DNA from: Thermodesulfobacteriota bacterium
GTDB lineage: Bacteria > Desulfobacterota_D > UBA1144 > Nemesobacterales > Mycalebacteriaceae
NCBI GenBank assembly: GCA_965226585.1
Contig: OZ245366.1
Location: 512,001-576,000, forward strand
Direction of reading: 5' to 3'
Length of the DNA stretch: 64,000 bases
Program-made: the position numbers and the translations under genes
Shown: positions 1 through 64,000 of the stretch, piece after piece
How positions within the stretch are numbered: the stretch's first letter is position 1
How the letters are laid out: each line of letters begins with the position of its first letter
The notes under the pieces: generated by a model
What the model was told of the DNA's origin: nothing
The model's input: the letters and a program-made list of their open reading frames with translations, nothing else
Databases searched by the model: none

Positions 1-81
1 GAGAAAAGATTGGATGGTAAACCTGCCAAACTAGTTTTTGATTGCGATAAGCAAACTTCACGTAAGGTAGGTGTATCATAG
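1..81 (+). CDS. 3' end of an upstream gene, partial (EKRLDGKPAKLVFDCDKQTSRKVGVS*)
   Basis: Frame 1 is open from base 1 to TAG at 79-81 and overlaps the start of the next ORF; too short to assign. Confidence 0.4.
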   Translation, partial: EKRLDGKPAKLVFDCDKQTSRKVGVS

Positions 82-700
82 GGTGATTATAGACTTTCCT
101 GAGGCACAAACATATATTGCCAAGATAATTTCACAATATGTCAATAGACAAATTCGTGAACGCTCTAAATTGCTTTCAATGATGAATCCGGTACATGTCG
201 TACATGAGGGTGACAGAATTGGAATTCACCGTGAAGATGGGAGCCGTGAGTCTAAACCACTTACGCTTCATAAGAGTGAGGTCCAAATAACAGGTGATAA
301 TGGGGTTGCAATTGGAGCAGAAGAACTGGTAAAAGGTCTTGATGATATGGTCGGGGATATGTCTCGTCAACTTGAAAAAAGTGTTGTGAGTGGAATACAA
401 GATATCGCCGAGAAAGGCGAGAATACAGTCTCAGGCAGTATGGACAATATTGAAAGTATGCAAGATATGCTTCTTCAATCAATGGAGAATATGCATATTG
501 ATTTCAAAGATGGTGATCGCAATAAGCCAATACTCCCAAGTTTGCTTGTTCACCCCACTATGGGTTCAAAACTCGCCGAACTTGCATCAGGAGAGACGCA
601 GATACAAAAAGATAACTTTAAGGAACGCGAAAAAAAGATATTGGATGAAAAATATAAGGATTACATAAATGATATCAATTCTCGTATTATCGTAGATTGA
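71..700 (+). CDS. Hypothetical protein (209 aa), possible truncated HK97/encapsulin-like fold
   Basis: Long ORF coupled to its neighbours (overlaps upstream stop, 1 nt before next ATG); the fold call is by-eye pattern only. Confidence 0.75.
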   Translation: MYHRVIIDFPEAQTYIAKIISQYVNRQIRERSKLLSMMNPVHVVHEGDRIGIHREDGSRESKPLTLHKSEVQITGDNGVAIGAEELVKGLDDMVGDMSRQLEKSVVSGIQDIAEKGENTVSGSMDNIESMQDMLLQSMENMHIDFKDGDRNKPILPSLLVHPTMGSKLAELASGETQIQKDNFKEREKKILDEKYKDYINDINSRIIVD

Positions 701-701
701 T

Positions 702-2318
702 ATGTGCAGTAGTAACAATCAAAATAGAGACCCTTTTTTACAGAGAGCTATTGAATACTGGCTAGATTCTGCAAACGAACTTGGCTATCAGCCACTTTTC
801 TGTGAGTCATTGATAAACAAAGGGTATAGTCTCAAATATTCAATTAAAAATACGAGTTTTGAACAGGGAAAGGATGTTGTTGCAGTTGATTCTGAAGGAA
901 TACCCCATGCTTATCAATTAAAGGGTGGAAAGATAACTTTGGATAGGTGGAGAAGAGAAGTTAGACCTGAGATAGAGGCATTAATTGATTGTCCAATAGA
1001 GCATCCTGAAATTAAAAAAGAAGACATGCATGAGTCTCACCTCGTTACTAATGGTGAGTTAGATGATAGTGTTAGGGTTGAAATAAATAGCCTCAATTCC
1101 AAGAAATGGAAGGAAACTCCTCTGCGTTTAGAAACAAGAGGGGATTTGCTAAGTGCTTTTCAGAAAATGGCAGAAGGGATGTTTCCTATTGATGCGCAAA
1201 TGTACAGACAAATTGTTGATTTAATGTTTGTGGATGGAGAGGGTTCTCCTAATCTGGATCGAGTAAACAATTTTCTTGTTGGGATTCTACAAATAAACAA
1301 AGACGGTAAAGTTCCAAAAGAGCAGAGGAAAAGAGATATAGCGGCAGCACTTCTTTACTCAACAATTTTTGTAGGGCATTACAGAAAAATGGAAAACCAT
1401 ATTTCCGTTGTCCGGATAATGGTTTTGTTGCTTTCTCTAATCTTTCATTTAGTCGACAAGCATAATCTTGAAGACAAGTATTGGATTGATTCCTACAAAA
1501 TCATCTGGAATGACATTGTTGAAACATTAAAATTATTAGAAGGTGAAATTAAAGATGGTTCTCTTCATAGAATTCCTGAAGACCCTCTGAAGAGTGGACT
1601 CAAGCAATTTAGAGAGCATGGAGCAGTTTCCCTCCTGCTTTCCCTTCAATTGGCAGAATGTATCTCAAACAAAGAAAAACGTAACGATATAGTTGATTAC
1701 TTAACTCAAGTAGATATAAACAAACATATTTTACTCTGGGGAGAATCTTCTTTAGTCCCCTACATTTTTATGTCGTTGATATTAAAGGTTCAAGAACCAA
1801 AATTCGCGTCTGATATTTTGAAAAATGCAGCATTAGAGATAATCAGACATAATGGAAGAACATCTAATGAAAAACTAGGTCTGCTTTCTCCTTATTATGA
1901 TATAGATTATGCAGTAAAAATAAAATTCGATTTGTTGGAGAAAGAATTCGAGGATCATACACCTCTGCATTCTTATTTTTTAAATCCTCTCGTTCACCTG
2001 CTTGCAAGATTTCAAGAAAGAGCTTTTCTTTCTAGTGTTTGGAAGGAGATTTCCTTCATATATTTTGAAGAGTTTGTATTTGATAATAACATAGACTATT
2101 ACCTTTGGAGATCCCAAAGAGGGGAAAATCTTACCACCGCTCCACAGAAACAGCAAAGTTGGTCGGATCTAGAGAATAAATCTTCTCAAACCAGTAGTGA
2201 TATGCCTCCGAAAACGATGCAAAGATTTCCAGAATTTTTACCACTTTTCCTCTCAGTATTTCCTTTCAGATTAAATTCTCAAACACTATGTTTTTTGGAC
2301 AGTCAAATTAATGGCTAA
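702..2318 (+). CDS. Putative restriction-endonuclease-fold (Mrr-like PD-(D/E)xK) protein with large helical C-terminal region
   Basis: N-terminal E...EQGKDVVA...AYQLK fits the D-x(n)-Q-x-K nuclease motif; 538-aa ORF. Confidence 0.6.
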   Translation: MCSSNNQNRDPFLQRAIEYWLDSANELGYQPLFCESLINKGYSLKYSIKNTSFEQGKDVVAVDSEGIPHAYQLKGGKITLDRWRREVRPEIEALIDCPIEHPEIKKEDMHESHLVTNGELDDSVRVEINSLNSKKWKETPLRLETRGDLLSAFQKMAEGMFPIDAQMYRQIVDLMFVDGEGSPNLDRVNNFLVGILQINKDGKVPKEQRKRDIAAALLYSTIFVGHYRKMENHISVVRIMVLLLSLIFHLVDKHNLEDKYWIDSYKIIWNDIVETLKLLEGEIKDGSLHRIPEDPLKSGLKQFREHGAVSLLLSLQLAECISNKEKRNDIVDYLTQVDINKHILLWGESSLVPYIFMSLILKVQEPKFASDILKNAALEIIRHNGRTSNEKLGLLSPYYDIDYAVKIKFDLLEKEFEDHTPLHSYFLNPLVHLLARFQERAFLSSVWKEISFIYFEEFVFDNNIDYYLWRSQRGENLTTAPQKQQSWSDLENKSSQTSSDMPPKTMQRFPEFLPLFLSVFPFRLNSQTLCFLDSQING

Positions 2319-2367
2319 TTCAGGAGGTTGCCAAATTTGTCTTTTTCCCGGCATTGTTTTAGGTATT

Positions 2368-3459
2368 TCACCCCATCTCATACCCCGTACTCCTTCCGCC
2401 TTCTTTGCTTTTCTTTAATATCTTCAACTCAATCAGCGCGTTAATATCCCTTTGCGCGGTGTCTTGGGAGCATTTTCCCATCTTTGCCCACTTTGACGAA
2501 GTGAGTTTGCCCTTGAAGTTTCCGTCCAGAAGCAAGTTCAAAATCTTTGTCTGCCTGCTGTTGAAAGGCACCTCAGCGTATTCCTCCCAAAAACGCGCCT
2601 TATGCAGGATTGCCGACAGCATTTTGTCGGAACCCGCTATGGAACGTTTGAGACAACCCAGAAACCAACTCAGCCATTTTGTAATATCAACTCCGCTGTT
2701 TTGCGTTTCCTCAAGCTGTCTGTAGTAGTCCTGCCTCTCTTCCATTATCTGCGTGGACATACTGTAAAAACGTTGCGATGTTTCCTCGGAACGGGCAAGA
2801 GCCATCTCCGCTATCGCCCTTGTTGTGCGCCCGTTCCCGTCATCAAACGGGTGGATAATTACAAACCACAGGTGAGCAACCGCCGCTTTAATCACCGGAT
2901 CCATTGAAGACGGCGAGTTAAACCACGAAAGAAAATCATCCATCTCCTTCGGAACCCGCTCTGCGGGCGGAGCAACAAAATGAACCCTCATCCTTCCCTC
3001 GCGCCCCGATACAACCTGAACTCCGTGAGTACGCCACTTTCCGGTTGTTATCTTGTGAAAACCACTGCGCCCGTCCGGGAAAAGAGAAGCGTGCCAGCCG
3101 AAAAGCCGCTTTTTTGTGAGCGTTTTGTCAAAATTTGTTGTGGCGTCAATCAGTATCTCCACTATGCCGTCCACCTCACGCCCGTACGGTTTGCCCTCAT
3201 ACGTATCTATTCCCAAACGCCGCGCAACGGATGAACGAACCTCCTCAACATCAAGAAACTCCCCCTCAATTTCACTGGTTTTGATAATCTCTCCCGACAG
3301 AGTCCGGAAAGCGGCGTCACGCCTCAGATTAAAACCGAGACCGCTCATGCGTCCCAGCAAAAGCCCCTGCGTGCGGTGAACCTCCGCCAAAAGAGCAGAC
3401 AACTCGCCGTCATCCCACTTCAAAAGGGGCCAACCCTTTTCTTCCCATAAATACGGCAT
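2368..3459 (-). CDS. fic: Fic family protein (DUF4172-type N-terminus, C-terminal wHTH)
   Basis: HPFDDGNGRTTR catalytic motif, N-terminal TSEIEG inhibitory motif (class II), C-terminal SQDTAQRDINAL HTH. Start moved to MPYLWE because the longer start lies within the palindrome array. Confidence 0.9.
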   Translation of the reverse strand: MPYLWEEKGWPLLKWDDGELSALLAEVHRTQGLLLGRMSGLGFNLRRDAAFRTLSGEIIKTSEIEGEFLDVEEVRSSVARRLGIDTYEGKPYGREVDGIVEILIDATTNFDKTLTKKRLFGWHASLFPDGRSGFHKITTGKWRTHGVQVVSGREGRMRVHFVAPPAERVPKEMDDFLSWFNSPSSMDPVIKAAVAHLWFVIIHPFDDGNGRTTRAIAEMALARSEETSQRFYSMSTQIMEERQDYYRQLEETQNSGVDITKWLSWFLGCLKRSIAGSDKMLSAILHKARFWEEYAEVPFNSRQTKILNLLLDGNFKGKLTSSKWAKMGKCSQDTAQRDINALIELKILKKSKEGGRSTGYEMG

Positions 3460-3471
3460 ATTGTGAACCTC

Positions 3472-3571
3472 TGCGGAGATTAATGTTGCTATTCTCCGCA
3501 TATTTTGCGGAGAATATAGCCCGCATTCACCGCAAAATCAACCTTAATCTCCGCACATTCTGCGGAGATTA
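3472..3571. promoter_or_regulatory. Operator-like array TCTCCGCA-N5-TGCGGAGA upstream of fic
   Basis: Two perfect 11-bp inverted repeats with 5-nt spacers (3490-3516, 3545-3571) plus a half site at 3472-3482. Confidence 0.7.
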
Positions 3572-3576
3572 GCAAT

Positions 3577-3634
3577 TTCTATGACTCATAATTTGGGGGT
3601 TTTATGAGTCATAGAACAGTTTCCTATGACTCAT
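3577..3634. repeat. 15-bp inverted repeat plus a third CTATGACTCAT copy overlapping the thiE stop
   Basis: TTCTATGACTCATAA (3577-3591) and TTATGAGTCATAGAA (3602-3616); third copy at 3624-3634. Confidence 0.8.
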
Positions 3635-4256
3635 CATTAAAAAACCCCGCCAGTTTTCGCGCCGCAGTTTCGGGGTCTTTCTCCCCAAATATTGCCGTGA
3701 TGACGGCTATTCCGTCCACTCCGGTTTTCAGCACATCGGCGGCGTTTTCGGGGGTTATTCCGCCAATCGCGAAAACGGGGATGGTCAGTTTCGCTTTTGC
3801 CTCGCGCAAAACCTCAAACGGGGTCGGTTTTCTGCCGGGCTTTGTGGGAGTGAAATACGGAGTTCCAAAAGCCGCGTAATCCGCCCCCGCTTTTTCGGCG
3901 GCAACCGCCCTTTCAATATCCCCGTAGCATGAAACGCCTATAATCGCCCCGCCGCCAAGCAGTTCTCTCGCCTCACAAACGGTTTTGTCTCCGCCGCCGA
4001 GATGAACCCCGTCCGCGCCCGCCTTTTTCGCAATCTCAGGGCTGTCATTGATTATGAACGGAACTCCGTATCTCCGCGCAATCGCGGCAAGGGCTTTTCC
4101 CTTTCCGGCTGTCTCATCTGCGCTTGAGTTTTTATCGCGCAGTTGAACAACCCTCGCCCCGCCTTTTATCGCGGCTTCAACGGAGCGGGCAAAACCGCCT
4201 TCCGGAATCAGCTTTTCATCCGTAATTGCGTAGAGTCCGCGCAGGGAAAAGTTCAT
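3624..4256 (-). CDS. thiE: Thiamine-phosphate synthase
   Basis: LYAITD, VQLRDK, IIND, ADGVHLG, AIGGI motifs. Confidence 0.95.
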   Translation of the reverse strand: MNFSLRGLYAITDEKLIPEGGFARSVEAAIKGGARVVQLRDKNSSADETAGKGKALAAIARRYGVPFIINDSPEIAKKAGADGVHLGGGDKTVCEARELLGGGAIIGVSCYGDIERAVAAEKAGADYAAFGTPYFTPTKPGRKPTPFEVLREAKAKLTIPVFAIGGITPENAADVLKTGVDGIAVITAIFGEKDPETAARKLAGFFNDES

Positions 4257-4265
4257 CGCGGTTTT

Positions 4266-5660
4266 TCAGTTTCCTTCAATGTGTTTGAAAATTGCGTCTT
4301 TCACAACGTCATAACTGTTGGGCAGTTCCAGAGGCTGATTGCGGAACGTTTTGTTCGCGCCCTTTATCTTCCCCTCGTGATACCCGATTTTGAACTCAAC
4401 AAACTTCAGCCCGTGCGCCGTGGAGATAATCACCACCTTGTCTTTCTTTTTGAAAGTTCCCCGCGCCTGAAGTTTAAGGAAAACGGCAAGTGCCACACCC
4501 GTGTGCGGGCAGTTGAATGTGCCGGTTTTATCCGCCATCGCAGAAGCGTCTGACAGCTCTTTTTCAGATGCCTGCTCCACAATTCCGTCAAACTCCCGCA
4601 AGGTTTTTATCGCCTTGTTCACGCTCACCGGGTTTCCAATCTGAATCGCGTTGGCAAGCGTTTTCTTTGCCTTCACGGGCTTGAACTCTTTGAATCCTTT
4701 TTTGTAACTCAAGTAAAGCGGGTTGGCGTTTTGAGACTGCGCGCAAACGATGCGGGGCAGTTTTTTTATCAGCCCCAAGTCGCGCATAAGCAGAAATCCC
4801 TTTCCCAGCGCGGACACATTTCCGAGGTTTCCGCCCGGAATTATAATCCAGTCCGGCACGTCCCATTTGAACTGCTGGCAAAGCTCAATGCTGATGGTTT
4901 TCTGCCCTTCAATCCGCAAAGAGTTTATGGAGTTCGCCAGATATATGTTGTTTTCCTGCGTAACTTTCTGAACCATTTTCATACAGCCGTCAAAATCGGT
5001 ATCAAGAGAAAGCACCATCGCGCCGTTTGAAATTGGCTGAACAAGTTGAGCGAGAGAAACCTTTCCTCTCGGCAGAAACACAATCGCCGGAATATCAGCC
5101 GCCGCGCAATAAGCCGCCAGAGCGGCGGAGGTGTCTCCCGTTGAGGCGCAGGCGACCGCCGGAATGTCGCGGTTTTTTTTGCGCATATGCTGAACAACGG
5201 AAACAAGAACCGTCATTCCGAGGTCTTTGAAAGAGCCCGTGTGGCTGTTTCCGCACATCTTTATCCAGATGTCATTCATTCCCACCTGTTTGCCGAACCT
5301 CTCCGCCCAGAACAGATTTGTTGAGCCCTCATACATTGAGACGATGTCTTCATCCTTCACCACCGGGCAGACCCATTCTTTTTTGCCCCACACCGAACTG
5401 CCGAAGGGCCATGACTGATTTTTGTAGCGTTCGTCAAAGATGTTTTTCCACTCTTGCGGAGGCGTTTGGGCAAGCAGTTCCCTGTCGTGCGTTACTTCAA
5501 GCAGTTCGCCGCATTCACCGCAACGGTAGATAACTTCGTCAATTTCGTAGGTTTTGCCGCATTCGGGGTTGATGCAACTGAGCCATGCCCTGTAGACGGG
5601 TTTTTTTCCGGAGAGCTTTTTTTTGCGGGTGCTTCGGGAACCCGGAGAGGTGTTGGGCAT
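4266..5660 (-). CDS. thrC: Threonine synthase (plant/cyanobacterial-type)
   Basis: SHTGSFKDLGM PLP lysine, CASTGDTSA, PGGNLGN, STAHGLKF. Confidence 0.95.
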   Translation of the reverse strand: MPNTSPGSRSTRKKKLSGKKPVYRAWLSCINPECGKTYEIDEVIYRCGECGELLEVTHDRELLAQTPPQEWKNIFDERYKNQSWPFGSSVWGKKEWVCPVVKDEDIVSMYEGSTNLFWAERFGKQVGMNDIWIKMCGNSHTGSFKDLGMTVLVSVVQHMRKKNRDIPAVACASTGDTSAALAAYCAAADIPAIVFLPRGKVSLAQLVQPISNGAMVLSLDTDFDGCMKMVQKVTQENNIYLANSINSLRIEGQKTISIELCQQFKWDVPDWIIIPGGNLGNVSALGKGFLLMRDLGLIKKLPRIVCAQSQNANPLYLSYKKGFKEFKPVKAKKTLANAIQIGNPVSVNKAIKTLREFDGIVEQASEKELSDASAMADKTGTFNCPHTGVALAVFLKLQARGTFKKKDKVVIISTAHGLKFVEFKIGYHEGKIKGANKTFRNQPLELPNSYDVVKDAIFKHIEGN

Positions 5661-5665
5661 AGCGA

Positions 5666-5695
5666 AAAATACCGCACGAAACGGGCGGGTGTCAA
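5666..5695 (-). promoter_or_regulatory. sigma70-like promoter for thrC-thiE, probably leaderless
   Basis: TTGACA-N18-TATTTT ending 5 nt before the ATG; no SD. Confidence 0.55.
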
Positions 5696-5710
5696 TCTCT
5701 GGGCGCGGAT

Positions 5711-8113
5711 TTAGAACAGATACTTCAGGCGCAAGCCAATCCTTCTCGGCTCCGTAACGGTTCTGGCGTATATGCGGATGGAAAAGCCGTCTCTGAGGCT
5801 GAATAATGGGTCGTTCAGAAGTGGCACGCCGTTCACGGCGCTGGTTGCCGAGTATTTGTTGAACAGGTTTTCCGCGAATGCGGAGAGCTTCATCCGTCCG
5901 ACTGAAACCGAAGCCGAAAGGTTGTGAACCCCGTAGCCGCCGAATTTGTCGCGGTAGTTCCCGTGCCCTCTGAAGAATTTGGATGTGCGCGAGTATCCGT
6001 AGAGAAAGTCCACGGGCGCGCCCGCCAGAGCGGTTTTGTAGAGCGCGAGCAAACTTGCCGTGTGCTCCGGCGCGTACGGGATTACCTCGTTATGCCCGTC
6101 TTCGGTATTCAGATAGCTCCACGAGCCGCGAATCTCCGCCTCTTCAAACGGCTTCAACACAAGCGAGAATTCCAGACCGGCGGTTTCGGCTTCCCCCTCA
6201 TTAACGGTGATTGCCTCGCCGCTTCCGGTGGATGCGGCAATCGTCTGAATGTCTTTCCATTGCGCGCTGAAAACCGCCGCGTCCGCTTCCACCGCGCCGC
6301 CAAGCCATGAGCCGCGAAACCCGATTTCGTAATTTGCCACGCTGTCCGGCATGAAGCTCACCTCATTCGGCTGAAGGCAACTTGCCTGCACGGTTTCGCC
6401 TTCCCCGGCGCCGAGATGCTGACTGCAGACCGGAAGCCGGTTGCGCCCGCCCAGCCGGTAGCCGCCCGCCCGCGTGAAATACGCGAAAAAGTTTTCCCGC
6501 ATTTTCATCTCCATTTTCACGCTGTAGACCGCGCCGCTGTCTTCACTGCCGAATTTTGAGTAGGGCGAGTCGTGCTCTCCGGTCCCGCCGTTTTCTCCGG
6601 GCGTGAACGGAAAGCGGGTGAACCCTTCAACCGTTCCCTCATACGAATACCACCGCCCGCCCGCGCTGATTTTCAGCCACCGGTCGAAAAGCGAGCGCGA
6701 AACCTCGCCGAACACGGCTTTTTCCGTATTCCGGTTGCGCTCTTCCGTTTCATATTCAAGCGTTTTGTCTGCGGCGTCAAAATCCGCAAGATTGAAAAAA
6801 TCCACAAGTCCGGGCGTGAACTCCTTTTGCGCGTCCGTATCGTCATTCTCCTCATAGAAAAGCCCCGCCGCAAATCTCCACTTGCCAATGTCATCTGACT
6901 CGGCGCGTATTTCAAAGCGCGTGTTTTCAATCTCAAAGTTGTCAACCGTAAGGGCGGAAAACTCCCGGAAACAGAAAGCGGCGGCGGTGGCGGGGTTACC
7001 GCACACACTCAAATCCGGCTGTCCGTTTTCGAGATAGGGCGAATAGTCGGCGTCATTTTCGTCTGCGTAGGGCGCAACCGTGCCGTGGGGCAGTAAGCCG
7101 CCGATGCCGAGCCACAGGAGCAGAAAATCCGTCTGGTCGCGCCAGCCCTCATACGAAAACTTTGAGTGTCCCGCCACGCCGGTGAACAGAACGGGACCTT
7201 TTTTCCATTTGAGGTTCGCGCTCCATATTTCGTTTTCAGAGTCGCCGGGTTCAAGGTAGCGGAATGCGGATTCATATTTTCCGGTGTTAAAATCGGAGAT
7301 TGTGTGGTTTGCCCGCCGCGCGCCGGATTCCTGTTTTTGTCTGTCGTATGACACGGCTGCCTCAATGTCTTCTGTCAACCGCCAGAGCAGTGAAAGGCGC
7401 GAGTACAGGGCTTTCTCATCATCCGCGTCTTTTTTCCTGCGCAGGTTGTCCGCCCGTGCGCTTTCGCCAAAATCCCTTGGGTCTGGCAGGGAAACTCCCG
7501 GTTCCCGCAGAAGGTAGTTGTAGTCAATAAATCCCGGCTCTCCGCTCCGCCGCACCGCGCCGCGAAAGGCAAGGCGGTTTTTCAAAACGGGCAGGTTGAC
7601 GATTGCGTCCGCTTCGTAGCCGTATCCGCCGCTCTTACTGCGAACATCTCCGCCCGCGCGGACGGACAGAGAAAATTTATCGGTATCCGGCTTGCGGGGA
7701 ATGTAATGCACCACGCCGCTCATAATGCCGGAGCCGTGCGCGACTCCCTGAGGTCCCTTAACGATTTCAACGCGTTCAAGGTCAAGCAGTTTCGGGTCTA
7801 TGCCGATAACCGGAAGTTCGCCGAGAAAGGCGGCGGAATGCGAGAAGCCGCGTATCAGCCGCAGGTTTTCTTCCCGTCCGCCCGTGTCAAAAACTGAAAA
7901 CCCCGCAACCCACGGCGACAAGTCCGAGATGTTGTCCGCGCCGAGCCGGTCAATTAAATCGCCGTCAATCAGAGTTACGGCGAAAGGTGTTTCAAAGAAG
8001 TTTTCCGTGTGCCATGTTTCCCTTGAGTAACCCGGCTCTGCGGTAAGGAGCAGGGCAAGGGAGACAAACAAGAAGTGGGTAAAAATGAGAGTTCTCGTCA
8101 TGATGTGCTTCAC
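5711..8113 (-). CDS. TonB-dependent outer membrane receptor
   Basis: Signal peptide, plug motif LERVEIVKGPQG, AENLFNK, C-terminal PRRIGLRLKYLF beta-signal. Confidence 0.92.
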   Translation of the reverse strand: MKHIMTRTLIFTHFLFVSLALLLTAEPGYSRETWHTENFFETPFAVTLIDGDLIDRLGADNISDLSPWVAGFSVFDTGGREENLRLIRGFSHSAAFLGELPVIGIDPKLLDLERVEIVKGPQGVAHGSGIMSGVVHYIPRKPDTDKFSLSVRAGGDVRSKSGGYGYEADAIVNLPVLKNRLAFRGAVRRSGEPGFIDYNYLLREPGVSLPDPRDFGESARADNLRRKKDADDEKALYSRLSLLWRLTEDIEAAVSYDRQKQESGARRANHTISDFNTGKYESAFRYLEPGDSENEIWSANLKWKKGPVLFTGVAGHSKFSYEGWRDQTDFLLLWLGIGGLLPHGTVAPYADENDADYSPYLENGQPDLSVCGNPATAAAFCFREFSALTVDNFEIENTRFEIRAESDDIGKWRFAAGLFYEENDDTDAQKEFTPGLVDFFNLADFDAADKTLEYETEERNRNTEKAVFGEVSRSLFDRWLKISAGGRWYSYEGTVEGFTRFPFTPGENGGTGEHDSPYSKFGSEDSGAVYSVKMEMKMRENFFAYFTRAGGYRLGGRNRLPVCSQHLGAGEGETVQASCLQPNEVSFMPDSVANYEIGFRGSWLGGAVEADAAVFSAQWKDIQTIAASTGSGEAITVNEGEAETAGLEFSLVLKPFEEAEIRGSWSYLNTEDGHNEVIPYAPEHTASLLALYKTALAGAPVDFLYGYSRTSKFFRGHGNYRDKFGGYGVHNLSASVSVGRMKLSAFAENLFNKYSATSAVNGVPLLNDPLFSLRDGFSIRIYARTVTEPRRIGLRLKYLF

Positions 8114-8150
8114 CGGGGCAATTTATACGACTTCTTCCCCGCCGTAAATC

Positions 8151-8179
8151 TTGACACAAAACGGCTTTTGAAACACAAT
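8151..8179 (+). promoter_or_regulatory. sigma70-like promoter of tRNA-Val(GAC)
   Basis: TTGACA-N17-CACAAT, 14 nt before the tRNA. Confidence 0.6.
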
Positions 8180-8193
8180 AGGCGGGCTTAAAA

Positions 8194-8265
8194 GAGCGCG
8201 TAGCTCAGCGGGAGAGCGCTTGCCCGACACGCAAGAGGTCGCTGGTTCGATCCCAGCCGCGCTCA
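8194..8265 (+). tRNA. tRNA-Val(GAC), CCA not encoded
   Basis: Acceptor GAGCGCG/CGCGCTC, D arm GCTC/GAGC, anticodon stem CTTGC/GCAAG with loop CCGACAC, T arm GCTGG-TTCGATC-CCAGC. Confidence 0.95.
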
Positions 8266-8279
8266 TGGAGGGAAATCTA

Positions 8280-8702
8280 TTGCTAAAGGATTACCAAGAA
8301 AGGACAGATTTTGGGTACATATTTCCCGCCAAGAGAAAGGACGGAAGTATGATTATGCTTGTCAGATTTGGAAGACATGATGGGAAGGGGTATGACTTTG
8401 AGCTACATTGTATATCTGCCGAACACCACAAGGAATGGTTAAAATTAGGACACGCACCATCAGACATTAAGACTGTTAGGCAACACGTCAGTGTTAGTCC
8501 ACATTGGGAGGACAGCAGTAAGTGGGTAGTAACTGATGTATCTGCGGATTACGACCAAAAAATTGTAGACTCAAGGGAAGATGCTTTTGCTGAGGCAATT
8601 CGTGCAATGACGGAAGATGATGACCCTATAAGGGAAAAGATTCCCGATGTTAATCACAGTATTAAATGGTGGATGGATGAAACCGCAAAGTTTGATTGGT
8701 GA
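8280..8702 (+). CDS. Hypothetical protein (~140 aa) coupled to the R-M pair
   Basis: GGAGG at 8267-8271 precedes TTG 8280; the track start at 8220 lies inside the tRNA; its stop overlaps the next GTG. Confidence 0.7.
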   Translation: MLKDYQERTDFGYIFPAKRKDGSMIMLVRFGRHDGKGYDFELHCISAEHHKEWLKLGHAPSDIKTVRQHVSVSPHWEDSSKWVVTDVSADYDQKIVDSREDAFAEAIRAMTEDDDPIREKIPDVNHSIKWWMDETAKFDW

Positions 8703-9370
8703 AAATGAACTCAGATCTTATAGAAGTCATCACAACTTACGCTACCAAGTCTCACGGAGACCTGAATGCCTTGTTATCTGGAAAGTCAAAAGACAACATC
8801 ACTTCTATTCTTGTTGACCTTCTCACCACTTACTACAATGACAAAAACTCATCAACTTTAAGAGAGTTTGTTCTGGTGTCCCTGAGTGGTTTTGAACAGA
8901 ACCTCGGTAAAATCGGCTATAACGGTTACAAGCATGAGAGTATTGGTAGCAAGACAAAATATTGCGAAGCGAAACCCAAGAATGTCAACACAAACGATCC
9001 GAAGCCAAAGAAGCTGAATGGCGGGGGAAACTTTACGGACTACACTTGGGCGAGACTGGAAAAAGATAAGTCGTCTAACCCAACAATGCTTGTTGGGGGC
9101 TTTATAGACGGACGCCTGATTTACATATTCAAGTTTCCTTTCAATTCAAAGGATTTTGTTGATAGGCTGGAGCACCAGTTAAAAAACAAGTTTCCTGACG
9201 GAGACGTAAGTGGATACTTTCTCAGAAGTGCTTCTTTTGGCTTAAAACACTACAAAAGTATTGCTAATTTGGATGTTGAAGTTTTTGTAAAAGAGCAAGA
9301 TTTACCTAAATATGAAAACAGCATTACAAAAGGGTTATACTCTTTCATAGAGGAGTCCTTTACCGAATAA
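8699..9370 (+). CDS. Putative type II restriction endonuclease
   Basis: Coupled (TAATG) to a DNA MTase; GYNGYK...CEAKP resembles a PD-(D/E)xK core. Start may be ATG 8705. Confidence 0.7.
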   Translation: MKMNSDLIEVITTYATKSHGDLNALLSGKSKDNITSILVDLLTTYYNDKNSSTLREFVLVSLSGFEQNLGKIGYNGYKHESIGSKTKYCEAKPKNVNTNDPKPKKLNGGGNFTDYTWARLEKDKSSNPTMLVGGFIDGRLIYIFKFPFNSKDFVDRLEHQLKNKFPDGDVSGYFLRSASFGLKHYKSIANLDVEVFVKEQDLPKYENSITKGLYSFIEESFTE

Positions 9371-10251
9371 TGGAACTCAAGCCTGAACAGTACAGAAACA
9401 AACTTATATGTGGTGATACTTTCGAGGCTTTGCGGTCAATCCCAAACGGTGTTGTAGATGTTGGTGTAACCTCTCCTCCATATAACAAGAAAGAAAAAAA
9501 CAAGGGCTGGTTGGTAAAGAATGTTGTCTACTCTGAATACAAGGACAAAGTTCCTGAAAACAAGTATCAGGCAAATCAAGTTGCTGTTTTGAACGAAATC
9601 CACCGTATAACCAAAAGCGATGGGTCTTTTTTCTATAATCACAAAATCAGGTGGGAAGATGGAGAGATGTTTCACCCTATGGATTGGTTGAGAAAGACCG
9701 ATTGGGTTGTTAAGCAAGAAATCATCTGGGATAGGACTATCGCCGCGAATATAAGAGGGTGGAGATATTGGCAAGTTGAGGAGAGGATTTACTGGCTTTA
9801 CAAGCCGATTGGTACAAACAAGAAAGGGAGAGAGCTGGCATCAAAGGATGCAAAGTTAACCTCAGTGTGGCGAGCAGTTCCTGAAAACAACAATCCTCAT
9901 CCCGCTCCTTTTCCCCTTTGGCTTCCGGCAAGGATCATCATTTCACTTTTAGAAGGTAAAAAAAGCGGTCTTGTTTTAGACCCGTATGTTGGTAGTGGCA
10001 CAACTGCGGTTGCCGCAAAATTGCTCGGCTTTGATTATCTGGGTGTGGATATTGGAGAGGAGTACATTGACTACGCTGAAGAACGTCTTGCAAATGCTGA
10101 AAGAGAAAGAAGCAAGATTATGGGTGAGCAGAGCCTTCATAAAGTCCACAAGACCTTTAAGTCCAGAAAAGAAAGGGGAGAAAATACTGGCAAATATCGT
10201 AAAGAGGAAGAATCTAACAAGCCTCTAACACTCTTTGAGCATAGGAAATAG
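9370..10251 (+). CDS. Site-specific DNA methyltransferase, beta class (N4-C/N6-A; SPPY suggests m4C)
   Basis: VTSPPYN motif IV precedes HPAPFP and LDPYVGSGTT motif I. Confidence 0.92.
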   Translation: MELKPEQYRNKLICGDTFEALRSIPNGVVDVGVTSPPYNKKEKNKGWLVKNVVYSEYKDKVPENKYQANQVAVLNEIHRITKSDGSFFYNHKIRWEDGEMFHPMDWLRKTDWVVKQEIIWDRTIAANIRGWRYWQVEERIYWLYKPIGTNKKGRELASKDAKLTSVWRAVPENNNPHPAPFPLWLPARIIISLLEGKKSGLVLDPYVGSGTTAVAAKLLGFDYLGVDIGEEYIDYAEERLANAERERSKIMGEQSLHKVHKTFKSRKERGENTGKYRKEEESNKPLTLFEHRK

Positions 10252-10302
10252 TGCGCTAAGTAAGGGTAATTTGCTAGGGTGGTTTTTATTTTGAGTTTGA
10301 AT

Positions 10303-10707
10303 ATGGAAGACAAAGTCCAGAAAGATTATGATTACAGGCAGGGACTTATTTCCACAGAAACCAGTCTCAGACATTCTTATGACAAATTAGTAGTTGCCAT
10401 TGCAACGGGTACGGTTTGGATAAGTGTTTTCTTTGTTGATGGTAGGGAGATGATAGTCTCAGAAAGGTTTATCTTCTGGGGCTGGTTTTTTTCAATTCTT
10501 TCCATAGTTTCCGTGTTGTTCTCAGTCTATTTAGGTATCAAAGCACACAGAAAAGCAGTTGAGCAAAGGGATAAAAACCCTAGCCAGACACACAGGCTAG
10601 GTGGAAATTTTTCGCTTTTGTCGAGCTATTTTCACAACTCTGCCTTAGCCTTTTTGATTGTCGGTATGTGTTTTATATGTGCATTTGTCTTTTTTAATAT
10701 AAGGTAG
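10303..10707 (+). CDS. Small membrane protein (about 3 hydrophobic helices)
   Basis: Hydrophobic segments LVVAIATGTVWISVFFV, FIFWGWFFSILSIVSVLFSVYLG, ALAFLIVGMCFICAFVFF; alternative start at 10279. Confidence 0.75.
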   Translation: MEDKVQKDYDYRQGLISTETSLRHSYDKLVVAIATGTVWISVFFVDGREMIVSERFIFWGWFFSILSIVSVLFSVYLGIKAHRKAVEQRDKNPSQTHRLGGNFSLLSSYFHNSALAFLIVGMCFICAFVFFNIR

Positions 10708-10722
10708 TACAATTCGGGTGGC

Positions 10723-10887
10723 ATGAAGGACGATAAACAAAATCCTCCAACTCCTACAGAGCCAGAGGAGCGTCCCACTCCTAAGCCTGTTGGGGACAAC
10801 AGAAGGGATCAGTCTTGGGAACCACCGCCACCACCCCCGTCGCCACCATCACCCCCGCCAAAAGAAAATCCTAATCAAGATGATTAG
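10723..10887 (+). CDS. 54-aa proline-rich peptide, not in ORF track
   Basis: ATG 10723 to TAG 10887: MKDDKQNPPTPTEPEERPTPKPVGDNRRDQSWEPPPPPPSPPSPPPKENPNQDD. Confidence 0.6.
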   Translation: MKDDKQNPPTPTEPEERPTPKPVGDNRRDQSWEPPPPPPSPPSPPPKENPNQDD

Positions 10888-10942
10888 ATGGACAGTTGGT
10901 TTTTTGACAACGCTTGTTATTTCAAAGCATATACGAACTTCA

Positions 10943-11014
10943 GGCCCCGTAGCTCAGGGGGAGAGCGTTCGCCTCACACGCGAAAGGTCGTTGGTTCAAT
11001 TCCAACCGGGGCCA
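10943..11014 (+). tRNA. tRNA-Val(CAC), CCA not encoded
   Basis: Acceptor GGCCCCG/CGGGGCC, anticodon stem TTCGC/GCGAA with loop CTCACAC, T arm GTTGG-TTCAATT-CCAAC; TTGACA at 10904. Confidence 0.95.
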
Positions 11015-11043
11015 AGCTAGGCTAGGATAAGAAATATAGGGGA

Positions 11044-11595
11044 TTGATTATGTTTTCTATTGTTTTTGCATCAATTGCTCTCTTGATTTCTGTTTTCACC
11101 CTTTACTTACAGTTTTTTCATCATCCGCGCAGGATCAGAGTTGTCAGCCTCGGGATACACACCCCTCACGGACAAAGGTTTGCTATATGTAATGGAGGCA
11201 AGCAAGCAGCTTATCTGGTCAGCATATCGGCAAATTATATGTTTCCGCTGAATCAAGGAACTCTTTTTTCGCCGGTTGAGAAAATACAAACGGTAAGTAC
11301 CAGTTTTATCCAACCTGATGGTTTCCTCGAATTTTTCTATCAAGATACACAAGAAAATTTTCGGAAAGCTACGGACACATACTCATCTCTTGCGAGGTCG
11401 GGTAAGGTTCAAAACAAAAGAGTGAGCATCATGATTGATGTTTCCATTTCATTTTCTGATGGCGTAATATTCTATCATCAGTTTGAATCTGCTGTGGTCT
11501 CATTCAACGACCAGCATGCTCTTCAAGCAATGTCTTACAATGAGGTTGGTCTTGATTTTTTAAAGAGTGCAAAAGAAAAAGGCTTTTCTAAGTGA
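11044..11595 (+). CDS. Hypothetical protein with N-terminal membrane anchor
   Basis: 183-aa AT-rich ORF; hydrophobic first 25 aa followed by a beta-rich region. Confidence 0.7.
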   Translation: MIMFSIVFASIALLISVFTLYLQFFHHPRRIRVVSLGIHTPHGQRFAICNGGKQAAYLVSISANYMFPLNQGTLFSPVEKIQTVSTSFIQPDGFLEFFYQDTQENFRKATDTYSSLARSGKVQNKRVSIMIDVSISFSDGVIFYHQFESAVVSFNDQHALQAMSYNEVGLDFLKSAKEKGFSK

Positions 11596-11669
11596 AATCC
11601 GTTGAATAGTTTGGTAAAAACGGCAAGGTATGTCTCAAGTTTCTTCTGAAAACCATCGTATCTCTCACT

Positions 11670-13601
11670 ATGTCTAGTATAACAATCACAAACAAAGACA
11701 ACTCCGCCGAAATTGAATTCGGTTCAACAGTCGCGCAAGCCCTTGCCGCTCTCGGCGCGGAGAAATCCGCTATCGGGGCTACTGTCAACGGCAACCTGAT
11801 GGACTTGACGCAAACCCTTGCGGAAAACTCCGCGCTTGAACCCGTTAAACAAAACTCCCCCGAAGGGCTTGCCCTTATACGCCACACCGCCGCGCACGTT
11901 ATGGCGGAAGCGGTTCAAGGGCTCTTCCCGGATGTGAAAGTTACCATCGGTCCCGTTATTGATAACGGTTTCTATTACGATTTTGACGCTCCAACACCGT
12001 TCACACCGGAAGACCTGGAGAAGATTGAAGAAAAAATGACGGAAATAGTCTCGGAAAACAAACCGCTTGCGCGCAAGACCGTCTCACGCGAAGACGCGGT
12101 TAAAACCTTTTCGGATATGGGCGAAAACTATAAAGTGGAAATCATCCGCGACCTGCCCGAAGACGAAGACATCACGATTTACGAACAAGGCAAATGGTTC
12201 GACCTGTGCAGAGGGCCCCACGCGCCTTCAACCGGCGCGGTCAAAGCGTTCAAACTCACGTCCTCCGCCGGAGCTTACTGGCGCGGCGTTGAAACCAACC
12301 CCATGCTTCAGCGCATATACGGCACGGCTTTCCCCGACAGAAAAGAACTGAAAAAACACCTCGCCATGCTTGAAGAAGCAAAAAAACGCGACCATAGAAA
12401 ACTGGGCAAAGAACTCGACCTTTTCAGCATCCGAGACGATGTGGGTCCGGGGCTTGTTCTCTGGCATCCGAAAGGGGCGAGAGTGCGCGGAATTATTGAA
12501 GACTACTGGAGAAAAGAGCACCGCAAGGCGGGATACGACATTCTCTACACACCGCACCTTGCGCGTCTCGACCTTTGGAAAACAAGCGGACATCTGGACT
12601 TCTACTCTGAAAGCATGTTCTCGCCGTCACAAATTGACAACGCAGACTATCAGATAAAACCGATGAACTGCCCGTTTCATATCCTTATCTACAAATCCAC
12701 CGTCAGAAGCTACAGAGACCTGCCGCTTCGCTGGGCGGAAGTGGGAACGGTCTACAGATACGAACGCTCAGGCGTTCTGCACGGGCTTTTGAGAGTGAGA
12801 GGCTTTTCACAGGATGATGCCCATATATTCTGCCGCCCCGACCAGATTGCGGATGAAGTGGGAGACGTTATAGACCTTACGCTCTCATTCCTGAAAAAGT
12901 TCGGGTTTGACGATTTTGAGATATTTCTCTCCACACGCCCCGACAAGTTTGTGGGAAGCGAAGAAGACTGGGAAAGATCAACCGAAGCCATCAAATCCGT
13001 GATGGAGGACAAGGGGCTGGAGTATTCCATTGACGAAAAAGGCGGCGCGTTTTACGGGCCCAAGATAGACCTCAAGATAAAGGACGTTCTCGGAAGGTCT
13101 TGGCAGTGTTCCACCGTTCAGTTAGACTTCAACCTGCCCAAGAGGTTTGACATGGCGTTTGCGGGTGAAGATAATGCGCGCCATGTTCCGATAATGATTC
13201 ATCGCGCCATATTCGGTTCGTTTGAGAGATTTTTCGGGATTTTAGTTGAGCATTACGGCGGAGCGTTTCCGTTGTGGCTCAGCCCGGTTCAAGTCCGGGT
13301 TGCCACTGTCGGGGGCGAATACGCCGGATACGCGCAATCGGTTGTGGATGCTCTCAGGGGGAAGGGAATACGGGTTGAAGAAGACTTCAGAAACGAAAAA
13401 CTCGGCTACAAGGTTAGAGAGGCTCAAGTGATGAAGGTGCCGTACCTGCTCGTGATTGGAGAAAAGGAAGCCGCGAATTCAACCGTGGCGCCAAGAAAAT
13501 ATGGAAGTGAAAGTTTGAACCCAATGGGGATTGGCGAGTTTATAGAAGTGCTGAACACTGAAGGCGCGGAGTTTGAATCCGGCGGGGAGATGTCGCCATA
13601 A
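11670..13601 (+). CDS. thrS: Threonine--tRNA ligase
   Basis: RHTAAHVMA, DLCRGPH, RDHRKLG, KPMNCP, GAFYGPKID. Confidence 0.98.
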   Translation: MSSITITNKDNSAEIEFGSTVAQALAALGAEKSAIGATVNGNLMDLTQTLAENSALEPVKQNSPEGLALIRHTAAHVMAEAVQGLFPDVKVTIGPVIDNGFYYDFDAPTPFTPEDLEKIEEKMTEIVSENKPLARKTVSREDAVKTFSDMGENYKVEIIRDLPEDEDITIYEQGKWFDLCRGPHAPSTGAVKAFKLTSSAGAYWRGVETNPMLQRIYGTAFPDRKELKKHLAMLEEAKKRDHRKLGKELDLFSIRDDVGPGLVLWHPKGARVRGIIEDYWRKEHRKAGYDILYTPHLARLDLWKTSGHLDFYSESMFSPSQIDNADYQIKPMNCPFHILIYKSTVRSYRDLPLRWAEVGTVYRYERSGVLHGLLRVRGFSQDDAHIFCRPDQIADEVGDVIDLTLSFLKKFGFDDFEIFLSTRPDKFVGSEEDWERSTEAIKSVMEDKGLEYSIDEKGGAFYGPKIDLKIKDVLGRSWQCSTVQLDFNLPKRFDMAFAGEDNARHVPIMIHRAIFGSFERFFGILVEHYGGAFPLWLSPVQVRVATVGGEYAGYAQSVVDALRGKGIRVEEDFRNEKLGYKVREAQVMKVPYLLVIGEKEAANSTVAPRKYGSESLNPMGIGEFIEVLNTEGAEFESGGEMSP

Positions 13602-14200
13602 GGGGACCCAGGAGAAAACCGGAAAGACGCCCCCCCGCCACACGGATAAACCGCAGGATAAGGGCTCCACAGGTGAGAGTGATTGACGAAGAAGGTAATC
13701 AGCTTGGGGTTATGGCAATAGATGACGCTCTGGCAAGGGCGGAGCAGGTTGAGCTTGACCTTGTTGAGGTCGCGCCCGAATCAAGCCCTCCCGTTTGCAG
13801 GCTTGTTGACTACGGAAAATACAAATATCTGCAGAAGAAAAACACGCGCAAGCAGAAGCCGAGCCAGGTGAAGGAAATAAACTTGAGACCGCACATAGGA
13901 CAGCACGATCTGGCAGTTAAAATGGGAAGACTGAAGAACTTTCTTCAAGACGGCTGCAAGACGAAACTGAAGGTTATGTTCAGGGGAAGAGAGTTTGCTC
14001 ATCAGAACACCGGCTTTGAACTTATCTCCTCAATAGTGGCACAAGTCTCGGATTTGGGTAAAGTAGATTCTCCGGCGAAACTTGAAGGCAGAAGCATAGT
14101 GGCTGTTCTGTCTCCCGCTTCCGGCGCGGTTAAGGCGGAAGGCACAGATAAGGCGGCGGAAAAGAAACTGCCGGAAGACGGAGCGCGGGAAGCGTCATGA
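13598..14200 (+). CDS. infC: Translation initiation factor IF-3, predicted ATA start
   Basis: The conserved RINRRIRAPQVRVID lies upstream of the track's GTG; in-frame ATA at 13598 follows GGGGAG and overlaps the thrS stop. Confidence 0.93.
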   Translation: MRGPRRKPERRPPATRINRRIRAPQVRVIDEEGNQLGVMAIDDALARAEQVELDLVEVAPESSPPVCRLVDYGKYKYLQKKNTRKQKPSQVKEINLRPHIGQHDLAVKMGRLKNFLQDGCKTKLKVMFRGREFAHQNTGFELISSIVAQVSDLGKVDSPAKLEGRSIVAVLSPASGAVKAEGTDKAAEKKLPEDGAREAS

Positions 14201-14397
14201 AAAACAAAATCAAAACAAACAGAAGCGCGGCGAAAAGGTTTTCTTTTACCGGCGGCGGAAAAGTGAAAATGGCAAGGGGCGGCAAATCGCACCTGAACGT
14301 CAAAAAGAACTCCAAGAGGATGAGGCGGCTCGGCTCGGCTCTCTACCTTGACGGAGCCGCGGCGAAAAAAATCGCCTCGTATATTTCGGGGAAATAA
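14197..14397 (+). CDS. rpmI: 50S ribosomal protein L35
   Basis: [12 protein letters not shown]; position in infC-rpmI-rplT. Confidence 0.95.
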
Positions 14398-14413
14398 CAC
14401 AGGAGCAAATCAG

Positions 14414-14782
14414 ATGAGAGTAACACCGTCAGTCGCGTCACGGAACAGGCGCAAAAAACTTCTGAAACAGGCAAGGGGCTACTGGGGACGCAGGAAAAAC
14501 AACCTCAGGAAAGCCAAAGAAACTCTTCTGCGCGCTATGGCGTATTCATACCGCGACCGCCGCAACAGAAAGAGAGAGTTCAGGGCGCTGTGGATAACGC
14601 GCATAAACGCGGCGGTTAGACCCTACGGGCTTTCATACAGCCGTTTTATGGCGGAACTCAAAAAATCAGGCGTTGAACTTGACAGGAAATCCCTTTCGGA
14701 ACTCGCCATCAGAGACCCTCGCGGATTTGAGCAGATTGTCAAAAACGCGGGCGGCGATGCCTCCGCTTCCGCCGCCAACTGA
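14414..14782 (+). CDS. rplT: 50S ribosomal protein L20
   Basis: [29 protein letters not shown] before ATG 14414. Confidence 0.97.
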
Positions 14783-14794
14783 AGGCGGCATTTT

Positions 14795-15487
14795 TCATCC
14801 AACAGTTTTTGCCCCGCCCGGCGGAAGGTCTGCGCGAAGCGGGCAGTTTTCGCAATCCGGTTTTCTTTTGTGGCAGAACAGTTTTGCCGTTCTGACTATA
14901 AGCGCGTGATACTCGCCCCACATCTCCACATCACGGGGCAGGTTTTCTTCAAACAGTTGTTGAACATCTCCGTAAGCCGCTTTTTCATCCGAAAGCCCGT
15001 GCCGCGAGGTTATCCGTTTGGTGTAGGCGTCAACAACAAAAGAGGGTTTGCCCGCCGCGTAAAGCGTTATGCTGTCCGCCGTTTCGGGGCCTATGCCTTC
15101 AAGGTTCAAAAGGGTTTCCCGCAGTTTTCCGGTTTCTTCGGCAAGAAGGGCGTCTATTTCCCCGCCGTAGTTTTGTGTTACAAAACGGGCAAAGATTTTC
15201 AGGCGTTTTGCTTTCTGATTGAAGTAGCCGCTTGGTTTTATCAACCGCGCAAGGCGGAAAAGCGGCATATCGTCAATCCCCCGGACGGTCAGTTTCGCGC
15301 TGTTTTTCAGGTTTTTTATCGCCTTCTCAACGTTTGTCCAAGCCGTGTTTTGCGTAAGGATTGCCCCCGCCACGCACTCAAACGCCGTTTCAGCGGGCCA
15401 CCAGTTCTGCCCGCCGAAGTGTGAAAACATCGCGCCGTAGATTTTTTCAAGCCTTTCGCCCGTTTTGCCCACGGCGGCAATATACAC
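14795..15487 (-). CDS. HhH-GPD endonuclease III-related glycosylase with FeS motif
   Basis: WWPAET, GAILTQNTAW, GIGPETADSI, C-x6-C-x2-C. Confidence 0.9.
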   Translation of the reverse strand: MYIAAVGKTGERLEKIYGAMFSHFGGQNWWPAETAFECVAGAILTQNTAWTNVEKAIKNLKNSAKLTVRGIDDMPLFRLARLIKPSGYFNQKAKRLKIFARFVTQNYGGEIDALLAEETGKLRETLLNLEGIGPETADSITLYAAGKPSFVVDAYTKRITSRHGLSDEKAAYGDVQQLFEENLPRDVEMWGEYHALIVRTAKLFCHKRKPDCENCPLRADLPPGGAKTVG

Positions 15488-15556
15488 GGAAAGTGCGTCT
15501 CATCCGCCGTGTTTGTTGACAATTTCTCTGTGTGATGTTTAATCATAACTCTTTCG

Positions 15557-16651
15557 ATGAAGCACACCTCCCTTTACAGGAAACACATAGAAAACGGCGC
15601 GAAAATGACCGAATTTGCCGGCTGGGATATGCCGCTTTTCTATGAGGGAATCAGAGAGGAACACCGCGCCGCGCGCTCCTCCTGCGGCGTTTTTGACGCA
15701 AGCCACATGGGCGAAATCGAGATAACCGGAACCGGCGCGCAGGAGTTGTGCCAGCGGCTTGTTACAAATGATGTTTCGCGCATAGACGGCGGGCGCGTCC
15801 AATACAACCTGCTCTGCAACGAAGAGGGCGGCATTCTGGACGACCTTATGGTCTATAAGTTTTCCGAAGAAAGATTTGTTCTTTGCGTCAACGCCTCAAA
15901 CACGGAGAGAGACTTTGAGTGGATAGCGGAACGCGCCAAAGGTTCCGGAGCCGAAGCCAGAAACATAAGCGACTCAGTTGCCCTTGTCTCCGTGCAAGGG
16001 CCTGATTCTCCCTCAGCCGCCCGCGCCGCGCTTTCAGAAACAGGAGCGGATGTTGAACTTCCCGGCAGGTTTTCATTCACACTGCTTGACGGCGGCACGG
16101 AGGCGTTCATATCGAGAACCGGCTACACGGGAGAGGACGGTTTTGAGATATTTCTTCCGCAGAAAAACGCGCCCGCGCTCTGGGACGCGCTTGTTTCATC
16201 AGGCGCTGCAGTGTGCGGGCTCGGATGCAGAGACACGCTCAGGCTTGAGATGGGGTACACTCTTTACGGAAACGAAATATCAGAGGAGATAAACCCTTTT
16301 GAGGCGAACCTCGGCGGGTATGTGAAAATGGACAAGGGCGATTTTTGCGGCAGAAGCGCGCTTGAAAAAGTTGTGAGCGAAGGGGCAAAACGCTCTCTCT
16401 GCGGCATCACAATGGCTGAACCGGGTATTCCGCGAAGTCTTTACAAGGTGTTTTGCGGCGGCGATGAGGCGGGCTTTGTTACAAGCGGAACGATGTCGCC
16501 AAGTTTGGAAAAACCGGTCGGGCTTGTGATGATAAACTCTGCTGCGGTTGAAACGGCGCGGCGCGAAGGTGTTGAGATTCAGATTAGAAAAAACCGCAAA
16601 AAAGCGGAGATTACAGACCCGCCTTTTTACGGAAAAGACGGCAAAAAATAA
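15557..16651 (+). CDS. gcvT: Glycine cleavage T protein
   Basis: FAGWDMP, FDASHMG, SRTGYTGEDGFE, RDTLRLE. Confidence 0.97.
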   Translation: MKHTSLYRKHIENGAKMTEFAGWDMPLFYEGIREEHRAARSSCGVFDASHMGEIEITGTGAQELCQRLVTNDVSRIDGGRVQYNLLCNEEGGILDDLMVYKFSEERFVLCVNASNTERDFEWIAERAKGSGAEARNISDSVALVSVQGPDSPSAARAALSETGADVELPGRFSFTLLDGGTEAFISRTGYTGEDGFEIFLPQKNAPALWDALVSSGAAVCGLGCRDTLRLEMGYTLYGNEISEEINPFEANLGGYVKMDKGDFCGRSALEKVVSEGAKRSLCGITMAEPGIPRSLYKVFCGGDEAGFVTSGTMSPSLEKPVGLVMINSAAVETARREGVEIQIRKNRKKAEITDPPFYGKDGKK

Positions 16652-16672
16652 ATTCACAGGGAGGAAACTGTT

Positions 16673-17059
16673 TTGAGCGAGCCGGAAAACTTGAAATATA
16701 CACGGGAGCACGAGTGGGCGCTGCTTGATGGCGGCGTGGTAACGGTGGGCATAACGGACTATGCCCAGCAGACACTCGGCGAGATAGTTTTTGTGGAACT
16801 GCCTTCAGAGGGAGCCGCGTTCGGGCGGGGAGATGTTTTCGGGGCGGTAGAGTCCACCAAGGCGGTTTCCGACCTGTTCTGCCCGGTTTCGGGAAAGGTG
16901 GTTGAGATAAACGAGACGCTTGTTGACTCCCCCGAAACGGTCAACGGCTCGCCTTACACGGAGGGCTGGATAATAAAGGTTTCCGTTGATGACGCTTCCC
17001 CGCTTGAAGGTCTGATGGATTCAGCCGAGTATAAGAAATTTTTGGAGACCGCCGGATAA
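16673..17059 (+). CDS. gcvH: Glycine cleavage H protein
   Basis: HEW, GITDYAQ, VESTKA lipoyl lysine; GGAGG SD. Confidence 0.97.
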   Translation: MSEPENLKYTREHEWALLDGGVVTVGITDYAQQTLGEIVFVELPSEGAAFGRGDVFGAVESTKAVSDLFCPVSGKVVEINETLVDSPETVNGSPYTEGWIIKVSVDDASPLEGLMDSAEYKKFLETAG

Positions 17060-17080
17060 GGTTTTCTCCGCGGAGTTTTT

Positions 17081-19948
17081 TTGATGGACAAAGACTCTTA
17101 CCCTGACGGTTTTGATTTAAGGCACATCGGCTCTCTCGGGCGCGACTGCGGGGAGATGCTGAGCGAGATCAAGGCGGATTCTCTTGAAGCCCTCATCCGC
17201 CAGTCAGTTCCCGCAGACATTCTTGACGACAGCCCCCTTTCCATTCCGCCCGCCTCTGATGAGCACGGGTTTCTCAAAGAGATGAAGGAACTGGAGTCCA
17301 TGAACAGGCGGTTCAAATCGTTTATCGGGCTCGGCTACAGCGACTGCAAAACCCCCGAAATTATAAAAAGAAACGTGCTGGAAAACCCCGGCTGGTACAC
17401 GCAGTACACCCCTTATCAGGCGGAAATAGCGCAAGGGCGTCTGGAAGCACTTCTCAATTTTCAGACCGTTGTGTGCGATATGACGGGTATGGAGGTTGCC
17501 AACGCCTCGCTTCTTGACGAGGCGACCGCGGCGTGTGAGGCGATGGCGATGATGCACAGAATATCCCCGTCCGGCGCGGGCAGATTTTTTGTTGACAGCG
17601 GATGCTTTCCGCAAACCATTGAAGTTTTGAAGTCGCGAACCGAGCCGCTTGGGATAGAGACCGTTGTTGACAGTTATGAAAACTTTGACTCTTCCGCCGG
17701 TTTTTTCGGCGCGCTGGTTGCTTTTCCCGACAGGCGCGGACAGGCAAACGACTACTCGGATTTTATTGAAGCCGCCCACAAAGAGGGCGTTCTGGTGGCG
17801 GTTTCGGCGGATATTCTTTCGCTCGCCGTTTTCACCCCGCCCGGAGAGATTGGGGCGGATGTGGTTGTGGGCTCAACCCAGCGGCTCGGCGTTCCGATGG
17901 GTTGCGGGGGCCCTCATGCGGCGTATCTGGCGACCAGAGAGAAGTTTCAGCGGCAGGTGCCGGGAAGGATTATAGGGGTGTCGGTTGACCGCGAGGGAAA
18001 CCGCGCCTACAGGATGTCTCTTCAAACCCGCGAACAGCACATAAGACGGGAGAGGGCGACCTCTAACATCTGCACGGCGCAGTCTCTTCCGGCGATAATG
18101 GCGGCGATGTATTGCGTCTATCACGGACCCTCAGGGCTTGAAAAAACGGCGAAAAAGATTCACTCTTCCGCCCTCGCCCTTTCCCGCGCTCTCACCGAAG
18201 CGGGATTTTCACAAACCAATTCGCGCTTTTTTGACACACTTTCGTTTGACCTCTCCGCGCTTCCCCCCGGAACGGGGGAGAACATCAGAAAAGTATCCCT
18301 TGAGCACGGGGCGAACTTTCTTCACGAAGAGGGCAGGGTGGGCGTTTCGCTTGACGAAACAACCGGAACCGCGGAATTGAACCTCATAGCGCGGATATTT
18401 TCCTCCGCCGCAGGCAAAGACGCCCCGGCGGTTGAGGATTTGGAAAACGGCGACAGCCTCCGGGGGCTTGAGAGAAAGACCGCGTTTTTATCTCATCCGG
18501 TTTTCAACACGCACAATTCGGAAACGGAGATGGTCAGATACATAAAACAACTTGAGAACAAAGACCTTTCGCTTACGCACTCCATGATACCTCTGGGTTC
18601 ATGCACAATGAAACTGAACTCCGCTTCGGAACTTGCTCCGGTCAGCTGGGACGGTTTTTCAAACATCCACCCGTTTGCCCCGCGCGAGCAGATTGCGGGA
18701 TATGAAAAAATCATCAGCGAGCTGGGCGGCTTCCTTTGCGAGATAACGGGTTTTTCTTCCGCGTCATTACAACCGAACTCCGGGGCTCAGGGCGAGTTCG
18801 CGGGGCTGATGGTTATAAGGGCGTATCACAGAAACAGGGGAGACGAGGGCAGAAATGTGGCTCTTGTTCCGTCTTCCGCTCACGGAACAAATCCGGCGTC
18901 TGCGGCGGCGGCGGGGATGAAGGTTGTTACGGTTGCCTGCACGGGTGACGGCTCCATAGACACGGACGACCTTGAGAAAAAATGCGCTGAAAACGCAGAA
19001 ACTCTTTCAGCGATAATGATCACCTATCCGTCCACTCACGGCGTTTTTGAGAAAGACATCAAAAAAGTGTGCGCGACCGTTCACGCCCACGGCGGGCAGG
19101 TCTACATGGATGGCGCGAACCTGAACGCGCAGGTTGGAATCACAAAACCCGCGCTCATAGGCGCGGACTTGTGCCACGTGAATCTTCACAAAACTTTCAG
19201 CATACCGCACGGCGGCGGAGGTCCCGGAATGGGCCCCATCTGCGCCGCCGCGCACCTTGCCCCGTTTCTGCCCGGACATCCGTTTTCTCCGGAAGGCGGG
19301 AGCCCCTCCGCTTCCGCTCCCGTCGCCTCCGCCCCGTGGGGAAGCGCGAGTATAACGGTGGTTTCCTACGCCTATATCAGACTGCTTGGCGCGGACGGAG
19401 TTAAGAGCGCGACCATGCACGCGATACTGAACGCCAACTATATGAAGCAGCGTCTTGGGCGCACTTACAAGGTTCTCTATGAGGGAGACGGCGGCCGTGT
19501 GGCGCACGAGTTTATTCTGGATTTGAGAGAGTTTAAAAAGAGCGCGGATATAGACGTTGAGGACTTTGCCAAACGGCTGATGGATTACGGCTTTCACGCC
19601 CCGACCGTCTCATGGCCCGTTGCCGGAACCATAATGATAGAGCCGACCGAGAGCGAATCAAAAGCCGAGATTGACCGTTTTTGCGAAGCTCTTGAAAGCA
19701 TCCGCGCTGAGATAGCGGACATAGAGGCGGGAAAGGCGGACAAGGCGGACAATGTTTTGAAAAACAGCCCGCACACCGCGAAAACCGCAACGGCGGACAT
19801 CTGGGAACATTCCTACTCGCGCCGGGAAGCCTGCTTTCCCGCAGGTTTTGTGGAGGCGAACAAGTTCTGGCCCCCCGTATCGCGCATAGACAGCGCTTAC
19901 GGAGACAGAAATCTTTTCTGCACCTGCCCTCCGCCGGAAGACGATTAG
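17081..19948 (+). CDS. gcvP: Glycine dehydrogenase, single-chain
   Basis: YTPYQAEIAQGRLE, MIPLGSCTMK, NLHKTFSIPHGGGGPG. Confidence 0.98.
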   Translation: MMDKDSYPDGFDLRHIGSLGRDCGEMLSEIKADSLEALIRQSVPADILDDSPLSIPPASDEHGFLKEMKELESMNRRFKSFIGLGYSDCKTPEIIKRNVLENPGWYTQYTPYQAEIAQGRLEALLNFQTVVCDMTGMEVANASLLDEATAACEAMAMMHRISPSGAGRFFVDSGCFPQTIEVLKSRTEPLGIETVVDSYENFDSSAGFFGALVAFPDRRGQANDYSDFIEAAHKEGVLVAVSADILSLAVFTPPGEIGADVVVGSTQRLGVPMGCGGPHAAYLATREKFQRQVPGRIIGVSVDREGNRAYRMSLQTREQHIRRERATSNICTAQSLPAIMAAMYCVYHGPSGLEKTAKKIHSSALALSRALTEAGFSQTNSRFFDTLSFDLSALPPGTGENIRKVSLEHGANFLHEEGRVGVSLDETTGTAELNLIARIFSSAAGKDAPAVEDLENGDSLRGLERKTAFLSHPVFNTHNSETEMVRYIKQLENKDLSLTHSMIPLGSCTMKLNSASELAPVSWDGFSNIHPFAPREQIAGYEKIISELGGFLCEITGFSSASLQPNSGAQGEFAGLMVIRAYHRNRGDEGRNVALVPSSAHGTNPASAAAAGMKVVTVACTGDGSIDTDDLEKKCAENAETLSAIMITYPSTHGVFEKDIKKVCATVHAHGGQVYMDGANLNAQVGITKPALIGADLCHVNLHKTFSIPHGGGGPGMGPICAAAHLAPFLPGHPFSPEGGSPSASAPVASAPWGSASITVVSYAYIRLLGADGVKSATMHAILNANYMKQRLGRTYKVLYEGDGGRVAHEFILDLREFKKSADIDVEDFAKRLMDYGFHAPTVSWPVAGTIMIEPTESESKAEIDRFCEALESIRAEIADIEAGKADKADNVLKNSPHTAKTATADIWEHSYSRREACFPAGFVEANKFWPPVSRIDSAYGDRNLFCTCPPPEDD

Positions 19949-19957
19949 GCGGCGCGT

Positions 19958-20893
19958 TTAGATTCTGAGGTCTATCAGGGAGTTGCTGAAACCTTCTTCT
20001 ATGACGGACGAGATTATGCGCTCGGTTTCCAGAAAAGCCATCTCTTCAATCAGCGAGTTTTTCAGTTCGGGCGGAACAATCACTCCGCTGTCTTTTACGG
20101 CAATCACCCTCACGATGTGAAAACCCGCGCCTGACTTCACGGGCCCGTTCACGTCTCCCGGCTCCGCGCCGTCCACGGCTTCCTGCAGAGGTTTGATAAG
20201 TTCGTCGTATTTGAAGTATCCGAGGTCTCCCCCTCTGGCGGCGGTTCGCTCGTCAATTGAATGTTCTGCGGCGAGTTCCGGAAAGTTCGCCCCTTCTTTT
20301 TTTGCTTCAAGCGCGATTTTTTCCGCCGCCTCAAGAGAGTTCCGCTTTACGGACGGCAAAAGTATGTGGGCTATTCTCACTTGCGCGGATGAGTCCGCGT
20401 CCGGGTTTTTCTGTCTGTAATACTCTTCAACCTTCTTGTCGTCTATGGAAAGCCCCGACCGCGACACTTCGTATTGCACAAGTTTTCTGGTCAGAATCTG
20501 CACGCTCATCTCCCTGAAAAAGCCGTCCATCGTGAGATTTTTTTCAGTAAGCGTTTTTACAAAACCCGCGTCATCAAGCCCCTGAGACTTTTTGAAATCC
20601 GCCGTGGCGGCTTGAAGTTCTTCGGGAGACGTTTTGATATTTCTTTTCGCGGCTTCCTGAAAGATAAGCGTTTCGCTTATGATGTTGTTCACAATATCGT
20701 CTTTTGACGCCTGAGGGGCGCGCTGTCTCACCCTGTCTGCCCTGCGGTTGTATTCGGAGAGCGTGACTATTGAGTTGTTGATAACTATGGCAATTCCGTC
20801 AACCTTCTCCTTTGCGCGCGCGTCCGCCGAAAGCGCGAGGACGAAGGCGAGAAAAACCGCAATGATGATTTTTGCTCTGGTCACGAAATTCAA
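19958..20893 (-). CDS. SurA-like parvulin peptidyl-prolyl isomerase
   Basis: Signal peptide, SurA-type N-domain, AHIL...HSID...GGDLGYF...GFHIV; follows mfd. Confidence 0.9.
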   Translation of the reverse strand: MNFVTRAKIIIAVFLAFVLALSADARAKEKVDGIAIVINNSIVTLSEYNRRADRVRQRAPQASKDDIVNNIISETLIFQEAAKRNIKTSPEELQAATADFKKSQGLDDAGFVKTLTEKNLTMDGFFREMSVQILTRKLVQYEVSRSGLSIDDKKVEEYYRQKNPDADSSAQVRIAHILLPSVKRNSLEAAEKIALEAKKEGANFPELAAEHSIDERTAARGGDLGYFKYDELIKPLQEAVDGAEPGDVNGPVKSGAGFHIVRVIAVKDSGVIVPPELKNSLIEEMAFLETERIISSVIEEGFSNSLIDLRI

Positions 20894-20902
20894 TTCTACA
20901 CC

Positions 20903-23900
20903 CTAAACGCTCTTTATAGAAGAGAGAAGCCGCGCCGCTCTGCCCGCCGCTTTTTCAGATATGCCTTTGCGGAACACCGTCCGCCACTGTCCGCCGCTTT
21001 CAGAGAATGTTGCCACAGTTTCCGCGCGGTCTTTTGATGTGTAAGCCCTCGCCCCGCCGCTTTTTATCTCCATAAATCCAACCGAGTGTTTTTTCAAAAT
21101 GATTTTCAGGGCGGCGAGGGCGAGCAGATTTTTCAGCCGCGCGGGCGGGGGCCCGAACCTGTCCGTCATCTCTTTTTTCAGTTTGTTCACCTCCCCGATT
21201 GCGGATGATGACGATATTCTTCTGTAAAACACAAGTCTTTCCCCGTTGTTTGCCACATAGTCTCCCGGAATGCGGGCGTCTGTGTTTATTTTGATTTCCG
21301 TCTCAACCGTTTTTTCCGTCTTTCCGGTTTTCAGGCTTTCCACCGCCTCGCGAAGCATCTCCATATAGAACTCAACGCCCACGCCCGTTATATGCCCCGA
21401 CTGCTCCACGCCGAAAAGGTTTCCAACCCCGCGCATCCGCAGGTCTGAAAACGCCAGTTCGTATCCGCTGCCGAAATCCCACAGTTCGGCAAAACGCCGG
21501 AGCCGCCGCCACGCCTCTTCCGGCGGGCTGGTTTTTTCAGGCACAAGCAGGCACGCGTACGCCTGTTCCGACCCGCGCCCGACTCTGCCCTTGAGCTGGT
21601 AAAGGTCTGCCACTCCGAACCTGTGCGAATCGTTCACGATTATCGTGTTTGCCCTTGTTATATCAAGCCCCGATTCCACTATCGCGGTTGTTACGAGCAT
21701 ATCAACCTCGCCGCGCGCGAACCTTTCAATTCTGCTCTCAAGATCTTTTTTCCCCGTTCTGCCGTGCGTGATTTCAATTGACACTCCGGGCGATATTTCC
21801 TCAAGCCGTTTCGCTGTCTCGCCGATGTTTTCAATCCTGTTGTGTATGAAAAACACTCCGCCGCCCCTGTTCGTTTCCCTGCTGATAAGGTCGCGTATCA
21901 GATTTTTGTTCCACCGCTTTATCTGTATTTTCACCGGAAGCCGTCCGCGCGGCGGCGTGCTGATGGGGCTGATGTCTCTCATTCCGGCGAGAGAAAGCTG
22001 GAGCGTTCTCGGTATGGGAGTTGCCGAAAGCGAAAGCACTTCAAGGTTTTCCTTCATCGTTTTCAGTTTTTCCTTGTGCCGCACACCGAATTTGTGCTCT
22101 TCGTCTATTATCAGCAGACCGAGATTTTTGAATCTGACCCCGCCGCCAAGCAGTTTGTGCGTTCCGATAACGATGTCCGCCGTGCCGCGCTCAATTTCCT
22201 CAAGTATCTTTTTGCTCTCGCTCTGAGTGTTGAACCTTGAGAATGCCACCGCGTTTACCGGGAATTTTTCAAGGCGTTTTTTTGCGGTTTTTATGTGCTG
22301 GCTCACAAGCAGGGTTGTGGGCGTTATAAAGGCGACCTGAAAACCGTCCATCGCCGCCTTGACCGCCGCGCGTAAAGCCACTTCGGTTTTTCCGAAACCC
22401 GTGTCGCCGCATATCAGCCTGTCCATAGGGCGCGGCGACTCCATGTCTCTCATAACGTCTTCTATCGCTTTTTTCTGTTCCGGAGTTTCCTCAAACATAA
22501 AACCCATCTCGAACTCCCTGAACTCCGCGTCCGGAGGCGAAAACCTGTGTCCCGAAACTGATTTTCTGCTCGCGTACAGTTCAAGCAGTTCCCTTGCCAT
22601 GGTTTCGGTCGCTTTCTTCGCCCCTTTGACGGTTTTCCGCCACGTTACGCCGCCCAGTTTGTCTATCTTCGGCTTGCTTTCATCGCCGCCCGAATATTTG
22701 TGAAGAAGGTTGAACTTTGACACGGGAACATAAACGCTGTCTCCGCCCTGATATTCGCACTCTATAAAATCGCCCGCCGCCCCTCTAATCGACAGATTTT
22801 TCAGCCCCCTGAATATCGCAATTCCAAACTCCCGGTGAACCACAAGGTCTCCGTCTTTCATCTCACCGAAAGCGGATTCAAAAGACGCGGGTGAAAGTTT
22901 GTCGTTTGCCGGGGTTTTTGCCGCGGGGATTTTCTCCGTAAAATCGCGCTCGTCTATAAACGCCGTTCCCATATCCGGAAAAACAAACCCTCCGCCCGCG
23001 GTTCCGGTGTGGAACTCCGCTCCGGAAACGCCTTCCGAAGCAAAAATCTCGCGCATCTTCTCCGCTTCGGCCGCGCCTGAGAGAAACAGTTTCAGTCCGT
23101 ACCCCTCGCGCTTCAAAAGTTTTGCCGCGTTCAGTATTTTTCCCGCCGTTGTGGATGTTTCTCCGCCCCCCGGCGGCACGGGAGAAGTTTTAAAATCTAT
23201 CTCCGCCGTGTTCAGGCTTCGCGCCAGAACTTTTTTCCGCCCGGCAATCTTTTGTTCCATTTCCTCCGCGCTGAAAAATCCGTCCGTATCTGACTCCGCG
23301 CCCGCCCTCGCGGCGTTGCCGAGAGATTCTCCGGGGCTTTCATCGTTTTTTTGCTCAACAAACACAATGCCGCCGCAGTAGTCAAAAACAGACGCCTCCG
23401 CCTCTCCGCCCCCCGTCCCGCTCAGACCGGCGGGAAGAATATGCGCCCCGACCGCCTGCTCCGTTGACATTTGGCTTTGAGGAGAAAAAAGTCTCATAGA
23501 CCGTATTTTGCCGCCGGAAAACTCAACCCTCAGGGGCGTTTCCCCTCCGGCTCCGGCTACGTCAACAATCGCGCCCCGCACAGACATTTCTCCCTCAAGC
23601 CGCGCGAACTCCCTGTCTTCGTAACCCATTTCCCGCAAGCGGGCGGCAAAAACATCTCTCTCAATTTTCTGCCCGGCTTTTACGCTCAGAGAGACGGATT
23701 CAAGAAGTGAAGGGTGAACAATTTTCCGCGCGGCGTCTTCAAAGGTGGAGCAGACGATTTGAGCGTTTTTCGCCCGCGCGGCAAAAGAAGCGGTGTCCCG
23801 CCCCGCAACCGGCGGCTCTTCTCCCGTAAACGCCGCAATGGCTTGCACAGCCCGCGCGCAGTTTTCGCTTGAGTTTGCTATGTAGAGAAGGCGAGTTTTA

Positions 23901-24139
23901 AGGTGTTTTGATATAAGACAGGCGATAAGGAAAGATGAGCCGCCCGCAAGTCCGGACACTTCCACTTCGCCGTCTGCAGGCGCGTTCCGCAGGGTTTGCG
24001 CGAGCGTTCCAATCCTGTTTCCGGGGTCTGAGGCAAAGAGGGAAAGCCCTTCAACCGGGGAGTTTCTCGCGGGCGCTACCGTTTGAGAAGTTTGCCCGCC
24101 ACTGTTTCTCCCATCTCGCGGCATCCGACCTTCCTGCAT
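20903..24139 (-). CDS. mfd: Transcription-repair coupling factor
   Basis: CarD-like domain, CGDTGFGKTEV, DEEH, SATPIPRT, QLKGRVGR, TRCF domain; start uncertain (overlaps leuB). Confidence 0.95.
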   Translation of the reverse strand: MQEGRMPRDGRNSGGQTSQTVAPARNSPVEGLSLFASDPGNRIGTLAQTLRNAPADGEVEVSGLAGGSSFLIACLISKHLKTRLLYIANSSENCARAVQAIAAFTGEEPPVAGRDTASFAARAKNAQIVCSTFEDAARKIVHPSLLESVSLSVKAGQKIERDVFAARLREMGYEDREFARLEGEMSVRGAIVDVAGAGGETPLRVEFSGGKIRSMRLFSPQSQMSTEQAVGAHILPAGLSGTGGGEAEASVFDYCGGIVFVEQKNDESPGESLGNAARAGAESDTDGFFSAEEMEQKIAGRKKVLARSLNTAEIDFKTSPVPPGGGETSTTAGKILNAAKLLKREGYGLKLFLSGAAEAEKMREIFASEGVSGAEFHTGTAGGGFVFPDMGTAFIDERDFTEKIPAAKTPANDKLSPASFESAFGEMKDGDLVVHREFGIAIFRGLKNLSIRGAAGDFIECEYQGGDSVYVPVSKFNLLHKYSGGDESKPKIDKLGGVTWRKTVKGAKKATETMARELLELYASRKSVSGHRFSPPDAEFREFEMGFMFEETPEQKKAIEDVMRDMESPRPMDRLICGDTGFGKTEVALRAAVKAAMDGFQVAFITPTTLLVSQHIKTAKKRLEKFPVNAVAFSRFNTQSESKKILEEIERGTADIVIGTHKLLGGGVRFKNLGLLIIDEEHKFGVRHKEKLKTMKENLEVLSLSATPIPRTLQLSLAGMRDISPISTPPRGRLPVKIQIKRWNKNLIRDLISRETNRGGGVFFIHNRIENIGETAKRLEEISPGVSIEITHGRTGKKDLESRIERFARGEVDMLVTTAIVESGLDITRANTIIVNDSHRFGVADLYQLKGRVGRGSEQAYACLLVPEKTSPPEEAWRRLRRFAELWDFGSGYELAFSDLRMRGVGNLFGVEQSGHITGVGVEFYMEMLREAVESLKTGKTEKTVETEIKINTDARIPGDYVANNGERLVFYRRISSSSAIGEVNKLKKEMTDRFGPPPARLKNLLALAALKIILKKHSVGFMEIKSGGARAYTSKDRAETVATFSESGGQWRTVFRKGISEKAAGRAARLLSSIKSV

Positions 24140-25155
24140 CCTTCCTCGTATATGTCTGCGGTTCTCAAACCTTCATCCAGCGCGCTCCTCACGGCGAGGT
24201 CTATTTTTTCCGCCTCATCGTTCATTCCGAAAGAGTATTTCAGCATCATAGCGACAGACAGTATAGCCGCGACCGGGTTGGCGATGTCTTTGCCTGCTAT
24301 GTCCGGCGCGCTTCCGTGAACCGGCTCGTATATCGCGCCGCCGTCTCCCATGCTTGCGGACGGAAGCATTCCAAGCGAGCCCGTGAGTTGCGCCGCCTCG
24401 TCGCTTATGATGTCGCCGAACAGGTTTCCCGCAAGGATTACGTCAAACGTTGCGGGTCTTCTGATTATCTGCATCGCCGCGTTGTCCACGTAAAGGTGGT
24501 CAAGTTTCACGTCCGGGAACTCTTCCCGCCCGACTTTTGAGACCGTTTCCCTCCACAGAACCATAGATTCCAGCACGTTTGATTTGTCAACCGAGGTGAG
24601 AATTCCCTTCCGTAACTGCGCGGCGGCAAACGCTTTTCTTGCCACGCGCTCTATTTCCGGTGTTGAGTATGAGAGCGTGTTGAAGCCCTTGCGCCCGCCG
24701 TCCGGAGAGTCTTCAATCCCTCTCGGCTCCCCGAAATATATGCCGCCCGTCAACTCGCGCACAACAAGTATGTCTGTGCCGGAGACCACCTCTTTTTTAA
24801 GCGATGACGCATCCGCAAGCGCGGGATAGACCTTCGCGGGACGCAGATTGGCGTAGGCGTCAAGCTTTTTTCTGAGCGTAAGCAGACCGGTTTCGGGCTT
24901 GATTGAGTGCTCAATATTTTCCCATTTTTCGCCGCCCACCGCTCCCAGAAGCACGGCGTCCGCTTTTTCCGCCATAGCGATAACCTCGTCCGTTACGGGA
25001 ACTCCGTGTTTATCTATGGAACAGCCGCCAAAAAGCGCGGTTGTTTTTTCAAAAGAAACGCCTGATGCTTTCTCCGTTTCTTCAAGCACCTTGAGAGCCG
25101 CAGAGGTTACTTCGGGACCTATCCCGTCACCGGGGATGATTAGAATGTGAGGCAT
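24076..25155 (-). CDS. leuB: 3-isopropylmalate dehydrogenase
   Basis: PGDGIGPE, RELTGGIYFG, NLFGDIISDE, EPVHGSAPDIAG. Confidence 0.97.
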   Translation of the reverse strand: MPHILIIPGDGIGPEVTSAALKVLEETEKASGVSFEKTTALFGGCSIDKHGVPVTDEVIAMAEKADAVLLGAVGGEKWENIEHSIKPETGLLTLRKKLDAYANLRPAKVYPALADASSLKKEVVSGTDILVVRELTGGIYFGEPRGIEDSPDGGRKGFNTLSYSTPEIERVARKAFAAAQLRKGILTSVDKSNVLESMVLWRETVSKVGREEFPDVKLDHLYVDNAAMQIIRRPATFDVILAGNLFGDIISDEAAQLTGSLGMLPSASMGDGGAIYEPVHGSAPDIAGKDIANPVAAILSVAMMLKYSFGMNDEAEKIDLAVRSALDEGLRTADIYEEGCRKVGCREMGETVAGKLLKR

Positions 25156-25181
25156 TTAAGAGGGGAGTATATCACAGCGCC

Positions 25182-25919
25182 TTAATACTCAACCTTTTCC
25201 AAAAACAGCCCCTGCGGCGGAGCCGACACTACGTCAACCGTTTTTACGCCGGTTTTCATTATCTCCTCAAAACCCTTTGCGCTCAGTTTTCCCCTGCCCA
25301 CCCGCACAAGCGTTCCGACAATCAGCCTGACCATTCGTTTGAGAAAACCGTTTGCCTCAATTGAGAAAATAAGAAAATCACCGCTGTTTTTCAAGGTCGC
25401 GGAAAAAACCGTTCGCACCGTTGTCCGCACCTTTGAATCCGCGTGCGCGAATACGGCAAAGTCATGCTCTCCCACCACAAACCCGCAGGCGTCTCTCATC
25501 GCATCCGCGTCAAGAGGCTGGGGTATGAACCAGCAGGTTTTTCTCTCAAGCGCGGACGGGGAAGGGCGGTTCAGTATTTTATAGACATAAGTCTTTTTAA
25601 TCAGGGAAGCCCGCGAGTGAAAATCTGACGGCATTTCCTCCACGCGGCTTACCGAAATGTCTTCGGGCAGAAAAGAGTTAAGCGCCTTGCACAGGGTTTC
25701 CGTGTCCATCTCCGTTCCGGTGAGAAAATTCGCCGTCTGCGCTATGGCGTGAACCCCCGCGTCTGTTCTGCCTGAGCCGTGAATGGCGATTTTTTCGCCC
25801 GTGGTTTTGAGGATGGACTCCTCTATTTTTTCCTGAATTGTTACTTCCGATTTTGTCTGTCTCTGCCAGCCGTTGTATGCCGTGCCTTCATATTCCACTG
25901 TTAATTTGATATTTCTCAA
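25182..25919 (-). CDS. truA: tRNA pseudouridine(38-40) synthase
   Basis: YEGTAYNGWQ, GSGRTDAGVHA, FLKRMVR. Confidence 0.96.
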   Translation of the reverse strand: MRNIKLTVEYEGTAYNGWQRQTKSEVTIQEKIEESILKTTGEKIAIHGSGRTDAGVHAIAQTANFLTGTEMDTETLCKALNSFLPEDISVSRVEEMPSDFHSRASLIKKTYVYKILNRPSPSALERKTCWFIPQPLDADAMRDACGFVVGEHDFAVFAHADSKVRTTVRTVFSATLKNSGDFLIFSIEANGFLKRMVRLIVGTLVRVGRGKLSAKGFEEIMKTGVKTVDVVSAPPQGLFLEKVEY

Positions 25920-28861
25920 ATCTTTTTTCTTACATAGAAAGTGCGCACGGTTTCAAGGTCGCTTGTGTCTTTCGCGGTTATTTTCATCTCGTTTATTCCG
26001 TCTTCAAGCGGAACGGTGAAACTGAAACTGCGCTCTTTTTCCCTGGAATTAATTATGTGTATTTTGTCGTCATTGTTAAAAAACGAAATGTTGACCACCA
26101 TCTCCATGTCTTTTACCGTGCCGCTTATTTCTATCTCGTTTTTGTCCGTTACGGAAACGTGCTTGTCAATACTTATAACGGGTGAACCCTCAAACTCGTA
26201 TTTCAGCCCCGGGCGCGGTCTTCTGCTTTCAAGAGGGGATGTGAGCGCGGTTTTTATCCAGCCCGCTCTTTTTCTGCCGGTTTTTATTTTCAGCCACTCC
26301 CCGGCATTCCCCCGGACGCGATATGAGCTTCCCGCCTTTGCCAGAAAAACCGGAACAGCCCCGTCAAATCCGCCGCCCAGAATTTCCGTGTCTTCGGGAA
26401 TTTTTACCGACCCCCTTTTGCCGGAAAACTCCTCTCCTTTTTCTATGGGAACGGTTATGCCGTAAATTGCTGAAAAACCGGATTCAAAATCGTTTGCCAT
26501 AAGTTCAAATTCCGCCTCTTCGGGAATTTTATCGCCTTCCCCTTTTTCAAAATGAAACCTCATTGCCACGTCTTCCTCTTCACCGGGTTTTATTTCCCCT
26601 ATTTCTTCAATGGCTTTTTCAAGAAACAGTTTTTCACCCGATTTGTTTTTAAGGTAAAGCCCCAAATCCTCGCTGACTCCGAGCCCCGTGTTTTTTATTC
26701 TGAACAGAAGCGTGATTGTTTCATCCGCCGATATCCGTCCGTCTCCGTTTCCTTTTGAGCCGAACCTTCCGTCATCAACTATTTCGTAGTTGTAACTGAT
26801 TGCCGGCATATCCCTTTCCTCCACCGCAACCGTGAATGTTTGTGAGAAAACCTCTTTTCCCGAAGAGTCAAAAAATCTTATCACGCACTCGTCATCGCGG
26901 GCGCGGGCGTTTTTCGGGATTTTCACCCCGGATTTCCATCCGGCATTTTCGCCCGGAGAGATTTTTCCGAAAATAAACTCCCTGCCGTCAAAAAGAAAGT
27001 TTTCAGAATCGGTAACCGCCGTGAGTTTATAAACGGGATCGCCGCCGAGATTTTCAACCTTGATTTGCAGTTCCGCTTCTTCGCCCGCTTTGAATACTCT
27101 GCTCTCCGGAGATATTGTTACCTTGAGGTCGGCTTTTTTTATTTCCCCTTCCGTCTTTTTGCCGTCATCAGACCAGTCCACTTTGAATTCTTCCAGTTTT
27201 TCTTTTATCCGTCCGTTTTCCTCTTCTCTTATGCTCTCAAGAACCCGCGAGGCGGTTTGAAGCATGTCGCTTCTGTCAACGCCCTTTGATTCCGTAATTA
27301 TGCGCCGCGCCGCGAGTATAAGCGGGTCTTTTTCCCAATTCTTTCTTTTCTCTTTTTTATCCGGATTCCGGGGCAGGTCGTCATCGTCTTCATCGTATTC
27401 CCGCGTGAGGGATTCATTCAGAATTTTGAACGCGTAGGACGGAGGCTCCGGTTCGCGGTGCATTTTGTCGTCAATATAATCCTTGCGGTATTGCTCAAGC
27501 CGGAACTCAAACTCAGGCGTTTTGTATATCGCCATATCTTCAGAAAAATCCACCTCTTCAATAAATATGTCGGGGGTTATTCCAACCTTGTGTATGGATA
27601 TGTCTCCCGGTATCAGATATTTGGCTATCGTGAGTTTGAAGGCGGAGCCGTCTGAAAGTTCAACTATGTCTTGAATGGAGCCCTTGCCGAATGTTTTTGT
27701 TCCCATTGTGAGGGCTCTGTCATTTTCTTTCAGGGCTCCCGTTACAATTTCAGACGCGCTTGCCGAGCCGGAGTTTACCAGCACAACCGTTTTTTCCCGC
27801 AATTCAAAACGGCTTCGTCCGGAGGCGGGATAGGGGTTTATTTCATCGCCCTTTTTCACGCTGAAAACAGTTCCGTATTTAAGAAAAAGGTCTGATATTT
27901 CCGCCGCCTGATTAAGAAGCCCGCCGGGGTTGTCTCTGAAATCAAGAATTATTCCCGTGAGTCTCTCTTTCTTTTTTCGTTTTATCAGGGCTTCAACCGC
28001 GCTTTCCGTAGTGTTTCTCTGAAAGTTTTTAATTTTGAGATAGAGAATGCCGTCTGAAAAAAGATGCTCTTCAACGCTCTCTATTTTTATCACGTCTCTG
28101 ACTATCGTAAGCAGTTTGGGTTTTGTCAGGGAATCCCTGAGAATTCTTATGTTGACGGGCTTGCCCTTGGGACCCCTCAGTTTGCTGACCGCCTCTTCAA
28201 TGGACATATTCACGGTGGATTCGTTTTCTATCTGAACTATTTTGTCGCCCGATTTCATGCCCGCCCTGTAAGCGGGAGTGTCTTCAATTGGAGACACGAC
28301 TGTTATCCACCCTTTCCGGGAACTGATTACAATTCCGAGCCCCGTAAAACTGCCCTCGGTTTCAACCTTAAACTCTTTGTATTCCCTCGGCGGAATTATG
28401 CGCGTGTGCCTGTCCACGGCGGAAAACATTCCGTTTACCATCGCGTACTCTATGTCTCCGCCGTTTTCTTCTCCGCTGTCCGCATTTTTATGGACAAAGG
28501 AAAACGCCTGAGATGATATTTTTTCAAGGTCGTTCCACGAGCGCGGGTCTCTGTATCTGAAACTCTTTTTGTTCTGTCCGACCACCAGTTCGAATTTGCG
28601 CCCATCTTCGGGCCAGTCAACAAGAACTTCGTCTATGTTGGTTTCCAGATTGTTCAGCCCTTTTTTGAGCATTTCGGGGAAATCCGCCTCGGATTTGTAA
28701 AAGAATCTCTGCCGCGCGATTTCAAAAACCCTTGCCATGATTTTCGGAGAGGTTTTTTCCTCCGCGCCCGCGCCGGAAACCAAAAGCATTGCCGCGCAAA
28801 GATGCGCGCAGGCAAGCGCGAACACCGTCTGTTTTCTCAATCTTCTCAATACAAACCTCAT
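25916..28861 (-). CDS. S41 C-terminal processing peptidase with PDZ and long C-terminal Ig-like region (MXAN_5808-like)
   Basis: GLGI PDZ, DFRDNPGGLL, SASASEI, TFGKGSIQ, GNGDG motif in the extension. Confidence 0.88.
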   Translation of the reverse strand: MRFVLRRLRKQTVFALACAHLCAAMLLVSGAGAEEKTSPKIMARVFEIARQRFFYKSEADFPEMLKKGLNNLETNIDEVLVDWPEDGRKFELVVGQNKKSFRYRDPRSWNDLEKISSQAFSFVHKNADSGEENGGDIEYAMVNGMFSAVDRHTRIIPPREYKEFKVETEGSFTGLGIVISSRKGWITVVSPIEDTPAYRAGMKSGDKIVQIENESTVNMSIEEAVSKLRGPKGKPVNIRILRDSLTKPKLLTIVRDVIKIESVEEHLFSDGILYLKIKNFQRNTTESAVEALIKRKKKERLTGIILDFRDNPGGLLNQAAEISDLFLKYGTVFSVKKGDEINPYPASGRSRFELREKTVVLVNSGSASASEIVTGALKENDRALTMGTKTFGKGSIQDIVELSDGSAFKLTIAKYLIPGDISIHKVGITPDIFIEEVDFSEDMAIYKTPEFEFRLEQYRKDYIDDKMHREPEPPSYAFKILNESLTREYDEDDDDLPRNPDKKEKRKNWEKDPLILAARRIITESKGVDRSDMLQTASRVLESIREEENGRIKEKLEEFKVDWSDDGKKTEGEIKKADLKVTISPESRVFKAGEEAELQIKVENLGGDPVYKLTAVTDSENFLFDGREFIFGKISPGENAGWKSGVKIPKNARARDDECVIRFFDSSGKEVFSQTFTVAVEERDMPAISYNYEIVDDGRFGSKGNGDGRISADETITLLFRIKNTGLGVSEDLGLYLKNKSGEKLFLEKAIEEIGEIKPGEEEDVAMRFHFEKGEGDKIPEEAEFELMANDFESGFSAIYGITVPIEKGEEFSGKRGSVKIPEDTEILGGGFDGAVPVFLAKAGSSYRVRGNAGEWLKIKTGRKRAGWIKTALTSPLESRRPRPGLKYEFEGSPVISIDKHVSVTDKNEIEISGTVKDMEMVVNISFFNNDDKIHIINSREKERSFSFTVPLEDGINEMKITAKDTSDLETVRTFYVRKKI

Positions 28862-28917
28862 ACGGGGGAAGCCGTGTATAATATCACAATCTGTTTTTTT
28901 ATAATAGAGTTTTCCGG

Positions 28918-30096
28918 ATGGAAGTTCTTGTTCACTACGGAGATTTGTCCCTCAAGGGAAGGAACCGGGGCGACTTTGTCAGCCGCCTCGCAAACAACAT
29001 AAGACTTGCCACAGGCGGAAGATGCGAAGAGCACAGAGAGCGCATCATTTTGCGCGGCGGAGACCCTTCAAAACTGAAAGACATTTTCGGAATATCGTGG
29101 TACGCGCCCTGCTTCACCTGCGGGAAAAAAATGGATGAGATAGTTCCGCTTTGCGTAAAAGAGACGGAAAACGAGATTGCCCGGCGCGGCGGGAAGGATA
29201 AAACATTTGCCGTCTTCGCAAAACGCGCGGACAAAGACTTTCCCCTGAAATCGTCTGAAATAGAGGCGGAAGTTGGCGAGAAGATACGCCGGGGTTTCGG
29301 TCTGGAGGTCAACATAAAGTCTCCCGATTTACAGGTGCATATCAGAATAGACCGCGACACGGCGCGTCTGCATTTTGAGAGAAATCCCGGAGCCGGCGGT
29401 CTTCCGGTTGGCGTTTCCGCGCCGCTTCTCTGCCTGCTTTCGGGCGGAATAGACTCTCCGGTTGCATCATTTCTCGCCATGAAACGGGGCTGCGCGGTGG
29501 ATTTTCTCCACTTCCACGTTTTTCCCGACTCAGTTCCCGTGCGCGGCACAAAGATTGCCGACATATCCGGTGAACTGGAACGCTATCAGCCGGAGTCAAA
29601 GATGTTTCTCGCGTCCTACAAGTATTTTCAGGCGGGCGCGCTTGCGTCTTTTCCGAAGTCGGAAATATTCAGGGGTTACGAACTTGTTCTTTTCAGAAGG
29701 TTTATGCTGAAAGTGGCGGAAGGGATTTTACAAAAGCGCGGATACGGCGGCGTTGTTACGGGAGACTGCATAGGGCAGGTGGCTTCGCAGACCGTTGAAA
29801 ACATGGCTTGCGCCGCAGTCGGGCTTGACTGCCTCGTTATGAGTCCGCTTCTGGGTTTTGACAAGAACGAAATCGTGGAAACCGCCCGCCGTATCGGAAC
29901 CTACGGACACAGCACACAGCCCTACAACGAATGCTGTTCAATAGTCTCGCCGTCTCCCCGGACGCGGTGCCGCGCTTCGGTTTTACGGCGGCTTGAGGAA
30001 GATGTTTCAATGAACGCTCTTGTCGCGTCAACCCTTGAAAATATTGAGGAGTTTGCTCCCGCATCGTTACAGGAGGAGAAAAGTGAAACGGGTTAG
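28918..30096 (+). CDS. thiI: tRNA 4-thiouridine(8) synthase (no rhodanese domain)
   Basis: LKGRNR, THUMP domain, LLSGGIDSPVA, GQVASQT. Confidence 0.95.
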   Translation: MEVLVHYGDLSLKGRNRGDFVSRLANNIRLATGGRCEEHRERIILRGGDPSKLKDIFGISWYAPCFTCGKKMDEIVPLCVKETENEIARRGGKDKTFAVFAKRADKDFPLKSSEIEAEVGEKIRRGFGLEVNIKSPDLQVHIRIDRDTARLHFERNPGAGGLPVGVSAPLLCLLSGGIDSPVASFLAMKRGCAVDFLHFHVFPDSVPVRGTKIADISGELERYQPESKMFLASYKYFQAGALASFPKSEIFRGYELVLFRRFMLKVAEGILQKRGYGGVVTGDCIGQVASQTVENMACAAVGLDCLVMSPLLGFDKNEIVETARRIGTYGHSTQPYNECCSIVSPSPRTRCRASVLRRLEEDVSMNALVASTLENIEEFAPASLQEEKSETG

Positions 30097-31789
30097 GGTG
30101 GCTCTGTGCCAGATGAACTGCCGCGTGGGCGCGATAGGGCGAAATGTTTCCGCCATCAGGCGAAACACCGAAAAAGCCATCGCTTCGGGCGCAGACATCG
30201 TCTGTTTTCCCGAACTGGCGGTTTGCGGCTATCAGCCCGAAGACCTTTTGCTCAAGCCCGCGTTTATAGAGAAAAACATTCAGGGGATGAAGGAACTGAA
30301 AAAAGCCGCTTATCCCGTAACGATGGTGTTCGGTTTCGTTGAGCGCGGCGGCACAAAAAAATCGCCCTTAATCCATAACGCCGCCGCAGTTGTTTCAGGC
30401 GGGCGCGTTTCCGGAATCTACCGCAAAAACCGGCTTCCGAACTACGGCGTTTTTGACGAAAGCCGCTACTTTGAGAGCGGCAAAGACGCTCCCGTTTTTG
30501 AAGGCGGCGGCTTCAGGGCGGGGGTAACGATATGCGAAGACATCTGGTTTGCAGACGGTCCCGCCGCCGCAATGGCTGAGCGCGGGGCGGATTTGATAAT
30601 CAACCTTTCCGCCTCTCCCTACGCCATCGGCAAACCGCAGGCAAGGGAGAAAATGCTTTCAAAAAGGGCGAAATCGGCGGGCGTTCCGCTTGCCTTTTGC
30701 AATCTTGCGGGCGGACAGGACGAACTGGTTTTTGACGGGCACAGCGTCTTTCTGGACGCTCGCGGGAAGGTTACGGCGCGGGCGCGGGGCTTTGGTGAAG
30801 ACATGATATTCGGTGATTTTGAGATTCCCCGGCGGGGAAAGAAAAAACTGCAGAGCGCGGAATACAAAATAAAATCCCCGTCCGCGAAAGAAAAATCCCC
30901 CGCGCCCCCCCGTATGGAGAGGTTCACGGAAAAAGAGGATGAGATATTTTCCGCCCTTGTGCTCGGCACACGCGACTATGTGGAGAAAAACGGCTTCAAG
31001 TCCGTTGTTCTCGGTCTGTCGGGCGGGATAGATTCCGCCCTTGTGGCGGCGGTTGCCGTTGAGGCTCTGGGGGCGGAAAAGGTTGCGGCGGTCAATATGC
31101 CGTCTGTTTTCAGTTCCTCTCCGGGCATCAGGGATTCAGAAAAAGTTGCCCGCAACCTGAACATAGAACTCCTTTCCGTCCCGATACAAGACATCGTTGA
31201 CTCCTACCGCAAAAATGTGTCCGCGCCTTTCAAACTTCACTCAGGCGAGAAATCAAGCCCCGCCCTTGAAAACATACAGGCGCGGGTGAGGGGAAACATA
31301 CTTATGGCGTTTTCCAACCGCTTCGGGTGGCTTGTGCTGACAACCGGCAACAAAAGCGAACTCAGCATAGGCTACTCAACGCTCTACGGCGACACCGCCG
31401 GAGGCTTCGCGGTCATAAAAGACGTGAAGAAAACCCTTGTGTACGACCTTGCCCGCTTTTACAACCGCAAGCGCGGTTTTGACGCCATCACAAACTCCGT
31501 GATTGAAAGACCTCCGTCCGCAGAACTTAAAAGGGGGCAGCTTGACTCGGATGAACTCCCGCCCTACGAAGTTCTGGACGAGATACTGAAACACTATGTT
31601 GAGCGAGACAGGAGCGTAGCCGAAACGGTTGCCCTTTCGGGCATGGGAGTGAAAACGGTTCGCAAGGTTATAGACATGGTGGACAGGAACGAATACAAAA
31701 GAAGGCAAAGTCCGCCGGGCATCAAACTGACCGACAAGGCGTTTGGCAAAGACCGCCGCATGCCGATAACAAACCTCTACCGAAACTGA
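30083..31789 (+). CDS. nadE: Glutamine-dependent NAD+ synthetase
   Basis: FPEL, LPNYGVFDE, ICEDIW, SGGIDS, ENIQARVRG, TGNKSE; AGGAGG SD before GTG 30083. Confidence 0.96.
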   Translation: MKRVRVALCQMNCRVGAIGRNVSAIRRNTEKAIASGADIVCFPELAVCGYQPEDLLLKPAFIEKNIQGMKELKKAAYPVTMVFGFVERGGTKKSPLIHNAAAVVSGGRVSGIYRKNRLPNYGVFDESRYFESGKDAPVFEGGGFRAGVTICEDIWFADGPAAAMAERGADLIINLSASPYAIGKPQAREKMLSKRAKSAGVPLAFCNLAGGQDELVFDGHSVFLDARGKVTARARGFGEDMIFGDFEIPRRGKKKLQSAEYKIKSPSAKEKSPAPPRMERFTEKEDEIFSALVLGTRDYVEKNGFKSVVLGLSGGIDSALVAAVAVEALGAEKVAAVNMPSVFSSSPGIRDSEKVARNLNIELLSVPIQDIVDSYRKNVSAPFKLHSGEKSSPALENIQARVRGNILMAFSNRFGWLVLTTGNKSELSIGYSTLYGDTAGGFAVIKDVKKTLVYDLARFYNRKRGFDAITNSVIERPPSAELKRGQLDSDELPPYEVLDEILKHYVERDRSVAETVALSGMGVKTVRKVIDMVDRNEYKRRQSPPGIKLTDKAFGKDRRMPITNLYRN

Positions 31790-31799
31790 CTCCGTGTTT

Positions 31800-31828
31800 T
31801 TGAAATAAGGCGGGTTTTCTGTTAGCTT
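31800..31828 (+). promoter_or_regulatory. sigma70-like promoter for gltBD
   Basis: TTGAAA-N17-TAGCTT with a TG extension. Confidence 0.5.
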
Positions 31829-31877
31829 AAAACCCCTGAAATTGTAGTTGGAGTTTCCCGCGACAAAGGGGTGATTT

Positions 31878-34800
31878 ATGGGTTTTTCCTTTGAGAAACA
31901 AGGTCTTTATGACCCCTCTTTTGAGCACGATTCGTGCGGAGTGGGTTTTATTGCCAACATAAAGGGCGTAAAATCGCGCTCCATCGTGGCGGACGCCCTG
32001 ACCGTTCTTCAAAACCTTGAACACAGAGGGGCGTGCGGATGCGAGCCCGAAACCGGTGACGGCGCGGGCATTCTGATACAGATACCTCACGGGTTTTTCA
32101 GCAAGCAGTGCTCTTCCTCCGGGGCGGAGCTTCCGCCTCCGGGAGACTACGGCGTGTGCATGATGTTTGCCCCCCCGGACGAAAAAGAGAGGGAGAGCGC
32201 GCTCAAAACTTTTGAGAAGATAGTGGAAAGCGAGGGGCAGACGGTTATCCACACAAGAGCCGTGCCGACAGACAACTCTTCGCTTGGCAAAACATCAAGA
32301 GAGTCTGAGCCGTTTTCATGTCAGATGTTCATAAGGCGCGGCTCATCCACCAAGCCCGGAACGGAGTTTGAAAGGGCTCTGTTTGTCATAAGAAAACAGG
32401 CGGAAAAACAGATAAATTCCGAATGGTTCTACGTTTCAAGCATTTCTTCAAAAACCGTTGTCTACAAGGGAATGCTCACCACCGCTCAAGTGCCTCTCTA
32501 CTATCCCGACCTTGCGCACGAAAAAATGGAGAGCGCGATAGCCCTTGTGCATTCGCGTTTCAGCACAAACACCACCCCGAACTGGAGCAGGGCGCATCCG
32601 TACCGCTTTATTATCCACAACGGCGAGATAAACACCTTGCGCGGAAACACAAACTGGATGCATTCAAGACACCCGATGCTCGGGGCAGACGGCGGGGCTT
32701 TCGGCTCAGAACCGGAAAAGGTTTTCCCCCTCACAGAGCAAGACGGAAGCGACAGCGCGGCTTTTGACAACTGCCTTGAACTTCTAACCCTTTGCGGCTT
32801 TTCAATAGAGCACGCCGTTATGATGATGGTTCCCGAACCGTGGTTTAAGCACAAAGATATGGACGAAGCGGCGCGGGCGTTTTACAGGTATCACGGCTGT
32901 CTGATGGAGCCGTGGGACGGTCCCGCGTCCGTTTGCTTTACAGACGGCGAAAAGGTTGGAGCCGTGCTTGACAGAAACGGGCTTCGCCCCGGCAGGTACT
33001 ACGTTACAACCGACGACACGGTGATACTTTCCTCTGAAGTCGGCGTTCTTCCGGTCGCGCCCGAAAAGGTGGTCTCAAAAGGGCGGCTTGAGCCGGGGCG
33101 GATGCTTCTGGTTGACACTCGCGAAGGCAGAATAGTGGAAGACGGGGAAATAAAATCCGGTCTTTCAGAAGCGTTTCCCTACAAGAAATGGACTGACGAG
33201 CACATGGTTAATCTGTCTGCCGTAGGGCCCGCGCCCGCAAGGGAAAACGGGATCGCGCCCTCAGACATTCTGATTCAGCAAAAGATATTCGGATACACAT
33301 TTGAGGAGATACGGATACTGCTTGAGCCGATGGCTCTAAACGGCGTGGAGCCGGTGGGGGCGATGGGCAAAGACGTTCCGCTCGCGGTTCTTTCCGAAAG
33401 ACCCAAACTGCTCTACAACTACTTCAATCAACTCTTCGCGCAGGTTACAAACCCGCCCATAGACTCAATCAGAGAGGAGATTGTTACGGCGTCAAACATG
33501 AATCTGGGCGCGATGGGAAACCTGTTCAGCCCCGCCCCGGACAGTTGCAAAGTGATACAGATAGACAGCCCGATTTTATCAGGCGGCGAGATGGAAAAGA
33601 TTCGCAACCTTTCGGGCGGTTTCAAATCAGCCGTGCTGGAAAGTTTTTTTGACCCCGGCGGCGGCGGAAAATCGCTTGAATCAGCCCTTGAGGAGATGTT
33701 CTCAAAAGCCGATGAAGCGGTGCGGGGCGGCGCGAATGTGCTGATAATTTCAGACCGGGGAGCCGGAAAGGGAAAATGCCCCGTCCCCGCGCTTCTTGCC
33801 ACGGGCGGGCTTCACCACCACATGATACGGAGCGGAAACCGGATGAAGGCAAGCATAGTTGTTGAGTCGGGAGAGCCGAGAGAGGTTCATCACTTTGCCC
33901 TGCTTATAGGCTACGGCGCTTCGGCGGTCAACCCGTATCTGGCTTTTGAAACCCTTGCCGATATGAAACGTTCGGGCGCGCTTGCAATAGAACTTGATGA
34001 CGCTTACAAAAACTACATCACGGGAATGACAAAGGGGATAGTCAAAATAATGTCGAAAATGGGCATCTCCACCGTGCAGAGTTATCACGGGGCGCAGATT
34101 TTTGAGGCTCTTGGTCTTTCAGACGAACTTGTGGACAGATACTTCACCCGCACACAGTCGCGGATAGGCGGAATAGGCATAGATATTGTTGCCGAAGAGG
34201 CGGCGCAGAGATACGCAAAGGCGTTTCCCGAACGCGGAGATTCGTCTGCCGAACCGCTTGAAGAGGGCGGCGTTTACCAGTGGAGGCGCGAGGGCGAGGC
34301 GCATATGTACAGCCCGAAAACTGTTCACACCTTGCAGAGGGCTTGCCGCACGGGAGATTTCTCGATGTTTGAAAAGTTTTCAGAACTCGTGGGAAATGAG
34401 GAGCGCGCGCATTTCACCTTGAGGGGAATGCTTGATTTCAAGTTTCAGAAAAACCCCGTTCCGCTTGAAGAGGTGGAGCCGGAAGAGGAAATACTCAGGC
34501 GTTTCAAAACGGGCGCGATGTCTTACGGCTCCATAAGCGCGGAAGCGCACGAGAGCCTTGCCATAGCGATGAACAGAGTGGGCGGCAAAAGCAACACCGG
34601 GGAAGGCGGGGAAGACACCCGCAGGTGGACGCCCGATGAAAACGGCGACCTGCGCCGGAGCGCGATAAAACAGGTGGCTTCGGGCAGATTCGGTGTTACG
34701 GGCGAGTATCTTGCCAACTCCGATGAGATACAGATAAAAATGGCGCAGGGCGCGAAGCCCGGCGAGGGCGGACAGCTTCCGGGCAAAAAGGTGTACCCGT

Positions 34801-36458
34801 GGATAGCCAAAGTGCGTCTTTCCACTCCCGGAGTGGGTCTAATATCACCGCCGCCTCACCACGACATCTACTCCATTGAAGACCTCGCGGAATTGATATA
34901 CGACCTTAAAAACTCAAATCCCGCAGCGCGGGTGAACGTCAAACTCGTTTCAGAGGCGGGCGTGGGAACCATCGCGGCGGGTGTTGCCAAAGGGCACGCC
35001 GATGTGATTCTGGTAAGCGGAAATGACGGCGGCACGGGCGCGTCTCCCCAGAACAGCATTCAATACGCCGGGCTTCCGTGGGAACTCGGCGTTAGCGAAA
35101 CGCACCAGACCCTTCTTCTGAACAACCTCAGAAGCCGCGTGGTTCTTGAGACGGACGGGCATATGAAAACCGGCAGAGACGTTGCCATCGCCGCGCTTCT
35201 GGGAGCCGAGGAATACGGGTTTTCAACCTCTCCGCTTATCGCGCTCGGCTGTATAATGATGAGGGTTTGCCATCTGGACACCTGCCCCGTAGGCGTGGCG
35301 ACACAAAACCCCTCACTCCGCGAAAAATTCACCGGAGACCCCGCCCATGTGGTCAACTTCATGCGTTTTGTCGCCCGCCAGATGCGGCAGATTATGGCAC
35401 AGCTGGGCTTCCGCACGATGAATGAAATGATAGGCAGAACAGACAAACTGAAAGCCGTAAAGCCCGAAGGGCACTGGAAGGCGGCGGATATTAATCTGGA
35501 CGCGATACTGCACCGCCCTGATGTTCCCGCAAACTACGGAACCTACTGTCAGATTAAACAGGATCACGGCATAGGCGAGAGTCTTGACATGACAAAACTG
35601 CTGAAAATCTGCGCTCCGGCGATAGAAAGGCGCGAAAAGGTTGAGGCGTCTGTCGCCATAAAAAACACAGACCGCACGGCGGGCACGATAGTTGGCAATA
35701 AAATATCATCCGCCTACGGATCTTCTTCTCTTGATGACGACACCGTTACGCTAAAATTCAGCGGCTCTGCGGGGCAGAGTTTCGCGGCTTTTGTTCCGAA
35801 AGGGATGACCATGCTTCTTGAAGGTGATTCAAACGACTACATCGGCAAAGGGCTTTCGGGTGGAAAGGTGGCGGTTTTTCCGCCGAAGCAGTCAACCTTT
35901 GCGGCTGAAGAAAACGTGATAACCGGCAACGTGGCTTTCTACGGGGCGACTGCGGGCGAGGCGTACATACGCGGGGCGGCTGGAGAGCGTTTTTGCGTGA
36001 GAAACAGCGGTGTGGACGCCGTTGTTGAAGGCGTGGGAGACCATGCGTGCGAGTACATGACCGGAGGCCGTGTGGCGGTTCTCGGCTCTGCGGGCAGGAA
36101 CTTCGCGGCGGGAATGTCGGGCGGGGTGGCTTATGTTTTTGACGAAAGCGGGGATTTTGAGGAGAAAAAGTGCAACACTCAGGTGGTTTCCGTCTCATCT
36201 GTTCCGCCCGAAGACGGCAAGTCTCTCAAAACGATGATTATGCGCCATCTCCAGTACACCGGAAGCACAGTTGCCGAAAGGATTTTGAGCGACTGGGAGG
36301 CGTCTTTGAGCAGGTTCGTCAAGGTAACGCCCAACGACTACAAAAGGATGCTTGACTCCATCAAAAGAGTGGAAGACAGGGGTCTCAGCGGAGAGGAGGC
36401 GCTTATGGCGGCGTTTGAGGAAAACATCAAAGATGCGTCCCGCGTAAGCGGCAATTAG
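31878..36458 (+). CDS. gltB: Glutamate synthase large subunit
   Basis: [46 protein letters not shown]. Confidence 0.98.
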
Positions 36459-36466
36459 GAGAAACA

Positions 36467-37948
36467 ATGGGAAACCCTACAGGATTTATGCTCCACAACA
36501 GGAGAACGGGAAAAGACCGAGACCCTTCCGAAAGAGTTTCGGACTGGGATGAGTTTCACGGTCATCTTTCAGAAAAAGACCTTGGCGTTCAGGGTTCAAG
36601 ATGTATGGACTGCGGAGTGCCGTTTTGCCAGACGGGCGATATTCTCGCCGGAATGGCGACCGGGTGCCCGGTCTACAACCTGATTCCCGAATGGAACGAC
36701 CTTGTCTACAAGGGCAAATGGCGCGAGGCTCTCGGCAGGCTTCACAAAACCAACAACTTTCCGGAATTCACCGGCAGGGTTTGCCCCGCGCCGTGCGAAG
36801 GTTCCTGTGTTCTCGGCATAAACGAGCCGCCGGTAACCATCAAGGCGATAGAGTGCGCGATAGTGGACAAGGGCTTTGAGGAGGGCTGGATAGTTCCCGA
36901 ACCTCCCTCCCGCCGCACGGGTAAAAAAGTGGCGGTTGTGGGCTCCGGTCCCGCCGGGCTTGCGTGCGCGGCGCAACTGAACAAAGCCGGACACAGCGTT
37001 GTTGTCTATGAGAGAGACGACCGCATTGGCGGTCTTTTGATGTACGGGATTCCCAATCCGCACCTTGACAAAAAGGTTGTGGAAAGGCGGGTGGACATTC
37101 TCAAACGGGAAGGCGTTGAGTTTGTCGTGAGCACGGAGATTGGAAAAGACATAGAGCCTCGAGACCTTGTGAGGGATAACGATGCGGTTGTTATCTGCAG
37201 CGGGGCGACAAAGCCCAGAGACCTTGACGTTGAGGGCAGAAAATCAGAGGGCGTGTATTTCGCGATGGATTTTTTGCGGGGAAACACAAAAAAGCTTCTG
37301 GACAGCGGCTTCAAAACCGCGGGTGACATATCCGCCGAGGGCAAAGACGTTATCGTTCTGGGTGGCGGAGACACCGGAACGGACTGTGTTGCGACCTCAA
37401 TGAGGCACGGATGCAAGAGTCTTCTGCAGTTTGAGATACTTCCCATGCCTCCCGAAAAAAGGGGCGCGGAAAACCCCTGGCCCCAGTGGCCCAGAGTGTA
37501 CAAACTGGACTACGGGCAGGAAGAGGCGATGGCAAAGTTCGGCGGCGACCCGCGCAAATACCGCGTTCTCACAAAAAGCATTGAAACGGGCGGCGGCAGA
37601 GTAAAAGGGCTTAACACCGTGCGTATAGAGTGGAAACAGTCTGCGGACGGGCGTATGGAGATAGAGGAACAGCCCGGAACGGAAGAGTTTTTCCCCGCCC
37701 AGCTGGTTCTGCTCGCGCTCGGGTTTCTGGGTCCCGAACAGGGGCTGATAGACAAACTGGGCTTGGATAAAGACGACCGCTCCAACATCAACGCTCAATA
37801 CGGCAAGTATCAGACCAGTGTTGAAAAAGTGTTTGCCGCCGGAGACGCGAGAAGAGGGCAGAGTCTTGTTGTGTGGGCGATAAACGAGGGGCGCGAAGCC
37901 GCCAGAGAGTGCGACCGCTACCTTATGGGTTCAACCGAACTCCCTTGA
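36467..37948 (+). CDS. gltD: Glutamate synthase small subunit
   Basis: RCMDCGVPFC, GRVCPAPCE, GSGPAG, GGGDTG, RRGQSLVVWAI. Confidence 0.97.
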   Translation: MGNPTGFMLHNRRTGKDRDPSERVSDWDEFHGHLSEKDLGVQGSRCMDCGVPFCQTGDILAGMATGCPVYNLIPEWNDLVYKGKWREALGRLHKTNNFPEFTGRVCPAPCEGSCVLGINEPPVTIKAIECAIVDKGFEEGWIVPEPPSRRTGKKVAVVGSGPAGLACAAQLNKAGHSVVVYERDDRIGGLLMYGIPNPHLDKKVVERRVDILKREGVEFVVSTEIGKDIEPRDLVRDNDAVVICSGATKPRDLDVEGRKSEGVYFAMDFLRGNTKKLLDSGFKTAGDISAEGKDVIVLGGGDTGTDCVATSMRHGCKSLLQFEILPMPPEKRGAENPWPQWPRVYKLDYGQEEAMAKFGGDPRKYRVLTKSIETGGGRVKGLNTVRIEWKQSADGRMEIEEQPGTEEFFPAQLVLLALGFLGPEQGLIDKLGLDKDDRSNINAQYGKYQTSVEKVFAAGDARRGQSLVVWAINEGREAARECDRYLMGSTELP

Positions 37949-37950
37949 CT

Positions 37951-39141
37951 ATGAAAGACTTGACCCCCACAGAGCAACTTGAGATTATCAAGAGGGGCGC
38001 AGACAATGTTGTCTCCGACTCTGAACTTATTGACAAGTTGAGCAAGACCCGACCCCTGCGCGTCAAAGCCGGATTTGACCCCACCGCGCCCGACCTTCAC
38101 CTTGGGCATTGTGTTCTTTTGAAGAAACTGAGGGATTTTCAAGATCTGGGGCACACGGTTGTTTTTCTCATAGGCGATTTCACGGCGCAGATAGGCGATC
38201 CAAGCGGCAGGGCGGACGAGAGACCTCTTCTTTCTCCCGAAGACATAAAGAAAAACGCGCAAACCTACAAAAGCCAGGTTTTTCCCATACTGAACAAAGA
38301 GCAGACCGAAGTGCGTTTCAACTCGGAATGGCATTCCGGCATGAGTTCGGAAGACCTTTTGCGCCTTGCGTCAATGGCGAATGTTGCCAATTTGCTTGAA
38401 AGGGATGACTTCAAAACCCGCTACAAGGCGGGAAAACCCATATCAATAAAGGAGTTTCTCTATCCGCTGATACAGGCGTATGACTCTGTTGCCCTTGAGG
38501 CGGATGTTGAGATAGGCGGCACAGACCAGACTTTTAATCTTTTGCTTGGCAGAGAGGTGCAGAAGCGGTTTAATCAGCCTCAGCAGGCGGCGGTTTTTCT
38601 GCCCATACTTGAAGGGCTTGACGGCGTGAACAAGATGTCAAAATCGCTTGGCAATTACATAGCGGTAAAAGACACGCCTGAGGATGTGTTTGCAAAGGTT
38701 ATGTCTGTTTCCGATGAGATGATGTGGAGATATTACGACCTGCTCAGTTCAAAGACTGCGGATGAGGTTAAGGGTTTGAAAAAAGAGCATCCTATGGACG
38801 CGAAAAAGACGCTTGCGTTTGAGATAACGGCGTGGCTGAACGGTGAAAAAGAGGCAAAACAGGCGGAAGGCGCGTTTGCGGGCAAGTTTTCAAAAAGGGA
38901 GTTTCCCGAAGATGCTCCTGAAAAAGAGGTTTCACGCGGAAATATAAAGACGGTTCTTGATTTCGCGGTTGAGGTTTCGGATTCGCTGAAAAGCAGGGCG
39001 GAGGCGAAACGTCTGATAGCGCAGGGCGGATTGACAATAAACGGCGAGAAGTATTCCGACCACGGCGCAAACGCGCCTGAGGGAGAGGTTTTTGAGGTTA
39101 AAATTGGGAAGAAGGAGTTTGTGAGGGCGCGGGTGGGGTGA
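37951..39141 (+). CDS. tyrS: Tyrosine--tRNA ligase
   Basis: GFDPTAPDLHLGH, GGTDQ, KMSKS, C-terminal S4 domain; start at ATG 37951. Confidence 0.97.
   Translation: MKDLTPTEQLEIIKRGADNVVSDSELIDKLSKTRPLRVKAGFDPTAPDLHLGHCVLLKKLRDFQDLGHTVVFLIGDFTAQIGDPSGRADERPLLSPEDIKKNAQTYKSQVFPILNKEQTEVRFNSEWHSGMSSEDLLRLASMANVANLLERDDFKTRYKAGKPISIKEFLYPLIQAYDSVALEADVEIGGTDQTFNLLLGREVQKRFNQPQQAAVFLPILEGLDGVNKMSKSLGNYIAVKDTPEDVFAKVMSVSDEMMWRYYDLLSSKTADEVKGLKKEHPMDAKKTLAFEITAWLNGEKEAKQAEGAFAGKFSKREFPEDAPEKEVSRGNIKTVLDFAVEVSDSLKSRAEAKRLIAQGGLTINGEKYSDHGANAPEGEVFEVKIGKKEFVRARVG
39103..39135 (+). repeat. 33-bp direct repeat, copy 1 (tyrS 3' end)
   Basis: ATTGGGAAGAAGGAGTTTGTGAGGGCGCGGGTG, identical to 40997-41029. 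Confidence 0.95.
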
Positions 39142-39180
39142 ATCTGTTATATTAGACAGCAACGGGAGACACGCCCAGAT

Positions 39181-40077
39181 ATGAAAACGCCCGCCATTCC
39201 GCATTTTTACCGCCAGAGATTGTTGCTTGCTCTTATAAGAGAGTTTGAAGGCGACATGAACAGAACCGATCTTCATAAACGCCTTTTCCTGTTTATGCGG
39301 GAAGAGGGGCGCAGTGAATACGAGTTTTTTCCTTACAAATACGGTTGCTGGTCAATGAACTGCGACAACGACCTGCAGAGATTGTCCCGGTTAGGATGGC
39401 TTGAGACGGGTGATAACGTCAGGGCGACAAAAACTGATACTCCGCCGGATTTAATAAAAGAGTCCGATTGGGAGAAGTTAAAAAGTTTTGCGGACGGAAT
39501 AAGGGGCTGGAGTTATAAGGATTTAATAAAACATGTTTATACGGAGCATCCCTATTACGCGATTAACAGTAACATAGCGGAAGAATATCTTTCCGGTGAT
39601 GAATTAGAAGTTGTTAAACAAAATCGTCCGTCCGCGCAGGGCAGGGCTTTATACACTATCGGATATGAGGGCATATCGTTTGAGCGATATGTCAACCGCC
39701 TTATAGAGAACGATATAAAGTTGCTTTGTGATGTGCGTAAAAATCCTCTGAGCAGAAAGACGGGTTTTTCCAGAGGAACATTGCAGAGTTTGTTACCAAA
39801 AGTCGGGATTGAGTATGTTCATATTCCGGAACTCGGTATTGAAGGCGGCATGAGGCGCAACTTGGAAACAGTGGATGACTATAAAAAGCTTTTCAGAGGA
39901 TATACGCGCACGCTTCCCGGGCGGGAAAAATGGCTGTTTGATATTTCCGGATTGGTAAAAGAGCACGAGCGGGTTGCCTTGACGTGTTTTGAATCCGACC
40001 CCCGGATGTGTCACAGGAGTTGTGTCAGCGATTACATTTCCACACTGGAACCTAAATTAAACATAGAGCATATTTGA
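39181..40077 (+). CDS. DUF488 protein with N-terminal SocA/Panacea-like winged-helix region
   Basis: TIGYEG, LCDVRKNPLSRK, PELG, LTCFESDPRMCHR; N-terminal LHKRLFL...YEFFPYKYG. Confidence 0.85.
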   Translation: MKTPAIPHFYRQRLLLALIREFEGDMNRTDLHKRLFLFMREEGRSEYEFFPYKYGCWSMNCDNDLQRLSRLGWLETGDNVRATKTDTPPDLIKESDWEKLKSFADGIRGWSYKDLIKHVYTEHPYYAINSNIAEEYLSGDELEVVKQNRPSAQGRALYTIGYEGISFERYVNRLIENDIKLLCDVRKNPLSRKTGFSRGTLQSLLPKVGIEYVHIPELGIEGGMRRNLETVDDYKKLFRGYTRTLPGREKWLFDISGLVKEHERVALTCFESDPRMCHRSCVSDYISTLEPKLNIEHI

Positions 40078-40904
40078 TGCCGAAAGAGCGAATTTTTATT
40101 ACAGTCAAAACTTATCCCGCCATATCGAAAAAATATGACGAGTTGGTCTGCACAGCCGGCATTCGTGAAAACGGGAATTGGGTGCGGATATACCCCGTTC
40201 CATTCAGGAAACTTGGTCAAGACGACAGATACAAGAAATACCAGTGGGTGGAGATAGACCTTCAAAAGAACACAAGTGACAAAAGGCCTGAAAGCTTCAG
40301 CCCCACAGATATTGAGAATATTGAAGTCGGGGATTTTATTGATACAGGCGACGGTTGGAAAGAAAGAAAAAAGATTATCTTTCAAAACCAGACCGCTTAC
40401 ACAAATCTTGAGGAGATTATTGGCGAAGCAAACAGAAATGAACTTTCAATTGTAATTTTCAAGCCTTCAGAAATTAAAGGTTTTATGGTTGAAGAATCTG
40501 ACCCTGAGTGGTCTGAAGAGAGGATAAAACTTCTTGAGGCAAGAGCCGGACAGAAAACTCTTTTCTCTTATCCCGGTGATATTGTCAAAAAGTTCAAGAG
40601 GGTTTCCAAACTGCCTTATAAATTTTCCTACAAGTTCTGTGACGACACGGGTAAAGAATCCACTTTGATGATAGAGGATTGGGAGATAGGGGCTCTTTAC
40701 TGGAACTGTTTGGAAGACAGCGGGGGAGATAAAGAGATTGCCGTTCAAAAAGTGCGAGAGAAGTATGAGCGGGAAATGCTTCAAAAGGATTTATATTTCT
40801 TTCTGGGGACAACAAAAGAGCACCACGGGCGGGCACACAATCCGTTTGTTATTATCGGGATTTTCTATCCGCCGAAAGAGAGTCAGAAGTCTTTTGGCTA
40901 TTAG
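40077..40904 (+). CDS. Conserved hypothetical DUF488 partner (dual-OB-like, tentative)
   Basis: TVKTYP, ELVCTAG, WVRIYP, DKRPES, EDWEIG, FFLGT; coupled to the DUF488 gene (TGATG overlap). Confidence 0.7.
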   Translation: MPKERIFITVKTYPAISKKYDELVCTAGIRENGNWVRIYPVPFRKLGQDDRYKKYQWVEIDLQKNTSDKRPESFSPTDIENIEVGDFIDTGDGWKERKKIIFQNQTAYTNLEEIIGEANRNELSIVIFKPSEIKGFMVEESDPEWSEERIKLLEARAGQKTLFSYPGDIVKKFKRVSKLPYKFSYKFCDDTGKESTLMIEDWEIGALYWNCLEDSGGDKEIAVQKVREKYEREMLQKDLYFFLGTTKEHHGRAHNPFVIIGIFYPPKESQKSFGY

Positions 40905-40977
40905 TTGTAGATTGCCGGGTGGAAAATAAAGAAGTAGAAGGGGTAAGTGTAGAGTTGGGGTTTGAAGAGGGTTAGTG

Positions 40978-41035
40978 AGAGAGTTTTGAAGTTAAGATTG
41001 GGAAGAAGGAGTTTGTGAGGGCGCGGGTGAAATAA
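40978..41035 (+). pseudogene. Second copy of the tyrS 3' end (ESFEVKIGKKEFVRARVK*)
   Basis: Matches tyrS EVFEVKIGKKEFVRARVG* with synonymous changes GAG/GAA and AAA/AAG and its own stop. Confidence 0.85.
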
Positions 41036-41045
41036 AAGGGTTTAA

Positions 41046-44000
41046 TCATTCAGCCCATTCATCTGCGAGCAGTTCCGCTTGTTCAAGTATTCTTTCCGTT
41101 GCAATCAACTCTTCATCCGGCGGATAGCCGTATTTTCTTAAAAGCCGTTTTACAATCGTTCTTAATTTCGACCGCACACTTTCTTTTATTGTCCAGTCAA
41201 TAGAGGTGTTTTGTTTCACCTTGTTCACAAGCATACGGGCGAGTTCCCTTAAATTTTCGTCTTTCATCACTTCTTTCGCGCTCTCGTTCATAACCAGCGC
41301 GTCATAGAAAGCGACTTCATCATTTGACAGACCCATTTCTCCGGCTTTTTCATCGGAAGCCCTTATTTCCCGCGCCATTGATATTAATTTGTCCAGAATT
41401 TCCGCCGCCGTCAGCAGATTGTTTTTGTATCTTCTGATAGCCGTTTCAAGCATTTCGGAAAACTTTCTGCTCTGCGCCAGATTTTGCTTCGTTCTCTGTT
41501 TTATTTCGTCTCCGAGTATTCTTTTAAGCAGTTCCAGAGCAAGGTTTTTGTGCTTCATCCCTTTTATTTCTTCAAGGAAACTGTCTGAAAGAATTGATAT
41601 GTCGGGTTTTTTTATTCCTGCGGCGTCAAATATGTCAATAACGCCGTCCACAACAACGGCTCTGTCAACTATCTGCCTGATAGCCGTTTCAATTTCAGAG
41701 TCGCTTTTGCCGCTTCCCGTCCGGCTGAATTTGGCAAGGCGCGCTTTTACCGCCTGAAAAAATCCAACCTCAGCTTTTATTTCAATCGCTCTGCGGTCGG
41801 GAATTGACATGGCAAACGCTTTTGACAGTGAATTAACCTCTCCGGAAAACCTTTCTTCTCCGTTTTCCAGAGACAGAATATATTCCTCAGATTCCAGAAT
41901 TAATTCCAGTTTTCTTCCGGTTTCCGCCGTGAAATACTCCCCGTAGTCAAAACGGTCAAACATTGCCTTAACCACCTCGTATTTTTCCAGCATCACCTTC
42001 ACCGCGTCTTTCTGTTCAAACGCGGGTTTTCCCTTGCCGCCGCTTTTTGTGTAGGAGGAGAGGGCGAGTTTCAAATCAGACGCTATGCCGATATAGTCAA
42101 CAACCAGACCGCCTTCCTTGTCTTTATAAACCCTGTTCACCCGCGCTATTGCCTGCATCAGGTTGTGTCCGCTCATTATTTTGTCGATATAAATGGTGTC
42201 CAGACACGGGGCGTCAAAACCCGTCAGCCACATATCGCGCACAATCACAATTTGCAAAGGGTCCGAAGGGTCAACGAACCTTTTTCTCATTCTTTTTCTT
42301 TCGTCTTTTGTTGTCGCGTGGTTCCGCCACTCGTGCGGGTCGCTTGCCGCTGAGGTCATAATAACCTTCACAGCCCCTTTGTTTTTGTCATCGTGATGCC
42401 ATTCGGGGCGGCGCGAGATGATTTCGTCATACATTGCAACGGCGATTTTGCGGCTTGTGGCAACTATCATCGCCTTGCCCTCGCATGCTTCCCGCCTTGC
42501 GTCAAAATGTTTCAGGATATCCTCCACAACGGTTTTCCGGCGGTCTTTGTGTCCGATAATGGCTTCCTGCCGTGTCCATTTTGCTTTGGCTTTGTCAGCG
42601 TCCGTTGATTCTCTGTTTTCAACGATTGATTCAATTTCCGTGTCCAGTTCTTCTTTTTCCTCTTCTTTGAGGTGAACTTCAACAAGGCGCGATTCGTAAT
42701 AAATCGGCACTGTCGCCCCGTCTTCAACCGCTTGTTCTATGTCATAAACGTCTATGTAGTTTCCGAAAACAGCCGGTGTTGAAATATCCTCTCTTTCAAT
42801 CGGTGTTCCCGTAAAGCCCACAAAAGAGGCGTTTGGCAGAGCGTCTCTAAGATATTTCGCAAATCCGTAATTAGTTTTCACCCCGTCTTTAACAAAATGG
42901 GTTTTTGCCCCGAATCCGTATTGACTGCGGTGCGCTTCGTCCGCTATGACAACTATGTTTTTTCTTTCGGAGAGGAGTTCAAATGTTTCGCCGCCGTCTT
43001 CGGGTGAAAACTTTTGAATAGTTGAAAAAACCACACCGCCGCCTTTTACTTTCAGCAATTCTTTCAGACTTCTGCGGCTGTCCGCCTGCACGGGGTCTTG
43101 TCTGAGAAGTGATTGCCCGGCGGCGAAAGATTCAAACAATTGTCCGTCAAGGTCGTTGCGGTCTGTAATAACAACAACTGTCGGGTTTGCCATTTTCGGA
43201 TTTATAACGAGCAGTCCGGCATAAAACAGCATAGACAGGGATTTTCCGCTTCCCTGTGTGTGCCATACCACACCCGCCCTGCAATCTCCCTGTTTTTGCT
43301 CTCTGATATCCGGCAACCCGTATTCCCCCGGCGCTTCATCCGCTTCGTCCATTTTTTCGCCGGAAGCTCTGATTGTGGAATTAACGGCTCTTTTTACGGC
43401 GTGATACTGGTGATAGGCGGCTATTTTCTTTTCTTTTTCTATGGTTATCGCCTGTGTTTCGCTGTCTTCCTTCTTTGTTTTTTCAAACACGGTGAAGTGG
43501 CGTATCAGGTCGAGCAGAACATCGGGGCGGAGCATACCTTTTATAAGGGTTTCAATTTGCGGTGTTGTGGCGGAGTTTTCTTTTTTCCCGTCAACGGTTT
43601 TCCATGCCATAAAGCGAGATTCGCCGGAAGTGATAGACCCGGCTTTTGCTTCAAGCCCGTCTGATGCGACAAGAACGCCGTTATAGCGGAACAGTCCCGG
43701 AATGGCTTTTTTATAGGTTTGCAGTTGTTCAAACGCTTTTTGAACGGTTGCGTTTTCATCCGCAGGGTTTTTAAGTTCTATCACCGCAAGCGGCAGACCG
43801 TTCACAAACAGCAGAACATCGGGGCGTTTGGTTATGTTGTTTTCCTTAACGGAGAACTGATTACAGACGGCAAAGTCGTTATTTTGTATATTTTCAAAAT
43901 CAATCAGGCAGACACTTGCCCCAACCGTGTCGCCGTCTTTCTGGTATTCATCCTTAACGCCCTCAACAAGCCATTTGTAGAACGTCTCGTTGCTTTCTAT

Positions 44001-44264
44001 GATGTTTGCGTGTGAGAGCCCCTTTATCTGCCGCAAGGCGTGAGTTTTTACCGTATCGGGAAGGTTCGGGTTGAGGCTGTCAATAGCGCGTTTCAGGCGT
44101 TGTTCCAGTATGACTTCCGAAAGGCTTTGGCGTTCTGTTTCCTGTTGTTCAGGGAGAATGTAGGTATAGCCCTGCTTTTCAAGCAGTTTTACTGTGTGTT
44201 CTTCAACATCGGATTCGTAGAGGGATGTCATGTGTTCATTGTTTGGCAAGTCTTGGATTTTCAT
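41046..44264 (-). CDS. hsdR: Type I restriction endonuclease subunit R
   Basis: RPDVLLFVNGLPLAVIELK, HTQGSGKS, DEAHRSQ, FTGTP, LTGFDAP, QAIARVNR. Confidence 0.97.
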   Translation of the reverse strand: MKIQDLPNNEHMTSLYESDVEEHTVKLLEKQGYTYILPEQQETERQSLSEVILEQRLKRAIDSLNPNLPDTVKTHALRQIKGLSHANIIESNETFYKWLVEGVKDEYQKDGDTVGASVCLIDFENIQNNDFAVCNQFSVKENNITKRPDVLLFVNGLPLAVIELKNPADENATVQKAFEQLQTYKKAIPGLFRYNGVLVASDGLEAKAGSITSGESRFMAWKTVDGKKENSATTPQIETLIKGMLRPDVLLDLIRHFTVFEKTKKEDSETQAITIEKEKKIAAYHQYHAVKRAVNSTIRASGEKMDEADEAPGEYGLPDIREQKQGDCRAGVVWHTQGSGKSLSMLFYAGLLVINPKMANPTVVVITDRNDLDGQLFESFAAGQSLLRQDPVQADSRRSLKELLKVKGGGVVFSTIQKFSPEDGGETFELLSERKNIVVIADEAHRSQYGFGAKTHFVKDGVKTNYGFAKYLRDALPNASFVGFTGTPIEREDISTPAVFGNYIDVYDIEQAVEDGATVPIYYESRLVEVHLKEEEKEELDTEIESIVENRESTDADKAKAKWTRQEAIIGHKDRRKTVVEDILKHFDARREACEGKAMIVATSRKIAVAMYDEIISRRPEWHHDDKNKGAVKVIMTSAASDPHEWRNHATTKDERKRMRKRFVDPSDPLQIVIVRDMWLTGFDAPCLDTIYIDKIMSGHNLMQAIARVNRVYKDKEGGLVVDYIGIASDLKLALSSYTKSGGKGKPAFEQKDAVKVMLEKYEVVKAMFDRFDYGEYFTAETGRKLELILESEEYILSLENGEERFSGEVNSLSKAFAMSIPDRRAIEIKAEVGFFQAVKARLAKFSRTGSGKSDSEIETAIRQIVDRAVVVDGVIDIFDAAGIKKPDISILSDSFLEEIKGMKHKNLALELLKRILGDEIKQRTKQNLAQSRKFSEMLETAIRRYKNNLLTAAEILDKLISMAREIRASDEKAGEMGLSNDEVAFYDALVMNESAKEVMKDENLRELARMLVNKVKQNTSIDWTIKESVRSKLRTIVKRLLRKYGYPPDEELIATERILEQAELLADEWAE

Positions 44265-45298
44265 TTGCGACTCGCTAGGTGTTGTGTTATTTCAAAGAAC
44301 AGGCTTTGTACTTCGGTGGGCATTGATCTAAGAATTGCTTCTGTGCAAATAGAAGAGTAGAACTGCTTTACATCGTTATCTCTCAAAATCAGTGATATTT
44401 GACTATTTTTTGAGGCACCCACAATCAGATTTTTAATTTGTTTGATTGAAAAGAAATCAACAAAATCTTGAAGAGTTTCTATAATCTCATGGGTTGTAAT
44501 AAATTCATCAGAGTTTATTAGGTTTTCAATTTCTGATGTCCAATCAACAGTTGTGTTCATTAATAATTCTCTGCTTGTATAGTCAATAATTGTATGCAAT
44601 GCTCCTTCTGGGGTTTCTATGCGGAGAACCCAATTGTTGTCAGTATTGAAGTAAGCATCTGTCACATCTTTCTCGGTGATGTCTATTTTTAATTGTAAAG
44701 ACAATGAATCAAGAAAATAATCCGTAAGTAGAAATTCTTTAATGAGTTTCTTGAATTCGTTGAAGTCTTTGATGGTTCTTATGTGTCTGTTCTCGGCAAA
44801 AGATTTTGACAGGAGAGGATCATCCGTTAAAAAGAATATTTGTTTGTCTTTGTTTTTTTCGATATATTCTAAGGTGGTAAAGTAAATGTAAGCATCTTTA
44901 AATCCCTTGTCTGAAGTCTCATCAAATGGTGGTTTGTTGTTTAATGCCAATTTCTTGATCTCAGTTAAAGTCTTGTGGTTTGCGTCTTCCAGTTCAATTT
45001 CAATATAAGGAATGTTCTCTTCACTCTCTAATTCAGAAACTATATTGTCAATATCAATATTCTCTACTTTCCTTCTTCTCGTTCCTGTCAGAGAGAGAAA
45101 TATATTAGAAAGGAAACTTTTTTGTTCTTTTTGCAAACTCTCTATTTTTTGTTTTTTGATTTCGTCAATAACCATACTTGGAATAATTATATCTGCGAAC
45201 TCTGCAATTTTCTCTAATTCTTCTCGATAACCTAAAAAAGACCCGCCCCCCGTATTACGAGCCTTGCTTGTATCAACAACTACTTTGTATTTATTCAT
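44261..45298 (-). CDS. PIN-domain nuclease (DUF4935/PIN_8-like)
   Basis: VVVDTS, IPSMVIDE, KPPF...KGFKDAYI, FLTDD acidic tetrad pattern. Confidence 0.8.
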   Translation of the reverse strand: MNKYKVVVDTSKARNTGGGSFLGYREELEKIAEFADIIIPSMVIDEIKKQKIESLQKEQKSFLSNIFLSLTGTRRRKVENIDIDNIVSELESEENIPYIEIELEDANHKTLTEIKKLALNNKPPFDETSDKGFKDAYIYFTTLEYIEKNKDKQIFFLTDDPLLSKSFAENRHIRTIKDFNEFKKLIKEFLLTDYFLDSLSLQLKIDITEKDVTDAYFNTDNNWVLRIETPEGALHTIIDYTSRELLMNTTVDWTSEIENLINSDEFITTHEIIETLQDFVDFFSIKQIKNLIVGASKNSQISLILRDNDVKQFYSSICTEAILRSMPTEVQSLFFEITQHLASRK

Positions 45299-46750
45299 TT
45301 AATGATTTACCTTCGCTTTCCCACACATCAATTTTGACAAAAGCACATCACGCAAACTCTCAAGAGTGCGAACTTGGTCTATGTTTGATTTTTTCTTCGT
45401 GAAATATTGTTCTGCCACACTATCAAAATTAAGAATTGTTTTCGTGTTTGGAAACTTCAAGGTGAGTCCTGATACAAGTTGTTTGTCAACATGAGGTATT
45501 GCAGAACCAGTTGTATTTTCTTTTATGTATTGTTCTCGGTTTTTGAGGAAAGAAAATATAAAGAAGGGATAGTTGAAACTCTCTAATGGTTTGTATAATC
45601 CTATGGTGGAACCGACAATGCCACGAAAGCCGATTTCCGTTCTTCCTGAACTTGCGCCATCCATAACCATTAAAACATCTTTGCTCTCAGCAACTACTCC
45701 TCCATCTTTTTCTGAATACAGAACTTTTCCTGTGTCAAATGTTTCTATGAGTATTTGAGGTTCAGAACCCTCAAAATAGGCATCCTCTGCCCTTGTAGGT
45801 TTGCGCCCTTTGGTAAATTCTACTAATTTACCGAGTTTTCTTTCCTCCCAATCCTCATCCGCATCTTCCACAAACCATTTGCGGAATAATGCTTGAGCTG
45901 TATCTTCCAAAGTTTTGTTTTGGCGATGAAGCAGTTCTATTTTGTCGTCCAGAGAGGATAGGATTTCGGCAATGGCTTTTTGTTGGGGGAGTGGTGGGAG
46001 TAGTATTTGAAAACCGCTAATCTGTTTAGCGTTTACCCCCGGCTGAGCTGACCCACCTTTTACCTGATCTATAAAAAGTCTCCAATTAGATGATTGCAAA
46101 ATATGCCCAATATAAAAAGGGTCTGCTATTTCTTTGTTAATTTTATATCTGATTAAGTACGAAGCAAAAACACATTCAACACTGTCTCTGATGATTTTAT
46201 TGTACCCTGTCGTAGCACCTGTTCTTGCGATAACAATATCTCCTTTTGCAAGGGAATATTTTATTTTGTCTTTGTTTCCAATTTTACAATAAGGAACGTT
46301 GTCCCAATTTATCAATTTCGGAACAACATCTGTAATTCTTAAGAATTTGGGACCAATTGATTCATTGCTAGCACTTGCGGTATATCCATAAGAAACATCT
46401 AAGCATATCTCCCCCAACTTTACTTCCCGCCACCCTTCCGGTATGGAACTTTGCTGAACAACAACATATTTCTTTTTGATGTTTTCCTTAAATGAATCGG
46501 GGATACTTTCCCAATCCATTACATCAACCGAAACCAGAAGGGAACTTTCAACAAAGGATTCTTTCAGGTTAGATACCTCACCTGAATTAGAGTCAAAAAC
46601 AGCCAAGTCCAAATCGGATGTTTCCGATGCTTTCCATGTTACACGCGAGCCATAAGCCCAAACAGTTTTGTTGGGGATATGACGTTTGATAATTGTTTTC
46701 AGCAATTTTAGTTGCTTCGGTTCCAAATCTATGAGTTGTTTTTCATTCAT
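45299..46750 (-). CDS. hsdS: Fusion of minimal nucleotidyltransferase (MNT) domain and type I specificity subunit with two TRDs
   Basis: aa 1-100 carry YGSRVTWKASETSDLDL (GS-x10-DxD); then PEGWREVKLG, PPLPQQKAIAEILSSLDDKI, WEERKLG, LRDVLLSKLM. Confidence 0.93.
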   Translation of the reverse strand: MNEKQLIDLEPKQLKLLKTIIKRHIPNKTVWAYGSRVTWKASETSDLDLAVFDSNSGEVSNLKESFVESSLLVSVDVMDWESIPDSFKENIKKKYVVVQQSSIPEGWREVKLGEICLDVSYGYTASASNESIGPKFLRITDVVPKLINWDNVPYCKIGNKDKIKYSLAKGDIVIARTGATTGYNKIIRDSVECVFASYLIRYKINKEIADPFYIGHILQSSNWRLFIDQVKGGSAQPGVNAKQISGFQILLPPLPQQKAIAEILSSLDDKIELLHRQNKTLEDTAQALFRKWFVEDADEDWEERKLGKLVEFTKGRKPTRAEDAYFEGSEPQILIETFDTGKVLYSEKDGGVVAESKDVLMVMDGASSGRTEIGFRGIVGSTIGLYKPLESFNYPFFIFSFLKNREQYIKENTTGSAIPHVDKQLVSGLTLKFPNTKTILNFDSVAEQYFTKKKSNIDQVRTLESLRDVLLSKLMCGKAKVNH

Positions 46751-47171
46751 TTTCCGCAGTTAGTTTCTCAAATATCTCTGTAGCATCTTCAATGAAGTCA
46801 CTAACTTGAGACAACACCCCTTTTGCTTTTTCTTCGCTGTAATCGTGAGTGCTATCTATTCTGGTTTGATTGTAACCCTTTTCTTTATCAACCCATATTT
46901 CCAAATCTTCAATTAAAAGGTTTTTATGCGCTTCTCTGAAAATGCCAACAGGAGAATTAGGCATTTTAGTAAGCCCTTGGTCTTCCAAGTGTTTTTTTAC
47001 CGATTTCCACAGAGTGTCATAGCAAATATCAAACCGCTTGATTAGCGACTCTTTTACCGCTTCCTTGTTAATTTCAGAAAGGTTCTGACTGTCCAGTTCC
47101 AAGTAATTTGCGTATTGCTCTTTCAATCTCTCAAGGGATTTTTCCAGTTTTTCATAATTAGTCTTGCTCAT
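46743..47171 (-). CDS. HEPN-fold nucleotidyltransferase substrate-binding protein (HI0074-like), putative RNase toxin
   Basis: SLIKRFDICYDTLWK, IFREA, RIDSTHDY (R-x4-H-x-Y). Confidence 0.88.
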   Translation of the reverse strand: MSKTNYEKLEKSLERLKEQYANYLELDSQNLSEINKEAVKESLIKRFDICYDTLWKSVKKHLEDQGLTKMPNSPVGIFREAHKNLLIEDLEIWVDKEKGYNQTRIDSTHDYSEEKAKGVLSQVSDFIEDATEIFEKLTAENE

Positions 47172-47172
47172 T

Positions 47173-48714
47173 TTATTTCTCCACTTTGATTTTTTTCAAA
47201 TTCGCCAGAATACGCTTATTCATCTCCGCCTCTTCCTTCACCTGCCCTTCAAACTCAGCTTTAAGTTCCGCAAAGCGTTCTCCAAAATCAAAATCATCTT
47301 CCACTTCCTCAAGCCCAACATAACGCCCCGGACTGAGAATATATTCCAACTCCGCCACCCTTTCTGTTTTAACCGAAGCGCAGAATCCGGGAACATCTTC
47401 ATAATCTCCGCTCTTTTTCCGCCATTCATGATAAACACCGGCAACCTTCGCTATGTCTTCATCGGCAAATTCCTTGTTTTTACGGCTGACGAGATGCCCC
47501 AGTTTGTCTGCGTCAATAAAAAGTATTTCATCCTCCCGTTTGCGGTCGCCGTTGTAGCCGTGCCGTTTGTTGGAAATGAACCATAAACAAGCGGGAATCT
47601 GCGTGTTGAGAAACAGTTTTCCCGGCAAATTGACTATGCAATCAACAAGTCCGGCATCAACAATACTCTTGCGGATAACATCCTCATTAGACGATTTGGA
47701 AGTTAGCGACCCTTTGGACAAAACAAAACCGGCAACGCCAGTTGGTGAAAGATGGTGGATGAAGTGCTGAACCCACGCAAAGTTGGCATTGCCCGGTGGC
47801 GGCGCGCCGTGTTCCCAGCGTCCGTCTTTCCGTAAAATATCGCCGCTCCAGTCGCTGTCGTTAAAAGGCGGATTGGCGAGAATAAAATCCGCCTTCAAAT
47901 CCTTGTGTTCATCACTCAGAAAAGAACCTTCAGTGTTCCATTTCACCTGACTGCCGTCTATCCCGCGAATGGCAAGATTCATGCGGGCAAGGTGATATGT
48001 GGTCTCGTTGCTCTCCTGCCCGTAGATGGAAATGTCGTTTATCTTTCCCTGATGTTCCTTAATGAACTTTTCACTCATCACAAACATACCGCCGCTTCCA
48101 CAGCACGGGTCAAAAACCCTGCCCTTATACGGCTCTATCATCTCAACAAGCAGTTTTACAATGGAAGCGGGCGTGTAGAACTGTCCGCCTTTCTGCCCCT
48201 CCGCGAGAGCAAATTGACCGAGAAAATACTCATAAACCTTGCCGAGAATGTCTTTTGCCTTCTCCGCTTCGCCTTTCAAGTCAATCTCATTGGTGATGAG
48301 GTCTATCAACCCCCCGAGCGATGTGGGAGACAAATTGGGCTTTGCGAATACTTTTGGCAAAATCCCCTTCAACTCAGGGTTGTCCCTCTCTATGACTCCC
48401 ATCGCCTCATCTACGATTTGCCCGATGGTTGGCTGTTTTGCCTGAGATTGAATGTTTGACCACCTCGCGTTCACCGGAACCCAGAAGATGTTTTCCGCTC
48501 TGTATTCATCCGGGTCTTCAGGGTTCGCGTGCTTGTAATCGCCTTTGCCTTCGGTGATTTTGGCGTGAAGCGTCTCAAAGGAATCGGATATGTATTTGAG
48601 AAATACCAAGCCAAGCACAATGTGCTTGTATCCCGCCGCATTAATGTTCTTGCGCAGTTTGTCCGCCGCAGCAAAAAGCGAACTCTCAAAACTTGGAAGT
48701 TTTGTTTCAGACAT
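47173..48714 (-). CDS. hsdM: Type I R-M methyltransferase subunit
   Basis: [26 protein letters not shown]; start could be 48714 or 48723. Confidence 0.97.
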
Positions 48715-48720
48715 GGCTTT

Positions 48721-48755
48721 CATTCTACACAAGGCGCGGTTTCACTCCAAAGCCC
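48721..48755 (-). promoter_or_regulatory. Promoter of the hsd operon (homologous to 50178-50212)
   Basis: TTGGAG-N17-TAGAAT, 7 nt before ATG 48714; no SD. Confidence 0.65.
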
Positions 48756-48756
48756 A

Positions 48757-48840
48757 AATTCACGCCAAAACCACAAAACCGCGTGAATTACCCCCACAAA
48801 ACACCCCCAATTCACGCCAAAACCGCAAAAACCCGTGAAT
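48757..48840. repeat. Two tandem units, each ATTCACG-N17-CGTGAAT, period 52 bp
   Basis: AATTCACGCCAAAACC(A/G)CAAAA at 48757 and 48809 (21/22 identical), each closed by CGTGAAT. Confidence 0.85.
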
Positions 48841-48846
48841 GCCCTC

Positions 48847-50136
48847 TCACCCCTTTCCCCACTTATAAACCCCTTCCATAACAAAACACCCCGCAACCAC
48901 ACCCGCCGCCACAATCACACCGCCCGGCTCTGTGCCGTATTGCTGAACCACAAGAGCAAAAAGGGCGACCAGACACAAAACCACTCCAAGCAAAGAGATT
49001 CCCCTGTTCCCGCCCGTAAATCCCGACAACCGGAATCCCGCGTAATTTACGGCGGCAAAAATTAATAAAAAACCTATGCTCCCCGCTGTGGATATGCTCT
49101 CCAGTTTCAAAGTGTTTGCCGCAATAACAGTCGCAACCGCCGTTATCATCAATCCAACCGGCTGATTCCAAAATAAAGCCGTCAACTGATGAGGCAATTC
49201 ATCATCCTCCGCTATCTCATAACTCACCCGGCTTCCGCCGTATAAAGAAGCGTTAATCGCGGAAAAAGTGGAAATTAACGCCGCAATCGTGATAACAACA
49301 AAACCCGCCCGCCCCAAAACCGGCTTGGCGGCTTCGGCAAGCACATAGTCCTGCGCCGAAGCAATATCCGCAAATGGCAAAGAACCAACCGTTACGGCGG
49401 CAATCACCACATAAAGACAAATGACAAAAATAACCGAAAAATAATAAGCGCGCGGAACATTTATTTCCGGCTTCCTGATGTCCGGCGCGGCGTTGGCTAT
49501 AAGTTCAAAACCCTCATACGCAACAAAAATAACCATCCCGCCCGTAAGCAGGTGGACGGGGCTTTCCCAACTCTCAGGCAAAAGCTGAGACAGATTGGGG
49601 TTGCCGTATAAACCGGCGATGCTGATGAAAACAAAAGACAGCAAAATCACAAGTTTGATGATTACCGCCCCGGACTCTATTTTGCCCACAACGGCGATGC
49701 TGTAATAGTTGATGGCGGTGGCAATAACGATGATGGCGGTGGCGTAGATGTGGAAATCCGCTGTGCTGTCTCCCGTAACGGCGAGAAGATTGGGCGCGTA
49801 AAATCCAAACGCCGATGTGTAGAGAGCAAGCATGATGATGTAACTCACCCACAACAAGTTGTTGATGCCGCCGCTGAAAACAGACTTGCCAAAACCCTGA
49901 TTGATGAACTTCACCGTGCCGCCCCTGTCCGGATAAGTCAGCGACAGGCGGACGTAGCTGTATGAGGTGATAAGGGCGATGATGCCCGCAATGAGAAAGG
50001 CAACCGGCGTTCCGCCCTGCGCCAGAGAAACGGCAAGCCCCAAAACGGCGAAGATGCCGCCGCCCACCATACCGCCGATACCAATGGAGATCGCCTCCTT
50101 CAACCCGATTCGCGCTTCTTTCGCCCCGTTTGCCAT
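48847..50136 (-). CDS. APC family amino acid permease
   Basis: GIGGMVGGGIF in TM1, FVAYEGFE in TM6, about 12 TM helices. Confidence 0.93.
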   Translation of the reverse strand: MANGAKEARIGLKEAISIGIGGMVGGGIFAVLGLAVSLAQGGTPVAFLIAGIIALITSYSYVRLSLTYPDRGGTVKFINQGFGKSVFSGGINNLLWVSYIIMLALYTSAFGFYAPNLLAVTGDSTADFHIYATAIIVIATAINYYSIAVVGKIESGAVIIKLVILLSFVFISIAGLYGNPNLSQLLPESWESPVHLLTGGMVIFVAYEGFELIANAAPDIRKPEINVPRAYYFSVIFVICLYVVIAAVTVGSLPFADIASAQDYVLAEAAKPVLGRAGFVVITIAALISTFSAINASLYGGSRVSYEIAEDDELPHQLTALFWNQPVGLMITAVATVIAANTLKLESISTAGSIGFLLIFAAVNYAGFRLSGFTGGNRGISLLGVVLCLVALFALVVQQYGTEPGGVIVAAGVVAGCFVMEGVYKWGKG

Positions 50137-50177
50137 AAAATTGCCATACCCGCCGCCATAGCCGCAAGATACGGCTC

Positions 50178-50212
50178 CATTCTACACAAACCGCCGCTTT
50201 ACCTCAAAGCCC
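50178..50212 (-). promoter_or_regulatory. Promoter of the APC permease (homologous to 48721-48755)
   Basis: TTGAGG-N17-TAGAAT; 28/35 ungapped identity to the hsdM promoter. Confidence 0.65.
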
Positions 50213-50327
50213 CGAAACCGCGCAAAAGGGCGAATTCACGGCATAAAACGGGCGTTTTTACCCCACAAAACGGCAAAGGCGGCGCGGGAGGGCTGTTTGC
50301 AAATATCGCGGGGGCAATCCGTTTGTC

Positions 50328-50357
50328 TTTACAAGCAAAGGGCTTATGTGATACAAT
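50328..50357 (+). promoter_or_regulatory. Extended -10 promoter of the OMP gene
   Basis: TTTACA-N18-TACAAT with TGn; GGAGG SD before ATG 50387. Confidence 0.55.
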
Positions 50358-50386
50358 CGCGGAAGTTTCTTTTTGGGAGGAGAACA

Positions 50387-51730
50387 ATGTTTTCTGGCAT
50401 AACCGCGCGCCGGTTTGCGCGCAAGGTACTCACGGGAACGGCTTTCATTCTGTGTTTAATCACCGGAAGTGCTTTGCTGAACACCGCCGCTAAAGCGGAA
50501 TTACTCATGCTTTCCGGAGGTCCCCACGCGGGTCCGTATCTGGGAGTCGGCATTGGCACGGGCTCTCTTACGGGAAGGCAGTTCAATGCCACCGCCACTG
50601 AAGATGTTCAAGGGTTCGGCGCGTCTGATTTTCAGGTGGTTCCCGTTGCCGGCTGGAAAGTATCTTTTATAGATATGTTCGTTTTCGGTCTTGAAACACA
50701 CATCTCCCTCGCAACCATTCTCAGCCAGAGGACAGACGCAGACACAAGTTCCATTAATATGAAACGCCCGTTTGAATACGGCGTAACCGGTCTTGCCGGC
50801 TACCTTGTCAACAATGACGGTTTGCTGTTCGGTCAGGGCGGCTACTCAAGGGCGAGAACGATTATTCTTGACGGTCCCAAAACAGACATCAACGGATGGA
50901 TTTACGGCGCGGGCGCGGAAACCATCGTGGGCGACAGCCTCTCGTTCAGAATAAACTGGAAGCACACGCTTTTTGAAGACCCCACAACCACTGCCACAAA
51001 TGACGAGTTTGAAGTTGCGCAGGATCAGTTCCTGTTCAGTCTTATCTACAGATTTGGCGGAAATGAATCAACGGGAACCCGCGCCGGTTCAAATGAACTC
51101 AAACACGGATTTCAAATCAGCGCGAGCCCCGGACGCTCTGCGGGCGTGATGGCGGAGAGTCTTGAGGGAGCCGGATCCGGGCAGAACGACCTTCAGTCAG
51201 ACGGTTATCTCGCAAGTTTTGCCATCTCCTACGACTTTACACTGCCGAACGACAGGTTTGTGCTTGGAATCGGCGGCTCATACAGCATCGCCGATATTGA
51301 GTATGAGAATATTACCAACACCCTTAACGCGAAGGTTGAACAGGAAAATGATTTGCAGTTTTTCGGACGTTTCGGGTTTAAGCCCACGCCCTCGTCAATG
51401 ATTTACAGCGATATCGGCTGGACAAGGGGAGATATTGAGGTTTCCAGAGGAGGCACAGCAGGCGGAATTCAGTCGCCCGGAACTGCCGGAGCAACATCGG
51501 TTGAATTGGAAGCCAAAGGGCTGATGCTGGGTCTTGGAATGAGACTTGCCACCGACATTGACGGAATGTTTGTTGATGTCAACTGGCAGTACGTCAGATA
51601 CGAAACCGATGGTGTGGAGTTTGGCAGCAGCGCGCCTTTCACCACCGCAACACAGGATATTTCAAGCAACCGTTTCACTATCGGGGTTGGCTACAGTCTT
51701 TCAGGCATTCTTTCCAAAGCCTTCTATTAA
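50387..51730 (+). CDS. Outer membrane protein with two tandem OmpA-like 8-strand beta-barrel domains
   Basis: Signal peptide; barrel 1 GPYLGVGIG...QFLFSLIYRF, linker, barrel 2 GFQISAS...RFTIGVGYSL. Confidence 0.75.
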   Translation: MFSGITARRFARKVLTGTAFILCLITGSALLNTAAKAELLMLSGGPHAGPYLGVGIGTGSLTGRQFNATATEDVQGFGASDFQVVPVAGWKVSFIDMFVFGLETHISLATILSQRTDADTSSINMKRPFEYGVTGLAGYLVNNDGLLFGQGGYSRARTIILDGPKTDINGWIYGAGAETIVGDSLSFRINWKHTLFEDPTTTATNDEFEVAQDQFLFSLIYRFGGNESTGTRAGSNELKHGFQISASPGRSAGVMAESLEGAGSGQNDLQSDGYLASFAISYDFTLPNDRFVLGIGGSYSIADIEYENITNTLNAKVEQENDLQFFGRFGFKPTPSSMIYSDIGWTRGDIEVSRGGTAGGIQSPGTAGATSVELEAKGLMLGLGMRLATDIDGMFVDVNWQYVRYETDGVEFGSSAPFTTATQDISSNRFTIGVGYSLSGILSKAFY

Positions 51731-51733
51731 GGT

Positions 51734-52915
51734 TCACACAACCGAGGCGCGGCTTGCTTCAAGCGCGCCGAAATACGGGTTTTCCGCGCCGCTTTCTATA
51801 AATATCAAATCCGCGTCTTTGCCGGTTTCTATGCTTCCGGCTCTGTCTTCAATAAATAACGCCTTCGCCCCGCCAAGCGTTGCCGTATAAACCGCTTTTT
51901 TCGCCGCTTTTTCCGCCCCCAGAGGAAGCAGAAGTTCGTAGAGGGCTCTTATCTCGTCAAAAAAATTAAGCGTTTTGTTGCTTGAAAGCCCGTCCGTGCC
52001 AAGACCAACCCTTTCAAGTTTCATATATTCCCGCGCGGGCGCGTCTCCGGTGTTCAAAAACCGGTTGCTTCTCGGACACAAAACAATTCCAAGACCCCTT
52101 TTGCGGATTTTTTCAATCTCATTTTTTTCAATGTGCGCCATGTGAATCGCGGTTATTTTTGCCGCCGGATTATCCATTTTGCTGAAATACATAAAAGGCG
52201 TTTGCGCGGTGTGGCGGCGCATCGGCGATTTTCCCATAACGGGATATATGCTTTCCTCAATCCCGTTTTTCTCTCCCCTTACAAAAGCGGTTTCCTCAGG
52301 GCTTTCCGCCAAGTGAATTCCCGCCGGCAATCCTTTTTCCACCGATATTTTGAACATCTTTTTTATAAGTTCCGGACTGCACGAATACGGGGCGTGAGGA
52401 AAAAACCTTTCTTCAAATCTGTCCGTTTTTTCCGGTAATGGTTCCGGCGCGGGTTTGCTGTCTGTAACTTCACGGAAAAGAACGGTTCTGAGCGGGCTGT
52501 TTTTCAATATCTCAGAGTCATTCCCGTATGACGATATTTCACCAACGGTTGTTACGCCGCTTTTTATCAGGGTTTCAATTCCGTCTTTTACCGATTTTTC
52601 TATTTCGCGGGTTTTCACACCGGCGGATTTTTTGCCGATTATGTAACTAAGCCAACTGACGAAGCCCGAAAACTCTTTCGCGGGTTTCAGCCATCCCAGT
52701 TCAAGATGAGTGTGGCAGTTTATAAATCCGGGAAGTAAAATTCCCGCTCCGAGGTCGCAAACCGTGAAACCGGGAAAATGGCTTTTAATTTCATCCGCCT
52801 TTCCGCACAGTTTTATTTTGCCGTCTTCAACCGCCACCGCGCCATTTTTAACCGGCTCCGATGAAACCGGAAGAACATTTGAGCAGACAATAACCCTTCC
52901 GTTCGTATCGTTCAT
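51734..52915 (-). CDS. Metal-dependent amidohydrolase (nucleoside deaminase-like)
   Basis: PGFINCHTHLE, PHAPYS, HLAES, CPRSN, LGTDG, GKDAD. Confidence 0.9.
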   Translation of the reverse strand: MNDTNGRVIVCSNVLPVSSEPVKNGAVAVEDGKIKLCGKADEIKSHFPGFTVCDLGAGILLPGFINCHTHLELGWLKPAKEFSGFVSWLSYIIGKKSAGVKTREIEKSVKDGIETLIKSGVTTVGEISSYGNDSEILKNSPLRTVLFREVTDSKPAPEPLPEKTDRFEERFFPHAPYSCSPELIKKMFKISVEKGLPAGIHLAESPEETAFVRGEKNGIEESIYPVMGKSPMRRHTAQTPFMYFSKMDNPAAKITAIHMAHIEKNEIEKIRKRGLGIVLCPRSNRFLNTGDAPAREYMKLERVGLGTDGLSSNKTLNFFDEIRALYELLLPLGAEKAAKKAVYTATLGGAKALFIEDRAGSIETGKDADLIFIESGAENPYFGALEASRASVV

Positions 52916-52917
52916 TT

Positions 52918-53790
52918 TTACGCGCCGGAAAGTTTTTTCAGAATATCCGCGCTCAGGGTTCCGCTTGCCACCTCTTCGGCGGGTCCCGTCATTCGGAGGT
53001 CAAAATCATCAGATATTTCCACTTTAATCTCTCCGCCCGGCATTGAAACCGTCAGGCGGTTTTCGCACAATCCGTTTTTTACCGCCGCCGCCGCCGCCGC
53101 GCATGAACTTGAACCCGAAGCAAACGTGTATCCCGCCCCGCGCTCCCATATTGAAATCTCAATTTCCTTTTTCCCCTTCACCTTTGCAAACTGAACATTT
53201 GTTCTGTTCGGGAAAAACTCATGGTTTTCAAGGGCGGCTCCAAACTCTTTTGTCTGCCGTTCGCTCAAATCGTTTGAAAAAATAACGCAGTGCGGATTGC
53301 CCACCGAAACGGCGGTGAATTCAAACCGTTTTCCGCCCGCCTCTATTTCTTTGCAAACCACGTCGCCCGAAAATCCGCCGCCAACCGGAATCTCTTCCGC
53401 CCCAAAAACCGCCCGCCCCATGTCAACTGTTATGAGGGAAACCGCGCCGTTTTCTTTCACTATTTCCGCCCGAACGGTTCCGCCGGGGGTTTCAATGGAA
53501 AAACTTTCGGATTTTGTGTGCCCGTGCTCGTAAAGAAATTTAGCGAATATTCTCAAGCCGTTGCCGCTTTTTTCCGCCTCACTGCCGTCCGGGTTGAATA
53601 TTCTCAGCCCGAAATCCGATTTTTCGGATTCCGCAAGCAAAAGAACGCCGTCTGCCCCGATGCCGTAATTGCGGTCGCAAATTAAACGGATGGCGGACGG
53701 CGTGATTTTGAACGCCGGTTCACTTTGCCCGAAAACAACATAATCGTTTCCGAGCCCGTGAGATTTTACAAAAAAACAGTCTCGCGACAT
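52918..53790 (-). CDS. dapF: Diaminopimelate epimerase, Ser/Ser active-site variant
   Basis: HGLGND, GIGADG, NPDGSEAEKSGNG, GNPH, WERGAGYTFASGSS. Confidence 0.9.
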   Translation of the reverse strand: MSRDCFFVKSHGLGNDYVVFGQSEPAFKITPSAIRLICDRNYGIGADGVLLLAESEKSDFGLRIFNPDGSEAEKSGNGLRIFAKFLYEHGHTKSESFSIETPGGTVRAEIVKENGAVSLITVDMGRAVFGAEEIPVGGGFSGDVVCKEIEAGGKRFEFTAVSVGNPHCVIFSNDLSERQTKEFGAALENHEFFPNRTNVQFAKVKGKKEIEISIWERGAGYTFASGSSSCAAAAAAVKNGLCENRLTVSMPGGEIKVEISDDFDLRMTGPAEEVASGTLSADILKKLSGA

Positions 53791-53836
53791 ATCAGAGTTC
53801 CGGCGGCAAAATTATTGCCGCAAAGCGGCGTCTGAT

Positions 53837-54040
53837 TCAGCCTTCCAGAATAAAGGTTATTTTTATGTGCGCCCTGTATTCGGAAACTTTTCCGTTTTTT
53901 ACCTGAGCGTTCATTTTTGTAACTTCAATACCCGTAAGACCTCTGAGCGTTTTGTTCGCTCTTTTAAGCGCTTCTGAAACCGCGTCATCCCACGATTTTT
54001 TTGAAGAACCGATGACTTCCGTTACTCTTGCTACAGCCAT
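53837..54040 (-). CDS. Dodecin family protein
   Basis: EVIGSSKKSWDDAV...RANKTLR...YRAHIKITF; GGAGG SD. Confidence 0.92.
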   Translation of the reverse strand: MAVARVTEVIGSSKKSWDDAVSEALKRANKTLRGLTGIEVTKMNAQVKNGKVSEYRAHIKITFILEG

Positions 54041-54112
54041 TATATTTACCTCCGTAAATTAAATACGCCAATAATAGTAATCAATCTCAAAGTTTTTTCA
54101 ATCAGCCGCCAT

Positions 54113-54140
54113 TTGACAAAATGAAAAGTGTCAATAAATT
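54113..54140. promoter_or_regulatory. TTGACA-N10-TGTCAA palindrome overlapping the SDR promoter
   Basis: TTGACA 54113-54118, TGTCAA 54129-54134, TAAATT 54135-54140. Confidence 0.5.
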
Positions 54141-54183
54141 AGTTCACCAAACCAACACTCTACAAGGTGAGGAGGAAACTATT

Positions 54184-54945
54184 ATGTTGGAAAAAATGCA
54201 CGACCTTAAAGGTCAGGTTGCCGTTGTTACGGGTGGTTCAAGAGGAATAGGAAAAGCAATTTCCCTTGCTCTTGCCGAAGCCGGCGCGGACATACTTCTT
54301 AACTACGCGAGAAGTGACAAAGCGGCGGACGCCGTGAAAAGCGAGATTGAATCTCTCGGAAGAAAATGCGTAACCGTGCGGGCAGACGTCGGAAACTTTG
54401 ATCAGGCGCAAAATGTCGGCAAAGCGGCGGTGAACCATTTCGGCAAAATTGATATTTTGGTGAACAACGCCGGAGTCAACAGAGACCGTATGCTTAAAAG
54501 GATGACCCTTGAGCAGTGGAACGAGGTTATTCAGACAAACCTTTCAAGTGTTTTCAACTGCACAAAAGCCACGCTGGACGCCCTTTCGGCAAACGAAAAC
54601 GGCGGCTCCATCATTTCAATATCTTCAATCATCGGAGAGATGGGAAACGTTGGGCAGGCGAACTACGCTTCAACCAAAGCGGGCATAACCGGTTTTACAA
54701 AGAGCATGGCGCGCGAACTTTCCAGAAACAGGATAAGGGTGAACGCCATTGCTCCGGGTTTTGTTGAAACAGACATGCTTATGAGCGTTCCCGAAGACAT
54801 CAGGGCGACAATTCTCAAAGACATCCCGCTTGGCAGATTCGGCTCAGCCGAAGACGTTGCTCTCGCGGTTGTCTATCTGTGCTCTTCATCGGGAAGCTGG
54901 ATTACCGGCACAACCGTGCGCCTCAACGGCGGACACTACATCTAA
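54184..54945 (+). CDS. SDR oxidoreductase (FabG/acetoacetyl-CoA reductase-like)
   Basis: TGGSRGIG, NNAG, NYASTK, PGFVETDM; GAGGAGG SD. Confidence 0.92.
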   Translation: MLEKMHDLKGQVAVVTGGSRGIGKAISLALAEAGADILLNYARSDKAADAVKSEIESLGRKCVTVRADVGNFDQAQNVGKAAVNHFGKIDILVNNAGVNRDRMLKRMTLEQWNEVIQTNLSSVFNCTKATLDALSANENGGSIISISSIIGEMGNVGQANYASTKAGITGFTKSMARELSRNRIRVNAIAPGFVETDMLMSVPEDIRATILKDIPLGRFGSAEDVALAVVYLCSSSGSWITGTTVRLNGGHYI

Positions 54946-54966
54946 TTCCAATACGGGCGGCGCGCG

Positions 54967-55788
54967 CTAAAAGGTGTGCCGCCCGGGAATGAGATAGTAA
55001 CTCGCGAAGAAAACCGCCGCCGCCGCGATAAATCCGGCTATGGCTCCGAATGACGATTTTCTTCCACGCCATCCGTGGGCGAGCCGTCCGTTTATAAGAA
55101 CGGCGTATATCAGCCATGTGGCGACCGAGAAGGTTTCCTTCTTTCCCCACAGCCAGTCCGCCCCCCACGCCTGACTTGCCGAAAGGAAGCCCAGCGCGAT
55201 ACCGAGGGTAACCAGCGGAAAGCCGCAGAAAAGCGTTATGTGCTGAACCCTGTCAAGACCAACTATCGGCAGAAGAGAGTTGTCTCTGTCTTCGGGAAGA
55301 GAGCCGCTTTTTATGCGTTTTTCCCTGAACAGGTAGAGAAGGGCGGCGACAAACGCGATAAAGAAAAACGCCATTCCCAGCAGTATGAGGGCTACATGAG
55401 TGCGGATAAGCGGCATCATCACAAGCCCGCCTTCCGCTCCCCCGCCCGAAGGGATTGCCGAGGGAAGCGTCGCTATAAAAGCGAGCGTGAAAACAAACGC
55501 GCCCAGAGATGACTTTCGCGCCCTCCGCCCAAGGCACAGAAACGCTATTGCGGTGAACCACGAGAACAGAAACAGCGACCGCGCAAGCCCGCCCGCAAGC
55601 GTTCCGCCTGAGAAGAGAAGAACTGCTATTTGAGCCGTGTGCGCGGCAAATCCCGCCACACCCAGCACAAAGCCCGCCCTGCGCGTCCACGCCGGGGTCG
55701 CCCCTGAAATAAAGAGGATTAGAAACACGGACGAGGCGAAGTAGAGAGACGATATTGCCGTGTTGAGAAGCGCGCCGTCCATTGTCAT
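54967..55788 (-). CDS. Cytochrome c assembly protein (CcsA/HemX-like)
   Basis: Multiple TM helices, conserved His residues, Trp-rich AWGADWLWGKKE segment. Confidence 0.85.
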   Translation of the reverse strand: MTMDGALLNTAISSLYFASSVFLILFISGATPAWTRRAGFVLGVAGFAAHTAQIAVLLFSGGTLAGGLARSLFLFSWFTAIAFLCLGRRARKSSLGAFVFTLAFIATLPSAIPSGGGAEGGLVMMPLIRTHVALILLGMAFFFIAFVAALLYLFREKRIKSGSLPEDRDNSLLPIVGLDRVQHITLFCGFPLVTLGIALGFLSASQAWGADWLWGKKETFSVATWLIYAVLINGRLAHGWRGRKSSFGAIAGFIAAAAVFFASYYLIPGRHTF

Positions 55789-56849
55789 TTGCCCGCCATT
55801 TCCCCTGATATTTCGCTGTCTTTCAGGGCGGATATAAGTTTTTCAATGCCGCCGTTCATAACGGATTCTATGTTTGACACGGTCATGCCGATTCTGTGGT
55901 CTGTTACCCGCGACTGCGGAAAGTTGTATGTGCGTATCTTCTCGCTCCTCGCGCCGCCGCCGAGTTGTTTCTTCCTCTCGCCCGCCCGCTCGCTCATGCG
56001 TTTGCCGCTTTCCTCTTCATAAAGTTTCGCCCTCAGCATCCTCATACTTTGCGCCCGGTTTTTGTGTTGCGACCTTTCGCTCTGGCACTGAACCACAATT
56101 CCGGTCGGCTCGTGCGTTATGCGGACGGCGGAATCAGTTTTGTTCACGTGCTGACCGCCCGGACCAGACGCCTTGTAGGTGTCTATTTTCAAGTCTTTTT
56201 CATCCACCTCCACCTCTATCTCTTCCGGTTCCGCAAGAACGGCAACCGTTGCCGTTGAGGTGTGTATTCTTCCGCCCGTTTCCGTTGCCGGAACCCTCTG
56301 AACCCTGTGGACTCCGCTTTCATGCTTCAGACTGCCGAAAACCTCTTTGCCCTCAACCGTCAGAACCGCCTCCCGCACGCCGCCTATCTCCGTCTCGTTG
56401 ACACCTATCATATTAATCTTCCAGCCGTTTTTCTCGCAATATTTTGAATACATTGCCAGAAGGTTTCCCGCAAACAGAGCCGCCTCTTCGCCGCCCGTTC
56501 CGGGGCGTATCTCAAGGATAACGTTTCTGCCGTCATTGGGGTCTTTAGGGGAGAGCAGGGCGGTGAGAATTTCCTCACATTCCGCCTGTTCCGTTTTGAG
56601 CGTTTCTATCTCCGCCTGCGCCAGTTCCGCAAGTTCGGGGTCTTTCAAAAGTTCGGTGTTTTCTTCAATCCCCGCCACCGCCTCTTTATAGCGTCTGTAT
56701 GTTGAAACAGTTTCAGACATCTCCGATATCTCCCTTGAAAGACGCACAATTTCATCGGGCGATATACCGGGCTCCGAAAGTTTTTTTTCGTTGCCACCGT
56801 ATCTTGCTTCGGTTTCTTCAAGGGTTTTGAGGGTTCCGGCGTTGAGCAT
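55785..56849 (-). CDS. prfA: Peptide chain release factor 1
   Basis: GGQ motif, PAT anticodon-mimic (RVPATE), RTYNFPQSRVTDHR. Confidence 0.96.
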   Translation of the reverse strand: MLNAGTLKTLEETEARYGGNEKKLSEPGISPDEIVRLSREISEMSETVSTYRRYKEAVAGIEENTELLKDPELAELAQAEIETLKTEQAECEEILTALLSPKDPNDGRNVILEIRPGTGGEEAALFAGNLLAMYSKYCEKNGWKINMIGVNETEIGGVREAVLTVEGKEVFGSLKHESGVHRVQRVPATETGGRIHTSTATVAVLAEPEEIEVEVDEKDLKIDTYKASGPGGQHVNKTDSAVRITHEPTGIVVQCQSERSQHKNRAQSMRMLRAKLYEEESGKRMSERAGERKKQLGGGARSEKIRTYNFPQSRVTDHRIGMTVSNIESVMNGGIEKLISALKDSEISGEMAGK

Positions 56850-56874
56850 TGCCACCCGCTTATGTTCCCATACC

Positions 56875-56903
56875 TTGAACAAATTTCAAGGAAGCGTTAC
56901 AAT
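56875..56903 (+). promoter_or_regulatory. sigma70-like promoter of the zapB-zapA-5FCL-rny operon
   Basis: TTGAAC-N17-TACAAT, 10 nt before ATG 56914. Confidence 0.6.
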
Positions 56904-56913
56904 AAGCGAGGTT

Positions 56914-57114
56914 ATGAGTTCAGGCTTGGAAAGTAAAATTCTTGAGTGCGTAAAGCATGTGGATGATTTCGCCGGCGATTACGAAGCCCTTGTTATGGAG
57001 AACAGGGAACTCAAGAGAAAAGTTGACAGGCTTGAAACGGAAAGAAGAGAGTTAAGGCGCAGAGTATCTGACGTATCAGAGCGCGTGGAGGCCCACCTGA
57101 AGGTAAGGGCTTAA
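56914..57114 (+). CDS. ZapB-like coiled-coil protein
   Basis: Heptad-rich 66-aa ORF (LESKI...LVMENRELKRKVDRLE) directly upstream of zapA. Confidence 0.7.
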   Translation: MSSGLESKILECVKHVDDFAGDYEALVMENRELKRKVDRLETERRELRRRVSDVSERVEAHLKVRA

Positions 57115-57117
57115 TTT

Positions 57118-57483
57118 ATGGGTGATTTGGAAAGACAGGTTGAAGTTGTCATTACGGCTCTTGGTTCGACCTACCGTGTGAAGACGATGCCGGAAGACGG
57201 AGACCGCATAAAAAGGGCGGCCGCTCTTCTGGAAAAAGACATTGAGGAAGCTTCAAGCCAGCTCAACAGGCCCATGAACGAACGTGTTCCCAGTCATATC
57301 TTTTACGCCGCTCTCGGCATAGCCGACGAATTGCTTATGTTGAGGGAAAAAATTGAAGACAGCGATAAATCGAGGGAAGAACAGACAAAACGTCTTGAAA
57401 ACACTTTGGACAAATCTCTTATCTCCAAGTTCATCAAACTCAAAATGGCTTACGGAGCCGAGAGACGGGAAGGAAGAAGCTGA
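57118..57483 (+). CDS. zapA: Cell division protein ZapA
   Basis: VITALGSTYRVK...AAALLEKDI...AALGIADEL; conserved synteny. Confidence 0.8.
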   Translation: MGDLERQVEVVITALGSTYRVKTMPEDGDRIKRAAALLEKDIEEASSQLNRPMNERVPSHIFYAALGIADELLMLREKIEDSDKSREEQTKRLENTLDKSLISKFIKLKMAYGAERREGRS

Positions 57484-58102
57484 ACGGACGGTTTCCGGAA
57501 CAACTTCTGTTTCAAAAGACGAAATACGCGGCCGTTACAAACGGATGAGAGCCGCTCACAGCCCGTCCGCTCTTGCGGAACTGGGCTTGCGGGTTGCCGC
57601 GAATCTTTGCTCAAGCGACCTTTTCCTGAACTCTTCCAAAGTCGCGCTCTACGCGCCGCACCGGGGAGAGGTTGATGTGCTTTCCGCCTTTGACGCTCTG
57701 AAAAAGAGCGGAAAGAGGGCGTTTTTCCCCAGAGTTTGCGGCGAAGGGCTCAAGTTTTTTGAAGTCTTGCGCGCAGATGAACTTTCTCCGGGCAGTTTTT
57801 CAATTCCCGAACCCCCCGCAGACCCGTCCCGCGAGGCGGCGGTTCCGGAGCTTGACCTTATGGTTGTTCCGGGGCTTTGCTTTGACAGATTCGGCTCAAG
57901 GGTCGGCTCCGGCAAGGGCTTCTATGACAGGGCGGCGGCAAACACGGAGCCCTCAAAGGTGTGCGCCGTGGCGTACGGGTTTCAGTTCGTTGACTTTGAA
58001 CTTCCGTGCGAGCCTCACGACAGGCGCGCCGGATTCGTAATAACCGAGCGCGGAGTGTTTCGCGCGCAACAAATAACAAAAAGGAATGGTGACGAAAAAT
58101 GA
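57395..58102 (+). CDS. 5-formyltetrahydrofolate cyclo-ligase (start uncertain)
   Basis: KDEIR, GEVD, IPEP, VPGLCFDRFGSRVGSGKGFYDR, EPHD; only in-frame starts are TTG 57353 and 57395. Confidence 0.9.
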   Translation: MKTLWTNLLSPSSSNSKWLTEPRDGKEEAERTVSGTTSVSKDEIRGRYKRMRAAHSPSALAELGLRVAANLCSSDLFLNSSKVALYAPHRGEVDVLSAFDALKKSGKRAFFPRVCGEGLKFFEVLRADELSPGSFSIPEPPADPSREAAVPELDLMVVPGLCFDRFGSRVGSGKGFYDRAAANTEPSKVCAVAYGFQFVDFELPCEPHDRRAGFVITERGVFRAQQITKRNGDEK

Positions 58103-59661
58103 TTGAAATAATTTATATCGCCGCCGCAGCCGTGATTGCATTCGGCGCGGGGTTTGTAATACATCATCTGATTATATCTTCAGGGGAAAAGGAAACGCTT
58201 TCCAGAAAATCCGCTCTTGCGAAGCAGATTGTTGAGAGGGCAAAAAAGGACGCGAGCGGCATCATTGAGAGCGCGAAGTCCAGGTCTGCCGACATGAACC
58301 GCAAAAGCAAGCAGAGCCTTGAAAGGGTGGAGAAGGAAAAACGCCGCGAGATTTCCTCCGTAGATCAGGAAAACCGCAAGAACAAGGAAGCCGCAGACAA
58401 AAAACTGCAAGAGGCGCTTGAGAAGGAAATGAACATCAGCCGCCGCGAGCAGAGTCTTGACTCTCTTGAGAAATCTCTCAGAGACAGGCACTCGGAGATA
58501 GACAGCATGAAAGAGGATATGACAAAGCGGCTTGAAGAAATCTCAGGGCTTTCCGCCGAAGAGATAAAGCGCGAAATGCTTGAATCAATAGAAGAGCAGG
58601 CAAAGAAAGAGGCGTCTCTCAAAGTGCGGGAGATACACGAGGAAGCCGAAGAAGGGGCGAAAGAGGCCGCGCTGAAAGCCATCGCTCTTGCCGTTCACAA
58701 ATACGCCGGTTCGTACACGGCGGAGAACACATCTTCAACGGTTACCCTTCCCGACCCGACCATCAAGGGGAAAATCATAGGGCGCGAGGGCAGAAACATC
58801 AGGGCGCTTGAGGTTCGCACTGGGGTGGATTTCGTAATGGACGATTCGCCCGAAACCATTGTTCTGACAAGTTTGAACTCTCTCAGGCGCGAGATAGCGG
58901 TTGTGGCGCTCAACCGTCTCATTGAAGACGGCAGGGTGCATCCGGGCAGGATAGAAGAGGTTGTTACGGATGTTGAGCAGGAGATAAACGGCGAGATTAA
59001 AAAAGCCGGTGAGAACGCGGTTTTCGACCTCGGCATTCACGATATGGATCCCGAACTTGTGCGTCATGTGGGAATGCTCAAATACAGGCGGAGTTACGCC
59101 CAGAATGTGCTGAACCACTCAATAGAAGTGGCGTTTATATGCGGCATGATAGCGGCGGAGATTGGGTACGACCAGAATCTTGCCAAGCGCGCCGCTCTGC
59201 TTCACGATGTGGGCAAGGCGGTTGACCATGAGGTTGAGGGCTCTCACGTGGAGATAGGGGCGGATTTGGCGAAGAAATACGGGGAAGACCCCCGTGTGGT
59301 GAGAGCGGTAGCCCAGAGCCATGACGCGCGGGTTACCGATGTTCTTTCCATCATCGTTCAGGCGGCGGACACAATTTCCGCGTCCCGTCCCGGAGCCAGA
59401 AAGGAGAGTTACGAGAAATACATCAAACGTGTTGAAGACATAGAAAAAATCGGCAGTTCGTTTGACGGTGTCAGCAAATGTTTCGCCATACAGGCGGGCA
59501 GGGAGCTGCGCGTTATCGTAGAAAATACAGAGGTTGACGAGGGAGAGAGCGAGGGGCTTTCAAGGGGCATCGCGAAGAAGATACAGGAAGAGGTTTCGTA
59601 TCCCGGAAAGATAAAAGTAACGGTGATAAGAGAAACCCGCGCCGTGGCGTTCGCGTCATAA
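58099..59661 (+). CDS. rny: Ribonuclease Y
   Basis: N-terminal TM, coiled coil, KH (KIIGREGRNIR), HD (LLHDVGK), AIQAGRELRV. Confidence 0.97.
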   Translation: MIEIIYIAAAAVIAFGAGFVIHHLIISSGEKETLSRKSALAKQIVERAKKDASGIIESAKSRSADMNRKSKQSLERVEKEKRREISSVDQENRKNKEAADKKLQEALEKEMNISRREQSLDSLEKSLRDRHSEIDSMKEDMTKRLEEISGLSAEEIKREMLESIEEQAKKEASLKVREIHEEAEEGAKEAALKAIALAVHKYAGSYTAENTSSTVTLPDPTIKGKIIGREGRNIRALEVRTGVDFVMDDSPETIVLTSLNSLRREIAVVALNRLIEDGRVHPGRIEEVVTDVEQEINGEIKKAGENAVFDLGIHDMDPELVRHVGMLKYRRSYAQNVLNHSIEVAFICGMIAAEIGYDQNLAKRAALLHDVGKAVDHEVEGSHVEIGADLAKKYGEDPRVVRAVAQSHDARVTDVLSIIVQAADTISASRPGARKESYEKYIKRVEDIEKIGSSFDGVSKCFAIQAGRELRVIVENTEVDEGESEGLSRGIAKKIQEEVSYPGKIKVTVIRETRAVAFAS

Positions 59662-59669
59662 AAAGAGGG

Positions 59670-61751
59670 TCAGCCGTCTTTCCGCGCTTCCATCTTTGAG
59701 AGGTCTCCCACCTCAAAGAACAGGTCTTTTACCCTGCCGAGCAGGGCGAAGCGGTTTTTTCTCACGCGCGCGTCATCATGCATAACCATTGTGCTGTCAA
59801 AGAAATCGTCAATGGGTTTGCCAAGTGTCGCCGTGAGTTTCAGACGCTCTTCGCAGTCCGCTCCGCGCGGGCTTTCCATCTCTTTCAGGGACTGCCAGAG
59901 GGCTTTTTCTTCCGCGTTTTCAAAAAGGGCGGGATTCACCTTTCTCTCTTTGCTGTCTTTGATGATGTTCACAACCCTTTTGAAAGACGCCACGATGGAC
60001 TGAAACGATTTTGAGCCCCGGCACTTCTCAAGCGCGAGCACACGGTCGCGGCAGTTTGCTATGCCGTCAAAACCCGCCGATATTGCCGCCTCAACGGAGT
60101 CCGGTTTTGCGCCGTCTTCAACCATAATTCCTCTGAACCTTCCCGCGATAAACTCCATAATCTCATCCGATGTTTGTTTTACAGGCACGGAAGGGGCGGA
60201 GGAGTAGGACGCCTTTTCCAGAGTTTTCAGAACAAAGCCCGTCAGTTTTTTCGCGCTGAAATCAAAGCCCTTTTCAAACGTTATCCGTATCAGCCCGATT
60301 GCCTGCCTTCTCAGCGCGAGAGGGTCTGATGAGCCGCTCGGCTTCATTCCCAGATAGAAGCACGAGCAGATGTTGTCAATCTTGTCGGCTATAGCGAGCA
60401 GGGCTCCCGCCCCGGTTGACGGCAGGGCGGAATCCCGCGCGGTGGGCATGTACTGCTCTTCAATCGCCAGAGAAACTTCCGTGTCTTCTCCCGCCGCCGC
60501 CGAGTAGTGTCTGCCCATAACGCCCTGAAGTTCGGGAATTTCAAAAACCATCTGTGTTGTGAGGTCGGCTTTTGACAGGTGAGCCGCCCGCCTGAGTTTT
60601 TTCAACATCCCTCTTTCACCCGTTTGAGCCGTGAGTTCGGAAACGATTTTTTCCAGCCGCGCGGTTTTGCCGCCGTAACTTCCCAGCCCTGAGAGAAAGA
60701 CGGTTGAGTCAAGGTCTCCGACCCGTTTTTCGAGAGGGGTTTTAAGGTCTTCGGTGTGAAAAAACCCGGCGTCAACAAACCGCGCCCGCAAAACCCTGCG
60801 GTTTCCGTTGACCACCGTTTCGGGGTCTTTCACGGGCGTTCCGCACACAAAGATGAAATGGGGAAGAAGCCCGCCGCCGGGGGCGAACACGGGAAAGTAT
60901 TTCTGGTGATTTTTCATCACGCTCGTGAGAACCTCTTCGGGCAGTTCCAGAAACTTTTTTTCAAAACTTCCCGAAAGCACAAGCGGATACTCAACAAGCC
61001 CGTTCACGGTTTCAAGCAGTTCATCATCCGCCCGAAACTCGCCCCCCAGCGCCGCCGCCTCTTTTCTGACGCCTTTCTCAATGATATTTCGCCTTTTGTC
61101 CGGGTCTGCCACAACAAACTTTTTCTCCAGCCCTTCAAGATACGATTTCCACCCGCTCGGCTTGAACGGCTTTCCGCCCGCGAACCTGTGCCCTTCAACC
61201 GAAGACGAAAACGGAACCCCTTCCATCTCAAGTTTCAACGGCTTTCCGCCGTAAAAACACGCCAGTTTTCTCAGCGGCCTTGCAAACGCTATGCCCTCTC
61301 TCTGCCACCTCATGGATTTGGGACAGCGCACGCCCGCGATTATTTCAGGGGCTTTCTCCGCCACAATCTTCCCCGAATCTCCGCCCTTTATTTTCTGCCT
61401 GAAGGCGAGAAACCTGCCCTTGTCTCTGCGGACGATTTCAAGGTCTTTAACATCAACCCCCTTTCCGCGCGCAAATCCCAGAGCGGCGGCGGTGGGAGAA
61501 CCGTCATCGTTGAAAGCCGCCGCTTCAGAGGGTCCGAAGCTTTCAACCGTCATATCTTTCTGTCTCGGCTCAAGCCCCTCAACAAGCACGGCAAACCTTC
61601 TGGGCGTATGAAGGCACGAGACTTTTTCAAATCTCACCGCCAGTTCCCGCAGTCCGTTCTCAAAACCTTTTGAGAGCGAGTCCGCTATCACAACCGCCAT
61701 TGCGGAGGGAATTTCCTCAACCGCCAGTTCTATGAAGAGGTCTTTTTTCAT
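59670..61751 (-). CDS. glyS: Glycine--tRNA ligase beta subunit
   Basis: [42 protein letters not shown]. Confidence 0.96.
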
Positions 61752-62641
61752 TTTTGCCGTTTTCCGCCTTTGCCTGTTTTAAGCAGAGGAAATCCCAGTT
61801 CTTCGCGTTTTTTCAGCCACGCCCTTGAACACGCCCCCGCAAGAGCGCGCACCTTTGCGATGTAGTTTTCCCTCTCCGCTATTCCCACCGCCCCGCGCGC
61901 GTCCAGCAGATTAAACGCGTGGGAACATTTCATGCAGTATTCGTAGGCGGGAAGCGGCAACCCCTTGGCGGCAAGTTTTTCGCATTCCGCCCCGAACCGC
62001 TCGAACAGGTCGGCAAGCATTTTTCTGTCAGATTCCTCAAAGTTGTAGGTTGAAAACTCTCTTTCGCTCTCCCTGTGAATCTCGCCGTAGGTGATGTCGC
62101 CGTCCCATGTGAGGTCAAAAACGTTGTCAACGCCCTGAAGGTACATGGCGATTCTTTCCGTTCCGTAGGTTATCTCCGCAGACACGGGGTCAAGGTCTAT
62201 TCCTCCCGCCTGCTGAAAGTAGGTGAACTGCGTTATCTCCATTCCGTCAAGCCAAACTTCCCATCCAAGCCCCCACGCGCCGAGAGTGGGAGATTCCCAG
62301 TCGTCTTCAACAAATCTGATGTCGTGCTTCATCGTGTCAATTCCGAATGACTCAAGGCTTTTGAGGTATAACTGCTGTATGTTTTCGGGCGACGGTTTGA
62401 TAAGAACCTGAAACTGATAGTAGTGCTGAAGCCGGTTGGGGTTGTCTCCGTATCTGCCGTCAGTCGGTCTTCTGCTCGGCTCCACATAAGCCGCCTTCCA
62501 CGGCTCCGGACCGAGACAGCGGAGAAAGGTGTGGGGGTTGAATGTGCCCGCGCCTTTTTCGGTGTCGCACGGCTGAACTATTATGCATCCCTGCTTCGCC
62601 CAGAAATCCTGAAGTGAGAGTATGAGTTTTTGAAAGGTCAT
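61748..62641 (-). CDS. glyQ: Glycine--tRNA ligase alpha subunit
   Basis: [39 protein letters not shown]. Confidence 0.98.
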
Positions 62642-62784
62642 TTTGCTTGTGATACGGAAAAAGAAAGCGTCTCCGTAAAAATACCACTAAACCCGCCGGA
62701 ATTAAAACGCTCTGCGGCGGCCGCTCTCCCGGCGGGCAATTTTCAGTTATACTTCCCGCCAATATCGTTTCCTTGTGAGTTCAT

Positions 62785-64000
62785 ATGACTAAACGGTTTT
62801 CATCTGGTGATTCATTTGTTTCCGGGGAAAACCCCTCAGACACGGAAACCCCGCTCATAGATTCAGAACTTCTGAAAATCATTCCCGAAAAACTCGCCAA
62901 AGAGCGCGGGGCGATTCCGCTTCGCAGAGAAAACGGCTCTGTGGTTGTCGCCGTCAGCGGAGAAACAACCCCGGACGTGCTTGATTTTGTAAAGTTCCGC
63001 AGCGGCAAAGGCGCGGATTTTGTTTCCGTTTCCTCTGAAACTGCGCGCCTTCTGATAGAGAAAAACTACGGCGCGGAAACGGGCGGCAAACAGGCGGGCG
63101 CGCAAAACGCTTTTTCGCCCGAAGCGATAAAACGCATAGCCGAAGAGGCAAGCAGAGCGGAGCGGGGGGAAAACCCCTCAGACACGGTAACGGCTTTCAC
63201 GCAGTCATCTCCGGTTGTCCGGCTTTCAAACTCCATTATAGAAGAGGCGTTTTCCAAAAGGGCGAGCGACATACACATAGAGCCGTATGAGGATGAGCTC
63301 AGGGTCAGATACAGGATTGACGGTGTTCTCTACGTGTTTCACACTTTTCCCGTTCAAACCGCGCCGATACTTGTTTCCCGTTTCAAGGTTATGTTCGGGC
63401 TTGATATCGCTGAAAAAAGACGCGCCCAGCAGGGAAGGATGAAGTTCAGTCCGCCGGGCGGAGAAAGTTTTGAGTGCAGAGTGTCTGTAGTTCCCGTAAC
63501 TTTCGGCGAGAAGATCGCCATCAGAATTCTTGACAAAACAACGCTTCAGCTCAGCCTTTCCGGTCTGGGTTTTGAAGACGGGCAGTTGTCTGGTTTTGAA
63601 AAGGCGGTGCGGGCGGAAAACGGAATGATACTGATTGCCGGTCCCACGGGAAGCGGAAAAACCACAACTCTCTACTCCGCCATTGAGGAGATAAAAAGCC
63701 CCGAAACCAACATCATCACCGTTGAAGACCCGATTGAATACGACCTTGACGGCATCAATCAGGTACAAGTGCGTGAGAGCACCGGGCTTACGTTTCCCGA
63801 ATGCCTCAGGTCTTTCCTCAGGCAGGATCCGGACGTGATTCTGGTGGGCGAGATACGCGATTCTGAAACCGCAGACATAGCCGTCAAGGCGTCTCTCACG
63901 GGTCATCTTATGCTCTCAACCGTTCACACAACGGACGCGCTTTCATCCATCGTCCGCCTGCTTGACATGGGAATAGAGCCGTTTCTTGTGGCTTCATCGC
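62785..64000 (+). CDS. pilB: PilB/GspE-family secretion/pilus assembly ATPase, partial (runs off window, absent from ORF track)
   Basis: My translation: RASDIHIEP, RYRIDGVL, GPTGSGKTTTLY, TVEDPIEY, LRQDPDVILVGEIRD, TGHLMLSTVHT. Confidence 0.93.
   Translation, partial: MTKRFSSGDSFVSGENPSDTETPLIDSELLKIIPEKLAKERGAIPLRRENGSVVVAVSGETTPDVLDFVKFRSGKGADFVSVSSETARLLIEKNYGAETGGKQAGAQNAFSPEAIKRIAEEASRAERGENPSDTVTAFTQSSPVVRLSNSIIEEAFSKRASDIHIEPYEDELRVRYRIDGVLYVFHTFPVQTAPILVSRFKVMFGLDIAEKRRAQQGRMKFSPPGGESFECRVSVVPVTFGEKIAIRILDKTTLQLSLSGLGFEDGQLSGFEKAVRAENGMILIAGPTGSGKTTTLYSAIEEIKSPETNIITVEDPIEYDLDGINQVQVRESTGLTFPECLRSFLRQDPDVILVGEIRDSETADIAVKASLTGHLMLSTVHTTDALSSIVRLLDMGIEPFLVASS
62824..63187 (+). repeat. 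22-bp perfect direct repeat inside pilB (62824-62845 and 63166-63187)
   Basis: GGGGAAAACCCCTCAGACACGG twice, 342 bp apart, both read as GENPSDT. Confidence 0.9.

Follow-up and report, generated by a model that had tools for sequence, protein, structure and literature searches.

Organisation of the locus

The window (the whole stretch of DNA that was analysed, 64,000 nucleotides) contains an operon on the minus strand in which hsdM, a HEPN gene, an MNT-HsdS fusion gene, a PIN gene and hsdR follow one another in this order:

47173..48714, minus strand: hsdM, type I methyltransferase (513 aa, ATG at 48714; N6_Mtase; PF02384 and PF12161)
46743..47171, minus strand: class I HepT, a putative RNase toxin with a HEPN domain of the HI0074/PF08780 family (142 aa; R104-x4-H109-x-Y111)
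45299..46750, minus strand: MNT-HsdS fusion (483 aa)
46451..46750, minus strand: putative MNT antitoxin domain, fusion residues 1-100 (PF18765; G34 S35, D46, D48, D76)
46634..46636, minus strand: codon of Trp39 in the MNT G-loop (fused MNTs of this lineage have an aromatic residue here; most unfused ones have Gly)
45299..46450, minus strand: HsdS part of the fusion (TRD1, central conserved helix, TRD2, C-terminal conserved helix)
44261..45298, minus strand: PIN_12 (PF16289) protein (345 aa; variable cargo of the hsdS-hsdR slot)
41046..44264, minus strand: hsdR, type I endonuclease/translocase of the PF11867 family with a HindI-like C-terminus (1072 aa)

Gene calls and profile matches confirmed this operon, which the initial annotation had proposed, with all of the named motifs intact. 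The genes are tightly packed: hsdM and HEPN are separated by a 1-nt gap, HEPN and MNT-HsdS overlap by 8 nt, MNT-HsdS and PIN adjoin with a 0-nt gap, and PIN and hsdR share an ATGA overlap. A scan for promoters and terminators returned 11 and 17 sites, respectively, close to shuffle levels. HsdM contains the catalytic motifs DPCCGSGG and NPPF and is 75-76% identical to the HsdM of loci L001-L004, and HsdR contains PD..ExK, GSGKS, DEAH and QAIARVNR. With hsdM, a two-TRD hsdS and hsdR all carrying intact motifs, the locus is by sequence a type I restriction-modification (R-M) system.

The HsdS part comprises two Methylase_S stretches (PADLOC Specificity_I over residues 107-482), and its predicted structure matches the HsdS structures 1YF2 and 7VS4. 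The interval between MNT and TRD1 contains neither a stop codon nor a Met, which bears out the earlier claim that MNT is in frame with a complete two-TRD HsdS. The fusion also holds in public contigs from three runs, which cross the junction without a gap (X1 and X2, positions 45927-47314 with no differing letter; X3, positions 45830-46632), although these are not independent because all three come from one sample, which may itself be the source of this DNA. No RNA run was listed among the sequencing runs. Relatives provide independent support, as 119 of the 120 best matches to residues 1-125 carry both PF18765 and PF01420.

The HEPN/MNT pair

Class I HepT/MntA systems are defined by a HEPN protein of the PF01934 or PF08780 family with an RX4HXY motif and a neighbouring MNT with a GSX10DXD motif (PMC7641770). 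The HEPN protein matches PF08780 with an E-value of 2e-20 and TIGR01987 (HI0074) above its cut-off, and its family profile matches structures 1JOG and 8XDJ. The R-x4-H-x-Y motif noted in the initial annotation is present as RIDSTHDY; R104, H109 and Y111 are invariant across 21 aligned relatives. In the fusion protein, Polbeta PF18765 covers residues 17-98, with PF01909 also above its cut-off, and the GS-x10-DxD motif is indeed intact (GS-RVTWKASETS-DLD, with Asp76 as the third aspartate). The NCBIfam MntA equivalog model scores only 33 bits, under its cut-off of 60. The MNT domain matches the HI0073 structure 1NO5 with an E-value of 5e-20, and the predicted MNT structure can be superimposed onto 1NO5 with a r.m.s. 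deviation of 1.1 Å over 97 residues (Z 17.7) and resembles 8XEO (Z 14.9).

Thus, a PF08780 HEPN with RX4HXY is encoded by a gene overlapping that of a GSX10DXD MNT, and the pair is, by its sequence definition, a class I HepT/MntA system. PrrC and RloC have an ABC-ATPase fused to HEPN; the present HEPN protein is a stand-alone polypeptide of 142 residues matching PF08780 only. From the biochemistry of class I HepT/MntA systems we infer RNase toxicity of HEPN and oligoAMPylation of its Tyr111. The prediction of a complex of MNT-HsdS with two HEPN copies gave weak support, with a score of 0.38 (best control, 0.00), at least 75% contact agreement between runs and a partner pLDDT of at least 79. 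Of 157 solved complexes, 116 reach the mark for such predictions, as do 2 of 215 mismatches; 18 of the 157 and both mismatches do so with scores of 0.60 or below. We do not use this score as evidence of binding, because a like complex, 8XEH, has already been solved and may explain it.

In our best reading of the locus, to which we give a probability of about one half, a class I HepT/MntA pair has its antitoxin supply locked to HsdS.

Distribution of the fusion

The MNT-HsdS architecture was found in 240 of 282 fetched proteins; of these 240, 235 keep GSx10DxD. Of 55 other assessable fused loci, drawn from several phyla and including a Zymomonas plasmid, 49 have an intact RX4HXY HEPN immediately upstream (this count includes L148, which the distance cut of our script had missed and which was read by eye); in six of the 55, HEPN is dead or absent. 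Losses of the two partners are asymmetric: HEPN was found in none of 71 unfused metagenome loci, and the single hsdM-HEPN-hsdS unit seen without MNT (L141) has a dead HEPN. Only two fused loci have lost the C-terminal HsdS helix (L149 and L171); HEPN is dead in both, compared with 4 of 50 loci keeping the helix (tails read by eye, and n is tiny). Two apparent orphan loci, L169 and L174, were rejected as such, as their hsdM lies 7 kb upstream and their hsdR 13-15 kb downstream. Among viral contigs, 46 pattern matches were obtained and none was confirmed. We found no description of an MNT-HsdS fusion in the literature searched.

Three fused loci without HEPN upstream (L170, L175 and L176) retain an intact MNT motif, and 12 of the 240 fused proteins have a tandem MNT-MNT-HsdS arrangement. 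Both observations would suit a tethered MNT that tunes restriction by AMPylating a second substrate, whether HsdR, HsdM or a bound anti-restriction protein, with HEPN silencing as its ancestral role. We regard this as very improbable: L175 and L176 are very close to HEPN-bearing relatives, and recent loss of HEPN therefore explains them.

Relationships among MNTs were read from a quick tree. A single clade of fused MNTs was rejected (AU p 2.6e-59). The fused MNTs have several origins or fissions, and the fusion is conserved and was formed repeatedly. In the sampled genomes the module is fused in 44 loci, and 8 of the 163 free MNTs examined precede hsdS in unfused form. This excess of fused loci is overestimated, since the query extended over about 25 residues of HsdS and the fetched set did not extend to some 65 free matches of lower score. 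Stand-alone MNTs nested among fused ones adjoin intact HEPNs (L194, with Trp at position 39, and the L197 group, with Phe or Leu); therefore, MNT can probably work without HsdS. Unfused operons are stable on Acetobacter plasmids (L007-L009). These carry Gly at position 39 and are the sister group of the fused, Trp-bearing operon of Zymomonas mobilis ATCC 10988 pZMOB01. A reported hsdSp deletion in Zymomonas ZM4 (PMC8432527) might have served as a natural knock-out of the antitoxin; we rejected it, as the available part of that article names no nucleotidyltransferase and the plasmid is absent from our plasmid-search matches.

A residue change in the MNT catalytic loop

Trp39 lies within the GSx10DxD loop. 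The equivalent residue is Gly in HI0073, in 127 of 162 unfused MNTs and in all 11 MNTs placed unfused before hsdS. Within the HI0073-like MNT lineage, position 39 is Trp or Phe in 32 of 34 fused domains, but in only 8 of 86 unfused ones; of 12 independent pairs, 9.1 agree with an association between residue and fusion and 0.0 oppose it (median p 0.004). A second MNT lineage lacks the aromatic signature (13 fused domains: 8 Gly, 3 Asn, 2 Asp). The Gly-to-Trp/Phe change in the MNT G-loop tracks fusion, which is a new observation, and suggests that MNT is structurally integrated with HsdS. A column search of HsdS revealed no residue that compensates for or co-varies with Trp39; the top co-varying columns reflect subfamily sampling and were rejected.

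In a rival, neutral account, a mobile toxin-antitoxin module might have landed upstream of hsdS, with read-through removing the hsdS start and the fusion persisting as it can no longer be excised; Trp39 would then simply stabilise packing. Such a neutral origin would agree with free MNTs of the same lineages outnumbering fused ones about threefold in our sample, with near-identical HsdS (94% identity) occurring both fused and unfused, with the tolerance of the hosts' HsdS for other insertions and C-terminal fusions (P0006, P0139 and P0148), and with HEPN loss in the close relatives L170, L175 and L176. We nevertheless consider it unlikely, given that other cargo in the same slot is fused in none of 19 loci, that the conserved Gly switches with fusion state in 9 of the 12 pairs, and that 40 of 48 scored loci share one HsdM family.

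PIN and HsdR

The initial annotation counted the PIN nuclease as part of the system, which our data do not support. The PIN_12 protein of this operon has acidic motifs at VVDT, IDEI, KDAYI and TDD. PIN_12 matched none of 43 downstream proteins from 39 fused loci, and is present in unfused operons without HEPN or MNT (L071 and L022). A homologue occurs in one other of 111 genomes, where it is split in two. The GC content of the PIN gene is 0.33, compared with 0.47 for hsdR. PIN is variable cargo of the hsdS-hsdR slot and no conserved part of the system.

Locus L003 in genome G043 retains only a 75-aa hsdR stub, and its HEPN is intact. No hsdR of the cognate family was found elsewhere in this genome (best full-length match, 28%), which argues against a need for HsdR. 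In L167 and L173, HsdS is internally deleted (L173 lacks TRD1) and HEPN is again intact. None of the loci checked was shown to lack hsdM, so that M2S may be needed. The earlier proposal that toxin silencing is tied to the R-M complex stands in part. The class I pair defined by sequence, the conserved and recurrent fusion and the Trp39 change, which suggests integration, support it; dependence on the whole complex is weakened by L003/G043, L167, L173, L194 and L197.

Lock or guard

In the favoured reading, a HEPN/MNT pair lies between hsdM and hsdS, and its MNT forms one polypeptide with HsdS. AMP transfer by MNT to Tyr111 is the likely means of silencing the HEPN RNase; silencing would therefore probably be governed by how much HsdS is supplied and how it is folded. 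Trp39 may dock MNT against HsdS or the M2S core. MNT would ride in the conserved 5' flank while TRDs are swapped (median identities are 67% for MNT, 88% for the central helix, 23% for TRD1 and 22% for TRD2; 300 pairs, 57 proteins), and any exit of the toxin-antitoxin module from the cargo slot would remove the hsdS start as well. Deletion or silencing of hsdS would leave newly made HEPN unmodified, the outcome being a mutual lock that maintains the specificity locus on penalty of growth arrest. A frameshift after MNT would spare the antitoxin, and the lock would therefore guard against deletion rather than point inactivation. HsdR, DNA specificity and PIN would be dispensable for silencing, and the pair probably also responds to low ATP. 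A Shewanella HepT/MntA system is described as stabilising a plasmid (PMC4621449).

The alternative is a guard resembling PrrC, in which Ocr or ArdA (DNA mimics) or Stp (a destabiliser) acting on M2S or R2M2S would alter the MNT-HsdS contact at the G-loop, so that AMPylation stops or bound unmodified HEPN is freed, leading to abortive infection. The location of the fusion-linked residue in the catalytic loop fits this idea, as does the finding that all Trp-type loci with a scored HsdM belong to one HsdM family; the fusion model from a deeper alignment (pTM 0.81, pLDDT about 90 around Trp39) hints weakly at a fixed domain pose. PrrC and PARIS offer precedents (PMC12707154), and release of unmodified HEPN at low ATP has been proposed for Legionella (PMC11586414). 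We still judge a guard to be rather unlikely. HEPN is intact without cognate HsdR (L003/G043) or without TRD1 (L173), unfused and split-off MNTs exist, and, AMPylation being covalent, the existing pool of modified HEPN would need a de-AMPylase, none of which was identified here. A broader proposal is possible but doubtful: type I R-M complexes would repeatedly have gained an AMP-transferase of their own that holds an RNase toxin in check, a catalytic-loop Trp acquired by convergence would make this activity respond to the state of HsdS, and anti-restriction proteins that bind or destabilise M2S would switch the antitoxin off. If true, this would be a covalent, enzyme-based R-M guard distinct from PrrC and PARIS.

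To our knowledge, few R-M guards have been characterised. According to the discussion in PMC7641770, it is not yet clear what triggers HepT/MntA systems. In the present system a well-understood machine physically incorporates the putative antitoxin, and one residue is a candidate for the coupling; together with the natural pair found in culturable non-pathogens, Zymomonas pZMOB01 (fused) and the Acetobacter plasmids (unfused), this makes lock and guard directly distinguishable by experiment. If silencing depends on HsdS, as is likely, cells whose restriction is lost or under attack may have a back-up means of shutting down. The label 'restriction endonuclease subunit S' conceals the antitoxin domain, and deleting such an hsdS for better transformability could unleash a toxin.

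Comparison with known systems

Variable cargo slots of the kind occupied by the PIN gene have been described for core immune operons with embedded defence genes (Payne et al., bioRxiv 10.1101/2024.01.29.577857). The embedded genes there are, in the available part of the article, unfused to a core subunit, and its main text contains no MNT, nucleotidyltransferase or HsdS term. In the FhepTA MNT-HEPN proteins (Yao et al. 2026, PMC13000451), MNT is likewise fused via its C-terminus by a short linker, and that study found that an MNT unstable on its own is stabilised by fusion. There, MNT is joined to the toxin; here, it is joined to an R-M specificity subunit, with the toxin encoded by its own gene. 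PrrC of the type IC EcoprrI locus is also a HEPN RNase encoded within a type I R-M operon; it is an ABC-ATPase-HEPN protein that EcoPrrI holds in an inactive state and that Stp and dTTP set free (PMC3710099, PMC12707154). The present HEPN, in contrast, stands alone with its own putative enzymatic antitoxin, and HsdR appears dispensable for silencing in one genome. The closest likeness is to class I HepT/MntA (Yao et al. 2020, PMC7641770), HI0074/HI0073 (1JOG, 1NO5) and 8XDJ/8XEH (PMC11586414), which all place a PF08780 HEPN with RX4HXY beside a GSX10DXD MNT. What sets the present system apart is its location in a type I operon, where MNT makes up the N-terminal domain of an HsdS of 483 aa and has a Trp in the G-loop instead of the Gly of HI0073 and most free MNTs.

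Architecture of the operon

The type I restriction-modification (R-M) operon at 41046..48714 of the window consists of five genes, all on the minus strand, with intergenic gaps of 1, -8, 0 and -4 nt. Family scans assigned them as follows, and all five products have intact catalytic motifs.

47173..48714, minus, HsdM
46743..47171, minus, HEPN of the HI0074/PF08780 family
45299..46750, minus, MNT-HsdS: Polbeta and two Methylase_S stretches in one 483-aa frame
44261..45298, minus, PIN_12
41046..44264, minus, HsdR

The initial annotation described an MNT antitoxin with an intact GSx10DxD motif fused in frame to a complete HsdS, and this description holds: the fusion recurs in relatives, and contigs from one sample span the MNT/HsdS junction without gaps. 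In an AlphaFold2 model (145 alignment rows, pLDDT 91.8, pTM 0.81), residues 6-102 superpose on HI0073 with a r.m.s. deviation of 1.1 Å for 97 residues (Z = 17.7), and residues 99-483 align to HsdS structures. The contigs of this sample disagree in the central conserved part of hsdS (window 45830-45930, loose ends), hinting at alternative TRD2 alleles within the population or in co-resident organisms. One record, X3, combines an identical MNT-TRD1 with a variant central helix.

Other elements in the window and in its genome (G000) are:

39181-40904, plus, DUF488 two-gene cassette, PADLOC candidate PDC-M19A/B (E = 5e-101 and 1e-112)
9370-10251, plus, unrelated adenine methyltransferase-like gene in a low-GC stretch (CcrM model, E = 2e-18, far below cut-off)
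G000:C1:481874-491534, second type I R-M operon with Fic-like and other cargo
G000:C1:123728-127365, further methylase and HsdS-like pair

The PDC-M19 cassette is convergent with hsdR and flanked by a duplicated tyrS 3' end (window 39080-39160 and 40974-41054; 81 nt, 79% identical, with a 44-nt core at 95%), suggesting that it integrated at the end of tyrS. Short direct repeats (36 nt, 89%) precede hsdM, and the amino-acid permease gene is flanked by a related pair of 35 nt (window 48721-48903, 50178-50271).

Recurrence of the fusion and its cargo

Residues 1-125 of the fusion retrieved 166 proteins from 308 candidates. Of the 120 matches listed, 119 combine both Pfam domains, and GSx10DxD is intact in 117. 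Searching 50%-identity representatives with a profile contributed another 133 identifiers, of which 93 belong to fused proteins. MNT is fused to HsdS in 240 of the 282 proteins collected, with the motif kept in 235, tandem MNTs in 12, and a Met just ahead of the first TRD tryptophan in 21 of the 240. Named carriers include Ca. Spongiihabitans (two), a Nitrospirales MAG, a Porifericomitaceae MAG, and Zymomonas mobilis ATCC 10988, whose plasmid pZMOB01 encodes hsdM-HI0074-MNT/HsdS-hsdR without PIN. Genome samples from Gammaproteobacteria (301), the host's phylum (107), Nitrospirota (251) and Bacteroidota (301) yielded 44 further fused loci. When 505 metagenome loci of the window's HsdS subfamily were ranked, the best 80 included nine fused ones (seven distinct), each with an intact HEPN; because the ranking favours fused loci, the true share is ~2% to 11%. 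The tandem MNT-MNT-HsdS proteins (L156, L157, L162, L145, L158; P0121-P0147) include two, L145 and L158, whose second MNT has lost the motif. A sub-clade (P0086, P0091, P0112, P0113, P0116) has Gly for the third Asp, D76, with GSx10DxD intact.

Directly upstream of the fusion, 56 non-redundant loci besides the window (one cut by a contig end) have a HEPN with intact RX4HXY in 49 cases, a dead one in three and none in three. The sole unit seen with HEPN but without MNT before hsdS (L141) has a dead HEPN motif. This asymmetry of loss is compatible with an active toxin that would depend on its antitoxin. In L001 (5416-7004), L003 (5667-7004) and L144, the region upstream of the fusion contains stacked copies of HEPN or another HEPN/MNT pair, together with repeated 3' ends of hsdM, a mark left by recombination at the end of that gene.

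The PIN nuclease, initially counted as a component of the system, is instead independent cargo. Across 39 fused loci, 43 proteins encoded downstream were scanned and none matches PIN_12; this position is occupied by AAA/OLD, Shedu, TIR, Abi_2, DUF3800, Swt1-HEPN or Fic, or is empty. One other of 111 genomes has a PIN homologue, which is split in two and follows an MNT-HsdS belonging to the other MNT lineage. Operons that lack both HEPN and MNT can contain PIN_12 as well (L071, L022).

Fused and unfused MNTs

In the genome searches, 8 of 163 free MNTs lie within 1.3 kb before hsdS, compared with 44 fused, a ratio that is an upper estimate because ~65 lower-scoring free matches were left out and the query held ~25 HsdS residues. 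Acetobacter plasmids carry the operon unfused (three read directly); in one of them, L008, the antiviral reverse transcriptase drt3a is annotated 2.7 kb past hsdR (L008:10834-11128). Other cargo in the same slot (Fic, Bro-N, Abi_2, PIN, DUF1016, others) is fused in 0 of 19 metagenome loci, a set in which one HsdS has an unrelated N-terminal extension of 151 aa. A single clade of fused MNTs is rejected (p-AU = 2.6e-59; 59 vs 40 rows, three long or odd rows left out), and the HEPN+MNT tree has well-supported branches that require a minimum of 12 switches between fused and unfused, gains being indistinguishable from fissions. HsdM belongs to one family in 40 of 48 scored loci and to another in six. 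MNT behaves like a conserved flank during TRD turnover: among close relatives, its median identity is 67%, vs 22-23% for the TRDs.

One residue tracks the fusion. Position 6 of GSx10DxD, Trp39 in the window's MNT, holds a Trp in 36 of the 56 fused MNTs vs 2 of the 162 unfused ones; 127 of these 162 have Gly, including all 11 that precede hsdS. Stand-alone MNTs ~55-62% identical to the window's mostly have Gly, and fused ones at ~40% have Trp. In the HI0073-like half (120 rows), 32 of 34 fused vs 8 of 86 unfused MNTs are aromatic here. On a tree built without this column and its neighbours and without five tandem rows, 12 independent pairs from all 175 rows gave 7.1 for and 0.0 against a link between this residue and the fusion (median p = 0.016). 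The HI0073-like half gave 9.1 and 0.0 (median p = 0.004), and a single clade of its aromatic fused rows is rejected (p-AU = 1e-65). All of these are post hoc values: the residue was picked out, from ~100 columns, after the sequences had been seen. The eight unfused aromatic MNTs, nested among fused clades, look like fissions. The signature is absent from the other MNT lineage. Trp39 may pack on HsdS or HsdM; a search for a co-varying or partnering HsdS residue found none. The window's genome has a second, free HEPN/MNT pair (G000:C1:1439710-1440437; RNDTSHNY), its MNT 42% identical and with Gly at this position.

Proposed coupling of toxin silencing to HsdS

Toxin silencing had been proposed to depend on the integrity of the R-M complex. 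HEPNs are dead in both loci whose HsdS C-terminal helix is gone, and intact in L173 and L167, where HsdS is internally deleted and both conserved helices are retained. HEPN is also intact in genome G043, where hsdR is a 75-aa stub and no cognate hsdR was found. This pattern fits silencing that requires the HsdM-binding scaffold and neither HsdR nor specificity; general decay would explain the pattern too. Dependence on HsdS is not absolute, because split-off MNTs coexist with intact HEPNs. Type I systems alone cause little post-segregational killing, and HsdS free of HsdM is often unstable.

HepT/MntA neutralisation is covalent and ATP-dependent (PMC7641770, PMC13000451, PMC11586414), and an MNT that is unstable by itself can gain stability through fusion (PMC13000451). 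From these loss patterns, the split-off MNTs, this literature and the R-M background, we favour, at a probability of about one half, a supply of antitoxin tied to that of HsdS. An allosteric guard, in which MNT senses the state of the R-M complex, would resemble EcoPrrI, whose inhibition by Stp releases PrrC (PMC12707154, PMC3710099); we consider it less likely. Slightly less probable again is a neutral ratchet, with a fusion that persists because it can no longer be excised, and a second substrate for the tethered MNT is very improbable.

Comparison with known systems

A full-text search, covering mostly titles and abstract openings with subscription journals largely outside it, found no description of MNT-HsdS. 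The available parts of PMC2701414 and PMC3632139 do not mention it, the accessible supplement of PMC7641770 has no relevant match, and the terms MNT, nucleotidyltransferase and HsdS are absent from the main text of Payne 2024. Anantharaman 2013, in its text and part of its additional file, does not mention MNT fused to HsdS; it reports that HEPNs cluster with R-M operons and that PF08780 HEPNs are occasionally fused to MNT or methylases. The architecture is already visible in public annotations. MNT-HsdS joins two known kinds of system.
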